From NCBI GenBank assembly GCA_009908845.1, contig JAAAOQ010000221.1:13048-77047 (forward strand): a stretch of 64,000 nt of DNA, read 5' to 3'. The position numbers were made by a program, and so were the translations under genes. Shown one piece after another: positions 1 to 64,000 of this stretch (the stretch's first letter is position 1; the number at the start of each line of letters is the position of its first letter). This stretch comes from Gammaproteobacteria bacterium (lineage in GTDB: Bacteria > Pseudomonadota > Gammaproteobacteria > Chromatiales > Chromatiaceae). The notes under the pieces were generated by a model, which was not told the origin of the DNA, made no database searches, and saw only the letters and a list, made by a program, of their open reading frames with translations.

Positions 1-391
1 GCAATCCCAGCCATTGCCGTAGGCCGGTCCGCTCGCCCAATACTGGTCCCGACAGTGCGCCGGTCAAGAGCGGCTGCAGCGCGGTCACCAACGCGATGAT
101 CCCGGCCGGTGCACCCTGTTCCAGGGCAAGCATCACACAGGTGAGCCAGACGCCATGCGCGAGGACGCCGACGATTGCCGCATGGCCGACCGCGCGTGCA
201 CCCGGCCACCGCAGTCGGCAGCGGACCGTCAGCCAGAGCCCGAGCACCAGTGTCAGCACCGAGTAGCGCCAGAGCATCAGGGTCCAGGGGCCGGCATTAG
301 GCAAGCCATACTCGGCGCCGATGAAACCGGAGTTCCAGAGCAGTACGAACAGGATCTCGAGACCGACGAGATGAGCGAGAAAACGGGGCAT
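1..391 (-). CDS. DMT/EamA family transporter, 5' part (runs off the window)
   Basis: Not in the ORF track. Manual translation from ATG at 391 (AGGAG RBS upstream): MPRFLAHLVGLEILFVLLWNSGFIGAEYGLPNAGPWTLMLWRY...GIIALVTALQPLLTGALSGPVLGER, a typical EamA pattern. Confidence 0.85.
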   Translation of the reverse strand, partial: MPRFLAHLVGLEILFVLLWNSGFIGAEYGLPNAGPWTLMLWRYSVLTLVLGLWLTVRCRLRWPGARAVGHAAIVGVLAHGVWLTCVMLALEQGAPAGIIALVTALQPLLTGALSGPVLGERTGLRQWLGL

Positions 392-400
392 AGGGCTCCT

Positions 401-625
401 TTGTCCACGGCGAATGTGGGCAAGGCTGTGGATAGAGTTGGGATGCTGCGCGCTGCCGACTGATTTACCGACTGTTTCGGGATGCCGACGCCAACTTGGT
501 CAGAGACTGATCAACACCCTTCAATCAAGCGCTTACGTTGACCAGTGCTGTTTTAGTCCGACATCGTTGGCGAGCATTGTCAAGCCCGGCTTATCCACCA
601 GTGCTGTGGATAACCTGGTGAATAA
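401..625. promoter_or_regulatory. Two DnaA-box triads flanking an IHF site
   Basis: Boxes TTGTCCACG 401-409, TGTGGGCAA 415-423, TGTGGATAG 427-435; TTATCCACC 591-599, TGTGGATAA 605-613 (perfect), GGTGAATAA 617-625. AATCAAGCGCTTA at 523-535 matches IHF consensus WATCAANNNNTTR. Confidence 0.7.
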
Positions 626-863
626 CTGGGCAGGTGACGGTCTCGGGCCCTGTTGTCGTTGGGGTTTTGGGGCCTCCGCGTTCGCTTGGTCCCCAATTGT
701 TCAGCGCGGGATCGACGCCGGCATCTCGATCCGGTATTGCGATCTGGCCATCAGGTATCGAAACGTTTTTCCCCACAAGGTCTTAGGTCGGTTGGGCGAG
801 GTTTTTCACGCTATCCTCTGGGTGACGAGAACTGATTTGTCGGCTACCCGAGGTAACACCGCG

Positions 864-1502
864 ATGCCCGATCTGCTTAAATTGACCCTCGCCACGATCC
901 CGGAGGCGTTCTTCCATCGGATCGAGGCACGCATGACCAGCTGTACCGCGATTGCCTATCGCCAGGCTGTACGTACGCCGCCCGAGGTGCCCGCGTACCG
1001 GATGCGCTTGGGGACGACGCGCTATTTCGAGCGCAGCGAGGCATTCCGTCTCAGCGCCGAGGATGTCGGGATACCCTGTCGCCACGAGTATGTGAACACG
1101 CACGCATTCCCGCTGGCATTGAGCGGCCACTTTCTGATCACCCACGCCAAGGTGGCGTACTGGGGTGAGCCGATCGAGGACAAGGATTACAAGCAGGCGC
1201 TGGCGCGGCACAACCCCAGCGATGGCGAGCAGCTCGCACTCTGGGATGATACCGACCCGGATGCCGGCATCTTCGCGGTCTTGGTCGTGCGCTATGCCGA
1301 GCCAGGGTCGGGTCAGGATGAGTCGGTGCCGATGCGCATCGGCTTCGGCGTGCCGACACGCGATCTCAAGGGTTGGCACTTGCTGCTGACGCTCGAACAG
1401 CTCTTTGCGGCCTATGCCGATCAGGTTCCACAGCTGGTCGACCAGGCCAGGCCAGTGCTGAAGGCCAAGCGGGGTCGGATGGATACACCGAACAGCCAAT
1501 AA
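864..1502 (+). CDS. Hypothetical 212-aa protein, putative toxin partner of the downstream XRE-ImmA/IrrE protein (RmrT-like)
   Basis: ATG at 864 after GAGG. The ORF-track extension to 414 overlaps the DnaA boxes and is unlikely. Ends 20 bp before the peptidase gene. Confidence 0.6.
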   Translation: MPDLLKLTLATIPEAFFHRIEARMTSCTAIAYRQAVRTPPEVPAYRMRLGTTRYFERSEAFRLSAEDVGIPCRHEYVNTHAFPLALSGHFLITHAKVAYWGEPIEDKDYKQALARHNPSDGEQLALWDDTDPDAGIFAVLVVRYAEPGSGQDESVPMRIGFGVPTRDLKGWHLLLTLEQLFAAYADQVPQLVDQARPVLKAKRGRMDTPNSQ

Positions 1503-1522
1503 CACCACAGGACAAGATCTCG

Positions 1523-2725
1523 ATGATGTTTGGAGGATTCCCGGGCTTTGAGGCCACCCAATTGACCGAAGCGCGGCTCGCCCGGGGGCTGACGCGCGCC
1601 GCTCTGGCAGCGGCTGTGGACCGCTCAGCGTCAACCCTGAGCAAGTGGGAGGCGGGGCAGCAGACACCGACCCCCGATGCGCTCGAGGCCCTGGCGCGAG
1701 TCTTGCTCGTGCCGCGGGAGTTCTTCTTCAACGGTCCGTTCGATGCGGGTGAGCGTCCGCGTTTCTTCCGCTCGATGGCCAACGCCACCAAGCGCTCGCG
1801 CGAGCGCATCCAGCAGCATCTGCTGTGGCTGCAGCGCATCAGTCATCAGCTACAGACCTGGGTGGACTTGCCGGCCGTGGATCTACCGGACCTCGGCGGC
1901 ACCGATTTCCGGCTGCTGCAGTCCTGCGAGATCGAGGATGCGGTGGCCTGCCTGCGCGCGCGCTGGCGGCTCGGGCGCGCGCCGATCCCGGATGTCCTGT
2001 TGGTGCTGGAGAACGCTGGCATCGTCGTTGGTCGCTGTTCGTTCGCGGCGCCGTCGATCGACGGCGTATCGCATTGGTCGCTGGCAGACGATCGGCCCTA
2101 TGTGCTGCTGTCGTCGGACAAGCGCGCGGCGGTGCGCTCGCGCTTCGATGCCGCTCATGAGCTCGGGCACCTGGTGCTGCATCGCCACGTGGATGCCGGT
2201 GCGCTGACTCATCGGGATGAGTTCAAGGAGCTGGAGCGGCAGGCGCATCGCTTCGCGAGCGCCTTTTTGCTGCCGTCCGAGGGCTTCGTCAACGAGCTGG
2301 CCGAGACCTCACTAGATGTGTTCCAGGCGCTGAAACCGCGCTGGGGGGTATCGATTGCCGCGATGATCTATCGCTGCAAGGACCTCGGACTGATCTCCGA
2401 AGAGCATGCCGGGCGATTGTTCAAGGCGAGCAGCGCGCGCGGTTGGGCGCGTCGCGAGCCGGGCGACGACCGCTTGGTCGTTGAACGCCCGCGCCTGATG
2501 GAGCGCAGCATTCGGCTGCTTTTGACCGAGGGCGGGTTCTCGGTGGACCAGCTGCTCGCGGCATTAGGGCTGGCGCCGGCAGACATCGAGGCCCTGGCAG
2601 GCTTGCCGGACGGGCTGCTCTCGAACGGCCCTGCTCAGGTGCGGCTGATGCCGACGCCGCGACCAAAGCCGGCGTGCCCGTCCGAGAGCTGCGCCGAGGT
2701 GATCCCGATCCGCGGTGGCTCGTAA
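1523..2725 (+). CDS. XRE-family HTH fused to ImmA/IrrE (Peptidase_M78) zinc metallopeptidase (RmrA-like)
   Basis: N-terminal HTH (LTEARLARGLTRAALAAAVDRSASTLSKWEAG), RFDAAHELGHLVLH HExxH motif, E-x-x-A-x-x-FA motif (ERQAHRFASAFLLP). Confidence 0.88.
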   Translation: MMFGGFPGFEATQLTEARLARGLTRAALAAAVDRSASTLSKWEAGQQTPTPDALEALARVLLVPREFFFNGPFDAGERPRFFRSMANATKRSRERIQQHLLWLQRISHQLQTWVDLPAVDLPDLGGTDFRLLQSCEIEDAVACLRARWRLGRAPIPDVLLVLENAGIVVGRCSFAAPSIDGVSHWSLADDRPYVLLSSDKRAAVRSRFDAAHELGHLVLHRHVDAGALTHRDEFKELERQAHRFASAFLLPSEGFVNELAETSLDVFQALKPRWGVSIAAMIYRCKDLGLISEEHAGRLFKASSARGWARREPGDDRLVVERPRLMERSIRLLLTEGGFSVDQLLAALGLAPADIEALAGLPDGLLSNGPAQVRLMPTPRPKPACPSESCAEVIPIRGGS

Positions 2726-2821
2726 GTGGTGCCAGCTGACGAGCGGCAAGCGGCGGTGCGCTGCGAGCGGGTTGATGGAACGCCGCTTGGGTACAACCTC
2801 CGGGGCGTTATCAATCACGGG

Positions 2822-3205
2822 ATGACCATGAGCATGGCCGAGCTAACAACATTCTTCGATGGCGGCTGCCCACTGTGCAGCCGCGAGATCGCGCATTACC
2901 GCAAGATCGATCGCGCTGGGCGGGTCCGTTGGGTCGACATCACACAGGAACCCAACGAGCTCGCCGCCGCTGGGCTCGACCTGCCTACCGCGATGCGGCG
3001 ATTGCATGTTCAAGATCCAGAAGGGCGAATGCTAAGCGGCGTCGCTGCATTCGTCGCGATCTGGCGACGGCTTCCGCGCTGGCACTGGCTCGCGCGCCTG
3101 GTCAGCGGCTTGCGCCTGACCGGTCTGCTCGAATGGGCCTATCGGCGCTTCGCAGAGCGCCGCTTTCGGCAGCGCTGCGCCGATGGAGCCTGCCCTGTCG
3201 AGTGA
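2822..3205 (+). CDS. DCC1-like/DUF393 thiol-disulfide oxidoreductase family protein
   Basis: FDGGCPLC (DxxCxxC) motif at the N-terminus. Start may instead be 2828 or 2834. Confidence 0.85.
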   Translation: MTMSMAELTTFFDGGCPLCSREIAHYRKIDRAGRVRWVDITQEPNELAAAGLDLPTAMRRLHVQDPEGRMLSGVAAFVAIWRRLPRWHWLARLVSGLRLTGLLEWAYRRFAERRFRQRCADGACPVE

Positions 3206-3211
3206 GCAAAT

Positions 3212-4963
3212 CTATCGGCCGTTAGTCGCGTCCGGCGCCTCCGCGTGCGAGGTCTGACTGATCTCAGCCACCGCGACCCGATTGCGCCCGCCATGCTTGG
3301 CGCGGTAGAGCGCCGCGTCGGCGCGGGCGAGGGCGGCATCAATCGTGGTATCCACGCTGCGTAGCGCTGTGACACCAACGCTGATCGTGGCCTTGATAGG
3401 TGGACCCTGTGCTGGCTCGACCGGTGTTTGCTCGATGGTCGCTCGCAGACGCTCGGCGAACAACCGCGCCGCGGCTTGGTCGGTCTCTGGAAGCAGGATC
3501 ACGAACTCCTCGCCGCCGATGCGCCCGACCTGGTCACTGCGGCGCAGCGCGGCGCGCATCAGCGTTGCACAGTGGCGCAGGACCACATCACCCTGATGAT
3601 GGCCGAAGCTGTCGTTGATCTGCTTGAAGTGGTCTAGGTCGATCATCAGCACAGCGGCCTCACGGCCGCTGCTGCGTTTCAGCCGCGCAAGCTCTTCCTC
3701 GAGACGGGAGATGAATGCGCGCCGATTCGCCAATCCTGTCAGGTCATCCCTTGTGGCCTGCTCGAGCAGGGTCGCTTCCAAACGCTTGCGGTTACTGATG
3801 TCGAGGAAGATGCAGGCAAACTGACCGGGCTGAGGACAGTAGGCGTGGACCTCGAAGGTCTTGTCGGGCGCCTTGGTGTACTGCTCGAAGTCGGCAGACT
3901 GACCGCTCATCGCCACGTGTGCATAGGTGTCGATCCATACCGGCTCGAGATCGGGCAACACCGCTCTGGCGGTGCAGCCGATCAGCGCCGAGGCGCTCAA
4001 GCCCGTGAGCCGCTCGAAGGCGGGATTCACACTGAGAAAGCGGTAGTCACAAGGCCGCCCGCAGGCGTCGAAGACCAGTTCGTGCAGCGCAAACCCTGAC
4101 TGCATGGCGTTGAAGAGCTGTCTGAAGCGGTGTTCGCTTGCGCGTAACGCCGCCTCAGCGCGGCGCTGAGCTGTCACGTCTCGTCCGACGCATTGCAGTT
4201 CAACCACCAGGCCGCGCTGATCCAAGACCGCTTGATCTGTCCATTGCACCCAACGGACTTCGCCATCGCCCCGACGCACACGGTGCCCGTAGGTCTTGAC
4301 TGGATGCCCGGCGTGACACTCCTTCAGGCTTTCCGTGACGAAGGCATGCTCGTCCTCAGGGATCAGTGCCATGAAATTGCGTCCGAGAAGCCTGTCTCGC
4401 CCTCGCCCGAAGTAGTCACAGTACGCCTGGTTGACGTAAGTGAGTGTCCCATCTGGCAGGGAACGGCAAACGAGATCGGGCAACGCCTCAACGATGGCCT
4501 TGTAGCGGTCCCGGTCGTGCTGAATCCGCCGCATACCTTCCCTGTGCTCGGTGATGTCGGTGATGAGGCCGTTCCAGAGGACGCTGCCGTCAGGCTCCGG
4601 CATCGGGTCAGCCTGGATATGAACCCATTTGACGCGTCCGCTCGGTGTCCGGATTTGGTATTCGTGGTCCCGGGGCGTCCGCTCTCGACTCGCTTGCTCG
4701 ACGAGAGCCTGATGCGCTGCCCGGTCCTCGGGCAGTAGGCAGCGGGTCAATGCGTTATGGTCGGCATAGGCCTCCTCGACCGGGACTTCGAACAGGGTTT
4801 CCGCACCCGGACTGAGGTAGCAGAACTGCCAGGTACCGTCGGCGCAGACCTTGAATTGGTACATCACGCCGGGGAGGCGCCCGAGGATCGTGTCTGGTGG
4901 CGCCCGCGAGCGGCCTGTTGCCTGTCCTAAAGCCGCCGTGTGTCCAACCATGTCCGCCTCCAT
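3212..4963 (-). CDS. Diguanylate cyclase with three PAS domains
   Basis: Three PAS/PAC repeats, DDLTGLANRR, GGEEF active site and RRSD (RxxD) I-site. Confidence 0.92.
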   Translation of the reverse strand: MEADMVGHTAALGQATGRSRAPPDTILGRLPGVMYQFKVCADGTWQFCYLSPGAETLFEVPVEEAYADHNALTRCLLPEDRAAHQALVEQASRERTPRDHEYQIRTPSGRVKWVHIQADPMPEPDGSVLWNGLITDITEHREGMRRIQHDRDRYKAIVEALPDLVCRSLPDGTLTYVNQAYCDYFGRGRDRLLGRNFMALIPEDEHAFVTESLKECHAGHPVKTYGHRVRRGDGEVRWVQWTDQAVLDQRGLVVELQCVGRDVTAQRRAEAALRASEHRFRQLFNAMQSGFALHELVFDACGRPCDYRFLSVNPAFERLTGLSASALIGCTARAVLPDLEPVWIDTYAHVAMSGQSADFEQYTKAPDKTFEVHAYCPQPGQFACIFLDISNRKRLEATLLEQATRDDLTGLANRRAFISRLEEELARLKRSSGREAAVLMIDLDHFKQINDSFGHHQGDVVLRHCATLMRAALRRSDQVGRIGGEEFVILLPETDQAAARLFAERLRATIEQTPVEPAQGPPIKATISVGVTALRSVDTTIDAALARADAALYRAKHGGRNRVAVAEISQTSHAEAPDATNGR

Positions 4964-5013
4964 CAGTCGCCCTTACGTCAGCGCCGGCGCCTTACTACTC
5001 CCAAACTGGCATT

Positions 5014-5097
5014 TAGAAACCCTAACAGAATGCCCTCTACGGCCTAACAAATCAGCAGCTTGTGCAGCCTAGCCGGGCATTTTGATAGGGCGTCTTA
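5014..5097. mobile_element. MITE family A (84 bp), copy 1
   Basis: TA-bounded, imperfect terminal inverted repeats (TAGAAACCCTAACAGAATGCCC ... GGGCATTTTGATAGGGCGTCTTA), internal IHF-like AATCAGCAGCTTG at 5050-5062. Confidence 0.7.
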
Positions 5098-5232
5098 GAA
5101 GCCCTAACGTGCATGGCGCGGTGCCACCCCGGACGATGACTCCCGCGTGATTCACGGTAACAGAATGCCCCCTGTCGCCACATAGATCAGGAGGTTGCGC
5201 GAGTCAAGCGGCTGTTTCGATAGGGCCTTCTA
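5096..5232. mobile_element. MITE family A, copy 2, interrupted by a family B element
   Basis: Removing the insert plus one TA (53 bp) restores an 84-bp element, TAGAAGCCCTAACAGAATGCCC...GATAGGGCCTTCTA, collinear with copy 1. Confidence 0.7.
5105..5159. mobile_element. MITE family B (55 bp), nested in family A copy 2
   Basis: TA duplication at both ends, TIRs TAACGTGCATGGCGCGG / CCGCGTGATTCACGGTA, similar copy at 17959-18013. Confidence 0.72.
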
Positions 5233-5389
5233 GTATTGGGTCTAAGTCTTACAGGTCTCGTGATCAGACGCGATCAGGGGAACCCTGAAATCGCAAGCGA
5301 GCGGACCAGCCAATCGGACGCGCAGCCCGGGAGCGCTGCCGCTAGACTAGGGTGCCCAGTTTCGACTACCGACCCAGAGGAGCGCCCCC

Positions 5390-9079
<3,690 letters not shown>

Positions 9080-9320
9080 AGCGCCGCTGAGTGAAGGCGA
9101 TGCTGCTGATGCGCGACACCTGCTCGCCGAGCGGCGATTGCCCTGCGAACCGGTCGGCATCTTCGAGCCGGTTTGTGGGGTGTCGATCCCGGCTGCTGGC
9201 TAACCCGCGCAGCGGTCAACTGCGGTTCCCAGGTTGAACCCGAGCGCAGATTCAGGCAGTCTTCACCCGGTTTAGGCTTGCCCATGAGCGGCGCGAACTT
9301 GCGCGAAGAGGAAGAATTCA

Positions 9321-10475
9321 GTGAGTGATAACAAATCCGGTCTCGGTTCCTGGCTGGAGACCTTGAAGACCAAAGACATCGGTATGTTGTCGGTCCAGGC
9401 TGTTGCGGTATTTGTGGTCGTCGGCACGGCTTACGTGCTGTTCGCAGGTGACAGCTCGGATGGTCAGCAACTGTCGCCCTCGGCGATCGCCTCGAACCTG
9501 GACCCGATCGGAACGGTTCGGGTTGCCCAGCCTGAGCCGGCACCGGCAACGCCTCAGGAGGACGCACCTGCATCTGAGCCCGAGCCCGCTGCGGCGTCCG
9601 CGGAGTCTGCCGCCCCTGAACCGTCCCAAGAGCCGGCCGAGGAGTCCGCTCCGGCCGAGACCGAGGTTGCTGCGAGCGATGCGTCCGATGATTCGGCTAC
9701 CGCTGGCACCACTGAGACCGACGTATCCGAGGCTGCCCCGAGCGAACCGACGGAAGAGTCAGCGGCTGCCACGCCTGATGCGGAGCCTGTAGAGGAGTCG
9801 ACGGCAGAAGCGGCAGAACCGGCGGCAGCGGATGTGGCGGAAGCCGAGACTGCGCCTGCAGAGAGCGCGGCCGAGGCTGACACAGCCGCAGAGCCGGCGC
9901 CTGCCCCCGAAGTCGCCGAGGCTGAGACCGCCGCAGAGCCGGCGCCTGCTCCGGAGGTCGCCGAGGCTGAGACCGCAGCGGCCGAGCAGGCCGAGGCAGC
10001 AGCACCTGAGCCGGCGACCGCCCCGGAAGAGACCTCCGCTGCTCCGGCCGAGGCGGCGCCTACGACTGAGACGGCCAAAGCCGAGGCAGCCGAGGCCTCA
10101 GCTGCGGCGGACCAGGCTGGCGATGCACCGGTCACTGAGGATAGTGCTGAGGCGCAGCCTATGACGCCTGAACCGGCTGCCGCCGAGACGGCGGCTGCGG
10201 AACCGGAGCCGGCCAAAGAGTCTGCCGCGACCGAGCCTGAGCCCACGCCGATGGAGTCGGCCTCCAAGGCTGAGACTGGAGCCGCGGAGGAGGCGACCGC
10301 AGCGGCTGATCAAGCGGAGCAGGCGCTGCCAGAGGCCAAGCTACCGGAGCCGTCCCAGCCTGGGACCTTTACACCGCCGGTCGAGCCGCGAAAGTTCATG
10401 CCCAGCCGGCCAATTCCGAATTGGGCGCCGCAGTTTGCACCGATGCCGCCGCGGGCAACCGCTTCTGGGCGCTGA
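9321..10475 (+). CDS. Membrane-anchored protein with a long acidic Ala/Glu/Pro-rich low-complexity tail
   Basis: One hydrophobic segment near the N-terminus, then about 300 aa of A/E/P/T-rich sequence. Followed by a terminator. Confidence 0.75.
   Translation: MSDNKSGLGSWLETLKTKDIGMLSVQAVAVFVVVGTAYVLFAGDSSDGQQLSPSAIASNLDPIGTVRVAQPEPAPATPQEDAPASEPEPAAASAESAAPEPSQEPAEESAPAETEVAASDASDDSATAGTTETDVSEAAPSEPTEESAAATPDAEPVEESTAEAAEPAAADVAEAETAPAESAAEADTAAEPAPAPEVAEAETAAEPAPAPEVAEAETAAAEQAEAAAPEPATAPEETSAAPAEAAPTTETAKAEAAEASAAADQAGDAPVTEDSAEAQPMTPEPAAAETAAAEPEPAKESAATEPEPTPMESASKAETGAAEEATAAADQAEQALPEAKLPEPSQPGTFTPPVEPRKFMPSRPIPNWAPQFAPMPPRATASGR
9886..9980 (+). repeat. 45-bp in-frame tandem duplication (AAEPAPAPEVAEAET x2)
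   Basis: gccgcagagccggcgcctgc...gtcgccgaggctgagacc occurs twice in tandem. Confidence 0.8.
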
Positions 10476-10516
10476 TCGAATCGAATCGAGCACGCGCCGG
10501 AAGCAACCATGCCGAG

Positions 10517-10555
10517 CGCCGCAGCCCTTTCTGTAGGGCTGCGGCGTTTTGCTTT
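10517..10555 (+). terminator. Rho-independent terminator
   Basis: 12-bp stem CGCCGCAGCCCT / AGGGCTGCGGCG followed by TTTTGCTTT. Confidence 0.85.
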
Positions 10556-10637
10556 GGGGAGGACTCCGGTGGTTGCCGTCTAGGCTCATCTGAACGTTGG
10601 TCATCTCTTCGCTCTCCTTCTACCCCGCGCCGCTGTT

Positions 10638-10730
10638 TATAGCCATTCCGCCTGATCGCCGGACAGAAAGCGCCGGAACAGTCAGCACCGATGGGCTCAG
10701 CTTGTCCGGAAACCAGGGCGAGTGACTATA
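10638..10730. mobile_element. MITE family C (93 bp), copy 1
   Basis: TATAG...CTATA termini with imperfect TIRs. 91/93 identical to 18064-18156 by manual alignment. Confidence 0.85.
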
Positions 10731-10834
10731 TACCGCCCCGCTACGCTCCCTATGACGCGCCTGGAAGGCAAGCGAAAAAATCGCGCGCAGTGCGTTACGC
10801 GCTCTTGCGGCAACCGCCTTCCGGCGGGCTTCTC

Positions 10835-11719
10835 TCAGGTGGCGGCGATCCGCTCGTAATAGCGAGCGCGGTAGAGTAGGCGACCGGGCCCGGCGTCGTC
10901 TCGAAAGCGGCTGCGGCTGTGCAGCACATTGTTGCAAACGATGCCGCAGCCCGGGTCGAGCCGGACCTGGAAACTGGGTGTGGTCGGGTCGTCGAGGAAG
11001 CGTCGGATGGCGTCGACTGCAGCCTTTGTCGCCGGGTCATCGCGCCATCGGATGTTGCGTCGGCGATCGGTATAGCGCAATGCAAGTCGGCCGTGCTCGC
11101 CACGACGAAACACCGGGCCGATGCTCGGCGGCCGAACCTCGACCCCGTCGACGACGTTGGCCGGGATGGTCATCGCGGTGTTGTCGGTGAGTGCCCCGAT
11201 GTGCTCGGGGTCCTGCTCGCGCAGCCGGATATAGAGCATCTCCGGGTCGATTAGCCCGTTGATACCGCCATCAGTGGCCGGCTGCACGCAATGCAGGATG
11301 AAGGCATTGATCTGGCGGCCCGGGGCGTTGTAGTAACCGTCGGTGTGCCAAGCGAGCGGGCGATCGGTATAGGGGATATAGCCGCGGTGCAGCGCATCGG
11401 ACTGGACGCTGACTGATGTGATCGCATCATCATCGGCACCGGGATTGTGGTCGAGGCGGAGGAGCCCGAGCTGCTCGCCGAGCCGGTGTGGGATCACCTT
11501 GTCGGCGATGCCGCCGAGCGCACTCACGTAGATCGCCATGTTTGCCCGGCGGCAGCGGTCGATGATCGCGTTGCGCTCGCCGCTGGTGATCTGGCGGGGA
11601 TCGCGGACCTCGACGATCAGTTCGTCGAGCCGCTGCGGCGCCTCGGCGAGCTTGCGGTCACGCCAACGGGCGTAGTCGTCTGGATGGTCGAGGGTCAGAA
11701 GGGCGTCGAGGTTGGCCAT
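10835..11719 (-). CDS. TauD/TfdA family Fe(II)/2-oxoglutarate dioxygenase
   Basis: WHTDGYY (HxD) motif and distal NNVLHSR His/Arg motif. Confidence 0.85.
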   Translation of the reverse strand: MANLDALLTLDHPDDYARWRDRKLAEAPQRLDELIVEVRDPRQITSGERNAIIDRCRRANMAIYVSALGGIADKVIPHRLGEQLGLLRLDHNPGADDDAITSVSVQSDALHRGYIPYTDRPLAWHTDGYYNAPGRQINAFILHCVQPATDGGINGLIDPEMLYIRLREQDPEHIGALTDNTAMTIPANVVDGVEVRPPSIGPVFRRGEHGRLALRYTDRRRNIRWRDDPATKAAVDAIRRFLDDPTTPSFQVRLDPGCGIVCNNVLHSRSRFRDDAGPGRLLYRARYYERIAAT

Positions 11720-11839
11720 CGGATCAAGAGCTGAATGCTTAGGCGGAGGCTTGGCGCAGATCGGCGTTAGGGAACCAGGAAAGCCGCTGCTTGCCTTCTA
11801 TACTGGGATCAGGTTGGTGTCATTACAGGTGCAGCGACG

Positions 11840-12316
11840 ATGTCGAGCAAGGGTTACGAACATCTCCTTTTGGCTGTGGATTTTGCACCAGAGTCTCAGG
11901 TCGTGATCGACCGGGCATTGATGATGCGCGAGCGCTTCGGCGCACGCCTCTCGCTGGTGAATGTGGTCGAGTATGTTCCGCCGGGAACGGAGTATGTCGG
12001 TGGCGCCTTCGTCAGCGAGCCGATCCTTCCCGATGACGCCCGGTTGGAGCAAGAGCTGATCGAGGTCGCAAAGAAGGAGATCGATGCCTTGGGCGAACGG
12101 ATCGGGGTTCCGCCTCAGGACCGAATCATCGAGTCCGGCCCAACCAGTCGCGGGATTCAGCACGTAGCCCGTGATATCGGCGCTGACCTGATCGTCGTCG
12201 GCGTCCATGAGCGCAATTGGCTTGGTCGCTTGCTCGGTTCGACCCCGCAGTCGCTGCTCAAGCACGAGGTCTGCGATGTGCTGGCCGTGCGACTCGATGA
12301 GGCCGAGCCCGACTGA
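11840..12316 (+). CDS. Universal stress protein (UspA family)
   Basis: YEHLLLAVDF ... ADLIVVG ... LLGST ... CDVLAVR. Confidence 0.92.
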   Translation: MSSKGYEHLLLAVDFAPESQVVIDRALMMRERFGARLSLVNVVEYVPPGTEYVGGAFVSEPILPDDARLEQELIEVAKKEIDALGERIGVPPQDRIIESGPTSRGIQHVARDIGADLIVVGVHERNWLGRLLGSTPQSLLKHEVCDVLAVRLDEAEPD

Positions 12317-12629
12317 CTGACAAGAGGCGCTGGTCGCGCGGGAACATCAGGCCCCTCGCCGAACTGCCTGGCGTGCATCGTTGATCTTCAGCAGGCTGGC
12401 GTTCGTTGCCTCGGTCAGTACGCCTCCGTTCGCGCTCATCCTGGAAGCGACAGTTGGTGGCCGCCAGGTCCAACTGCCGTTTCTGGGTGCCTATTTGTAG
12501 CAAAGGACGAAGGCATCCATCTGCTGAGGGGCTCAGCCTCTTCTAAGGTACCGCTCCTCCTGAACTGGCATTGATGCAATCCTGTTGGCCGAGCCAGCCA
12601 TTGCGGACGCACCTGCTGTTTGACCGCTA

Positions 12630-15600
12630 GTGAGATCGTTGTTGTCTACCTCTTACCACGAAGCCCGGGCCACCATTACCCATTGCCTGCTCAAGGATCG
12701 TCGTCGTTTACGAAGGAATCTAGAGCGTATTCCCTCTGCTGAGGTATCGGCCGCAGACGGCAGTGAGCGCTGGCGCGAGCTAGTGCGTGCCATCGAGCGC
12801 TCGCGCGCGGTGGTCGATGCCCGCGAGGCGCGTATCCCGAGCCCGATCCCATTTCCGCCAGAATTGCCCGTCAGCGAGCGCCGCGACGAGGTCGCGGCGC
12901 TGATTCGCGAGCACCAGGTGATCGTGCTCTGCGGCGAGACCGGCTCCGGCAAGTCGACCCAGCTGCCGAAGATCTGTCTCGAGCTCGGCCGAGGAGTCTT
13001 CGGGCGCATCGGCCATACCCAGCCGCGCCGGATCGCCGCGCGCAGCCTGGCCAGCCGGGTCGCGCAGGAGCTCGGCACCGAGCTCGGCGCGCCGGTCGGC
13101 TACAAGGTCCGCTTCCACGACCGCGTACGCGCCGAGACCGCGGTCAAGCTGATGACCGACGGCATCCTGCTGAACGAGATCCAGCACGACCGCTTCCTGA
13201 ATGAATACGACACCCTGATCATCGACGAGGCGCACGAGCGCAGCCTCAACATCGATTTCCTGCTCGGCTATCTGAAGCAGCTGCTGCCGAAGCGCCCAGA
13301 CCTGAAGCTGATCGTGACCTCGGCGACCATTGACCCGGAGCGCTTCGCCAAGCACTTCGCCGTGCCCGATGGCACCCCAGCGCCGATCATCAGCATCTCC
13401 GGGCGCACCTATCCGGTCGAGGTGCGCTACCGTCCACCCGAGGAGGCGCACGCCGGCGAGCGCGATGACGCGATGCAGCAGGGGATCTCTGACGCGGTCG
13501 CCGAACTGGCGCGCGAGGGGCCCGGCGATGTGCTGGTGTTCCTCTCCGGCGAGCGCGAGATCCGCGAGACCGCCGAGACCCTGCGCAAGCATCATCCACC
13601 GTCGACCGAGGTCTTGCCGCTGTTCGCGCGCCAGGGCCCGGCCGAGCAGGCGCGGGTGTTCCAGGCGCACGGGCGCCGCCGGGTGGTGCTGGCGACCAAT
13701 GTCGCCGAGACCTCGCTGACGGTGCCGGGCATCCACTACGTGGTCGACCCCGGCTTCGCCCGCATCAGCCGCTACAGCCATCGCAGCAAGGTGCAGCGGC
13801 TGCCGGTCGAGCGCATCTCGCAGGCCTCGGCCGACCAGCGCAAGGGCCGCTGCGGCCGGGTCGCCTCCGGTGTCTGCATCCGCCTCTACGATGAGGACAA
13901 CTTCACCGCTCGCGCCGCGCATACCGAGCCCGAGATCCGCCGCTCCAACCTGGCCGCGGTCATCCTGCAGATGAAGCAGCTCGGCTTCGGCGAGATCGAG
14001 CGCTTCCCGTTCGTCGATCCGCCCGATCCAAGGCTGATCTCGGATGGCTATCGGACCTTGGAGGAGCTGGCCGCGATCGACGGCGATGGCGCGCTGACCC
14101 CGATCGGCAAGCAGCTCGCGCGCCTGCCGGTCGACCCGCGCATCGGCCGCATGCTGCTCGCTGGCGCCGCGCACCACTGCCAGCATGAGCTGACCATCAT
14201 CGCCGCGGCGCTCGCGGTGCAGGACCCACGCGAGCGTCCGCTCGAGCAGCAGCAGGCCGCCGACGAGATCCACGCGACCTTCCGCCATCCCGAGTCCGAT
14301 TTCCTCGGCTTCCTCAATCTCTGGGATTTCCTCGACAAGGAGCGCCGCCATCTGACCCGGCGCAAATACCAGCGCCTGTGCAAGAACCATTTCCTGTCCT
14401 GGAATCGGGTGCAGGAGTGGCGGGACACCCAGATCCAACTGCATGAGCTGATGGCCGAGCTGGGCTATCGCGATAAGCTCGACGGTCACCAGGGCGAGGG
14501 TGCGGGTCAGAACCTGGGCAAGAACGCCGGCAAGAACGCGGATCAGGGCTCAGGTTCGAAAGCCGGCAAGAAACCTCACAAGGAAGTAGGCGGGCATAGG
14601 AGCCAGAATCGGAGCCAGCAAGCGGGCCAACCTGCGAGTCATCAGGAAGCAGGGGAGCCTCTGGGTCAAAACCAGAGCCAGAACGCGGGCAAGCCCCCGA
14701 GCCGTCGCCCGGTCAAGCATCAGGCCGAAGGCACCTATGAAGAGGTCCATCGGGCCCTGCTGACCGGTCTGCTCAGCACCATCGGCCGCAAGGACGAGCA
14801 GCGCGAGTATCAGGGCGCGCGCGGCGGCCGCTTCTATATCCACCCGGGCTCGACGCTGTTCGAGGCGACACCGAAGTGGATCGTCTGCGCCGAGCGGGTC
14901 GAGACCACCCGCGATTTCGGGCGCATCTGCGCCAAGGTCCAACCGGGCTGGATCGAGCAGGCCGGGGCGCACCTGCTCAAGCGCAGTTGGTCCGAGCCGC
15001 ACTGGCAGTCGCGCGCCGGCCAGGTCGCCGCATTCGAGACCGTGACCCTCTACGGCATCACCCTGTTCAGCCGCCGCCGCGTTAACTATGGCCCGATCAA
15101 TCCGGCCGAGGCGCGCGAGGTCTTCCTGCGCTCGGCGCTGGTCGAGGGCGACTTCGAGACCCGCGCGCCGTTCTGGCGGCACAATCAGGAGCTGATCGCC
15201 GAGGTGCACGCGCTCGAGGCCAAGTCGCGCCGGCGCGACATCCTGGTCGACGAGGAGGCGATCTACGCCTTCTACAACGAGCGGGTGCCGTCCGGGATCT
15301 ACTCCAAGCCCCAATTCGAGCGCTGGCTGCGCAAGGCGACGCGTCAGCAACCGAAGCTGCTGCACATGGACCTCGGGCAGGTGATGCAGCACGATGCCGG
15401 TGCGATCACCCCGCAGCGCTTCCCGGATGCCTTGACCATCGGCGCGACCGAGCTACCGCTGGAGTATCGCTTCGAGCCCGGCCATGAGGCCGATGGCGTG
15501 ACGCTGGTGCTGCCGCAGGTGCTGATCAATCAGGTTGCGCCCGAGCGGCTCGACTGGCTGGTGCCAGGCCTGCTCGCCGATCGGATCACGGCCATGCTGC

Positions 15601-17312
15601 GCGGCCTGCCGAAGACATTGCGGCGCGCGTTCGTGCCGATCCCGGAGACCGCCGAGCGGGTCGCCGCGCGGCTTCAAGCCTCGGATCGGCCGTTGATCCA
15701 GGCCCTGGGCGAGGAGTTGAGGGCGCTCACCGGCGAGCAGGTGCCCGAGGATGCCTGGGACCTGGATGCGCTGCCGCCCCATCTGCGCATGCACCTGAAG
15801 CTGATCGACGGCGAGGGCAAGCAGATCGCGCGCGGCGATGACCTGATCGCGCTCAAGCGCCGCTATGGTGATGGCAGCGTGGCTGCGGGCTCGCTGGCGG
15901 CGGCTGGGCTCGCCGGCAGGGGCACCGCATCTGGAATTGGCGCTGGAGGTGGCGCTGTAGGTGACGCTGGGACTGCGGCTGGAACGGGCGCCGTGTCTGG
16001 GGCCGGCGGGGGCTCCGGGGTCGCCGCTGGCGGTCCAACCGGCTGGGGGCACGCGATCGAGCGTGATGGGATCACGCGCTGGGATTTCGGCGCGCTGCCG
16101 GATCATCTCGATCTGGACCGCGGCGGTATCCGCATCCGCGGCTGGCCGGCGCTGCTGGATCAGGGCGACGCGGTTGCGATCCGGGTGCTCGACTCGGAGT
16201 CGCGTGCTGCGACCGCGATGCGCGCCGGATTGCGCCGGCTGATCATGCTGACCCTTGGAACCGATCTGCGCTATCTGCGCCGCAACCTCTGCGAAGGCGA
16301 GGGCGGCATCGACCGGATGCGGTTGCAATACGCCAAGGCGCCGCAGCCGACAGTCCCGCTCGGTGACCCGAATCGCCGTGATGCGGGTGCTGGCGAAGGG
16401 CGTACGCGCGGGACGGGGCCGGCATCAGCGCCTGCCGGGGCGGGATCGGCGTCTGCGGGGTCGGCATCAACGCCGGCTTCAGGCCGGCGCGCCGACGCAG
16501 CGGATGCCAGCATCAAGGCCGTCGGGGCACAGGTGTCTTCCGACTCGGCGGCGGCCGCAGCTGGCGCACTGAGTGCAGCCGTCTGGCAGGGGACGACTCC
16601 CAAAGCACGCAAGCGCGGCAAGAAGAAGGGCAAGGGTAGCGGCAAGGGGCCAGGCACGACGAGCGCGGCTGGGGCGGCGGCGACGCCGGGCGGTGCTGGG
16701 GCCAAGACCAGCGCGGCCGCGGCCGTCGACCTGAGCGATGAGCTGATCGCACTGATCCTCGATCTGACCTTCACCGAGGGCCAGCCGCCGATCCGCGACC
16801 AGGCGAGCTTCGAGCAACGGTTGACGACGAACAAGCCGCGGCTGATCTCGGTCGCGCAAGAGGTCTGCGCCCTGGTGTCGACCATCCTCGGCACCTACCA
16901 GGCGCTGCGCAAACGCCTCGCCGGGATCACCCAGATCAACTGGATGCCGTCGGTGCTGGATATGCAGGCGCAGCTGGATGCATTGGTCTTCCGTGGCTTC
17001 CTTACCGCGGTGCCATTCGAGCGTCTGCGCGACTATCCGCGTTATCTGAAGGCGCTCGATCAGCGCGCCGAGAAGCTGCCCTCGGCGGCGAGCCGGGACC
17101 GCGACCGGATGCAGGAGATGGCGCCGCTGCTCGAGCGTTGGCGCGAACGCCGTGCCGCCGCAATGGCGGCGGAACGCGAGGACGAGCGCCTCGATGAGAT
17201 CCGCTGGATGCTCGAGGAGCTGCGCGTCTCGCTGTTCGCGCAGCAGTTGGGCACGGCCTATCCGGTCTCGGTCAAGCGCGTCGAGCGGCGCTGGCGTGAG
17301 CTGGGGCTATGA
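12630..17312 (+). CDS. hrpA: ATP-dependent RNA helicase HrpA with three large low-complexity insertions
   Basis: GETGSGKST, DEAH, SAT and QRKGRCGR motifs; C-terminal EELRVSLFAQQLGT. Confidence 0.95.
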   Translation: MRSLLSTSYHEARATITHCLLKDRRRLRRNLERIPSAEVSAADGSERWRELVRAIERSRAVVDAREARIPSPIPFPPELPVSERRDEVAALIREHQVIVLCGETGSGKSTQLPKICLELGRGVFGRIGHTQPRRIAARSLASRVAQELGTELGAPVGYKVRFHDRVRAETAVKLMTDGILLNEIQHDRFLNEYDTLIIDEAHERSLNIDFLLGYLKQLLPKRPDLKLIVTSATIDPERFAKHFAVPDGTPAPIISISGRTYPVEVRYRPPEEAHAGERDDAMQQGISDAVAELAREGPGDVLVFLSGEREIRETAETLRKHHPPSTEVLPLFARQGPAEQARVFQAHGRRRVVLATNVAETSLTVPGIHYVVDPGFARISRYSHRSKVQRLPVERISQASADQRKGRCGRVASGVCIRLYDEDNFTARAAHTEPEIRRSNLAAVILQMKQLGFGEIERFPFVDPPDPRLISDGYRTLEELAAIDGDGALTPIGKQLARLPVDPRIGRMLLAGAAHHCQHELTIIAAALAVQDPRERPLEQQQAADEIHATFRHPESDFLGFLNLWDFLDKERRHLTRRKYQRLCKNHFLSWNRVQEWRDTQIQLHELMAELGYRDKLDGHQGEGAGQNLGKNAGKNADQGSGSKAGKKPHKEVGGHRSQNRSQQAGQPASHQEAGEPLGQNQSQNAGKPPSRRPVKHQAEGTYEEVHRALLTGLLSTIGRKDEQREYQGARGGRFYIHPGSTLFEATPKWIVCAERVETTRDFGRICAKVQPGWIEQAGAHLLKRSWSEPHWQSRAGQVAAFETVTLYGITLFSRRRVNYGPINPAEAREVFLRSALVEGDFETRAPFWRHNQELIAEVHALEAKSRRRDILVDEEAIYAFYNERVPSGIYSKPQFERWLRKATRQQPKLLHMDLGQVMQHDAGAITPQRFPDALTIGATELPLEYRFEPGHEADGVTLVLPQVLINQVAPERLDWLVPGLLADRITAMLRGLPKTLRRAFVPIPETAERVAARLQASDRPLIQALGEELRALTGEQVPEDAWDLDALPPHLRMHLKLIDGEGKQIARGDDLIALKRRYGDGSVAAGSLAAAGLAGRGTASGIGAGGGAVGDAGTAAGTGAVSGAGGGSGVAAGGPTGWGHAIERDGITRWDFGALPDHLDLDRGGIRIRGWPALLDQGDAVAIRVLDSESRAATAMRAGLRRLIMLTLGTDLRYLRRNLCEGEGGIDRMRLQYAKAPQPTVPLGDPNRRDAGAGEGRTRGTGPASAPAGAGSASAGSASTPASGRRADAADASIKAVGAQVSSDSAAAAAGALSAAVWQGTTPKARKRGKKKGKGSGKGPGTTSAAGAAATPGGAGAKTSAAAAVDLSDELIALILDLTFTEGQPPIRDQASFEQRLTTNKPRLISVAQEVCALVSTILGTYQALRKRLAGITQINWMPSVLDMQAQLDALVFRGFLTAVPFERLRDYPRYLKALDQRAEKLPSAASRDRDRMQEMAPLLERWRERRAAAMAAEREDERLDEIRWMLEELRVSLFAQQLGTAYPVSVKRVERRWRELGL

Positions 17313-17407
17313 TTGGCAGGCGCTTGCGCCTGATCCCAGAGGTGGCTGGACAGCCGATCGGGCCGATGCCAGTCTAGCGAAAGCGTGATGTCAGGAAGTG
17401 ATCCCCC

Positions 17408-17866
17408 ATGAGTGTTGCACTCGAGCTCTATGAGCAGCTTTCCGATGCGGCCGATGATCAGGCGCGCTTCCAGCTGATCGCCCACGCGATCGGTCGGCTC
17501 GAAGAGGCCTGGCCACGCGCCAGTGAGGTCGCCACCGCACAGGACGTGCGTGAATCCGAGTTGCGGTTGCAGAAAGAAATCGAGGAGGTCCGCAAGGAGA
17601 TCGAGGCACTTCGTGGCGAGTTGAACAAGGACGTCGAGGTTGTTCGTGGCGAGAACAAGGAGATGGAGCTGCGGCTGCAAAAAGAGATCAAGCAGGTCGA
17701 GCTGCAGGTCCAAGAGGTGCGTGTCGAGGTTCAGGAAGCCAGGGTGGAGATCAAGGCAACCGAGGCCAGTCTGCGCACCGCCATCCATCGCCAGACGCTC
17801 TGGTTGGTCGGCGCCGTGGGGGCGGTGGTTGGCTTCATCCGGATGTTGGAGTGGCTCTTTCCATAG
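17408..17866 (+). CDS. Coiled-coil protein with C-terminal TM helix (DUF1640/CCDC90-like)
   Basis: VATAQDV motif, repeated ELRLQKEI heptads, C-terminal hydrophobic helix. Confidence 0.75.
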   Translation: MSVALELYEQLSDAADDQARFQLIAHAIGRLEEAWPRASEVATAQDVRESELRLQKEIEEVRKEIEALRGELNKDVEVVRGENKEMELRLQKEIKQVELQVQEVRVEVQEARVEIKATEASLRTAIHRQTLWLVGAVGAVVGFIRMLEWLFP

Positions 17867-17958
17867 GGGAGTTTAACCAACAACGTGCAGCAGAACGCTC
17901 CGCTTCGCGGCCAAGAGTACCTAGCCGGCCTTGCGCAATCTCTGCGGAGCCTTTGCGC

Positions 17959-18013
17959 TAATGCGCATGGCACGGTACCACCCCGGACGATGCATCCGGC
18001 GTGATTCACGGTA
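17959..18013. mobile_element. MITE family B, copy 2
   Basis: 55 bp, TA-bounded, GCATGGCACGGTACCACCCCGGACGATG...CGTGATTCACGGTA matches 5105-5159. Confidence 0.72.
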
Positions 18014-18065
18014 GTGCCCTTGGCACGCTGCCACCCGGACGGTCGATTCTGCGGGATTCAAGGTA
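18012..18065. mobile_element. MITE family B, degenerate copy 3
   Basis: TGGCACGCTGCCACCCGGACG...GCGGGATTCAAGGTA. Shares a TA with both neighbours. Confidence 0.55.
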
Positions 18066-18156
18066 TAGCCATTTCGCCTGATCGCCGGACAGAAAGCGCC
18101 GGAACAGTCAGCACCGATGGGCTCAGCCTGTCCGGAAACCAGGGCGAGTGACTATA
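18064..18156. mobile_element. MITE family C, copy 2
   Basis: Near-identical to 10638-10730. Ends 27 bp before the rimO start. Confidence 0.85.
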
Positions 18157-18183
18157 ATCGCTTAGCACATCCAGGCTTCTGAT

Positions 18184-19509
18184 ATGAGATCCATCCCTAA
18201 GGTCGGCTTCGTCAGTCTCGGCTGCCCGAAGGCGACGGTCGACTCCGAGCGCATCCTGACCCGGCTGCGGGCCGACGGTTATCAGATCGCGCCTGATTAC
18301 GCCGCGGCCGATCTGGTCGTCGTCAACACCTGCGGCTTCATCGATGCCGCGGTCGACGAGTCGCTGGACGTGATTGGCGAGGCCCTGGACGAACATGGCC
18401 GGGTGATCGTCACCGGCTGCCTGGGCGCCCGGGCCGACGTGATCCGCGACGCGCATCCCGAGGTCTTGGCCGTGACCGGTCCGCAGGCCGAGGATGCGGT
18501 GATGGAGGCCGTCCAGACGCATCTGCCGCGCCCGGCGCACGATCCCTTGCTGGACCTGGTGCCGCCGCAGGGGATCAAGCTGACCCCGGCCCACTACGCC
18601 TATATCAAGATCAGCGAGGGCTGTAATCATCGCTGCCGTTTCTGCATCATCCCGAGCATGCGCGGCGACCTGGTCAGCCGGCCAATCGGCGGCATCCTCG
18701 ACGAGGCGCGCGGACTGGTCGAGACTGGCGTGCGCGAGCTGCTGGTGATCTCGCAGGACACCAGTGCCTACGGGCTGGATACTCGGTATCGGACCGACTT
18801 CTGGCAGGGGAAGCCGCTGAAGACCGATATCGAGACCCTGGCGCGTACCCTCGGCGAGCTGCAGGCATGGATTCGGCTGCACTACGTCTATCCCTATCCG
18901 CAGGTCGACCGGCTGATCCCGCTGATGGCCGACGAGCTGATCCTGCCCTATCTGGACATGCCACTGCAGCACGGCAGCCCGTCGGTGCTGAAGGCGATGC
19001 GTCGGCCGGCGGCGACCGAGCAGGTCCTCGAGCGGCTCGCCGACTGGCGCCGGATCTGTCCCGAGCTGGTCTTGCGCAGCACCTTTATCGTCGGCTTCCC
19101 AGGCGAGACCGACGCCGATTTCGAGCAGCTATTGGCCTTCCTGCGCGAGGCCCAGTTGGATCGGGTCGGCTGCTTCAGCTACTCGCCGGTCGCGGGCGCG
19201 GCAGCCAATGCGTTGCCCGATCCCGTGCCGGACACGCTCAAGGAAGAACGCCACGAACGTTTCATGGCGGTTCAGGCCGAGATCAGCCGTGCCAAGCTGG
19301 CGGCGCGCATCGGCAGGCGCGAGATCGTGCTGGTCGACGAGGTGCTGGAAGAGCGGGTGATCGCGCGCAGCCATGCCGATGCGCCCGAGATCGATGGGGC
19401 CGTGATCATCGATGGCGCCTGGGAGCTGGACCCGGGCGATTTCATTGAGGTCGAGATCACCGCCAGCGATGAGCACGACCTCTATGCCGAGCCGGTGACC
19501 GCGCGCTAG
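18184..19509 (+). CDS. rimO: Ribosomal protein S12 methylthiotransferase RimO
   Basis: [16 protein letters not shown], radical [11 protein letters not shown] motif, C-terminal TRAM domain (DAPEIDG). Confidence 0.96.
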
Positions 19510-19510
19510 A

Positions 19511-21649
19511 TTGCTTGAGGGCGCCAAATTCTCTCAGATCAAACGATCCGCGGCCTGGGTCGCGATCGGGTTGGTCGGCCTCGTCATACTGGCGATGGGC
19601 GGTTGGCTGCTGATCGAGCGTACCCTGAGCAGCGCCGAGCCGGTGTCGCTCGAGGTTCCATGCTCGCCGGTCGTGCTGGACCGCAATGGCCGCTTGCTGC
19701 GGGCCTTCACCGTCGCCGATGGGCGCTGGCGCTTGCCGATCTCGCGTGGTGAGGTCGATCCGCTCTACCTGCAGATGCTGCTGGGCTACGAGGATCGGCG
19801 GTTCTATGCCCATTCTGGAGTCGACATCCGGGCGCTGGCGCGAGCTGCCTGGCAGATGCTGCGACATAGGCGCATCGTCTCCGGCGGCTCAACCCTGACC
19901 ATGCAGGTGGTCCGGCTCCGTCTCGGGCTGGCGACGGGCTCGTTCGACGATAAATGGCGCCAATTGATCGGGGCGTTGGCGCTTGAGCGCCACGTCGACA
20001 AAGGTCGGGTGCTCGACGCCTATCTGAACCTGGCGCCATTCGGCGGCAATCTCGAGGGGGTGCGCGCCGCGGCGCTGGCCTGGTTCGGACGTGAGCCGGC
20101 GCGCCTGACGCCGGCGCAGGCGGCGCTGCTGGTAGCCTTGCCGCAGGCCCCGGAACAGCGCCGGCCGGATCGCTTTCCGGAGGCGGCGCGGCGCGGACGC
20201 GACCGGGTGCTCGCGCGCGCCGAGGCGCTTGGGCTGATTGATGCCGACGCCGCCGCGGCGGCGCGGCGTGAGCCGATCCCGACCAAGCGGCGCCCCTTCC
20301 CATTGCTCGCGCCGCATCTGACGCGGCGCCTCGTCGCTTCGGCGCCAGTGGCTTCTGCGGTGGCTGATGAGCACCGACTGACCCTCAATGCCGAGCTGCA
20401 GCAGCGTCTCGAGGCGCTGGCCGCAGAGCAGGCCGCGCGTCTTCCCGACGCGGTATCGGTGGCGCTTCTGGCGGCCGATTACCGCAGCGGCGAGGTGCTT
20501 GCGAGCGTCGGCTCGGCGGACCTGCTCGACCGCGAGCGCGACGGCTTCGTCGATATGACCCGTGCGCCGCGCTCGCCCGGCTCGACCCTGAAACCCATGA
20601 TCTACGGGCTGGCATTCGAGCTCGGTCTGGCGCATCCGGAGAGCTTGATCGAGGATCGCCCGAGCGCGTTCGGTGGCTATGTCCCCGAGAACTTCGATCG
20701 CGGGTTCCAGGGCACGGTCACGGTGCGCAGCGCGCTGCAACAGTCATTGAATGTCCCGGCCGTGACCTTGCTCGAGCGCGTTGGCCCAGCGCGGCTGCTT
20801 GCGCGCCTTAGACGTGCCGGGGCTCAGCCCGCGCTGCCAGCCGCGGCGTCCGGTCCGGCGGGGCTCGCGATCGGGCTCGGCGGGCTCGGGCTGACGCTAA
20901 AGGAGCTCGTGGCCCTCTATGCGGCGATCGCCAATGGCGGCCAGCCGGTCCACCTGCGGGAGCGGCTCGTGGCTCAAGACGATGCCGCTGCCCAACGACG
21001 CGATGCAGCGGACAGGTCGGCAAACCCGGTGCTCGAGGAGCGCGCGGCTTGGTATCTCGGCTCGATTCTCTCCGGCGCGGGCCGTCTCGATCAGCACAGC
21101 GACGGGGTCGCGATCAAGACCGGGACGTCTTATGGCTATCGCGATGCCTGGGCGCTTGGCTACGACGGTGCGCATGTGGTCGGTGTCTGGGCGGGCCGCT
21201 CCGATGGCGCTGCGGTGCCGGGCCTGACCGGGGGCGATGCCGCTGTGCCGATCCTGCGCCATGCCTTCGCGCGAATCGGCAAACAGGTACCACTGCCGGG
21301 GCCGCCGAATGGAGTGCTGTTCGCGTCGACTGCCCAACTGCCGCGCCCCTTGCAGCGCGTTGCCGACGAGACCACGGAGTCCGGTCGAGAGGGGCCTGCT
21401 ATTGCCTTCCCGCCGGACGGGGCGCGCATCGATCTCGTGGGCGGGTCCGCCGGCAGCAATGTGCAGGCGCTGGTGCTCAAGGTCCGCAACGGGCGCCCAC
21501 CGTTCCTCTGGCTCGCCAACGGTGTGCCGATTGCGCGCGAGCCCTATGCCCGGGTCGCACGGTGGCAGCCGGACGGCACCGGTTTCGCGACCATTGCCGT
21601 TGTCGATGCCGATGGCCGTTCAAGCCAGGTCAGCGTGGAGCTTCAGTGA
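19511..21649 (+). CDS. pbpC: Penicillin-binding protein 1C
   Basis: EDRRFY and GGSTLTMQ transglycosylase motifs, SPGSTLKP (SxxK), SLN, KTGTS, C-terminal BiPBP_C-like domain. Confidence 0.92.
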   Translation: MLEGAKFSQIKRSAAWVAIGLVGLVILAMGGWLLIERTLSSAEPVSLEVPCSPVVLDRNGRLLRAFTVADGRWRLPISRGEVDPLYLQMLLGYEDRRFYAHSGVDIRALARAAWQMLRHRRIVSGGSTLTMQVVRLRLGLATGSFDDKWRQLIGALALERHVDKGRVLDAYLNLAPFGGNLEGVRAAALAWFGREPARLTPAQAALLVALPQAPEQRRPDRFPEAARRGRDRVLARAEALGLIDADAAAAARREPIPTKRRPFPLLAPHLTRRLVASAPVASAVADEHRLTLNAELQQRLEALAAEQAARLPDAVSVALLAADYRSGEVLASVGSADLLDRERDGFVDMTRAPRSPGSTLKPMIYGLAFELGLAHPESLIEDRPSAFGGYVPENFDRGFQGTVTVRSALQQSLNVPAVTLLERVGPARLLARLRRAGAQPALPAAASGPAGLAIGLGGLGLTLKELVALYAAIANGGQPVHLRERLVAQDDAAAQRRDAADRSANPVLEERAAWYLGSILSGAGRLDQHSDGVAIKTGTSYGYRDAWALGYDGAHVVGVWAGRSDGAAVPGLTGGDAAVPILRHAFARIGKQVPLPGPPNGVLFASTAQLPRPLQRVADETTESGREGPAIAFPPDGARIDLVGGSAGSNVQALVLKVRNGRPPFLWLANGVPIAREPYARVARWQPDGTGFATIAVVDADGRSSQVSVELQ

Positions 21650-21910
21650 TGTCTTGCCGGTCCGATCTTCCGGATCGGCTCAACAAATCAGCAAGGTTCA
21701 CCCTCTGCAGACAGGTAGAGACAGCCAAAGGATCAATGGGTCATGCCCGATTCTCGGACAATCCGTCTTGAAGGGAGCGGGCTTGCGTGGCAAGGCTCAA
21801 GGCCGGCGACCTGACCGATCGTTTGGCTCAGGTCACTCCGGCGGATGGGGGGCAGCCAGGAAGATAACGGTGCGGAACCGCTCAGGGCGCATGCGAACCC
21901 AGGAATGCGA

Positions 21911-24094
21911 CTAACCATCCGAATCCTGCGCCGCCTCGTCTTCGGGTCGGCGCGGCACCTGACAGGCATCGAAGAATCGATAGTGCTCGATCGCCTCGAG
22001 GATGCCGGCAGCGAACGGCTTCTCGGCGAAGTAGATGCTTTCCGTATCGGTGAGCTGCGAGAGCTCCTCGTGATGGCGGTTGGCGACGACCACGGCCAGG
22101 GTATTGCCGCGCATCATGTCTTCATCGGCGCCGGAGCCGCCGGCGGTGAGGCAGTGCTCGATCGGGATGCTGAACTGGTCGGCCACATAGCGCAGTGCGA
22201 GCCCCTTCGAGGCGCGCGCCGGGACGACGTCGAGGAACTGACCGAACGAGAGGTTCAGATGCACGTTGAGATCGGCCTGGTGCAGGATACTGGCGATCTC
22301 GTCGAGGCAAGGGGCTCGCTCCGGGTCGATATAGAAGCTCACCTTGAAGCGGCTCTGCTCGGACTTGGGCTGACGCTCGATACCGGGCAGGTCGGTGAGC
22401 ACGTCGCGCACCCGGCGCGGATACCAGAGATGGTCGATATGTCGCGCCCAGGCGGCATCAGCGGTGAGCTGGGGAGCGTAGTAGATCTCGGTGCCGAGCG
22501 CGGTGATCAGCACGTCCGGACGCGGGATGCCGTAGCGGCGCATCACCTGCAGGGCCGAATCCAGCCGCCGGCCGGTCGCGATGCCGAAGCTGGTGCAGCT
22601 ATGGTTCTCGCGGATCATGCGCAGGAAATCGGCCAGGGCGTCGGGATCACCGAGCAGGTTCTGATCGAGGTCGGTAAAGATCGCCCGATCGTGATAGAGC
22701 ATCGGGCGCCGGGCCACCGGCGCTCGCGGTGGCGGCTCGACCTCGTCGAGCAAGGGCGCGATCGCCTTTACGTAACTTTCGGCGTGCGCCTCCCAGGAGT
22801 AGTGTGCCTTGACACCGCTGAGGCCGTTCTTGGCCATGGTCCTCCAGCGTGAAGCATCGCTGACGACCTTCAGCAGCGCCTTGGTGATGTCCTGCTTGTC
22901 GAGCGGGTCGATCAGGATGCCGTTCTTGCAATGGCTGATGATGTCGATCGGGCCGCCGTCCTCGGTCGCGACGATTGGCAAGCCACTGGCAGCGGCCTCG
23001 ATCAGGGTCAGCCCGAACGGCTCGGTCAATGCTGGGTTGATGAAGACGCCGCGCGAGGCGGCTGCAATCTGATAAAGGATCGGGACCTCGTCGGCGCTGT
23101 GGTGCTTCGGGTAGGCAACCTTGCCATAGAGGTCGTGCAGGTCGATCAGGATCAGGATATCGGTCAGGACCTGCTGCGCGCCGCTGTCGAGATCGCGGAT
23201 GTCGTCGCGATTACCGGCGACGATCACCAAGTTCGCGTTGTTCTGAAGCTCTTCGGACTCGCCGAACGCATCGACCAGGGTCGCGATATTCTTCCGCTCG
23301 TCGGGACGCGAGAGGGCGAGGATGATCGGCTTCTTCGGCTCGCGCAGGAAGCGGGCGAGCTCCTTCTTGATCGGCGCCTTCTGCTCGGCGCCATCTGGCG
23401 GGTGGAAGCGGGTCAGGTCGGTGCCGGGCGGGATCACCGACATCCGATTGGGCTGATAGTGGTCGTAGAGGCCGTATTGCTCCTGGATCTCTTGCGTCGT
23501 GCTGGTGACGACCAGGCTGGCGGCGCCGAGCGTCTCTTCCTCGGCGTCGATCCGACGATCCATGTTGTAGCGCGCGTCGATCACCTCCTGTTTGACGCCG
23601 GAGGCGAGTAGGCGGCGCCGTTTGACCCGACCGAGCGAATGGCCGGTGTGGACGAGCGGCACGCCGAGCTGGTTCGAGACTCGGGTGCCGACATAGCCGG
23701 CGTCGGCATAGTGACTGTGGATCAGGCTGGGTCCGGTCTCCTGATCGCGCAGGAAGCCGAGCATGTTGTCGGCAAAGGTATCGAGATAGTCCCAGAGCTG
23801 TTCCTTGGGCAGGTATTCGGCGGGACCGGCTTCGATGCGGACGATACGCGCGCCGTTGCCGATCTCTTCGACCGGCTGGGCGTAATCCGGGCTCACATGC
23901 GGATCATCGACGAGGCGGGTGAAGAGGTCGACCCGCTCGACATCGTCCCGCGCAGCGAGCGCTCTGGCCAACTCGACGACATAGAGCGTCTGGCCGCCGG
24001 TATCGGCGTCGCGTCCGAGCTCGAGATTGTTGCCGCGGATAAGGCCGTGGACACTGATCAAGACGAGATAGCGAGAATCTGGCGGTGGGGTCAT
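21911..24094 (-). CDS. sps: Sucrose-phosphate synthase with C-terminal HAD (SPP-like) domain
   Basis: HGLIRGNNLELGRDADTGGQTLY, EPFGLTLIEAAASGLP, C-terminal FTDLDQNL and GGSGADEDM. ATG at 24094 preferred. Confidence 0.93.
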   Translation of the reverse strand: MTPPPDSRYLVLISVHGLIRGNNLELGRDADTGGQTLYVVELARALAARDDVERVDLFTRLVDDPHVSPDYAQPVEEIGNGARIVRIEAGPAEYLPKEQLWDYLDTFADNMLGFLRDQETGPSLIHSHYADAGYVGTRVSNQLGVPLVHTGHSLGRVKRRRLLASGVKQEVIDARYNMDRRIDAEEETLGAASLVVTSTTQEIQEQYGLYDHYQPNRMSVIPPGTDLTRFHPPDGAEQKAPIKKELARFLREPKKPIILALSRPDERKNIATLVDAFGESEELQNNANLVIVAGNRDDIRDLDSGAQQVLTDILILIDLHDLYGKVAYPKHHSADEVPILYQIAAASRGVFINPALTEPFGLTLIEAAASGLPIVATEDGGPIDIISHCKNGILIDPLDKQDITKALLKVVSDASRWRTMAKNGLSGVKAHYSWEAHAESYVKAIAPLLDEVEPPPRAPVARRPMLYHDRAIFTDLDQNLLGDPDALADFLRMIRENHSCTSFGIATGRRLDSALQVMRRYGIPRPDVLITALGTEIYYAPQLTADAAWARHIDHLWYPRRVRDVLTDLPGIERQPKSEQSRFKVSFYIDPERAPCLDEIASILHQADLNVHLNLSFGQFLDVVPARASKGLALRYVADQFSIPIEHCLTAGGSGADEDMMRGNTLAVVVANRHHEELSQLTDTESIYFAEKPFAAGILEAIEHYRFFDACQVPRRPEDEAAQDSDG

Positions 24095-24448
24095 ACGGCT
24101 GGCTGGCACGAGTCGGAGTCGGAAATGATCTCTCGGTTCCCAAGGTCGCCAAGCGCGACGACACGCGCTGCGGCCGGACAGTCTAGATCGTTATGGGAGG
24201 CCGATAAGTCCTAGCAAAACACCTGCTGGTCATTAGAACCTCAGGAAATCGTCAGGGCTGCGCGGTCATGTTGATCGAGCCTCCGGGAACCCGCTGGGCG
24301 ATGCGATCGCGTGGCTGTTTACATCGAAGGATCATGAAGAATATCGGATCTGAGCTGAGGCTGCCCGCTCGGATCTGCACGTCGCGGGCAGATTCGGAAA
24401 GATCCTGACTGTCGCGACGCATGCGGTTTCACGTAGAATCCGGCGACT

Positions 24449-25447
24449 ATGGACCTGAACTTTCTCGATTTCGAACAACCGGTCGCCGAGCTCGAGGCGA
24501 AGATCGAAGAGCTGCGCCACCTCGGCGCGACGCTCGGTGCCCAACATCTGGGCCGGCATGGTCCCGGCGATGAGGACGGCATCAATATCGCCGACGAGAT
24601 CGAGCACCTGGAGACCAAGAGCCGGGCGCTGACCGAGCAGATCTTCTCGTCGCTGACGCCCTGGCAGATCTCGCAGTTGTCGCGGCATCCGCTGCGGCCC
24701 TACTTCCTCGATTACGTCGACCGCGTCTTCGAGGGGTTTCAGGAGCTGCACGGCGATCGGGCCTTTGCCGACGACCGTGCGATCGTCGGCGGGTTGGCGC
24801 GGCTCGACGGCCAGGCGGTGATGGTTATCGGCCATCAGAAGGGCCGCGACACCAAGGAGAAGATCAGCCGCAACTTCGGCATGCCGCGGCCGGAAGGGTA
24901 TCGCAAGGCGCTGCGGTTGATGCAGATGGCCGAGCGTTTCGGCCTGCCGATCCTGACCTTCATCGATACGCCGGGCGCCTATCCGGGGGTCGGCGCCGAG
25001 GAGCGTGGCCAAAGCGAGGCGATCGCGCGCAACCTGCAGGTGATGGCCGGGCTGCGGGTGCCTATCATCGTGACCGTGACCGGCGAGGGCGGCTCGGGTG
25101 GTGCCTTGGCGATCGGGGTCGGCGATCGGCTGATCATGCTCCAGTTCAGTACCTATTCGGTGATCTCACCCGAGGGCTGTGCCTCGATCCTCTGGAAGAG
25201 CGCCGAGAAGGCCCAGTCCGCGGCCGAGGCGATGGCGATCACCTCGGATCGACTGTATGAGCTCGGTCTGGTCGATGCGGTGGTGCCTGAGCCCCGCGGC
25301 GGCGCGCATCGCAATGTCGACGATACCGCCTCTTCGTTGAAGATGGTGCTGGTGGACGAGTTGCAGCAGGTCATGAGTCAGCCGGTCGGTCAGCTACTCG
25401 TCGCCCGCTATGAGCGCTTGCGCGGGTACGGGCGTTTCAAGGACTGA
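24449..25447 (+). CDS. accA: Acetyl-CoA carboxylase carboxyltransferase alpha subunit
   Basis: [39 protein letters not shown]. Confidence 0.97.
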
Positions 25448-25558
25448 GCGGGCGTTCGGCGGTGGGCACAGCCGTTCCGGTCCCGAGCGGCACCGCTCGC
25501 TCTCTAGCCTATCGGTCCGGTGAGCCGCGTTGCAGCGCGTCGATGAGCGACTGCTGGC

Positions 25559-26863
25559 ATGGCTGCGTTCTCGGTTGAGGTCCTGCGAAGCGAGCTCGAG
25601 CGCTGGCCGTTCCCCGCGAGGCTATGGCTCGCCTTCAGTGGAGGGCTCGATTCCCATGTGCTCTTGCATGCCTGTTCCCGGCTGCGGGAGCGGCTTTCGC
25701 TGCGGCTGCATGCGATCCATGTCGATCATGGCCTGAATCCGGCCTCTGGTGACTGGTCCAACCATTGTCGGGCGGTCTGTGCCGGACTTGATGTCCCGTT
25801 CACGAGGCGCCAGGTGCAGGTCTCGCGCCGCTCGGGCGAGAGTCTCGAGGCCGTTGCTCGGGAGATGCGCTATCGTGTCTTGGCCGAGGTGCTTGCCCCT
25901 GGCGATATGCTGATGACGGCGCAGCATCTCGATGACCAGGCCGAGACACTGTTGCTGGCCCTGTTGCGTGGCAGCGGTGTGCACGGGCTGGCAGCGATGC
26001 CGCAATCGGCGCCGCTCGGGTCCGGAACACTGCTGCGCCCATTGCTCGGGATCGAGCGCGATGCCCTGCTGGCCTATGCGCGGGAGCACCATCTGTGCTG
26101 GCTGGATGATCCGGCGAACGAGCCCCTGGCATTTGACCGCAACCGGTTGCGCTCCCGAGTATTGCCGTTGCTCCGTGAGCGCTGGCCGGCGGCAGCACGA
26201 ACCATCGCGCGCTCTGCGGGACATTGCGCCGACGCGGCGCAGACCCTCGACGAATGGGCGGATGCGCAGTTGCCGGCGGTTGCGGGCGGCCGGCCTGGTA
26301 CGCTTTCGGTGGCAGGCTTGGCCGCACTCCAGCCGCGTCAGGCCCGCCTGCTGTTGAGGCGCTGGCTGACCGCAAGAGGCTTCCTGGCCCCCAGCACTGT
26401 GTTCTTGAGGCGCATCCTCGACGAGGTCCTCGGTGCGCGCGCGGATGCGACCCCATTGGTCGCTTGGCCAGGGTGCGAGGTGCGTCGCTATCGGGACGAT
26501 CTGTTCGCATTGGTGCCGCTGCCGCCGCCTCCGGCAGTGGCGCTCGATTGGGTTGAAGGGCACAAGCTCGAACTGCCGAGCGGTCTCGGTTGGCTCGAGG
26601 CGCCACAGGCGCCGTTACCGCCGCTTCAGGTTCGATTCGGCGAGCCAGGCCGACTGTGTGCGGCAGAGGCCCGGCCGCGGCGTCCGCTGACCAAGTTGTT
26701 CCAAGAGGCTGGCATTCCGAGCTGGCTGCGCCCGTTGGTGCCACTGTTGGTCGATCCAGCAGGCGCGTTGCGGTTGGTCCCCGGTGTCTGCGGCTGCGGG
26801 CTGTCGAAGACGGCCGTCCGTTGGCATGGTCATCCGTGGGAAGGGTTCGGGTGGTTCGACTGA
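25559..26863 (+). CDS. tilS: tRNA(Ile)-lysidine synthase
   Basis: AFSGGLDS PP-loop, HVDHGL, HLDDQAET, DRNRLR; follows accA. Confidence 0.95.
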   Translation: MAAFSVEVLRSELERWPFPARLWLAFSGGLDSHVLLHACSRLRERLSLRLHAIHVDHGLNPASGDWSNHCRAVCAGLDVPFTRRQVQVSRRSGESLEAVAREMRYRVLAEVLAPGDMLMTAQHLDDQAETLLLALLRGSGVHGLAAMPQSAPLGSGTLLRPLLGIERDALLAYAREHHLCWLDDPANEPLAFDRNRLRSRVLPLLRERWPAAARTIARSAGHCADAAQTLDEWADAQLPAVAGGRPGTLSVAGLAALQPRQARLLLRRWLTARGFLAPSTVFLRRILDEVLGARADATPLVAWPGCEVRRYRDDLFALVPLPPPPAVALDWVEGHKLELPSGLGWLEAPQAPLPPLQVRFGEPGRLCAAEARPRRPLTKLFQEAGIPSWLRPLVPLLVDPAGALRLVPGVCGCGLSKTAVRWHGHPWEGFGWFD

Positions 26864-26918
26864 GAACCGCAGTGCCGGCTCCGCGCGTTCAATTCTCTTT
26901 CGTATCCTGTCCGCTCTT

Positions 26919-26992
26919 TAGACGCCCTATCAGGCGGCCGCTTGACTCGTGCAAGCTCCTGAATCCGCTGGCTGTAGGACTCATTTTGGTAG
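26919..26992. mobile_element. MITE family A, copy 3 (inverted)
   Basis: TAGACGCCCTATCAGGCGGCCGCTTGACTCGTGCAAGCTCCTGA resembles the reverse complement of about 5186-5232. Confidence 0.65.
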
Positions 26993-27003
26993 ACCGGCCG
27001 CCC

Positions 27004-27867
27004 TCAGTACAGGCTGCTCAGCATCTTGGCCCGATAGTGCGTTACCAGCTCGCCGCTGCCGCCGAGCAGGTCGAAGATCGCGAGCATGCCCTTGCGGGCC
27101 GCGTCGTCGCCGTATTGACGGTCGCGCCGCAGCAGCGTCAGCAGGTTCTCGAGGGCCGATTCGAGGTCATCAGCGAGCACCTGGCGCGCAGCCAACTGGT
27201 AGCGCGCCTCGCTATTGTTCGGGTCTTCGGCCAGGATCGAGGTCAGCGCCTCCGTTGGTGGCGCCTCGGCGGCTGCGGCGCTGAATGCGAGCCGTCCGCG
27301 GAGTGCCGCCAGCTCGGGGTCATCGGCGAGGTCGAGCGGCGTGCGCTCGAGCATCGCCAATGCACCATCGGCATCGCCTTCTGCGGCCTTCAGCTGGACC
27401 TGGGCGATGAACAGGCGATTGTTGTCGGGGTCCTCGCGCTCGGCGCGCTCGATCAGCGCTGCGGCGCCGCTCAGGTCACCACCGGCCATCGCGTCCCGCG
27501 CCTGGTCCAGCAGGCGGTCCGAGGCGCGGCTGATATGCCGGGCGAGGAATTCTCGGATCTGCCCCTCGGGCAGGGCACCCATGAACTGATCGACGGGCTG
27601 GCCGTCCTTGTACAACTGCACCGTTGGCAGGCTGCGGATGCCGGCCTGTGCGGCGAGTGCCTGCTCGGCCTCGGTGTCGACCTTTGCGAGCAGGAGCTGG
27701 CCTTTGAATTCGTCGGCGAGCCGCGACAGGATGGGCATCAGCTGTCGGCAAGGCGCGCACCAGTCGGCCCAGAAGTCCACGAGCACCGGCCGCTCGAACG
27801 AGCCCTGGATGACCACGGACTCGAAGTCGGCGGCGGTAACGGTCGCAATATGAGGAGAGTCTGTCAT
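27004..27867 (-). CDS. cnoX: Thioredoxin-TPR chaperedoxin (YbbN/CnoX family)
   Basis: WADWCAPC thioredoxin domain plus TPR-like helical C-terminus ending YRAKMLSSLY. Confidence 0.9.
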   Translation of the reverse strand: MTDSPHIATVTAADFESVVIQGSFERPVLVDFWADWCAPCRQLMPILSRLADEFKGQLLLAKVDTEAEQALAAQAGIRSLPTVQLYKDGQPVDQFMGALPEGQIREFLARHISRASDRLLDQARDAMAGGDLSGAAALIERAEREDPDNNRLFIAQVQLKAAEGDADGALAMLERTPLDLADDPELAALRGRLAFSAAAAEAPPTEALTSILAEDPNNSEARYQLAARQVLADDLESALENLLTLLRRDRQYGDDAARKGMLAIFDLLGGSGELVTHYRAKMLSSLY

Positions 27868-28053
27868 GCGCGGTTCCCTTCTTGGTGAGTTGCGCGGAGG
27901 TTTCAAGTTTGGCGCTTGTTCTCCGGTTGGAAAATAATTGGGGCTTCACCTTCAATCAAGCTAGTGGGCCCTGACCTAGGTTGAGCAGTGCGCTTGCTGC
28001 GCAGCGTTCACCGGCTGCACTGATGTTTGGGGTCGTTTACAGGAGGAATGCCC

Positions 28054-28488
28054 ATGTCAAACCCAATCCATGTCGTCTGTCCGCACTGCGATGCGGTCAA
28101 TCGGCTTCCGGCCGAGCGTCTTGTCGAGGGCGGGCACTGCGGACAGTGCCATCGTCCACTGTTCGAAGGCCGCCCCATCGCGCTGAATCAGGCACGTTTC
28201 GACCGTCACACCGCGCGCAGCGATCTGCCGTTAGTGGTCGATTTCTGGGCGTCGTGGTGCGGACCCTGCCAGATGATGGCGCCCGCGTTCGAGGCCGCAG
28301 CGGGGCAGCTGGAGCCGCGTGCCCGGCTCGCGAAGGTCAATACCGAGGAGGAGCAGGGGCTGGCGATGCGCTTCGGGATTCGCAGCATCCCGACCATCGC
28401 GATCTTCGCTGGCGGCCAGGAACGCGCCCGTCAAGCCGGTGCGATGGATACCAACGGGATCGTGCGCTGGGTTGAATCTCAGCTCTAG
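28054..28488 (+). CDS. trxC: Thioredoxin 2
   Basis: CPHC/CGQC zinc finger, WCGPC active site, AGGAGG RBS. Confidence 0.93.
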   Translation: MSNPIHVVCPHCDAVNRLPAERLVEGGHCGQCHRPLFEGRPIALNQARFDRHTARSDLPLVVDFWASWCGPCQMMAPAFEAAAGQLEPRARLAKVNTEEEQGLAMRFGIRSIPTIAIFAGGQERARQAGAMDTNGIVRWVESQL

Positions 28489-28562
28489 GCGCCGGGAACT
28501 AAGCGTAGCTGGCCTGTCCCGCAAGGACGGTCGAGGCTCGTGTCGACTGGTGACGACACCGG

Positions 28563-29387
28563 TCAGACGTCCTCTTGCATGTTGCCGCGCAACGCGCGGT
28601 AGCGCTCGCGGATCTCGAATAGGCTGTGTGCTGGCTCGTGTCGCTTGGCGGGTGTCAGGAAAGATTCCAGCTTCCGTGCCAACTTCAGCGTGTTGTGCTC
28701 CTGCAGGATCGCCATGACTCCGTCGCTGATCAGTGTTTGCAGCATCAGCTCCTTTGAGGTCTTTGCGCTGATGTTTTCAGCAATCGGCGTAAGCAGGAAA
28801 TTACCGAGCAAGATGCCGTAGAGCGTCGAAGTGAGCGCGATCGGGATGCTGTTCAGGATGACATCGGGGTCGCCAATCCCGGCCAGCATCCCGATCAGAC
28901 CAACAACCGAGCCGGCGACACCGAAGGCGGGCGCCAACTGCGCCATATATCGAAACAGCCGCTCATGTCGACCACGCCGCTGACTGAAGTAGTGCATCTC
29001 AGTGACCAGGATGTCGCGGACCTCGCTGGGCTTGTAGCCGTCGACAACCATACCCAGCGCTGAGCGCAAGAAGCTTACGGTTGTATGACCCTCGACCTGC
29101 TCCAGGGCGAGGATGCCATGTTGGCGAGAGCGCACCGCGATATCGAGCATTGAATCGATGATCTCGTACTCGGTCGGGGTCTTGCGGGTGTAACTGTTGA
29201 ACGCGACCAAAGCGGCGGCGCGGATCTCACTCGAGGGATAGCTGAGAAAGGTTGCCCCGAGGGTTCCAGACAAGACGATCACCACCGCGATCGCGTTCAG
29301 GAACAACGCCGAGTGATCGGTTAGCAGAAAGCTGCTGGCGAATAGGGTGCCGAAGAAGGCAACGGCGAGGAGGTTCATTCGGCTCAT
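28563..29387 (-). CDS. MotA/PomA-family stator subunit
   Basis: RQHGILALE, VVDG, APAFG...VGLIGML, ALTSTLYG. Confidence 0.88.
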   Translation of the reverse strand: MSRMNLLAVAFFGTLFASSFLLTDHSALFLNAIAVVIVLSGTLGATFLSYPSSEIRAAALVAFNSYTRKTPTEYEIIDSMLDIAVRSRQHGILALEQVEGHTTVSFLRSALGMVVDGYKPSEVRDILVTEMHYFSQRRGRHERLFRYMAQLAPAFGVAGSVVGLIGMLAGIGDPDVILNSIPIALTSTLYGILLGNFLLTPIAENISAKTSKELMLQTLISDGVMAILQEHNTLKLARKLESFLTPAKRHEPAHSLFEIRERYRALRGNMQEDV

Positions 29388-30508
29388 TGGGGCGTCTCAT
29401 TCGGCTCCGAGGATAGATCGTCCGGCTCCGGGATCTCACGAGTGATGATGATCTCCACGCGGCGGTTGAGTGCGCGGTTGGCGTCGTTGGTATTGGCGGC
29501 CGCCGGCTTGAACTCGCCGTGACCCATCACCGTGAAGCGTCGCGGATCGATGTCGGCGCGATCGATCAGATAGCGGGCAACCCGTGCCGCACGCGCCGTT
29601 GAAAGCTCCCAGTTGCTTGGGAAGACCTCAGTGTCGACCGGATAATCATCAGTATGCCCGATGACATGCACATTATACGGCGTCTGCTCGATCACGTCGG
29701 CAAGGCGATCCAAGAAGTCGCGCACCTGAGGTCTTAGACGTGCCTTCCCCAACTCGAAAAACATTGGGCCTTTCACGCTGACCTTCACCGAGTCATCTTC
29801 CAACAGCACGATCTCGACATTGTCGACGCGCGCATCGCGCACAGCATCCTGGCTGCGCTCGAAGACATTGACGCGCATCAGCGGGGCGAAGCTCGGGAAC
29901 TGCGTATCCTGACCGATGCCTGGGATCGGCACTGGCTGCTTTTCGGTTTGCTCACGGATGCCCGATTCCATCTCGCGCTCGCCCTGCTGTCGGTGTGCTG
30001 CTTGGTACTCGCGTTCGGCGTTTTCGACAAGGCGTTGGTTCTCGCGCATCTGCAGCGTGACCAACACGGCGAACAGCACGAACATCACCATCATCAGATC
30101 ACCCCATGGGATCAGCCACTGGTTGCTCGACTGTGCGCCGATCTGGGTGGCTATCTTGGGCCCCTCACGCTGCCAAGCCGCTGGTCCAGCAGGAATCGGC
30201 TCGGACAACCGTGTGTGAGCGGAAACCGGCTCGTCGCCGGATTGCGGGGCGTCTTCCGTTGCTTCGGCAGATGTCGCACTGATCGCGGACGGGGTTGCTG
30301 CCTCGGTATCGCGGTCGCTTCCCGAATCGTCCTCTGCCCCGCGCGAAGACTCGGGTGTTTCGGGCGAGGACTCCGGCTGGGTGGCCGAGCTCGATCCCGG
30401 GACCCCAGGAGGTGTTGCATCCTGCTGTGAGTGCTGCGTTTCCGCAGCAATGCCATCCTTGCGGTTTTGGGCCGGGGAAGGTTCGTTTGGGGGAGGCGTC
30501 TCGGCCAT
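29384..30508 (-). CDS. MotB/PomB-family stator subunit with OmpA-like domain and long N-terminal extension
   Basis: TM segment WLIPWGDLMMVMFVLF with conserved Asp; GHTD, SNWELSTARA, NRRVEI. Start set at ATG 30508 (uncertain). Confidence 0.85.
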   Translation of the reverse strand: MAETPPPNEPSPAQNRKDGIAAETQHSQQDATPPGVPGSSSATQPESSPETPESSRGAEDDSGSDRDTEAATPSAISATSAEATEDAPQSGDEPVSAHTRLSEPIPAGPAAWQREGPKIATQIGAQSSNQWLIPWGDLMMVMFVLFAVLVTLQMRENQRLVENAEREYQAAHRQQGEREMESGIREQTEKQPVPIPGIGQDTQFPSFAPLMRVNVFERSQDAVRDARVDNVEIVLLEDDSVKVSVKGPMFFELGKARLRPQVRDFLDRLADVIEQTPYNVHVIGHTDDYPVDTEVFPSNWELSTARAARVARYLIDRADIDPRRFTVMGHGEFKPAAANTNDANRALNRRVEIIITREIPEPDDLSSEPNETPQ

Positions 30509-31150
30509 GCGAACTAGCGTCTTGAGTCTGAATCGGAAGAGCTGCAGGGAAGCATCGGAACGGGCGAGGGTCAATCTTAAATCCGATAGCTTGCAAGGGT
30601 TGCCCTCAATTCCGGATCGGATGGTGCCGGATCGCCCGCGCAGCCGCGGTGGGCCTACCGCCACCCCTTGGCCAAATACTAGTGTCTCCAAACAGAGCCA
30701 CCAAATCCAGGCCATGTCGTCATTAGCTTGAGCAGGGCCTGACCAGGATTCTCGAAGGCTCAGGTTGTGACTCCGTTCGTACGGCTGGAGGATGCAGAGC
30801 AAACGGGTCATGAAGGCTGCAGGCATGAAGGAACAGCCGTCAGCGTGAGGAGTTACAGCTCTGGCGAGGCCCAGGGATGCATCACATCACCCAGGAGAAA
30901 GCAGCCGGGGCGTGGGGGGTTGGCCGGAAATTGGTCGGAAAGGGGAATTCATCATCGGTGCTAGCAACCTAGAACTGTGCTGCGCTGCAACAACGCCTAA
31001 TAGACAGGGCGCGAGCGTTTCGCTAACATCCGCACCCGTTTGCACGCGCGCCGGGTTCGGTTGCGGCATGCCGACCTGAGTCGGCTCTTGGCGACGCATC
31101 CGATCTCACTCTTGGCGTATGCTGCACCACCGATTGCCTCGGAGACTGTG

Positions 31151-32314
31151 TTGACGATTCCAGCGATCCTCGTCCTGCAAGACGGCTCGGTCTTTCATGG
31201 GACGTCTATCGGCGCCCGCGGCCAAAGTGTCGGCGAGGTCGTCTTCAATACGGCGATGACCGGCTATCAGGAGATCCTGACCGATCCCTCATACCGACGG
31301 CAGCTTGTCACGCTGACCTATCCGCACATCGGGAACACCGGTGTGAACGATGAGGACGAGGAGTCGACGGCGGTTCAGGCCGCTGGATTGATCATCCGCG
31401 ACCTGCCCATCGTGGCGAGTAATTTTCGGCGACGGGAGACCCTGAGCGAGTATCTCGAGCGGCATCAGGTCGTCGGCATCGCCGACATCGATACGCGCCG
31501 GCTGACGCGGCTGCTGCGCGAGAAGGGGGCGCAGAATGGCTGCCTGATCGCCGGTGGGGATGCCGATGAGCAGGCGGCCCTCGCGGCCGCGGCTGCGTTC
31601 CCAGGGCTCAAGGGGATGGACCTGGCGCGGGAGGCCGGGGTCAGCAGCCCGTATCGCTGGACGCAGGGGACTTGGAGCCTTGCCGGCGGGTTGCCTGAGC
31701 CCTCGCCGTGGGATGACAACCGGCTGAGGCGCCATGTCGTCGCCTATGACTACGGGATCAAACGCAACATCTTGCGATTGCTCGTGGATCATGGCTGCCG
31801 GGTCACGGTGGTGCCCCCGCAGACGCCTGTCTCGGAGGTGCTCGCGTTGGAGCCGGACGGGATCTTCTTGAGCAATGGACCGGGCGACCCGGAGCCCTGC
31901 GATTACGCGATTGCGGCGATCCGTGAGCTGCTCTCGCTCGACATGCCGTTGTTCGGCATCTGTCTCGGGCACCAGCTGCTCGGGTTGGCCACTGGGGCGC
32001 AGAGCGTCAAGATGAAGTTCGGACATCACGGTGCGAATCATCCGGTGCAGGATCTGGCAACCGCTCGGGTGATGATCAGCAGCCAGAATCATGGCTTCGC
32101 GATCGATGAGCAGAGCCTGCCGGACGAGGTCGAGGCGACGCATCGCTCGCTATTCGACGGGTCACTGCAGGGTCTGCGGCACCGGACGCATCCAGCCTTC
32201 AGCTTCCAGGGACACCCGGAAGCGAGCCCCGGACCGCACGATGTAGCGCCCTTGTTCGCGCAGTTCACCGCGATGATGGATGCGTGCGCCGAGCGCTCCG
32301 GAAAACCTGTTTGA
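31151..32314 (+). CDS. carA: Carbamoyl-phosphate synthase small subunit
   Basis: [42 protein letters not shown] start after GGAG. Confidence 0.96.
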
Positions 32315-32586
32315 GCGGTCAATTCGGCAGACGCCAACGGCTAGCAGGCACAACCGAGCCCATCCTTCAATCTTGGCGGTGGCGCACTGGCGAGGGCCGC
32401 ACGAGCCGGTGGGCGGGGCAGCCCGCGCCGCGGTCGCTGGATGGCCCTGCTGAAGGCCGTTATCGCGTGGGCCGGCCGTCACTCCGTCCCCTAGGCCGGG
32501 GTCAGATCAGGCCGACCGCACAAGACTTAATCACGCGTCTTCTGGACGCGACAACCGACTCAGAACCTCGGATACGCTTCTAGGCC

Positions 32587-35793
<3,207 letters not shown>

Positions 35794-36069
35794 GTGCCCG
35801 CTCGCAGGTAGTCTCAGCCTGTCGTTCCGCCCCGTTTGACGGGGCATCCCCGCATCATTCCGCTATACCGCTGGTGTTCCGAGGTCATCGGGTGCAGCCA
35901 GCGGGGGCTGGGCCGTTCATTGGCGGCTCCAGCGATTCTCGAGCCGATGTTCTAGCGCGAGTGCCATCCCGACCTCTCAAGGGTTGTGCGGGGCGGTTCG
36001 GCATTGCATGCCGATTGAAGTATCGACTGGGCGTCGCGACAGCACGTCCAAAAGCATGAGGATTTCCGC

Positions 36070-36546
36070 ATGAATAGAGTCCCGCTTACCGCAAGAGGCG
36101 CAGATCAGCTGCGTGAAGAGCTGGAACGTCTCAAGCGCGTTGAGCGCCCACGCATCATCGAGGCGATCGCCGAGGCCCGCGCTCATGGTGATCTGAAGGA
36201 GAACGCTGAGTATCACGCGGCGCGCGAGCAGCAGGGCTTTGTCGAAGGCCGGATTAAAGAGATCGAGAGCAAGCTCTCCAATGCCGAGATCATCGATGTC
36301 ACCAAGCTCAATGCCGGTGGCCGGGTGGTGTTCGGTGCGACCGTCGATGTGCTCGAGATCGATAAGGACGAGGAGCATACCTTTGTGATCGTCGGTGACG
36401 ACGAGGCTGATATCAAGCAGGGCAAGGTCTCGGTGAGCTCGCCGATCGCGCGCGGGCTGATCGGTAAGAGCGAAGGTGATACGGCGTTGGTCGATGCCCC
36501 CGGCGGACGGCGCGAGTTCGAGATCCTGGAAGTGCGTTACGAATGA
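36070..36546 (+). CDS. greA: Transcription elongation factor GreA
   Basis: [19 protein letters not shown]; canonical carA-carB-greA order. Confidence 0.97.
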
Positions 36547-36814
36547 CGCGGTGCTTGGATCGCGCCACGCTGCGCTGAACAAACCCGCGTCAATTGGCCT
36601 GTCTGATGTTGGTGGAGAGCAGCGCTCCGGTCACGATCCGGTGTGGATGAGGAAGACGCGGAGGTCGTCGCCGCACCCGCGACCGGCTCGTGCGTTGGGC
36701 GGGTCTGGGTGCCAGGGTAGGGAGACCCCTGAAAAGGTTCGCTTGCGGCCATTACCCGCGCCCCCTTAGCATGGCGCGCTTCGATGCCTGCTCGTGTCCG
36801 CGGAGCCTAACCCC

Positions 36815-37720
36815 ATGCCGTTCGACCACCAACAGCCCCCCCTCGTCTTCGGTGAGGCCCTCTTCGACTGCTTTCCCGATGGCGCCGAGGTCCTCGGCGG
36901 GGCGCCGTTCAACGTCGCATGGCATTTGGCCGCGTTCGGATTGGAGCCAGTATTCTTGAGCCGGATTGGCGAGGACGAGCTTGGTGAGCGGATCGATGCG
37001 GCGATGCGGGAGCGTGGGCTCTCGATGCTCGGTCTGCAACGGGACCCGGAACATCCGACCGGTACCGTGAAGGTGTCGTTGTCGGGTGGCGAGCCGAGCT
37101 ACGAGATCGTCGCCGATCGGGCCTACGATCACATCGATGCGGCCGCGCTGCCACCGTTGCCGGAACAGGCGCTGCTCTACCACGGCAGTCTGGCGCTCCG
37201 CAACGGTGTCTCGGACGATGCGTTGCGGGCATTACGCGGGCGCCTGGACCCGGCTGTGTTCATGGATGTGAATCTGCGCGATCCCTGGTGGCAGAAGGAC
37301 CAGCTCAGCGCGCTGCTGGAGGCGGCAACCTGGGTCAAATTGAATGCGGACGAGCTGGCGTTGCTGGCACCGGATGGTGACGACATCGAGAATCAGGCTC
37401 AGCGGTTGCGCGAGCGATATGAGCTCGAGACCCTGTTCGTCACCCTCGGCGCGCGCGGGGCGTTTGCGCTGAGTGCCGACGGGACGCTGGACCGCGTCCA
37501 ACCGGCTGGAAGCATTGACGTGGTCGATGCGGTCGGGGCCGGCGATGGGTTTGCGTCGGTGCTGATCCTCGGGCTGATGAAGCGCTGGCCGATCCGAGAG
37601 GCCCTCGAACGCGCCCAGGCGTTTGCGTCGGCCATCGTCGGTCAGCGCGGCGCGACCGTCCGTGACGACGGTTTCTATCAACCGTTCTTCGAGGCTTGGG
37701 GCCTCGATGGGGCGGCGTGA
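36815..37720 (+). CDS. PfkB family carbohydrate kinase (likely fructokinase)
   Basis: [29 protein letters not shown]; directly upstream of sucrose synthase. Confidence 0.9.
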
Positions 37721-37731
37721 GGCGCGCATCG

Positions 37732-40137
37732 ATGCAAACCGAGGTCCCCAACGCGCGCATCCCGGCCCTGGCGGCCTTCCTTGCCGAGCATCGGAGCACC
37801 GCACATCGGGTGATGCATCACCTGATCGGATTGCAACGGCCGTTCCTGCTCAAGAGCGACCTCCATGACGCTGTCGACGAGCTCTCTCGGGATGACAAGG
37901 AGATCGCCGATACCGCGCTCGGGCGAGCCTTGTATCAGGCCCAGGAGGCCGCGATCGACGCGTCCTGGGTGTACCTGGCGCTGCGGCGGCGTGTCGCGAA
38001 GTGGGACTATCTGCGTATCCACCTGGAGACGATGGACCTAAACGAGGTCAGCGTCTCCGAGTTCTTGCGCTTCAAGGAGCACCTGGCAAGCGGGGGCTAT
38101 GATGACCCCTTCGGCCTCGAGATCGATCTGCAGCCGTTCTACCGCGAGCAGCAGAAGCTCAGCGAGGAGGGCTCGATCGGGCGCGGCGTCGAGTTCCTGA
38201 ACCGGCGCCTCTCGAGCCGGCTGTTCGACGAGCTCGGCAAGGGCGATCAGCGCCTGCTCGGGTTCTTGAGCATGCACAGCTACCGCGGTCATCAGCTGAT
38301 GCTGAATGAGGCGATCGGCAGCGTCGCCGAGCTGCGCAACGGGTTACGCCAGGCGATGATCCCGCTGCGGCGGCGACCGAGCCATACCCCTTACAGCGAG
38401 CTTGCGAACGAGCTGCGCAGCTTCGGCTTCGAGGCCGGCTGGGGCAACGATGCCGCACGTATCCGCGAGACCATGGGCCTGCTGCTGGATATCCTCGAGG
38501 CGCCCTCGCCGCGGTCGCTGGAGGCCTTCCTGAGCCGGGTGCCGATGATCTTCTCGATCGCGATCGTCTCGCCCCATGGCTGGTTCGGTCAGTCCAATGT
38601 GCTTGGACGCCCGGACACCGGCGGTCAGGTGGTCTACATCCTCGACCAGGTCCGGGCGGTGGAGCGCGAGATGCACCGACGCCTGGCCGAGCAGGGCATC
38701 GATATCGAGCCGCGCGTTGTGGTGCTGACGCGGCTGATCCCCGAGGCCGAGGGCACCATGTGCAATGAGCGCCTGGAGCCCATCGCCGGTACCCGCAATG
38801 CGGTGATCCTGCGCGTGCCGTTCCGCAACGAGGCTGGAGAGGTCCTACCGCATTGGGTCTCTCGGTTTCGTATCTGGCCCTATCTCGAGCGCTTTGCGCT
38901 CGACGCCGAGCGCGAGCTGCTGGCCGAGCTTGGCGGGCGGCCGGACCTGATCATCGGCAACTACTCCGATGGCAACCTGGTCGCCTCGTTGCTCTCACAG
39001 CGCCTCGATGTCAGCCAGTGCAACATCGCCCATGCGCTGGAGAAGACCAAGTACCTGTTCTCGGACCTGTACTGGCGTGATAACGAGGAGCATTATCACT
39101 TTTCGGCGCAATTCACCGCCGACCTGATTGCGATGAACACCGCCGACTTCGTGATCACCAGCACCTATCAGGAGATCGCCGGCACCGACGACAGCGTCGG
39201 TCAGTACGAGAGCTATACCAACTTCACGATGCCGGGCCTCTACCGCGTCGTCTCCGGCCTCGATGTCTATGACCCGAAGTTCAACATCGTCTCGCCTGGG
39301 GCGGACGAAGAGATCTATTTCCCCTATACCGAGCCTGAGCGCAGACTCAGTCACCTCCAGCCGGAGATCGGCGAGCTGATCGACGGTGGACCTCGCGCCG
39401 GCGAGTCGCGCGGGGTGCTGACCGAGCGTGAGCGCCCGCTGCTGTTCACGATGGCGCGGCTCGATCGGATCAAGAATATCAGTGGGCTGATCGACTGGTA
39501 TGGCCGAAGCCCGGAGCTGCGTGAGCAGGTGAACCTGCTGGTGGTCGCTGGCCATGTTGATCCGCAGCGCTCTGGAGACGATGAAGAGCGCGAGCAGATC
39601 CATCGTGTGCATGCGCTGTTCGATGCGCATCAGCTCGATGGGCAGGTGCGGTGGCTCGGTATCCACCTGGAGAAGCCCCTGGCGGGCGAGCTCTATCGGA
39701 CCATCGCCGATCGGCGTGGAGTCTTCGTCCAGCCGGCGCTGTTCGAGGCCTTCGGCTTGACGGTGATCGAGGCGATGAGCTGCGGCCTCCCGGTCTTTGC
39801 GACCCGCTATGGTGGGCCGCTCGAGATCATCGAGGACGGGATCTCGGGGTTCCATATCGACCCCAATCACGGTGAAGCCGCAACCACGCTGATCGCCGAG
39901 TTCTTTCGTCAATGCGATGATGACCCAAGGCACTGGGATGCGCTCTCCGCAGGCGCCCTGGCCCGAGTCGAGGAACGCTACACCTGGCGCCGCTATGCAG
40001 AGCGGATGATGACCCTGTCACGGGTCTATGGGTTTTGGAAGTTCGTGACCAATCTCGAGCGTAAGGAGACGATGCGCTATCTGGAGATGTTCTACGGCCT
40101 TCAGTATCGGCCGCTCGCGAGGGCGGTGCCGGGATGA
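37732..40137 (+). CDS. Sucrose synthase
   Basis: [60 protein letters not shown]. Confidence 0.95.
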
Positions 40138-40162
40138 TCATCAGCCGCCGGGTGCGAATGCG

Positions 40163-40927
40163 ATGTCGAGCCTGATCCTGCTTCGACGGCCCGGGAACGA
40201 CTGGCCGCTGCTGGTTGCCGCGAATCGAGACGAGCGGGTCTCGCGGCCAGCAAGACCGCCGGGCCGACACTGGCCCGAATGGCCCGAGGTCGTGGCCGGG
40301 CTGGACGAGGTCGGTAACGGCTCTTGGCTCGGTATCAATGACCACGGGCTAGTGGCCGCTGTGCTGGATCGGCCGGACAGTCTCGGCCCCCATCCGGAGC
40401 GTCGCAGCCGGGGCGAGCTGGTGCTCGAGGCCCTGGATCACGCCGAGGCCCAGGAGACAGCGGGAGCGCTGGCCGATCTGCACCCGGATGCCTATGCCCC
40501 ATTCAATCTGATCATTGCCGATCCGCGTCGAGCCTATTGGCTGCGTCACGGGGGCGATGGTGAGATACGGGTCCATCCGATCGCCGATGGACTGCATATG
40601 ATCGCTTCGACCGAGCTCGACGATCTGGCACATCCTCGGGTCGGGCGCTTTCTACCGCAGTTTCGCAATGCGATGGCGCCGACATTCGCCGACGATGCGC
40701 AGCTGGCTGCATTCGCAGAGTGGATCGCGCTGCTCCAATCGCGCGATGGCGGTGGTGACGCCTCAGCGGCCATGAACCTGCGGTTGGACCTCGATGGAGA
40801 GGTCCTTGCGACCGTCTCTTCAAGCCTCATCGCAATGCCCGCCTATCCGGGGTTCGAATGCCGCGCACGCTGGTGGCATGCCCAGGGCGCGCCGGATGAG
40901 GTGCCGTTCGTCGAGATCGAGACCTGA
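40163..40927 (+). CDS. NRDE/TANGO2 family protein
   Basis: VAANRDE, GSWLGIN, SRGELV, PFNL. Confidence 0.88.
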   Translation: MSSLILLRRPGNDWPLLVAANRDERVSRPARPPGRHWPEWPEVVAGLDEVGNGSWLGINDHGLVAAVLDRPDSLGPHPERRSRGELVLEALDHAEAQETAGALADLHPDAYAPFNLIIADPRRAYWLRHGGDGEIRVHPIADGLHMIASTELDDLAHPRVGRFLPQFRNAMAPTFADDAQLAAFAEWIALLQSRDGGGDASAAMNLRLDLDGEVLATVSSSLIAMPAYPGFECRARWWHAQGAPDEVPFVEIET

Positions 40928-41066
40928 CTAGCGAGCCGTGCAGGCTTCGGTTGCCTGCGGCCATCCCTGAACCGTCCGGACTGACTAGAGAGCACCCGAG
41001 CAGGCGCTCGGGCAGATGGCAGCGAAAGGTCCGGGCTGTGAATCGACCCAATGCTACGGAGATCCT

Positions 41067-41522
41067 ATGACGCGCAGAGACCACCGTCGGACCAGCTGGC
41101 TTAGGTTATCGCTCATCGTCTGCCTCGGAGCAGCCGGTCTGGCGGGTGCCGCCGAGGAGCAGGCAACCGACCGCCTCGAGCTAGTCTGTCGTGAGCAACC
41201 GATGCGAGCGGTGAGCTTCGGCGAGCCGGGTGAGGTCAGCTACGGTGAGCAGCCACCGCAGGAGACTGAGCCGGTGATGCTGACTGTCACCAAGACCGCA
41301 CCCGGTGAGGACTTCCATTTCGATTACGCCAGCATTGAGGCGGGCCGGTCTTATCTGGCGGTTGAGGAGGCGATCTGGATCAGCGGCAAGCAGATCGAGG
41401 CCCAAGAGGGCCGCTTCAAGATCAACCTTGACAACCTGGTGATGACGCTCACCGAGACCGACCCGGACGGCAGCGCCCGTTTTCGCCGCTTCCAGTGCGA
41501 GGGGCAGGGCGCGCCACAGTAG
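41067..41522 (+). CDS. Hypothetical exported protein
   Basis: GGAG RBS, basic N-terminus and hydrophobic signal ending AGA-A; two Cys in the mature part. Confidence 0.65.
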   Translation: MTRRDHRRTSWLRLSLIVCLGAAGLAGAAEEQATDRLELVCREQPMRAVSFGEPGEVSYGEQPPQETEPVMLTVTKTAPGEDFHFDYASIEAGRSYLAVEEAIWISGKQIEAQEGRFKINLDNLVMTLTETDPDGSARFRRFQCEGQGAPQ

Positions 41523-41611
41523 GGCGGTCGTGACTGTGACCGGAAACAGCCGCGACCTCGGGCGCAAGCGCCAAGAACGTTGTACTTCGGGCGTGTCCGA
41601 GCAATCGAATA

Positions 41612-42328
41612 TCATAGCGCTTGCGATCGGATCGCCGTCACGGTCGCAAACGCGCCGTCGACCTCCCAATCGATGTCCAACGCGTAGAGCTCGAGCGAGA
41701 ACTGGCGGCGTTCCGGGTAACGATCCATATAGCCCGGGCGCGGGTCCTGGGCGATGACCTGCTCGATCAGCTCGGCGAGGCGCCGCCGGCCGTCGGGGTC
41801 ATGCTCGGCGATCGCGTGTCGCGCCTGCTCGCTGAACCGCACCTCGAAGCGGGAGCCGGGCGGTTTCTGCGCGAAGCCGCCCGCGGCCTCGGTGATCGCA
41901 TCGGCGTAGGGCACATAGGGCTTGATGTCGAGGATCGGCGTGCCGTCGAGCAGATCGGCCCCGGCGACCCGCAGCGACAGGCGCTTGCCGTCGCGCTCGA
42001 GGCCGTGCTGGGCCACAGCCGAGATCCCGATCGGGTTGGGCCGATACGGTGAGCGGCTCGCGAAGACGCCGACCTTGTCCCGGCCGCCGAGCCGTGGCGG
42101 GCGCACCTGGGGCTTCCAGCCCGCGTCGAGGCAATCGTCGTGGAACACGAAGAGGAGCCAGACGTGCGAGAAGCCTTCGAGTCCGGCGAATGCCTCCTCG
42201 CGGGCATAGGGCGGCAGCAGCTCGATGCGCGCCTCGGCGGCCGTGACCAGGCGCGGCTGACGCGGGATGCCGAACTTGTCGGTGTAGGGCGAGCGGCAGA
42301 GGCCGATGGGGTCGAAGTCAAAGCTCAT
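41612..42328 (-). CDS. tsaA: tRNA t6A37 N6-methyltransferase TrmO
   Basis: KFGIPRQP, VRPPRLGG, GVFASRSPYRPNPIG, LLDGTPILDIKPY, QDPRP. Confidence 0.95.
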   Translation of the reverse strand: MSFDFDPIGLCRSPYTDKFGIPRQPRLVTAAEARIELLPPYAREEAFAGLEGFSHVWLLFVFHDDCLDAGWKPQVRPPRLGGRDKVGVFASRSPYRPNPIGISAVAQHGLERDGKRLSLRVAGADLLDGTPILDIKPYVPYADAITEAAGGFAQKPPGSRFEVRFSEQARHAIAEHDPDGRRRLAELIEQVIAQDPRPGYMDRYPERRQFSLELYALDIDWEVDGAFATVTAIRSQAL

Positions 42329-42341
42329 AGCAGGGGACTAC

Positions 42342-42401
42342 CGACTGGTTCAAGAGCATCGCGCACATCTACTGAGGTCTTGGCGTGAGCATTTCTCCTA
42401 A
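42342..42401 (+). pseudogene. 3' remnant of a DUF4160-type gene
   Basis: Frame reads [19 protein letters not shown] and overlaps the DUF2442 start, as expected for the C-terminus of DUF4160 partners. Confidence 0.55.
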
Positions 42402-42633
42402 AGCTGCGTCTTGCGACGACGATAATCTATGGGTTGAGCTAAGCGACGGACGTACGATTGGCGTCCCGCTTGCCTGGTTCCCGCGTCTACTTGCCGCAAC
42501 CCCTTCGGAGCGGGCCGTCTATGAATTGAGTGCACGAGGCATTCATTGGGACGCCCTGGACGAAGATATCTCGGTTGAGGGTCTACTGTCCGGACAGGGT
42601 GACCAGACACAACGGAGACACGAAGCTGCATGA
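42385..42633 (+). CDS. DUF2442 domain protein
   Basis: [21 protein letters not shown]...[17 protein letters not shown]. Confidence 0.9.
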
Positions 42634-42763
42634 GCAAACAACGTGGCACCAAGTAGAGGGGTCGCTCACTCGACTTAGGCCGCGCCGCGTAGTCCGTTGC
42701 CGGTTAGGAGGTCGCGTATCATCCAGGCGTGTTCCCGTTATGATCCTGTGTGGAGTCTTATTG

Positions 42764-45700
42764 ATGCGCATGCTGCGCGGCGTGCCCGCCCTGTCCGATT
42801 TTCGTCTGTCTAAGCTCGAGGCGCGGCTGCGCGCGGCTGGCGTGCCGCCCTGTCGGTTGTCCGCGACCTTCGTCCATTTCGTCGACCTCGCGCGCGCGCT
42901 CGAGGCCGACGAAGAAGCGGTGCTGGAGCGGCTGCTGCGCTATGGGCCGGCCGCGCCCTCCGACCTGGCGGGGTCGTCGGCTGGCGAGAGCAGCGCAGGC
43001 GAGACGCTGCTGGTGGTCCCGCGTCCCGGCACGATCTCCCCCTGGTCCTCGAAGGCGACCGATATCGCCCAGCACTGCGGGTTGGACGCGGTGCGCCGGC
43101 TCGAGCGCGGGACGCTCTTCAGCCTGCGCCCAGAGGCGGGCGCTGCGCACGCCATCGCGGGGGTCGACGCCGCCGTACTCGATGACGGTGAGCTCGGTGA
43201 CCATGGGCTTGATGAGAGTGGGCTCGACACCGGGTGGCTCGAGATTGCGGCAGCCCTGCTGCACGACCGCATGACCGAGATTGTGCTGCGCGATCCGACC
43301 GCGGCCGAGCGGCTGTTCGAGCAGGCCGAGCCGAAGCCGATGCAGACGATCCCCTTGCTACGGGACGGCCCGGTCGCGCTCGAGCAGGCCAATCTGGAGC
43401 TTGGCCTCGCCCTCTCGCCCGACGAGATCGCCTATCTCGCCGAGAGCTTCGGTTCGCTGCAGCGCGATCCGAGCGACGTCGAGCTGATGATGTTCGCGCA
43501 GGCCAACTCCGAGCACTGCCGGCACAAGATCTTCAACGCCGACTGGATCATCGATGGCGAGCGCCAACCCGAGTCGCTGTTCGCGATGATCCGCCGCAGC
43601 ACCGCCGCGGCGCCCGCCGGCGTGCTCTCGGCCTATCGCGACAATGCCGCGGTGATCCGCGGCTGGCCGGCGCGGCGCTTCGCGGTCGCGGCCGAGGACC
43701 AGGTCTATCGGGCGACGGACGAGCCGCTGCACATCCTGTTCAAGGTCGAGACCCACAACCATCCGACCGCGATCGCGCCCGACCCCGGCGCCGCGACCGG
43801 CTCGGGCGGTGAGATCCGCGACGAGGGCGCGACCGGGCGCGGCGCCAAGCCCAAGGCCGGCCTGTGCGGCTTCTCGGTCTCCAACCTGCGCATCCCGGGC
43901 GCCGAGCTGCCCTGGGAGCGCGACTGGGGCAGACCGTCGCGGATCTGCTCGGCGCTGGAGATCATGCGCGACGGACCGATCGGCGCCGCCGCGTTCAACA
44001 ACGAGTTTGGCCGGCCCTGCCTGGCCGGCTACTTCCGGACCTTCGAGCAGCCGATCCCGCGCGCCGACGGCGGTGTCGAGCTGCGCGGCTATCACAAGCC
44101 GATCATGCTCGCCGGCGGCGCCGGCGCGGTGCGCGCCGAGCATGTCGAGAAGGGTGGCTTCCCGGCCGGTGCGCCGCTGGTCGTGCTCGGCGGCCCGGCG
44201 ATGCTGATCGGCCTCGGCGGCGGCGCGGCCTCGAGCATGACCAGCGGCGCCAGCGCCGAGGACCTGGACTTCGCGTCGGTGCAGCGCGCGAACCCGGAGA
44301 TGCAGCGCCGCTGTCAGGAGGTCATCGACCGCTGCAACGCGCGCGGCGAGCAGAGCCCGATCCTGTTCATCCACGATGTCGGCGCCGGCGGGCTGTCCAA
44401 CGCCCTGCCGGAGCTGGTCCACGATGGCGGCCGCGGCGGACGTTTCGAGCTGCGCCGGGTGCCGAACGCCGATCCGGGCATGTCGCCGATGGCGATCTGG
44501 TGCAACGAGGCGCAGGAGCGGTATGTGCTGGCCATCGATCCGCAGCGCCAGGCCGAATTCGAGGCCATCTGCGCCCGCGAGCGCTGCCCCTATGCGATCG
44601 TCGGCGCGGCGACCGATGCCGAGCGGCTGGTGCTCGAGGATGCCCAGTTCGGCACGGTCCCCATCGATATGCCGTTGTCCCTGCTCCTCGGCAAGCCGCC
44701 GCAGATGCTGCGCGATCTGGTCTCGCTGCCGGCGGTCGGTGATCGGCTCGACCTCGCGACCATCGATCCCGATGAGGCCGCGCGTCGGGTGCTGCGGCTG
44801 CCGACGGTCGGCTGCAAGACCTTCCTGATCACGATCGGCGACCGCAGCGTCGGCGGGCTGGTCGCGCGCGATCAGATGGTCGGTCCCTGGCAGGTGCCGG
44901 TGGCCGACTGCGCGGTGACCCTGACCGACTTCGAGGGCTATCACGGCGAGGCGATGGCGATGGGCGAGCGCACGCCACTCGCGTTGCTCGACGCGCCGGC
45001 CTCGGGTCGCATGGCCGTCGCCGAGGCGATCACCAATATCGCCGCCGCCGATGTCGCGTCGCTTGGCGCTATCCGGCTGTCGGCGAACTGGATGGCCGCC
45101 GCCGGCCATCCCGGCGAGGATGCCAGGCTGTACGCGACCGTGCGCGCGGTCGGCGCCGAGCTCTGCCCGGCGCTCGGCATCGCGATCCCGGTCGGCAAGG
45201 ACTCGATGAGCATGAAGACGGTCTGGGAACGGCCGCGCGGCGGCGCGTTCGGGGCCGGGTTCAAGCCTGAGGACGGCCCCAATGAGGCAACCGATTCCGA
45301 GCCGCGCGATGGCGCCGATCCCGAGCCCGGCGCGCGCGACCTTGCTGGCGTTGAACGCGGCATTGGTGCGGCCTCCAGCGCCGCTAGCGGTGCAGGCGCG
45401 AGTGCGGGTGAGGGTGCCGATGACGAACCCGAGCGGGTCGAGATGACGGCGCCGCTGTCGTTGATCGTCTCGGCGGTCGCGCCGGTTGCCGATTCCCGAA
45501 GGAGTCTGACCCCTTGGTTGCGGCTCGATCGCGGTGAGACCTCGCTGGTCTTGATCGATCTTGGGCGTGGCCAGGACCGGCTCGGCGGCTCGGCGCTCGC
45601 GCAGGTCTACGAGCACATCGGCGAGACGCCGCCGGACCTCGATGAACCGGGTCTGCTGAAGGCGTTCTTCGCCGCGATTCAGGCGCTGAAGGCCGAGGGG

Positions 45701-47173
45701 CTGGTGCTGGCCTATCACGATCGCTCCGATGGAGGCCTGCTCGCGACCCTGTGCGAGATGGCCTTTGCCGGGCGCTGTGGGGTGGAATGCGATCTTGGGG
45801 CGCTGACTGCAGCCAGCGCATCGGCGGATTTGGGGTCATCAGGGTCGAGGACAGGCGAAGACGGTCTTGGCCGGCAGTCTCCGAGTGGCGCTAGTGCCAA
45901 TGGCAAAGGTGCAAGCGAGTCTACCGTAGGCGACGGGGCACGGGCGCGCAGAGACGCGCAGGCAGGTCATTGCGCGCAAGCAAGTGGTGATTCGGAAACA
46001 GGTAATGGTGGGCCTTCGATTGGCGCGGCGAGGCGCGATCCAATCGCGGCCTTGTTCAGCGAGGAGCTCGGGGCTGTCCTGCAGGTGCCGGCCGACCGGC
46101 TCGACGTCGTACTCGAGCGGCTTGAGCGTCATGGGCTCGGGGCCTGTAGCCAAGCGATCGGCGTCCCGCGCGCCGATCAGCGGATCATAATCGGCAGCGG
46201 CGAGCGATCGTTGGTCGATGCCTCGCGAGCCGAGCTGCAGCGGCTCTGGTTCGAGACCAGCTGGCAGATGCAGCGGCTGCGCGACAACCCGGATTGCGCC
46301 GACGAGGAGCAGGCCCGGATCGATGCCGATGATCCGGGCCTCAGCGCTGAGCTGTCCTTCGATCCGAGCGATGACATCGCCGCGCCGCTGATCGCGACTG
46401 GCGCCCGCCCGCGGCTCGCGGTGTTGCGCGAGCAGGGGGTCAATGGTCAGATCGAGATGGCGGCGGCGTTCGATCGCGCCGGCTTCGAGTGCGTCGATGT
46501 GCACATGTCCGATCTGCTCGACGGCCGCATCGGGCTCGAGGGCTTCCGCGGGCTCGCCGCCTGCGGCGGCTTCAGCTACGGCGACGTGCTCGGCGCCGGC
46601 GAGGGCTGGGCCAAGACCATCCTGTTCAACCCGCGCGCCCGTGATCAGTTCCAGGCCTTCTTCGCCCGCAGCGACAGCTTCGCGCTCGGTGTCTGCAACG
46701 GCTGCCAGATGCTGGCCAATCTGCGCGAGCTGATCCCGGGCGCCGACCATTGGCCGCACTTCGTGCGCAACCGCTCCGAGCAGTTCGAGGCGCGGCTGGT
46801 GATGGTCGAGGTGCGGGAGTCGCCGTCGCTGCTGTTGGACGGGATGGTCGGCTCGCGCCTGCCGATCGTGGTCTCGCACGGCGAGGGCCGCGCCGAGTTC
46901 CGCGATGCCGACCATCAGGGCGCCGCGTCACCGTTCGCACCGCTGCGCTACATCGAGACCAGCGGTGAGCCTGCATTGCGCTATCCGGCCAACCCGAACG
47001 GCTCACCGGACGGCATCACCGGCCTCTGCAATGCCGACGGCCGGATCACCATCATGATGCCGCACCCGGAGCGCATCTTTCGCAGCGTCCAGCACTCCTG
47101 GCACCCGGACGATTGGGGTGAGGACAGTCCTTGGATGCGGTTGTTCCGTAACGCGCGTGCTTGGGTGGGATGA
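42764..47173 (+). CDS. purL: Phosphoribosylformylglycinamidine synthase (large PurL) with insertions
   Basis: [43 protein letters not shown]. Confidence 0.97.
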
Positions 47174-47231
47174 GTGTCGAGGAGGGTTAAGATGGGCCGT
47201 GAGTTCGTTGGAACAACGCTTGGAGATGGCC

Positions 47232-47450
47232 ATGCAAATCACAGTTGATATTCCCGACCCGCTTGCCGCTAAGCTTGAGGCGCTGCCTGACCCCGAAGGT
47301 TTCGTGGTGGAGCTATTGACCCGATCCTTAGACGGCGGTCTAGAAGAGGACCAGTGGTGGCAGTTGCTCCAGGAGATCGAGTCGGTGGCGGTTGACACCG
47401 GCGTTAGCGATCTAGCCGATCGGCATGATCACTATCTTGGGGCGCTGTAG
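47232..47450 (+). CDS. Putative antitoxin of the downstream PIN toxin
   Basis: 72 aa, MQITVDIPD RHH-like start, C-terminal DLADRHDHYL; 3 bp before the PIN gene. Confidence 0.7.
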   Translation: MQITVDIPDPLAAKLEALPDPEGFVVELLTRSLDGGLEEDQWWQLLQEIESVAVDTGVSDLADRHDHYLGAL

Positions 47451-47453
47451 TCA

Positions 47454-47870
47454 GTGCAGGTTTTCGTCGATACAGCGGCATTGGTCGCCCTGGGCAACCG
47501 CAGGGATGATTGGCATGCTGCGGCGGTTGCCGTGAGCCGTCAGCTGACGTTGGCGGGCTGTCGGTTTGTCACCACCGACGCCGTCCTGCTGGAAGTTGGT
47601 AACACCTTCAGCCGCGCGGATTACAAACCCATTGCCAATCGGTTGATCGGGACCGCCCAGCGCTCACAGAGCTGGCACTGTATTCCAGTCGATCGCGGCT
47701 TGTTCGATCGTGGGTTCGCGTTGTTTCGCGACCGGGCTGACAAGGATTGGAGCCTGACAGATTGCACAAGTGTCGTCGTGGCCCTCGATTTGGAGATTCA
47801 GCAGGTCTTTACTACCGACCGCCATTTCGCCCAAGCGGGTCTGCAAGTTCTGCTGGGGGATCCGGCGTGA
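47454..47870 (+). CDS. VapC-family PIN-domain toxin
   Basis: VFVDTAA, TTDAVLLE, DKDWSLTDCTS, FTTDRHFAQAG. Confidence 0.92.
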   Translation: MQVFVDTAALVALGNRRDDWHAAAVAVSRQLTLAGCRFVTTDAVLLEVGNTFSRADYKPIANRLIGTAQRSQSWHCIPVDRGLFDRGFALFRDRADKDWSLTDCTSVVVALDLEIQQVFTTDRHFAQAGLQVLLGDPA

Positions 47871-47888
47871 TTCCGATGGGCGATCACT

Positions 47889-49499
47889 TCAAAACTGCTT
47901 TACCTTGATCCCCATCGTCTGGATGCGGTAGGCGATCTGGCGCGGGGTCATGTTGAGTAGCCGCGCGGCCTTGGCCTGGACCCAGCCGGCCTGCTCGAGG
48001 GCGGCGATCACACGCTCGCGTTCGTCGACATCGGGGTCGTTGAGGTCGATCCCGTTCGCTTGCGGGACGCTCGATGCGAGCCCGGCAGCCGGGTCGGGCA
48101 GGTTGCCGACGTCGAGGCCGGTGAGATCGATCACATCGCGATCGATGATGCCGCATTCGCTCATCACCGCGGCGCGCTCCATGCAGTTCTCGAGCTCGCG
48201 CACGTTGCCGGGCCACTCGTGGCACATCAGTACGCGCAAGGCGCTGTCGGTGATGGTCAGCTCGCGGCCCTGCTGGCTGGCGATCTTGTCGACCAGGAAC
48301 TTCGCCAGCTCGGGCACGTCTTCGATGCGCTCGCGCAGCGCCGGCATCTGGATCGGCATCACATTGAGCCGGTAATAGAGGTCCTCGCGGAACTCGCCGG
48401 CCTTGACCTCTTGCTCGAGATTGCGGTTGGTCGCCGCGATCACGCGGACATCGACCTTGATCGTCTTGGTGCCGCCGACGCGCTCGAGCTCGCCCTCCTG
48501 CAGGACCCGCAGCAGCTTGGCCTGGAACGCCGGGCTGATCTCGCCGATCTCGTCGAGGAAGAGGGTGCCGCCGTCGGCCTGCTCGAAACGCCCCTTGCGT
48601 TGACTGACTGCGCCGGTAAAGGCGCCTTTCTCATGACCGAAAAGCTCGGACTCGAGCAACGTATCGGGTAGCGCGGCGCAATTGAGCTTGATGAAGGTGC
48701 TCTGCGCGCGCGGCGAGTTGTAGTGGATGGCGTTGGCGATCAGTTCCTTACCGGTGCCGGACTCGCCGCGCAGCAGCACGGTGGTGTTCCATTTGGCGAC
48801 CTGGCGCACCTGGTCGAAGACGATCCGCATGCGCTGGGTATGGCCGATGATACTGTCGAAGCCGTGCGTGCCCTTGAGATGGCGGCGCAGGTTGTCGCGC
48901 TCTTCGCGCAGCGCGCGGCGCTCGGCCTCGACCGAACGCGCAAGCAGCACCGCCTGGCCGATCAGATTGGCAACCATCTCGGCAAAGCGGGCACGTTGCT
49001 CGAGGTTCTCGTCCCACACCGGCGGCTGCAGCGCGAAGACGCCGACCGGGTCGCCGTCGCCGATGCGGATCGGGACGCCGATGAATGGCAAGGTGCGGTC
49101 GAACATGCCGAGCTTATCTAGAAAACGCGGCTCGTCGCCGACGCGCTCGAGCAGCCATCGGCGATTGGTTTCGAGGATGTGGCCGATGACGCCTTCGCCA
49201 CGCTGGTAGCGGACCTTCTCGAACGGGGCGGCATCCTGATCGTGCAGGGCGCTGATCAGCAGATCGCCGGACTCCTCGTCAAGCAGGCTGACCATGCCTA
49301 GGCACAGGCGCCCGCGCTCGTGCAGCGTCTGCAGCAAGGCGCGCAAGGTCTCGCGCAGTTGGAGTGACTGGCTCAGGATACGGCTGACATCGAACAATGC
49401 CGCCAGCTGTGCCTCGAGCAGGTCGACCCGACGGGTGTCGCGGCACGATTCGTCAGCCAGGTCTGCGTCGTACATCGATAACGGGCTTGCGTCAGTCAC
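47889..49499 (-). CDS. nifA: Nif-specific sigma-54 activator NifA
   Basis: GAF domain, [15 protein letters not shown]-terminal [22 protein letters not shown]. Confidence 0.96.
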
Positions 49500-51219
49500 G
49501 GGGAAGGGCGTTGGTCAGGTTCACGCGCAGCCGGCAGCCGTCTTGGTACTCGGGGTCGATCTCGATGCTGCCGCCGTGCTGGTTGGCGATCTCTTGCGCG
49601 AGAGGCAGTCCCATGCCGGCGCGGCCGCGCCGATTACGCCAGCCGATGTAGAAGGGCTCGAACGCCTTGTAGCGATCGCCGCTCGGGAAGCCTGGTCCGC
49701 TGTCCTGGATCATGATCTCGACAGCGTTGTCCAGTGCCCGCGTCGCGATATGCAGCTCGCGCTGACTGCGTCCGCCCTCGAGCGTCGCCTGGACGGCGTT
49801 GTCGATCAGGTTCTTGAACAGTGAGCGCAGCTCGGTCTGGCGGGCAGTGATCTCCGGCAGCACGTGGGCCGGCCGCCAATCGACCGTCAGTCCGGCGGCG
49901 AGCAGGGCGTCGGTCTCGAGGGCGAGCACATGGCGAATCAGCTCGTTGACGTTGACGCTGACGCCGGCCTCGATGACCTCGTCCGGAAGGGCCGAGCGCA
50001 GCGTCTGCAAGGCCTGCTCGCTCGCCGCTGTGATCTGCGCGAGTGTTGGCGCGAAGCCCTCGACCGTACCGGCGCCGCTGGCGAACATCGCGCTGGCGGC
50101 GCGCAGCAGATTCAACGGGGTCTGGATCTGGTAGCTCGCTGCGGTGAGGGCCTCCCGCATCCCCTGGGCGAGCCGCTGCTCGGCGAGCCGGGCGCGCAGA
50201 TGCTCGAGGTGCGCACGCTCGACCTCACGATGACGGGCCGTGACGTCGGTTGCGAGCAGCAGCAGTCGTGAGGCGCCGAGCTTGCCGTGGCCGAAATAGC
50301 TGCGCGCGCTGCCATCCTGCTCGCTGATGCAAGTGCCGGAACAGGAAAACCAACGCGGCCCGAGCGTGCCCGGGACCTCCAGGCTCACCTCGACATTCTT
50401 GAAGTCCTCGCCTTGGCCGGTTGCCGGGACGGTGCGCTCGAGCGGATCGAAACCGGCTTGCTCGCGCAGTGCTTGCCTCAGGAGCGGCAATGGCTCCTGA
50501 CCGCGCAGATCGCCAAACAGCTTCTTGTATTCCATGTTGTCGAGGATGATGCTGCCGTCCGCGGCCAACAGCACCATGAGCGTCGGCGCAGCGTCAAGTA
50601 CATTCTCGATCCGCGTCTTCTGCTGCCGCAGCGCTGCAGCGAGCTCGTGCTCGCGGGTCACGTCGCGATGCATGCCGAGGAAGTGGGCGATCTCGCCGGC
50701 GCTATCGAGCACTGGTGAGATCACGAGCTCGGCCAGATATTCGTCCCCGTTCTTGCGCCGATTGACCAGCGTACCGGTCCAGGTCTTCTTGCGCTGGATC
50801 GTGCGCCACAGCTGCCGGTAGATGCTCTCGGGCGTCGCGTTGCTGGAGAGGATCGACTCGTTCTTGCCGAGGACCTCGTCGCGGCGATAGCCGCTGAGAT
50901 GCTCGAATGCGGCGTTCGCGTAGAGGATGCTCGCCTTGGCATCGGTGATCGAGATCGCCACCGGCGATTGCTCAACCGTTTCGAAGTAGAGACTCGGCGG
51001 CAGCGGATTGGGGGCATCCCCGATCATCAGCTGCAGCGCATCAATGACCGCGCGCGGCGTGCCCGGTGGCGGCGCGCTCAGGAAGTCGGCGATCGCGGTG
51101 TGCACGATCGGTTGCTGGTCGTTCTCTGCAATCTCGCGCCGGCTTGCCGTGGACCTGCCTGTCGAGGCTGTCTTTGGCTGTGAGGTTGATGCACGTGTCT
51201 CCGAAACCGATCGAGCCAT
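49492..51219 (-). CDS. nifL: Nitrogen fixation negative regulator NifL
   Basis: PAS domain (GKNESILS, LVNRRKNG, FLGMHRDVT), second PAS (LDNMEYKKL), GHKL-like C-terminus; overlaps nifA. Confidence 0.93.
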   Translation of the reverse strand: MARSVSETRASTSQPKTASTGRSTASRREIAENDQQPIVHTAIADFLSAPPPGTPRAVIDALQLMIGDAPNPLPPSLYFETVEQSPVAISITDAKASILYANAAFEHLSGYRRDEVLGKNESILSSNATPESIYRQLWRTIQRKKTWTGTLVNRRKNGDEYLAELVISPVLDSAGEIAHFLGMHRDVTREHELAAALRQQKTRIENVLDAAPTLMVLLAADGSIILDNMEYKKLFGDLRGQEPLPLLRQALREQAGFDPLERTVPATGQGEDFKNVEVSLEVPGTLGPRWFSCSGTCISEQDGSARSYFGHGKLGASRLLLLATDVTARHREVERAHLEHLRARLAEQRLAQGMREALTAASYQIQTPLNLLRAASAMFASGAGTVEGFAPTLAQITAASEQALQTLRSALPDEVIEAGVSVNVNELIRHVLALETDALLAAGLTVDWRPAHVLPEITARQTELRSLFKNLIDNAVQATLEGGRSQRELHIATRALDNAVEIMIQDSGPGFPSGDRYKAFEPFYIGWRNRRGRAGMGLPLAQEIANQHGGSIEIDPEYQDGCRLRVNLTNALPRD

Positions 51220-51230
51220 GATGTCGCTCC

Positions 51231-51341
51231 TCTGTCGTCACCTGTCGTTGTATTGTCGCCGATCCGAATCCGAATCATTCTGAATCATTCTGAACCGAGC
51301 TCATCCTGAGCTGCGCCATCCTGAGCCGAACCCTCCTGAGC
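51231..51341. repeat. Cluster of short tandem repeats upstream of nifL
   Basis: TCCGAA x2, GAATCATTCT x2, TCCTGAGC x3 at 15-bp period. Confidence 0.7.
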
Positions 51342-51451
51342 CCAATTAAAAAGCATAATCCGCGCCAGAAATAATGCCGGCCAGGGATCTGGCTGTGGGC
51401 TTGGTCGGCGCGTCTCGTACGACGCTCTGCGGAGGGCGCCTGATGGTGCAT

Positions 51452-51509
51452 TGTCGGGTTTCCGACATATCTGCTGCACTGCAACACGACAGCTGTGTCG
51501 TCCCCGACA
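51452..51509. promoter_or_regulatory. Two NifA upstream activator sequences (TGT-N10-ACA)
   Basis: TGTCGGGTTTCCGACA 51452-51467 and TGTGTCGTCCCCGACA 51494-51509. Confidence 0.85.
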
Positions 51510-51645
51510 GCGCGCTGGCTGCCTGACTGGCGCAGGCCCACGTGCCCAACCGCCCTGATCAGGCGGCTGGATGGCGACCGGCGCCTTATCAATCGGCTTC
51601 CAACCGGTTACGACGGGGGAGCAGACGAGCGGGTGTCCACAAAGG

Positions 51646-51661
51646 TGGCATCGGCTTTGCT
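51646..51661 (+). promoter_or_regulatory. Sigma-54 (-24/-12) promoter of the rnf operon
   Basis: TGGCATCGGCTTTGCT: GG-N10-GC, about 75 bp upstream of rnfA. Confidence 0.88.
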
Positions 51662-51735
51662 TCTATGCGTCCATTCGTTCGGCAGAGCCGAGTCCCTGCC
51701 CGAGTCTGCTTGCAGCCGGTAACGCCTGATCACCG

Positions 51736-52311
51736 ATGACTGAGTACCTGATGCTCCTACTGGCTACCGCGTTGGTGAACAACGTGGTCTTGGTCAAGTT
51801 CCTCGGGCTCTGTCCGTTCATGGGCGTTTCCGGAAAGCTTGATACCGCGCTCGGCATGGGCCTGGCGACGACCTTCGTGCTGACGTTGGCCGCGGCGGCG
51901 AGCTGGCTGCTCGAGCACCTGGTCCTGGCGCCGCTGGATATCGGCTTCCTGCGCATCCTGACCTTCATCCTGGTCATCGCTGCGGTGGTCCAGTTTACCG
52001 AGATGACGGTGCGCAAGGTCTCACCGACGCTCTATCAGGTGCTCGGTATCTTCCTGCCCCTGATCACGACCAACTGCGCCGTGCTCGGCGTCGCGCTGCT
52101 CAATGTCCAGGCCGAGCACAGCTTCGCCGAGAGCCTCGTCTACGGTTTCGGCTCGGCGCTCGGCTTCACGCTGGTGATGGTGCTCTTCGCCGGTCTGCGC
52201 GAGCGCTTGGCGCTGGCCCAGGTCCCGGCGGCCTTCGCCGGGGCGCCGATCGCGTTCGTCGTCGCCGGGCTGTTGTCGTTGGCGTTCATGGGGTTTGCCG
52301 GGCTGGCCTGA
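51736..52311 (+). CDS. rnfA: Rnf complex subunit A
   Basis: [30 protein letters not shown]. Confidence 0.96.
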
Positions 52312-52385
52312 AGCATCCGATCCGCCCATCGGCGAGCGCGGGTCTGCGGGCTGCCCGGAAGGGGGCGCCAAGACAGGAGACGCGC

Positions 52386-52435
52386 TAGAAGCCCGAAACG
52401 CATCAAATCAAGCGGCCATGTTGATGGGGTCTCTG
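52386..52435. mobile_element. MITE family A, internally deleted copy in the rnfA-rnfB gap
   Basis: TAGAAGCCC start, TCAAGCGGC core and TTGATGGGGTCTCT end match both ends of 5096-5232. Confidence 0.5.
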
Positions 52436-52506
52436 ATGATGCGCGGACAACGGGCTGGCTGCGGCTTGGGCATGGCAATGGGCTCACCGGAGAGAAGGCA
52501 CAGAAG

Positions 52507-53037
52507 ATGATGATTGTTGCGATCTTGAGCTTGACGGCCCTCGGGCTTGGCCTGGGCACCCTGCTGGGCGTGGCGGCGCGGTTCCTGAAGGTCGAGGAGT
52601 CCCCGCTGGTCGGCGAGGTCGAGGCCATGCTGCCGGGCTCGCAGTGCGGCCAATGCGGCTATCCCGGCTGCGCGCCGGCGGCCGCCGTCATTGCGTCCGG
52701 CGAGGCGGCGGTGACCATCTGTCCGCCCGGCGGACGGGCGCTGGCGCAGGCGCTCGCCGATCGGCTCGGCGTCTCGGTCGACCTGAGCGGGATGACGGAG
52801 CAGGAGGTTCGGGTCGCGTTCGTTCACGAGCGCCTCTGCGTCGGCTGCACCAAGTGCTTCAAGCGCTGCCCGACCGATGCGATCGTCGGCGCCAAGGATC
52901 AGATCCACGCGGTGTTCGAGGACGCCTGCATCGGCTGCGGTGACTGCGCCGAGGTTTGTCCGACCGAGTGCATCGAGATGCGCGCGCCCACCCAGACCCC
53001 ATCGAACTGGGTCTGGCCGCAACCGCTGGCCGCCTGA
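52507..53037 (+). CDS. rnfB: Rnf complex subunit B
   Basis: LPGSQCGQCGYPGC plus two ferredoxin CxxCxxCxxxCP motifs. Confidence 0.96.
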   Translation: MMIVAILSLTALGLGLGTLLGVAARFLKVEESPLVGEVEAMLPGSQCGQCGYPGCAPAAAVIASGEAAVTICPPGGRALAQALADRLGVSVDLSGMTEQEVRVAFVHERLCVGCTKCFKRCPTDAIVGAKDQIHAVFEDACIGCGDCAEVCPTECIEMRAPTQTPSNWVWPQPLAA

Positions 53038-53070
53038 GCGGCTTCATGACCGAGCGCTGAGGAGCCTCCG

Positions 53071-54702
53071 ATGCAACTCTTCCGAATCCGCGGCGGCGTC
53101 CATCCGGATGACCGCAAGGACCTGACCGCCGGACGCGCGATCGAGTCGCTGCCGATGCCGCGATTGCTGCATATCCCACTGCAGCAGCACATCGGTGCGA
53201 TCGCGAACCCGCTGGTGCAGCGGCGCCAGCAGGTCGCCAAGGGCGAGCGCATCGCCCACGGCCAGGGCGCGGTTTCGGCGCCGATCCATGCGCCGACCTC
53301 GGGGCGCATCGCTGGGCTCGGGCTGTATCCGGCGAACCATCCCTCCGGCCTGTCGGTGCGCACCATCACCCTGCAGCCCGACGGCGAGGACCGCTGGCAC
53401 GAATCGATCGCCGGCGTGCCGGACCCGTTCGCGCTCGCGCCGGCCGAGGTCGCCCAGCGTGTCGCCGACGCCGGCGTGGTCGGCATGGGCGGGGCAACCT
53501 TTCCGGCGGCGGTCAAGCTGAGCCTGGCGAAGCGCTACCGGTTGACGACATTGGTCATCAACGGCTCCGAGTGCGAGCCCTACCTGACCTGTGACGATCA
53601 GCTGATGCGCGAGGAGGCGGATGCGATCCTCGACGGGATGCGGATCATGGCGCATGCGCTCGGTGTCACGCGCGTGATCATCGGCATCGAGGGCAACAAG
53701 CCGGAAGCGATCGCCGCGATGCGCCAGGCCATCGCGCGTCTGGATCAGGCCCGATTCGATGGTATCGAGCCGGAGCAGCCCAAGCCGGATCAACACGGGT
53801 CGGGTCGGACTGGGTCGGATTGGGCCGAGCCGAATCCCAAAGTGGCGGGTCGAGCTAGCCTGATGCAGCTCGAGGTCGCGACCCTGCCGATGCGCTACCC
53901 GATGGGCTCGGAGAAGCATCTGGTGCAGACGCTGACCGGCCGCGAGACCCCGGCGCGCGGGCTGACGGCCGATATCGGGGTCGTCGTCCACAATCCCGGC
54001 ACGGCCTTCGCGGTGCACGAGGCGCTGCGCTTCGGTCGGCCGCTGGTCTCGCGCGTGGTCACGGTCACCGGCGGCGCCGTGCGCTCGCCGCGCAACCTGC
54101 GGGTGCCGATCGGGACCAAGGTCGAGGACCTGGTCGAGTATTGCGGCCGCTTCCGCGAGGAGCCGCAGCGGCTCGTCGCCGGCGGGCCGATGATGGGCCA
54201 GCCACTGCAGGAGCTGCGGGTGCCGGTGATGAAGGGCACCAACGGCATCCTGGCGCTGACGGCTGCCGAGGTCGGCAGCCAGACGCCCGCGGCCTGCATC
54301 CGCTGCGGTAGCTGCGTCGACGCCTGCCCCTGTGGGCTGGTGCCGCTGACGATGGCCGCGCAGGTGCGGGTCGGCAACCTCGACGCGGCGGCCTCGGCCG
54401 GGCTGATGGACTGCATCGGCTGCGGCTCCTGCGCCTATGTCTGCCCGGCGCATCTGCCGCTGGTGCAGTTCTTCGCCCACGCCAAGGGCGAGCTCGCCGC
54501 GCGCGGGCGCGCCAAGCAGAAGCAGAGCGCGACCAAGCGCCTGGCCGAACAGCGCAGCGCACGGCTGGAGGCGCAGAAGCGGGCGAAGCGCGAGGCGATG
54601 GCGCGGCGCAAGCGCGAGGCGGCCGCCAAGCAGCGGGCCGAGGAACAGGCTGCGAGTCAGGCCGAGCCAGCGCGCGCCGCGCCGGTTGCGGAGGTGGACT
54701 GA
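53071..54702 (+). CDS. rnfC: Rnf complex subunit C
   Basis: GGVHP, GMGGATFP, NGSECEPYLTCDD, GGPMMG, CIRCGSCVDACP. Confidence 0.96.
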   Translation: MQLFRIRGGVHPDDRKDLTAGRAIESLPMPRLLHIPLQQHIGAIANPLVQRRQQVAKGERIAHGQGAVSAPIHAPTSGRIAGLGLYPANHPSGLSVRTITLQPDGEDRWHESIAGVPDPFALAPAEVAQRVADAGVVGMGGATFPAAVKLSLAKRYRLTTLVINGSECEPYLTCDDQLMREEADAILDGMRIMAHALGVTRVIIGIEGNKPEAIAAMRQAIARLDQARFDGIEPEQPKPDQHGSGRTGSDWAEPNPKVAGRASLMQLEVATLPMRYPMGSEKHLVQTLTGRETPARGLTADIGVVVHNPGTAFAVHEALRFGRPLVSRVVTVTGGAVRSPRNLRVPIGTKVEDLVEYCGRFREEPQRLVAGGPMMGQPLQELRVPVMKGTNGILALTAAEVGSQTPAACIRCGSCVDACPCGLVPLTMAAQVRVGNLDAAASAGLMDCIGCGSCAYVCPAHLPLVQFFAHAKGELAARGRAKQKQSATKRLAEQRSARLEAQKRAKREAMARRKREAAAKQRAEEQAASQAEPARAAPVAEVD

Positions 54703-55826
54703 TGCCGCACACCGCGCTCTTCGCCAGCCCCCATGCCCATGCGCCGGTTAGCATCGCGCGCAGCATGCGGCTGGTCATGCTCGCCCTGCTGCCGGCGACC
54801 CTGCTGGGGCTCTGGCAATTCGGCTGGCCCGCGCTCCTGCTCTTCCTGGGAACGCTGATCGCGGCCCTGCTGTTCGAGGCCATCGCGTTGGTGCTGGCCG
54901 GCAAGCCGGTGCGATCCGGGCTCTTGGATGGCTCGGCCCTGCTCACCGGCTGGCTGCTGGCCTTGACCCTGCCGCCCTGGGCGCCCTGGTGGATCGGCGT
55001 GCTCGGCGCCTTCATCGCCATCATCATCGGCAAGCAGGTGTTCGGCGGGCTCGGGCAGAACCTGTTCAATCCGGCGATGGTCGCGCGCGTCGCGTTGCTG
55101 GTCTCCTTCCCGCTCGAGATGACCCAATGGGTGGCGCCGCAGCCGCTGTTCTCGGCGCAGACGCCGGGGCTCTTCGAGGCGGTCGGGATCAGTCTCGCCG
55201 GGCTCGCGCCGCACTGGGATGCGATGACCGGCGCCTCGATCCTCGGCGAGCTGAGCATGGAGGTCCAACGCGGCGGCGATCTGACCGCGATCGGGACCGG
55301 AGCGTTCACCAACGTCGAGGCGATGATCGGCACCATCCCCGGCAGCCTGGGGGAGACCTCGGCGCTGCTGCTCCTGCTCGGCGGCCTGTTCCTGATCCGC
55401 AAGGGCGTGATCGGTTGGGTGATCCCGACCGCGGTGCTCCTCGGCGTGCTGGTCCCGGCGAGCCTGCTGCATCTACTGGATGCGACCCGTTTCATCGCCC
55501 CGCAGGTCCATCTGATGGCCGGTGCGACGCTGCTGACGGCCTTCTTCATTGCGACCGATCCGGTGACCTCGCCGGTCTCGCGCGCCGGGCAGGTGGTCTT
55601 CGGTGCCGGGATCGGGCTGCTGATCTACCTGATCCGGACCTTCGGCGCCTATCCCGAGGGCGCCGCGTTCGCGGTGCTGCTGATGAACGCCGCGACACCG
55701 ATGATCGACCATTATCTGAAGCCGCGCATCTTCGGCCGCGACCGCCGCGGTCAACCGCTGCCAGTGCCCGAGGATGCGCTACCCGGGGATGCGGCCGGCA
55801 AGCAAGCCGGAGGTAGCAGCCGATGA
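54702..55826 (+). CDS. rnfD: Rnf complex subunit D
   Basis: [20 protein letters not shown] flavinylation-type site, [18 protein letters not shown]. Confidence 0.96.
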
Positions 55827-56497
55827 ATCTGCCGCTGTTCATGCGCGATCGCGACGGGATCGGCTATCAGGCCACCCTGCTCGGCGCCTTCACCCTGGCG
55901 GCGGCGGCGTTGCTGGTGACCGGCGATCTGGTCACCCGCGGCCCGATCGCCGAGCGCGAGGCCGAGGACCTGCGCGCCTCGCTGACCGAGGTGATCCCGG
56001 CCGCGCTCCACGACAACGACCTGCTGGCCAACCCCATGAGATTGCCGGTCGCCGACGGGCCGCTCACCGTCTATCGGGCGCTCGCCGGCCTCGATGTCGC
56101 CGGCGTGGCGTTCGAGGTGGTCGGGCAGGGCTATGCCGGGCCGATCCGGGTGCTGCTCGGGATCGATGCCGACGGCCGGGTGCTCGGCGCGCGGGTGCTC
56201 GCGCACGCGGAGACGCCAGGGCTCGGCGACAAGATCGAGGTCGCGCGCGATGACTGGATCTTGGACTTCGACGGCCGCAGCCTGGCCGATCCGGCGCCCG
56301 CGCGCTGGGCGGTGAAGAAGGACGGCGGCGTCTTCGATCAGTTCAGCGGCGCGACCATCACGCCGCGAGCGGTGGTCGATGCGATCAAGGGCGGCCTCGA
56401 GACCTTTGCCGCCCACCGTGATGCCTTGACCGCCTCGGCGGTGCTCCAGACGCAGACAGACCAACAGGGGACAGACGCAAGGGGGACAGTGCGATGA
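55823..56497 (+). CDS. rnfG: Rnf complex subunit G
   Basis: [22 protein letters not shown]-binding motif. Confidence 0.96.
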
Positions 56498-57231
56498 CCG
56501 CCGACACCGGATCGACGCCCGCTGATCAAGACGGCGCCGAGCGCACCGATCGGGCCCGAACCGATTGGGCGCGCATCGCCCGCGACGGACTCTGGGACAA
56601 CAACGTCGTCCTGGCGCAATCGCTCGCGCTCTGCCCATTGCTGGCGGTCACCGGCACCGCGACCAACGGCCTGGGCCTCGGCCTGGCGTCCTTGGTGGTG
56701 ATGGTGCTCTCCGGGGTTCTGGTCTCGGCCGCGCGCGGCCTCATCACGCCGCAGGTGCGCATCCCGGTCTTCGTGCTCATCATCGCGACCCTGGTGACCT
56801 TGGTCGATCTGGCGATGAACGCCTGGCTGCATGACCTGCATAAGATCCTCGGGCTCTTCATCCCGCTGATCGTGACCAACTGCGCGATCCTCGGCCGCGC
56901 CGAGGCCTTCGCCTCGCGCAACCGGATCGCCCCGGCGGCCTTCGACGGGCTGATGATGGGGGTCGGCTTCACGCTGGTGCTGGTGGCATTGGGCGCGGTG
57001 CGCGAGGCGCTCGGCTCCGGCACCCTGTTCGCCAATGCCTCGCTGCTGCTGGGCGATGCGATGGCGTTTCTGGAGACGACCCTGATCCCCGACTACCGCG
57101 GCTTCCTGCTGATGATCCTGCCCCCGGGCGGCTTCCTGGCGCTCGGGTTCCTGCTCGCCGGCCAGCGGTTGCTGAAGCGCCTGCCGCTGCCCAAGCGCCG
57201 CGCGGGTGCGGCGGCTGCGCCCTCGACCTGA
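56494..57231 (+). CDS. rnfE: Rnf complex subunit E
   Basis: [33 protein letters not shown]. Confidence 0.96.
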
Positions 57232-57257
57232 GTCCATTTCCCACCGGAGAACGACCC

Positions 57258-57518
57258 ATGCATATCGGCGTCGCCTATGCGGACAAGTTCAAGCGCACCT
57301 GGCTGACCCTCGATGTCCCCGACGGCAGTACCGTGCGCGAGGCGATCGAGCATTCCGGCATCCTGCGTCAGTATCCGGACATCGACCTCGAGGCCCAGCA
57401 CGTCGGCATCTTCGGCAAGCTCACCAAGCTCGATGCGGCGATCGCTGATGGCGATCGGGTCGAGATCTATCGGCCGATCACCGTCGATCCGGAGACCGTC
57501 GAGCGCCGCGATCAGTGA
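57258..57518 (+). CDS. rnfH: RnfH ubiquitin-like protein
   Basis: VGIFGK, GDRVEIYRPITVDP. Confidence 0.93.
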   Translation: MHIGVAYADKFKRTWLTLDVPDGSTVREAIEHSGILRQYPDIDLEAQHVGIFGKLTKLDAAIADGDRVEIYRPITVDPETVERRDQ

Positions 57519-57709
57519 GGTGGCTCGGTGAGTTCCATCGGACGAACGGCGCGACGGTGGCGCCACTTGATGGACTGATTGTTCGCTCAGAAGGCGCCGA
57601 CCCGGTGCTGACCGCCGTCGCGGGCACCCTGCTCAAACACCGCAAGCAGTATTACGGGGCGCTGGAGGCGGCCAGCCGCGACCTGGAGGTCACGGACTGG
57701 CTCCTGTAG
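57515..57709 (+). pseudogene. Fragment resembling an internal part of a Fic-family protein
   Basis: RKQYYGALEAASRDLEVTDWL resembles the post-Fic-motif helices. No HPFxDGNGR motif; ends at an early TAG. Confidence 0.55.
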
Positions 57710-57841
57710 TTCGCGGCCCTGCGTTCTCCGTCCGACTCCGCCATGAGTTTTGCTCAGATCGATCCTCGATGCAGTACGCGTGTCGTTCCTTTATGTCGGT
57801 ACTTATTGACAGCCAAACCGTATCGGGAACATCCTCATGCG

Positions 57842-58452
57842 ATGTCGAGCACGCAAGACGCCATCCTTGACCTGGCGCGAGCCGAAGGCCTGCTCCGTCC
57901 CGTAGACCATGGAGTCCCATGGACTGCCCCGGTCTCGCTGACCAGGCTGGTCCGCCAGGGGCGGCTCGCGCGGATTGGTCGAGGACTCTATGCGCTGCCG
58001 GGCCGCGAAGTGTCCGAGCACACTGCCCTCGCGGAGGTTTCTCGTAGACATCCGCGTGTCGTGGTGTGCCTGCTCCCGGCGCTGCGGTTCCATGAGCTGA
58101 CGACCCAGGTGCCGCATGAGGTGTGGATCGCGATCCCGAACAAGGCCAGAGCCCCCGCCTGGAGTATCCGCCGATCCGGGTCGCGCGTTTCGCCAACGCC
58201 GCGATGCGCGCGGGCGTCGACGAGCACAGGATCGACGGCGTCCCGGTGCGCATCACCAAAGTCGCCAAGACCATCGCGGATTGCTTCAAGTACCGCAACA
58301 AGGTTGGTCTCGATGTGGCGCTGGAGGCCCTGAAGGAGGTTTTTGGGCCAGGTACGCAGAATCGTCGGGTCAGCACCGACGAGCTGTGGCACCACGCGCG
58401 ACTGGATCGAGTCGCGAACGTCATGCGGCCTTACCTGGAGGCGCTGGCGTGA
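57842..58452 (+). pseudogene. AbiEi-type (type IV TA) antitoxin/regulator split by a frameshift
   Basis: First frame: LARIGRGLY...FHELTTQVPHEVWIAIPNKARAP. Second frame: RLEYPPIRV...AKTIADCFKYRNKVGLDVALEALK...VMRPYLEALA. Shift at the C5 run, 58152-58156. Confidence 0.85.
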
Positions 58453-58886
58453 CGGAGTCGCCTCTGATCGCCGTGATCGACACCAACGTCTTCGTCGGTG
58501 CCTGTCTCGGTGCCGGGGCCTCCAACGAGGTGATCGCCCTATGTCTTCGTGGCGAGATCATGCCGCTCATGGGAACCGCACTGTTTGCCGAGTACGAGGA
58601 TGTCCTGGGTCGAGACGCCTTGTTCGAGCGGAGCAGGCTGGATTCCGCCGAGCGCGATGAGTTGCTCGACATCTTCCTGGCGCGTTGCCGCTGGACCAGG
58701 ATCTACTACGGATGGCGTCCTAACGTCCCGGACGAAGGTGACAATCACCTGGTCGAGCTGGCCGTGGCCGGCGGGGCACAGGCGATCGTGACACGAAACC
58801 TGCGGGATCTCGAGCGGATGGACCTGCGATTTCCAGCGCTCAAACTGATGAAACCCGAAGATCTACTGCGGGAGGTACGAAAATGA
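58449..58886 (+). CDS. PIN-domain putative toxin
   Basis: VIDTNVFV, EYEDVL, WRPNVPDEGDNHLVELAVAGGA, IVTRNLRD. GTG start overlaps the preceding stop. Confidence 0.9.
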   Translation: MTESPLIAVIDTNVFVGACLGAGASNEVIALCLRGEIMPLMGTALFAEYEDVLGRDALFERSRLDSAERDELLDIFLARCRWTRIYYGWRPNVPDEGDNHLVELAVAGGAQAIVTRNLRDLERMDLRFPALKLMKPEDLLREVRK

Positions 58887-59128
58887 CCGCACTCACCCTG
58901 GATCTCCCAGACGAAAAACTCCGACGACTGGAAGTTGTCGCCCGTACCCGTGGCACCAGCGTCGCCCGGCTCTTCGAGGAGATGTCCAGCGTCTTGCTGG
59001 CAGAAGCGGACGCGGAGACCCGATTCCAGTTGCGCGCTCAGCGTGGCGCCGGGAGAGAAGCGCGAGGATTGGAATTGCTGGGGAAAGCCAGTGAATCAAG
59101 AATGCTGAAACCCTCTGAAGTCCTATAG
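58883..59128 (+). CDS. Small RHH-like putative antitoxin downstream of the PIN gene
   Basis: MTALTLDLPDEKLRRL...DAETRFQLRAQRG; ATGA overlap; GGAGG RBS. Confidence 0.75.
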   Translation: MTALTLDLPDEKLRRLEVVARTRGTSVARLFEEMSSVLLAEADAETRFQLRAQRGAGREARGLELLGKASESRMLKPSEVL

Positions 59129-59296
59129 ACTGGGGCACTACCCACATCCGATCTCACTTTGGTGCCGCTCGACAAAGGGATGCATGGCCTGGCTCCAGCG
59201 CTGACATGCTTACTCAACACGATAGTTGCTCGGCCATCGTTGGTTCCGGCTAGGCGGTTGGGTTAGGCATTAGGCGTCACGCGCCCGCGCTCCGTC

Positions 59297-60217
59297 TCAG
59301 GGCTTCAGGCCCGCCAGCCATTCCCGCTGCTGTTCCTTGCGGCGACGCTTCTCGAGTGCCTGCTTGATCTTTCCGCGGACGTCCGGGAACGCCAACGTCT
59401 GGGCCGGCTCGATGCTCTCGCACAGGATCAGATGGAAGCCGAGCTCGGTCTCGACGATCTCGCTGACGGCCCCAGGTGACAGCGTAAACAGGGCGGCGTC
59501 GAGCTCGGGGTAGAGTTGGCCGCGACGGATCGGGCCGAGCCGTCCACCCTCGAGCGCGGTGGGACATTCGGACCCGCGCTTGGCCTGCTCGGCGAATCGC
59601 TCCACCACCGGTTTGGCGTTCTCGCCATCATCGGCGCCGGCCGTGCCCAGTCGGGCGGCGATCGCCTCGAGCCGGGCGCGGGCGGCCGCACGGGTATTCT
59701 CGGCGTAGTCGTCGTTGGTGGTGATCAGGATGTGCCGGGCGTGGCGCGTCTCCGGCTTGGCGAAACGATCCTGGTGCAATTCGTAGAAGAGGCGTTCGTC
59801 GGCCTCGGTGATCGGGGCATGCTGGGCGCCAACCCGCTGCATCACCGCATCGAAGATCAGCTCGCGGCGCAATGCCCGGCGCAGCTGCTCGGGGTCGAGG
59901 CCGTTGCGGGCGAGGTCCGCCTCGAGCTCGTCGGTGCGCTCATAGCGCTGCGCGACCGCGTCGAAGGCACGCTGGACCTGGACCTCGGGGATCAGGACCT
60001 CGGCCGCCTCCGGGCTGCGCAGGACACGCTCCTCGAGCGCGAAGCTGCGCTGCGCCTGGGTCTCGGCCTGACGCCGCTCGTCGTCACTCAGGGCCGGGAT
60101 GTTGCGCTGGAAGCGCTCGGTGGCGGCGCGCAGCAGGTGGTAGCGGTAACCGTCGGGCTCGCCCGCTGCCGGCCGCTCCGCGGCGGGCGCGCCGGCGAGC
60201 GCGTGCGATGGACTCAT
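59297..60217 (-). CDS. nifM: Nitrogen fixation protein NifM (parvulin-type PPIase)
   Basis: ARHILIT, SECPTALEGGRLG, GQLYPELD, ETELGFHLI; follows nifZ. Confidence 0.93.
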   Translation of the reverse strand: MSPSHALAGAPAAERPAAGEPDGYRYHLLRAATERFQRNIPALSDDERRQAETQAQRSFALEERVLRSPEAAEVLIPEVQVQRAFDAVAQRYERTDELEADLARNGLDPEQLRRALRRELIFDAVMQRVGAQHAPITEADERLFYELHQDRFAKPETRHARHILITTNDDYAENTRAAARARLEAIAARLGTAGADDGENAKPVVERFAEQAKRGSECPTALEGGRLGPIRRGQLYPELDAALFTLSPGAVSEIVETELGFHLILCESIEPAQTLAFPDVRGKIKQALEKRRRKEQQREWLAGLKP

Positions 60218-60786
60218 GGGTTCTGCTCCGTGTCCTGGGATTTGATGCCAGGGGAATTGATGCCAGGGGGATGGTTTGCAGCAGGGGGGATCGCGTTCGC
60301 GGCGGTTGCGGGATCGCGTGCTTGCGGCGGCCCCGGCGCCGGGTCGAGCGCCGATTCAGGCACCTGGAGCAGGCTGCAGCCGGGGAACTGCACCTGATAG
60401 GCGACCTCGCCGAAGGTCTCGGTATCGGCTGGGCCGCGCAGGACCCGGACCACATCCCCGACCCGGCCCTGCTCGACCAGCACACGTCCGCCGCGACCGA
60501 GCGCCAGCCGTGCCGCGACCTTGTCGCGGGTCTCGAAACGGCTCGGCGTCCAGGGGTCGGCGGCCGGCTGCAGCTCTTCGTCGCGGCAGCCGACCAGCCG
60601 GTCATCCTCGAGGAAGTGGACCGTGTAGATGATCTGGTCCTGCAAGAAGGTGCCGACATCGCGCACGAAGCCGGTACTGCCGCGGCGGATCAGCAGCGCC
60701 CCGGTCGGTTCCCCGGGATAGGTGCCGTCGTTGCGCACGTTGCGCAGCACGCGCACCTCGTCGCCGTAGTCAAATCGTGGGCGCAT
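60214..60786 (-). CDS. nifZ: Nitrogen fixation protein NifZ
   Basis: VRNDGTYPG, GTFLQDQIIYTVHF, VGCRDEEL. Confidence 0.95.
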   Translation of the reverse strand: MRPRFDYGDEVRVLRNVRNDGTYPGEPTGALLIRRGSTGFVRDVGTFLQDQIIYTVHFLEDDRLVGCRDEELQPAADPWTPSRFETRDKVAARLALGRGGRVLVEQGRVGDVVRVLRGPADTETFGEVAYQVQFPGCSLLQVPESALDPAPGPPQARDPATAANAIPPAANHPPGINSPGIKSQDTEQNP

Positions 60787-61174
60787 CTTGGCTCGGTCCG
60801 TTCGATGGGTTGGCGCGGCTGGCGAGGAGCTGGTCGAGCCCGACGCTGACCTGGCGTGGCTGCGCGGTCTGGAAGACGCGGAAGACCTTTTCGGTGCGGG
60901 CGTCCGAGGTCACGAAGTCCTGGTAGGCGCCGTGCAGCAGGTCCGCATACAGGCGATAGCGTGTCGGTGCACTGTCCGGCATCTCTTCGATCTCATCGAG
61001 GTAGTCATGGAAGCGCTGCAGGATATGCAGTCGGTTCACCTGGACCACGGCCGGCTCGAAGGCGATGCCGAAGTAGTTGAGGAAGTCCTCGGCGCTCTCG
61101 AGCTCATCGAGATCGCACTCGAAGTCGTCGAGCGACGCGGGCGGGTGCCGTGGGTCTTGGTCGAGCTGGGCCAT
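60770..61174 (-). CDS. nifW: Nitrogenase-stabilising protein NifW
   Basis: LESAEDFLNYFGI, VNRLHILQRFHDY, AYQDFV, EKVFRVF. Confidence 0.95.
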   Translation of the reverse strand: MAQLDQDPRHPPASLDDFECDLDELESAEDFLNYFGIAFEPAVVQVNRLHILQRFHDYLDEIEEMPDSAPTRYRLYADLLHGAYQDFVTSDARTEKVFRVFQTAQPRQVSVGLDQLLASRANPSNGPSQDAPTI

Positions 61175-61360
61175 ATTGGTCTCCTTGGAGCGGGTCGCTG
61201 GTCAGGTTTGGATGCGCTTCAGGTGTTGGGTTCAGGCCTGGAGTAGGCGAATGGTCATGCTGATTAGAAGGCTGATCTGCGGGGTGCCGATGCGGGTCGC
61301 TTCCCCGCGCTTGCTGATTGGATCGATCGGCTGCATTGCGGTCTGGCACCCATTGGTGGC

Positions 61361-61951
61361 TCAATCACCAAGCAGATGCACATTGTCGCCGGCCGCATCG
61401 ACCTGGGCGCGCGTGGTCGCCTTCTCGGCCCAGCCCAGCAGGTCGCGGGCGCCGAGCCGATCTTCGCTGTCGAAGGCGACCACCGGGGCCAGGCGCTCGC
61501 GGGCGGCCTCGGGCTGGTTCTGCCTGAGCAACAGCCAGCCGGCGCCCTTGAGCGCCAGCAGCAGGAAGCGCGTCGTCGTCATCGAGCGCTGCGCGGCCGC
61601 CTCGAGATCGGCCTGGCCGAGCAGGCGCCAGTCGTCGTCGAGATCGAGCTGGCGGCAGCTCAGCATGATCGCGCGCTCGGCCATCAACAGGGCCTCGTCA
61701 TAGCGATGGCGGTAATAGAAGAACCGATACAGCGCGACGATCACCGACAGGTGCTCGGGCGCGCGCAGGTAGGCGCGCAGCAGGGCCCACTCGGCGGCAT
61801 CGACCTGGGCCGGCTCGATCTCGTCCGCGTCGCTCGCATCGATCGCGCGCGTGCGGTAGTGCTCACTGCTCTCGGCGATCAACGCCTGGACGTCGGCCGG
61901 GAGCGGCTGCTCGAAGTAGAGCCCTTCGCCGTCGAGTTCGAGCAGATCCAT
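61361..61951 (-). CDS. Helical (TPR-like) nif-associated hypothetical protein between nifV and nifW
   Basis: LYRFFYYRHR motif. Occupies the position of the unnamed ORF preceding nifW in Azotobacter-type clusters. Confidence 0.75.
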   Translation of the reverse strand: MDLLELDGEGLYFEQPLPADVQALIAESSEHYRTRAIDASDADEIEPAQVDAAEWALLRAYLRAPEHLSVIVALYRFFYYRHRYDEALLMAERAIMLSCRQLDLDDDWRLLGQADLEAAAQRSMTTTRFLLLALKGAGWLLLRQNQPEAARERLAPVVAFDSEDRLGARDLLGWAEKATTRAQVDAAGDNVHLLGD

Positions 61952-61985
61952 TATGAGTCGGGGCGCCTCTCGGTGCGTATTCTGA

Positions 61986-63179
61986 TCATGGGCGTCTCCT
62001 CGCGTCGTCCGCTTGAATGCCGGCCAGCACGCGCCGGCAAGCGCAGTGATCGAGAAAGCGCCGCAGATCGTCAGGCGCCGGGGGACGCTTGGTCTCGGTC
62101 ACGAACCGGCGCAGCTGCGGCAGGACCTGCGCGGCCTGGCTCGCGTCGATCTCCAGGTGCAGCATCTGCGCGTAGGCCATCCGGACCGCCTGGCTGCCCG
62201 AATGCTTGCCGAGCACCATCCGATGACTGCGGCCGACCTCGGCGGGGTCGATGCCCTGATAGTTCATCGGGTCCTTGAGCAGGCCATCGACATGGATGCC
62301 GGCCTCATGGGTGAAGGCGCCGTCGCCGACGAGGCTCTTGTGCCAGCCGACCGGACGGCCAGAGGCCTGAGCGACCAGTTTCGACAAGGACTCGAAGCGG
62401 GTCAGGTCGATGCCGGTCGCAATCCGGTGGACATGCTTGAGCCCCATCACGACCTCCTCGAGCGCGGCGTTGCCGGCGCGCTCGCCGAGGCCGTGGACGG
62501 TGGTGTTGACATGGGTCGCGCCGGCGCGCACCGCCGCTAAGGTGTTCGCGGTCGCGAGCCCGAGGTCGTCGTGCGCGTGCATCTCGATCTCGCAGTCGCA
62601 GACGCTGGCCAGGTCGCGGATGCGCTCGAAGGTCGCGAACGGGTCGAGCAGGCCGACGGTATCGGCGAAGCGCAGCCGCCGGGCGCCGGCGGCCTGCGCG
62701 GTCTCGGCAACCTGCTTGAGCCAGTCCGGCTCGGCGCGCGAGGCATCCTCGCAGCCGACGCCGACCTCGAGCCCCTGGTCGCCGGCGATCCGGACCTCGT
62801 GCGCGATACAATCGAGCACCCAGGCGCGGTCACGGCCGAGCTTGCGCGCGATCTGTTGGTCCGAGACCGGGATCGAGAGGTCGACCAGATCGACGCCGAG
62901 CCCGTCGCAGGCATCGATGTCAGCGCTGCACATCCGGGCCCAGACCATCAGCCGCGCATCGAGCCCGAGCGCGGCGACGGCGCGGATCGACTCGCGCTCG
63001 TCCGCGCCCATCGCCGGGATGCCGACCTCGAGCTCAGGCACGCCGAGGGCATCGAGCCCGCGCGCGATCGCGAGCTTCTCATCGAGCGAGAAGGCGACGC
63101 CGGCCGACTGCTCGCCATCGCGCAGGGTGGTGTCGTTGATGCAGACCCGGGGGGTCGTCGCAGCGTCGGGGATCACCAT
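61986..63179 (-). CDS. nifV: Homocitrate synthase NifV
   Basis: [56 protein letters not shown] 63179 with GGAG RBS. Confidence 0.95.
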
Positions 63180-63220
63180 CGGTCGGGACTCCAATACGAC
63201 TGGTCTGGATGGACCTGTCA

Positions 63221-63236
63221 TGCAAGCCCTGGGCCG
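63221..63236 (-). promoter_or_regulatory. Sigma-54 promoter of the nifV operon
   Basis: Minus strand CGGCCCAGGGCTTGCA (GG-N10-GC), about 40 bp upstream of the nifV start. Confidence 0.75.
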
Positions 63237-63320
63237 AAAATAAAAAACGCTACGCTTTCGAGACCTTGAGCGATACTCGGGCATCGGCTGGAGCAGATCC
63301 GACACGGGATTTGGCGGCAC

Positions 63321-63336
63321 TGTCGCAACTGCGACG
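63321..63336. promoter_or_regulatory. Near-consensus NifA UAS
   Basis: TGTCGCAACTGCGACG (TGT-N10-ACG, one mismatch), 85 bp from the sigma-54 site. Confidence 0.55.
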
Positions 63337-63411
63337 TGGCGGAGTGCAGGACGATGGCGCAGGTTTCAGCCTCGAAACGGTGGTTGAGCGGCCTGCACCG
63401 TCGGTCAGATC

Positions 63412-63458
63412 GATCAGCCGCTCGGGGGAGTCAGGCGGCCGTTTTGATAGGGTCTCTT
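63412..63458. mobile_element. MITE family A, right-half copy
   Basis: GATCAG...GAGTCAGGCGGCCGTTTTGATAGGGTCTCTT aligns with about 5186-5231. Confidence 0.55.
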
Positions 63459-63479
63459 GGCAATGCATGGCCTTGCCGC

Positions 63480-63516
63480 TGTCCTGGTCGCTACTTGTCC
63501 TGGTCGCCACTTGTCC
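63480..63516. repeat. 16-bp tandem repeat (TGTCCTGGTCGCYACT, about 2.3 copies)
   Basis: Read directly from the sequence. Confidence 0.75.
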
Positions 63517-63704
63517 GGGCTGCTGCGTAGCCTGAGCGGTCGATCTGTCGTAGCATCCCCAGCCCCAAATCGAGGCGTTATCGGACGGAGCGGTCCGTCC
63601 TCGGCGGGCGTCTGCAGCCTGGCAGAGCGGCAGCACGCCGGCTGGCCTGTTCCGGTCCACGGCTCGACCCTGTGAACTCCGACAAGAATCGAGCAAGATC
63701 TGTT

Positions 63705-64000
63705 ATGCCAAAGCCACTGCAGCGCTGGATGGGATCATTGGCAATGAAGCTGACCGGGCTGGTCTTCCTCTTCATTGCCGTCCTCTTATTGGCCTTCGCC
63801 TGGGGGCTCAGTCAGATCGAAGGGCTGGAGCTGCAGACGCGCTACCTGCTGCTCGCCGGTGCGGCCGGTCTGCTCGTTGTCTGCGGCCTCGGTTTCGCAC
63901 TGTTGACGAGCCGGATGGTGACCAGGCCGTTGCGCCACGTCGTCGCGAGCCTGGAGCGCATCGGTCAGGGTGATTTCGACAGCGAGCTCGAGCACGGGCG
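63705..64000 (+). CDS. 5' part of a two-TM plus HAMP signalling protein (MCP or sensor), runs off the window
   Basis: Manual translation: MPKPLQRWMGSLAMKLTGLVFLFIAVLLLAFAWG...FALLTSRMVTRPLRHVVASLERIGQGDF. Confidence 0.75.
   Translation, partial: MPKPLQRWMGSLAMKLTGLVFLFIAVLLLAFAWGLSQIEGLELQTRYLLLAGAAGLLVVCGLGFALLTSRMVTRPLRHVVASLERIGQGDFDSELEHG

Follow-up and report, generated by a model that had tools for sequence, protein, structure and literature searches.

The locus and the parts of the element

The window analyzed here is a stretch of 64,000 nucleotides from a Chromatiaceae genome assembly of 4.16 Mb in 274 contigs (positions 13048-77047 of contig C201, genome G000). Toward its left edge, a gene for an EamA-family transporter and an ORF of 212 amino acids are separated by an intergenic gap of 472 bp (56% GC), and this gap holds two clusters of three DnaA boxes each. 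The features, in window positions, are as follows:

2-391, minus strand: EamA-family transporter gene, left neighbor (Pfam PF00892, E 2.8e-19)
387-718, plus strand: the whole composite element, about 330 bp, read as two tandem DARS-like units with an IHF site as the joint
401-435, plus strand: triad A, the weaker triad of DARS geometry, with boxes at 401-409 (+), 415-423 (-) and 427-435 (-)
498-512, no strand assigned: palindrome 1, GGTCAGAGACTGATC, seen as a conserved block TTGGTCA..TGATCA in the alignment
523-535, plus strand: predicted IHF site AATCAAGCGCTTA, an exact match to the consensus WATCAANNNNTTR
578-584, plus strand: TGTCAAG block, invariant, 13 bp ahead of core box I
591-625, plus strand: triad B, the DARS-type core, with boxes I at 591-599 (+), II at 605-613 (-) and III at 617-625 (-)
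688-702, no strand assigned: position of palindrome 2, GGTCCCCAATTGTTC, degenerate in the window copy, +97 from core box I
864-1502, plus strand: ORF of 212 amino acids, right neighbor, without a Pfam family and followed by a gene with HTH and Peptidase_M78 domains

The two triads share one layout, in which box II follows box I after 5 bp in the opposite orientation and box III follows box II after 3 bp. In triad A, boxes I (TTGTCCACG) and II (TTGCCCACA) each have 2 mismatches to the DnaA-box consensus TTATCCACA and box III (CTATCCACA) has 1; in triad B, box I (TTATCCACC) has 1 mismatch, box II is a perfect TTATCCACA and box III (TTATTCACC) has 2. The first-pass annotation of this DNA had described these twin triads, with every box within 0-2 mismatches, and an exact IHF consensus between them; both descriptions hold when the sequence is read directly against the consensus sequences. 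Palindrome 1 lies 97 bp from box I of triad A and 25 bp ahead of the IHF site. It matches the Fis consensus GNNYANNNNNTRNNC, which is a loose one; the pattern GGTCA-N5-TGAYC is more specific, and the GC-rich center is atypical.

The limits of the element were drawn at 387 and 718, where homology to the other copies described below ends in the alignment. A profile built with nhmmer from five copies matches at C201:13434-13765, i.e., exactly window positions 387-718, and an Infernal sequence model of the element (R1) matches at C201:13441-13763. The ends of the element read TTTGTCCAC... and ...CTGACCAG and are not inverted repeats of each other. No known RNA family was found in window positions 1-1500.

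Clusters of DnaA boxes can mark an origin of replication, and the locus was examined for this. Binned at 2 kb, GC skew along the 88.9 kb of contig C201 is almost everywhere positive, also in the 13 kb upstream of the window, and does not switch anywhere on the contig; the intergenic gap contains no AT-rich unwinding element (its lowest-GC 40-mer is still 45% GC); and the genes to which an origin is usually linked are elsewhere, dnaA at the end of C8, mnmG on C233. We therefore reject oriC, in agreement with the first-pass annotation, which had argued against it from the lack of dnaA/gidA genes or an AT-rich element nearby and had named a GC-skew minimum as the sign that would speak for it; none is present on C201. 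A better origin candidate, judged by sequence, lies at C116:800-1100, just past a tRNA-Leu(taa) gene: four DnaA boxes with at most 2 mismatches (three of them with at most 1) accompany a 40-mer of 12.5% GC in a genome of 65% GC, and GC skew passes from negative to positive there. The stretch is a candidate oriC; alternatively, it could belong to an element integrated at the tRNA gene and serve as the origin of that element. DnaA boxes also occur in the dnaA-dnaN gap (C8:24578-24720), and a perfect box lies at 26253, upstream of dnaA; C8 ends 110 bp beyond that box, so that the sequence farther upstream of dnaA, where oriC might also lie, falls outside the assembly.

To the right of the element, the ORF at 864-1502 has a low third-position GC content and is overlapped by the HTH_3 and Peptidase_M78 (ImmA/IrrE-type) gene at 1373-2725; together they resemble a small module of two genes, foreign in composition and set among housekeeping genes. 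The HTH-Peptidase_M78 gene had raised the suspicion of a genomic-island or prophage boundary, which we reject, since the next 20 kb are of housekeeping type (genes for a DCC1-like protein, a GGDEF protein, dnaE, an HrpA-type helicase, PBP1C and sucrose-phosphate synthase) and synteny is kept in H. glycolicum.

A dispersed family with fixed internal spacing

Whether such triads might simply occur at background frequency, a doubt raised in the first-pass annotation, was settled by a genome-wide DnaA-box scan: they do not. The genome contains only 16 perfect DnaA boxes. When triads were counted with at most 2 mismatches in each box, a sum of at most 5 and spacers of 0-10 in all orientations (484 geometries), nine compact three-box clusters were found genome-wide, eight with exactly the window geometry; the ninth is a one-base shift of one of those eight, caused by a palindromic box. 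We also scanned the class with the core pattern TTATCCAC-N6-TGTGGATAA-N4-GTG, allowing at most 2 mismatches, and found it in 37 of 41 sampled genomes, as one to three copies, against a single match in total for the reversed control. With eight of nine triads sharing one of 484 geometries, and 37 of 41 genomes carrying the pattern against one control match, the triad geometry is under selection.

The only other source of three-box clusters in this genome is a tandem array at C215:10407-10457, with a 14-bp period and box-like words TGATCCGCA. In genome G001 (locus L071), GTTCAGTTAACGAG is repeated five times with a 14-bp period upstream of the EamA ortholog, about 700-790 bases from its start, on the strand reading away from the gene.

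Outside the window, the triads of this genome lie at C168:10553 and 10741 (a twin pair, 188 bp apart), C18:18122, C18:7923 (-), C73:1146 (-) and C94:300, and in the alignment homology among the copies spans about 330 bp, beyond the boxes themselves. Profile searching gives five full copies (C201, C168, C18 twice and C73) and about four partial or degenerate ones, namely C18:20539-20808 (permuted), C212:6498-6616, C108:12644-12923 and C94 (core unit only). The twin-triad element with a duplicated core, as first proposed, is real, but it is not singular: the genome holds at least five full two-unit copies. In the permuted partial copy (C18:20504-20808), the tail of a unit (the palindrome region, model positions 230-323) is followed directly by the head of unit A (model positions 10-204), without a strong core between the tail and head blocks.

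The internal architecture was compared in 12 copies from this genome and H. glycolicum, with all positions counted from core box I. The mismatches of boxes I, II and III of the core are 1, 0 and 2-3 in 11 copies and 1, 1 and 2 in the remaining one, so that box II is perfect in 11 of 12. TGTCAAG (at -13 or -14) and a palindrome close to GGTCA-N5-TGACC (at +97 or +98) are each present in all copies except one degenerate copy; at the palindrome 2 position, copies C168, C18b and C73 carry the perfect form. An IHF consensus with 0-1 mismatch is found in 11 of the 12 copies, either at -67 to -71 or at -79/-80, and the first palindrome, where recognizable (8 of 12 copies), lies about 25 bp ahead of it. 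Triad A is at -188 to -204 in most full copies; it is well preserved (at most 7 mismatches over its three boxes) in about half and otherwise degenerate, and it stands about 120 bp ahead of the IHF site whichever the spacing class. What sets the classes apart is an indel of 11 bp in the stretch from the IHF site to the core, all other spacings being fixed; since 11 bp is about one helical turn, the rotational setting is kept.

The two halves of the element resemble each other as well. They align to each other better than shuffled sequences do (z 2.3-6.3), a CTGAT block (about +60) and a T-run (about +77) occur in both, and the distance from triad A to palindrome 1 (97 bp) matches that from the core to palindrome 2 (97-98 bp). 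Given these matching spacings, the half-to-half alignment and the common blocks, the element is a tandem duplication of a unit of about 190 bp (triad plus palindrome), and the joint between the units contains the IHF site and TGTCAAG. Perfect GGTCA-N5-TGACC sites number 10 genome-wide, three of them in elements; as there is no enrichment, we reject this motif as a genome-wide operator. More specific than the loose Fis consensus, it may bind a protein other than Fis.

The genes adjoining the copies (EamA, DoxX, DUF1810, H-NS, HD-GYP, MoxR-DUF58, BaxI, anthranilate synthase, IMPDH) are unrelated to each other, and this bears on the idea that the element is a DnaA- and IHF-dependent transcription module that couples adjacent genes, here EamA, to the replication cycle. 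Control of transcription by DnaA has precedents in the E. coli dnaA, nrdAB and uvrB promoters, and E. coli DARS1 itself sits upstream of uvrB. At the window locus, the EamA start codon is at 389-391 and the complement of its ribosome-binding site at 396-400, and triad A begins one base after it; transcription of EamA must therefore be initiated within the element or farther out. Yet no sigma-70-like promoter or terminator was found in window positions 300-950, the orientation of the element to its neighbors varies (divergent versus convergent), and it is the internal architecture that is conserved, not the position relative to start codons. Taken with the unrelatedness of the neighboring genes, this makes a transcription module improbable in our estimation.

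Dispersal in multiple copies of about 330 bp also invites comparison with a mobile or recombination repeat, in which the inverted repeat TTATCCAC-N6-GTGGATAA would be a recombinase core, IHF would be architectural and the likeness to DnaA boxes coincidental. Contigs often end near copies (C168, C73, C94), C18 holds the permuted partial copy, one copy adjoins an IS66-type transposase, and presence at the EamA locus differs within the genus: of the genus relatives, one has just the unit-A half ahead of the EamA ortholog and another has nothing there. Across the copies, however, terminal inverted repeats are lacking, and neither cargo nor a transposase or integrase is shared; the flanks are ordinary chromosomal sequence (including dnaE); the element has no similarity to plasmids; and apart from the H-NS and DoxX paralogs no flanking repeat common to the copies is present that could explain the contig breaks. 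Moreover, the triad is the experimentally defined E. coli DARS core and nearly universal in the class at 1-3 copies, and, as set out below, the paralogs are old and the orthologs positionally stable. We regard a mobile repeat as very improbable, and the same holds for the related notion of a secondary or relic origin, against which the missing AT-rich unwinding element and skew switch also count. A transposon with the two inverted C18 copies as its ends was likewise considered and rejected, given that the other copies are single, terminal repeats are lacking and ordinary genes lie between. On the same contig, H-NS-type paralogs at C18:8600-9070 (-) and C18:20124-20522 (+) each lie just upstream of an element copy (one full, one permuted and partial), which may be the result of a joint duplication of H-NS-type gene and element.

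The copies are stable over considerable distances. To either side of the locus, synteny with H. glycolicum DSM 11080 extends over more than 14 kb at 95% identity, and that genome carries orthologs of the copies plus additional ones, at least seven in all. In a tree of 21 copies, orthologous pairs differ by 0.01-0.04 substitutions per site and paralogs by 0.3-0.9, and it is in the linkers that they have diverged. The copies are old and evolve independently; that they still keep every block and spacing argues for function at each copy. The full architecture is also found in Lamprobacter, H. roseum and Halochromatium MAGs, and unit-length matches of the element model occur in 27 of 61 sampled Chromatiaceae genera, up to seven per genome. 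The conservation of the triad geometry in relatives (H. glycolicum, Lamprobacter and other Chromatiaceae), for which alignment of the orthologous region had been suggested as a check, is thereby confirmed. TGTCAAG and the core, in single copy and without the other blocks, are present in Paraglaciecola, Cellvibrionaceae and Methylophagaceae. The window locus itself is individually dispensable in evolution. In another Chromatiaceae genus (G022:C45:18819-19450), three DARS-type cores follow one another with an exact 301-bp period, so that the unit has expanded there in tandem and not by dispersal.

Comparison with the E. coli DARS and datA sites

The core of E. coli DARS1 (NC_000913.3, bioD-uvrB gap, L007 1608-1642) reads TTATCCACT, attcc, TGTGGATAA, cca, TGTGTATTA, and triad B of the window reads TTATCCACC, agtgc, TGTGGATAA, cct, GGTGAATAA; the two have the same orientation, the same 5- and 3-bp spaces, a perfect box II and AACC after box II. 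These properties agree with published work on DARS1, which describes the 5-bp space between boxes I and II, a box II of complete consensus and spacing that is conserved among DARS candidates (PMC6868365). DARS1 differs from the window element in being single-copy, in its bioD-uvrB neighborhood and in having no requirement for IHF or Fis; no IHF or Fis consensus sites were found within 190 bp of it.

E. coli DARS2 offers the closer comparison of surroundings. Its core (rppH/ygdT-mutH gap, NC_000913.3, L067 5136-5170) has the same 9/5/9/3/9 geometry, and the sites beyond it, as distances from core box I, are:

+93: IHF-consensus site 1, one mismatch
+109: IHF-consensus site 2, one mismatch, 3 bp after site 1
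+145: Fis-consensus 15-mer
+211: perfect DnaA box V
+316 (L067 5452-5486): second 9/5/9/3/9 triad, in the same orientation as the core

The corresponding sites of the window element, as distances from box I of triad A, are:

+97: Fis-consensus 15-mer
+122: IHF site, on the same strand as E. coli IBS2
+190: triad B

The IHF sites read here fit the published descriptions of IBS1-2, with their 3-bp separation and PciI overlap (PMC4245941, PMC11724364). The second E. coli triad (TTATCCCAG, 5, TGTGGATAA, 3, GGTGTAAGA) is degenerate overall, with a perfect middle box; the right half of DARS2 has been described as "DnaA boxes IV-VI" and as dispensable under the conditions used (PMC4245941). Because this degenerate triad of DARS geometry lies 316 bp on, E. 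coli DARS2 may be a decayed two-unit element of the kind found in the window.

The likeness to DARS2 is extensive: an opposed three-box core, an IHF consensus about 110-120 bp beyond box III on the same strand with a Fis-consensus 15-mer beside it, two triads around the IHF site with more DnaA boxes beyond, and a non-coding position far from oriC. There are differences, too. The Fis-like site precedes the IHF site in the window and follows it in E. coli; the distance from the IHF site to the next box is 68-79 bp in the family versus about 100 in E. coli; of the two window triads the second is the stronger, with a perfect box II, whereas box II of the functional E. coli core has one mismatch; and the window element is a clear tandem duplication of a unit of about 190 bp present in at least five dispersed copies, versus one in E. 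coli, with a neighborhood that is not shared. No copy of the element shows synteny with the DARS1 (bioD-uvrB) or DARS2 (rppH-mutH) neighborhoods.

The first-pass annotation had left the choice between a DARS and a datA-like site open. The element does resemble E. coli datA in having clusters of DnaA boxes on either side of a single IHF site and in its chromosomal position away from replication genes, and one can picture a DnaA sink or datA-like site at which box clusters around the IHF bend titrate DnaA or promote the hydrolysis of DnaA-ATP (DDAH), lowering initiation potential. The minimal datA, with boxes 2, 3 and 7 and one IBS (PMC11724364), has a similar plan; at least 8 of the 16 perfect boxes of the genome lie within elements and partial copies, so that a sizeable share of DnaA could be held there; and the far box cluster of E. 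coli DARS2 acts negatively via ATP-DnaA (PMC8682772). However, the essential boxes of datA have not been described as a head-to-head 9/5/9/3/9 triad, which is the signature that defines DARS, and the effect of datA, ATP hydrolysis, is the opposite one. Titration would not need the exact geometry kept in both triads across copies, although triad A is degenerate in about half of them. Geometry is the sole distinction between datA and the window element at the level of sequence, and it is this head-to-head core that makes "DARS" the better label; a sink or datA-like role we consider unlikely. Of the original DARS/datA-like reading, the DARS part thus stands, the core geometry being that of E. coli DARS1 and DARS2, and the datA part fits less well.

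Known DARS comprise DARS1 and DARS2 in E. coli, with homologs in V. cholerae and in "E. coli-proximal" beta- and gammaproteobacteria. The searchable literature contains no account of DARS in Chromatiaceae, nor of dispersed multi-copy DARS-type elements, which agrees with the earlier remark that such an element had not been described for purple sulfur bacteria. The DARS core itself is already known from E. coli; what is new is a dispersed two-unit family with a rigid architecture.

A probable role in the control of replication timing

Several of the host factors that a DARS would call for are encoded in the genome. Genes for both IHF alpha and IHF beta (ihfA, ihfB) are present, a small ORF with a Fis-type HTH (HTH_8) directly follows dusB, and an Hda gene scores over its curated cut-off; Hda implies RIDA and with it a pool of ADP-DnaA for recharging. 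For IHF beta, two genes score over the curated cut-off (C81:824-1099 and C61:10034-10309, with 154.9 and 150.6 bits), which reflects either a paralog or the 4% contamination of the assembly. The host DnaA, 58% identical to that of E. coli, keeps Arg227, Asp269, Arg281, Arg285 and Leu290 in the alignment and has Ser at the position of E. coli Gln208, a residue reported to be crucial to DARS-dependent ADP release (PMC6868365). In E. coli, Gln208 is required for the head-to-head arrangement, and Leu290 and Arg227 for contacts within the oligomer. More than anything else, the serine at position 208 speaks against carrying the E. coli mechanism over one to one. The dnaA gene on C8 (L062 973-2409, -) would encode a 28-residue N-terminal extension if its TTG start is real.

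Our preferred reading, to which we would give a probability of about 0.6, is that window positions 387-718 form a DARS2-like DnaA-reactivating element, one of a dispersed Halochromatium/Lamprobacter family. It builds on the architecture of the sequence, the identity of the core with that of E. coli, the conservation and the non-origin context; the element is most likely a site for the control of replication timing and not an origin. Binding of DnaA and IHF, and nucleotide exchange at the element, we infer by analogy with E. coli. ADP-DnaA would bind the perfect box II of triad B and recruit a second DnaA to the opposed box I (head-to-head, across 5 bp) and a third to box III (head-to-tail, across 3 bp); the head-to-head pair would release ADP, and apo-DnaA would then rebind ATP. 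IHF at 523-535 would bend the DNA so as to bring triad A and its palindrome (a putative Fis-type or other dimer site) against the core, and this contact might stimulate or gate the nucleotide exchange, the part that IHF and Fis play at E. coli DARS2. With several copies in a genome, the DnaA-recharging activity would be multiplied and distributed.

Some observations count against the DARS reading. Five to eight copies stand against two known DARS in E. coli, an excess that might reflect another function, or a further one, for example titration; the order and distances of the sites are unlike those of E. coli, no copy lies in a DARS1 or DARS2 neighborhood and the locus is dispensable. Chromosomal placement, for its part, does not support a general rule. 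In a closed 5.4-Mb Chromatiaceae chromosome (G058), sampled skew puts the origin near dnaA (position 0) and the terminus near 2.6 Mb, and the DARS-type cores, seven in number, all run in the direction of the fork at 62-84% along both replichores, in the terminus-proximal third; in G015, all three cores point against the fork, at 9-34% from the origin. With these two genomes opposite to each other, we draw no general rule for core orientation or position relative to oriC.

Beyond the DARS reading itself, a bolder and tentative possibility, in our judgment rather doubtful, is that of a modular "DARS cassette": a unit of about 190 bp would have been duplicated in tandem and spread to many sites of Chromatiaceae chromosomes, with its palindrome as the site for a putative dimeric factor, so that recharging would form a distributed network dependent on dosage and position, in place of one or two fixed loci.

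E. coli is the only organism in which the control of the DnaA ATP/ADP cycle by DARS has been elucidated, and here the same core is found in a distant, high-GC phototroph. The family provides many natural variants of one architecture in which the parts played by IHF, Fis-like factors and box spacing can be tested, and Ser208 of the host DnaA is relevant to the head-to-head contact that has been proposed. Should the sites act as in E. coli, the DARS mechanism would be old and widespread, and both copy number and chromosomal position would be evolvable parameters of replication timing.
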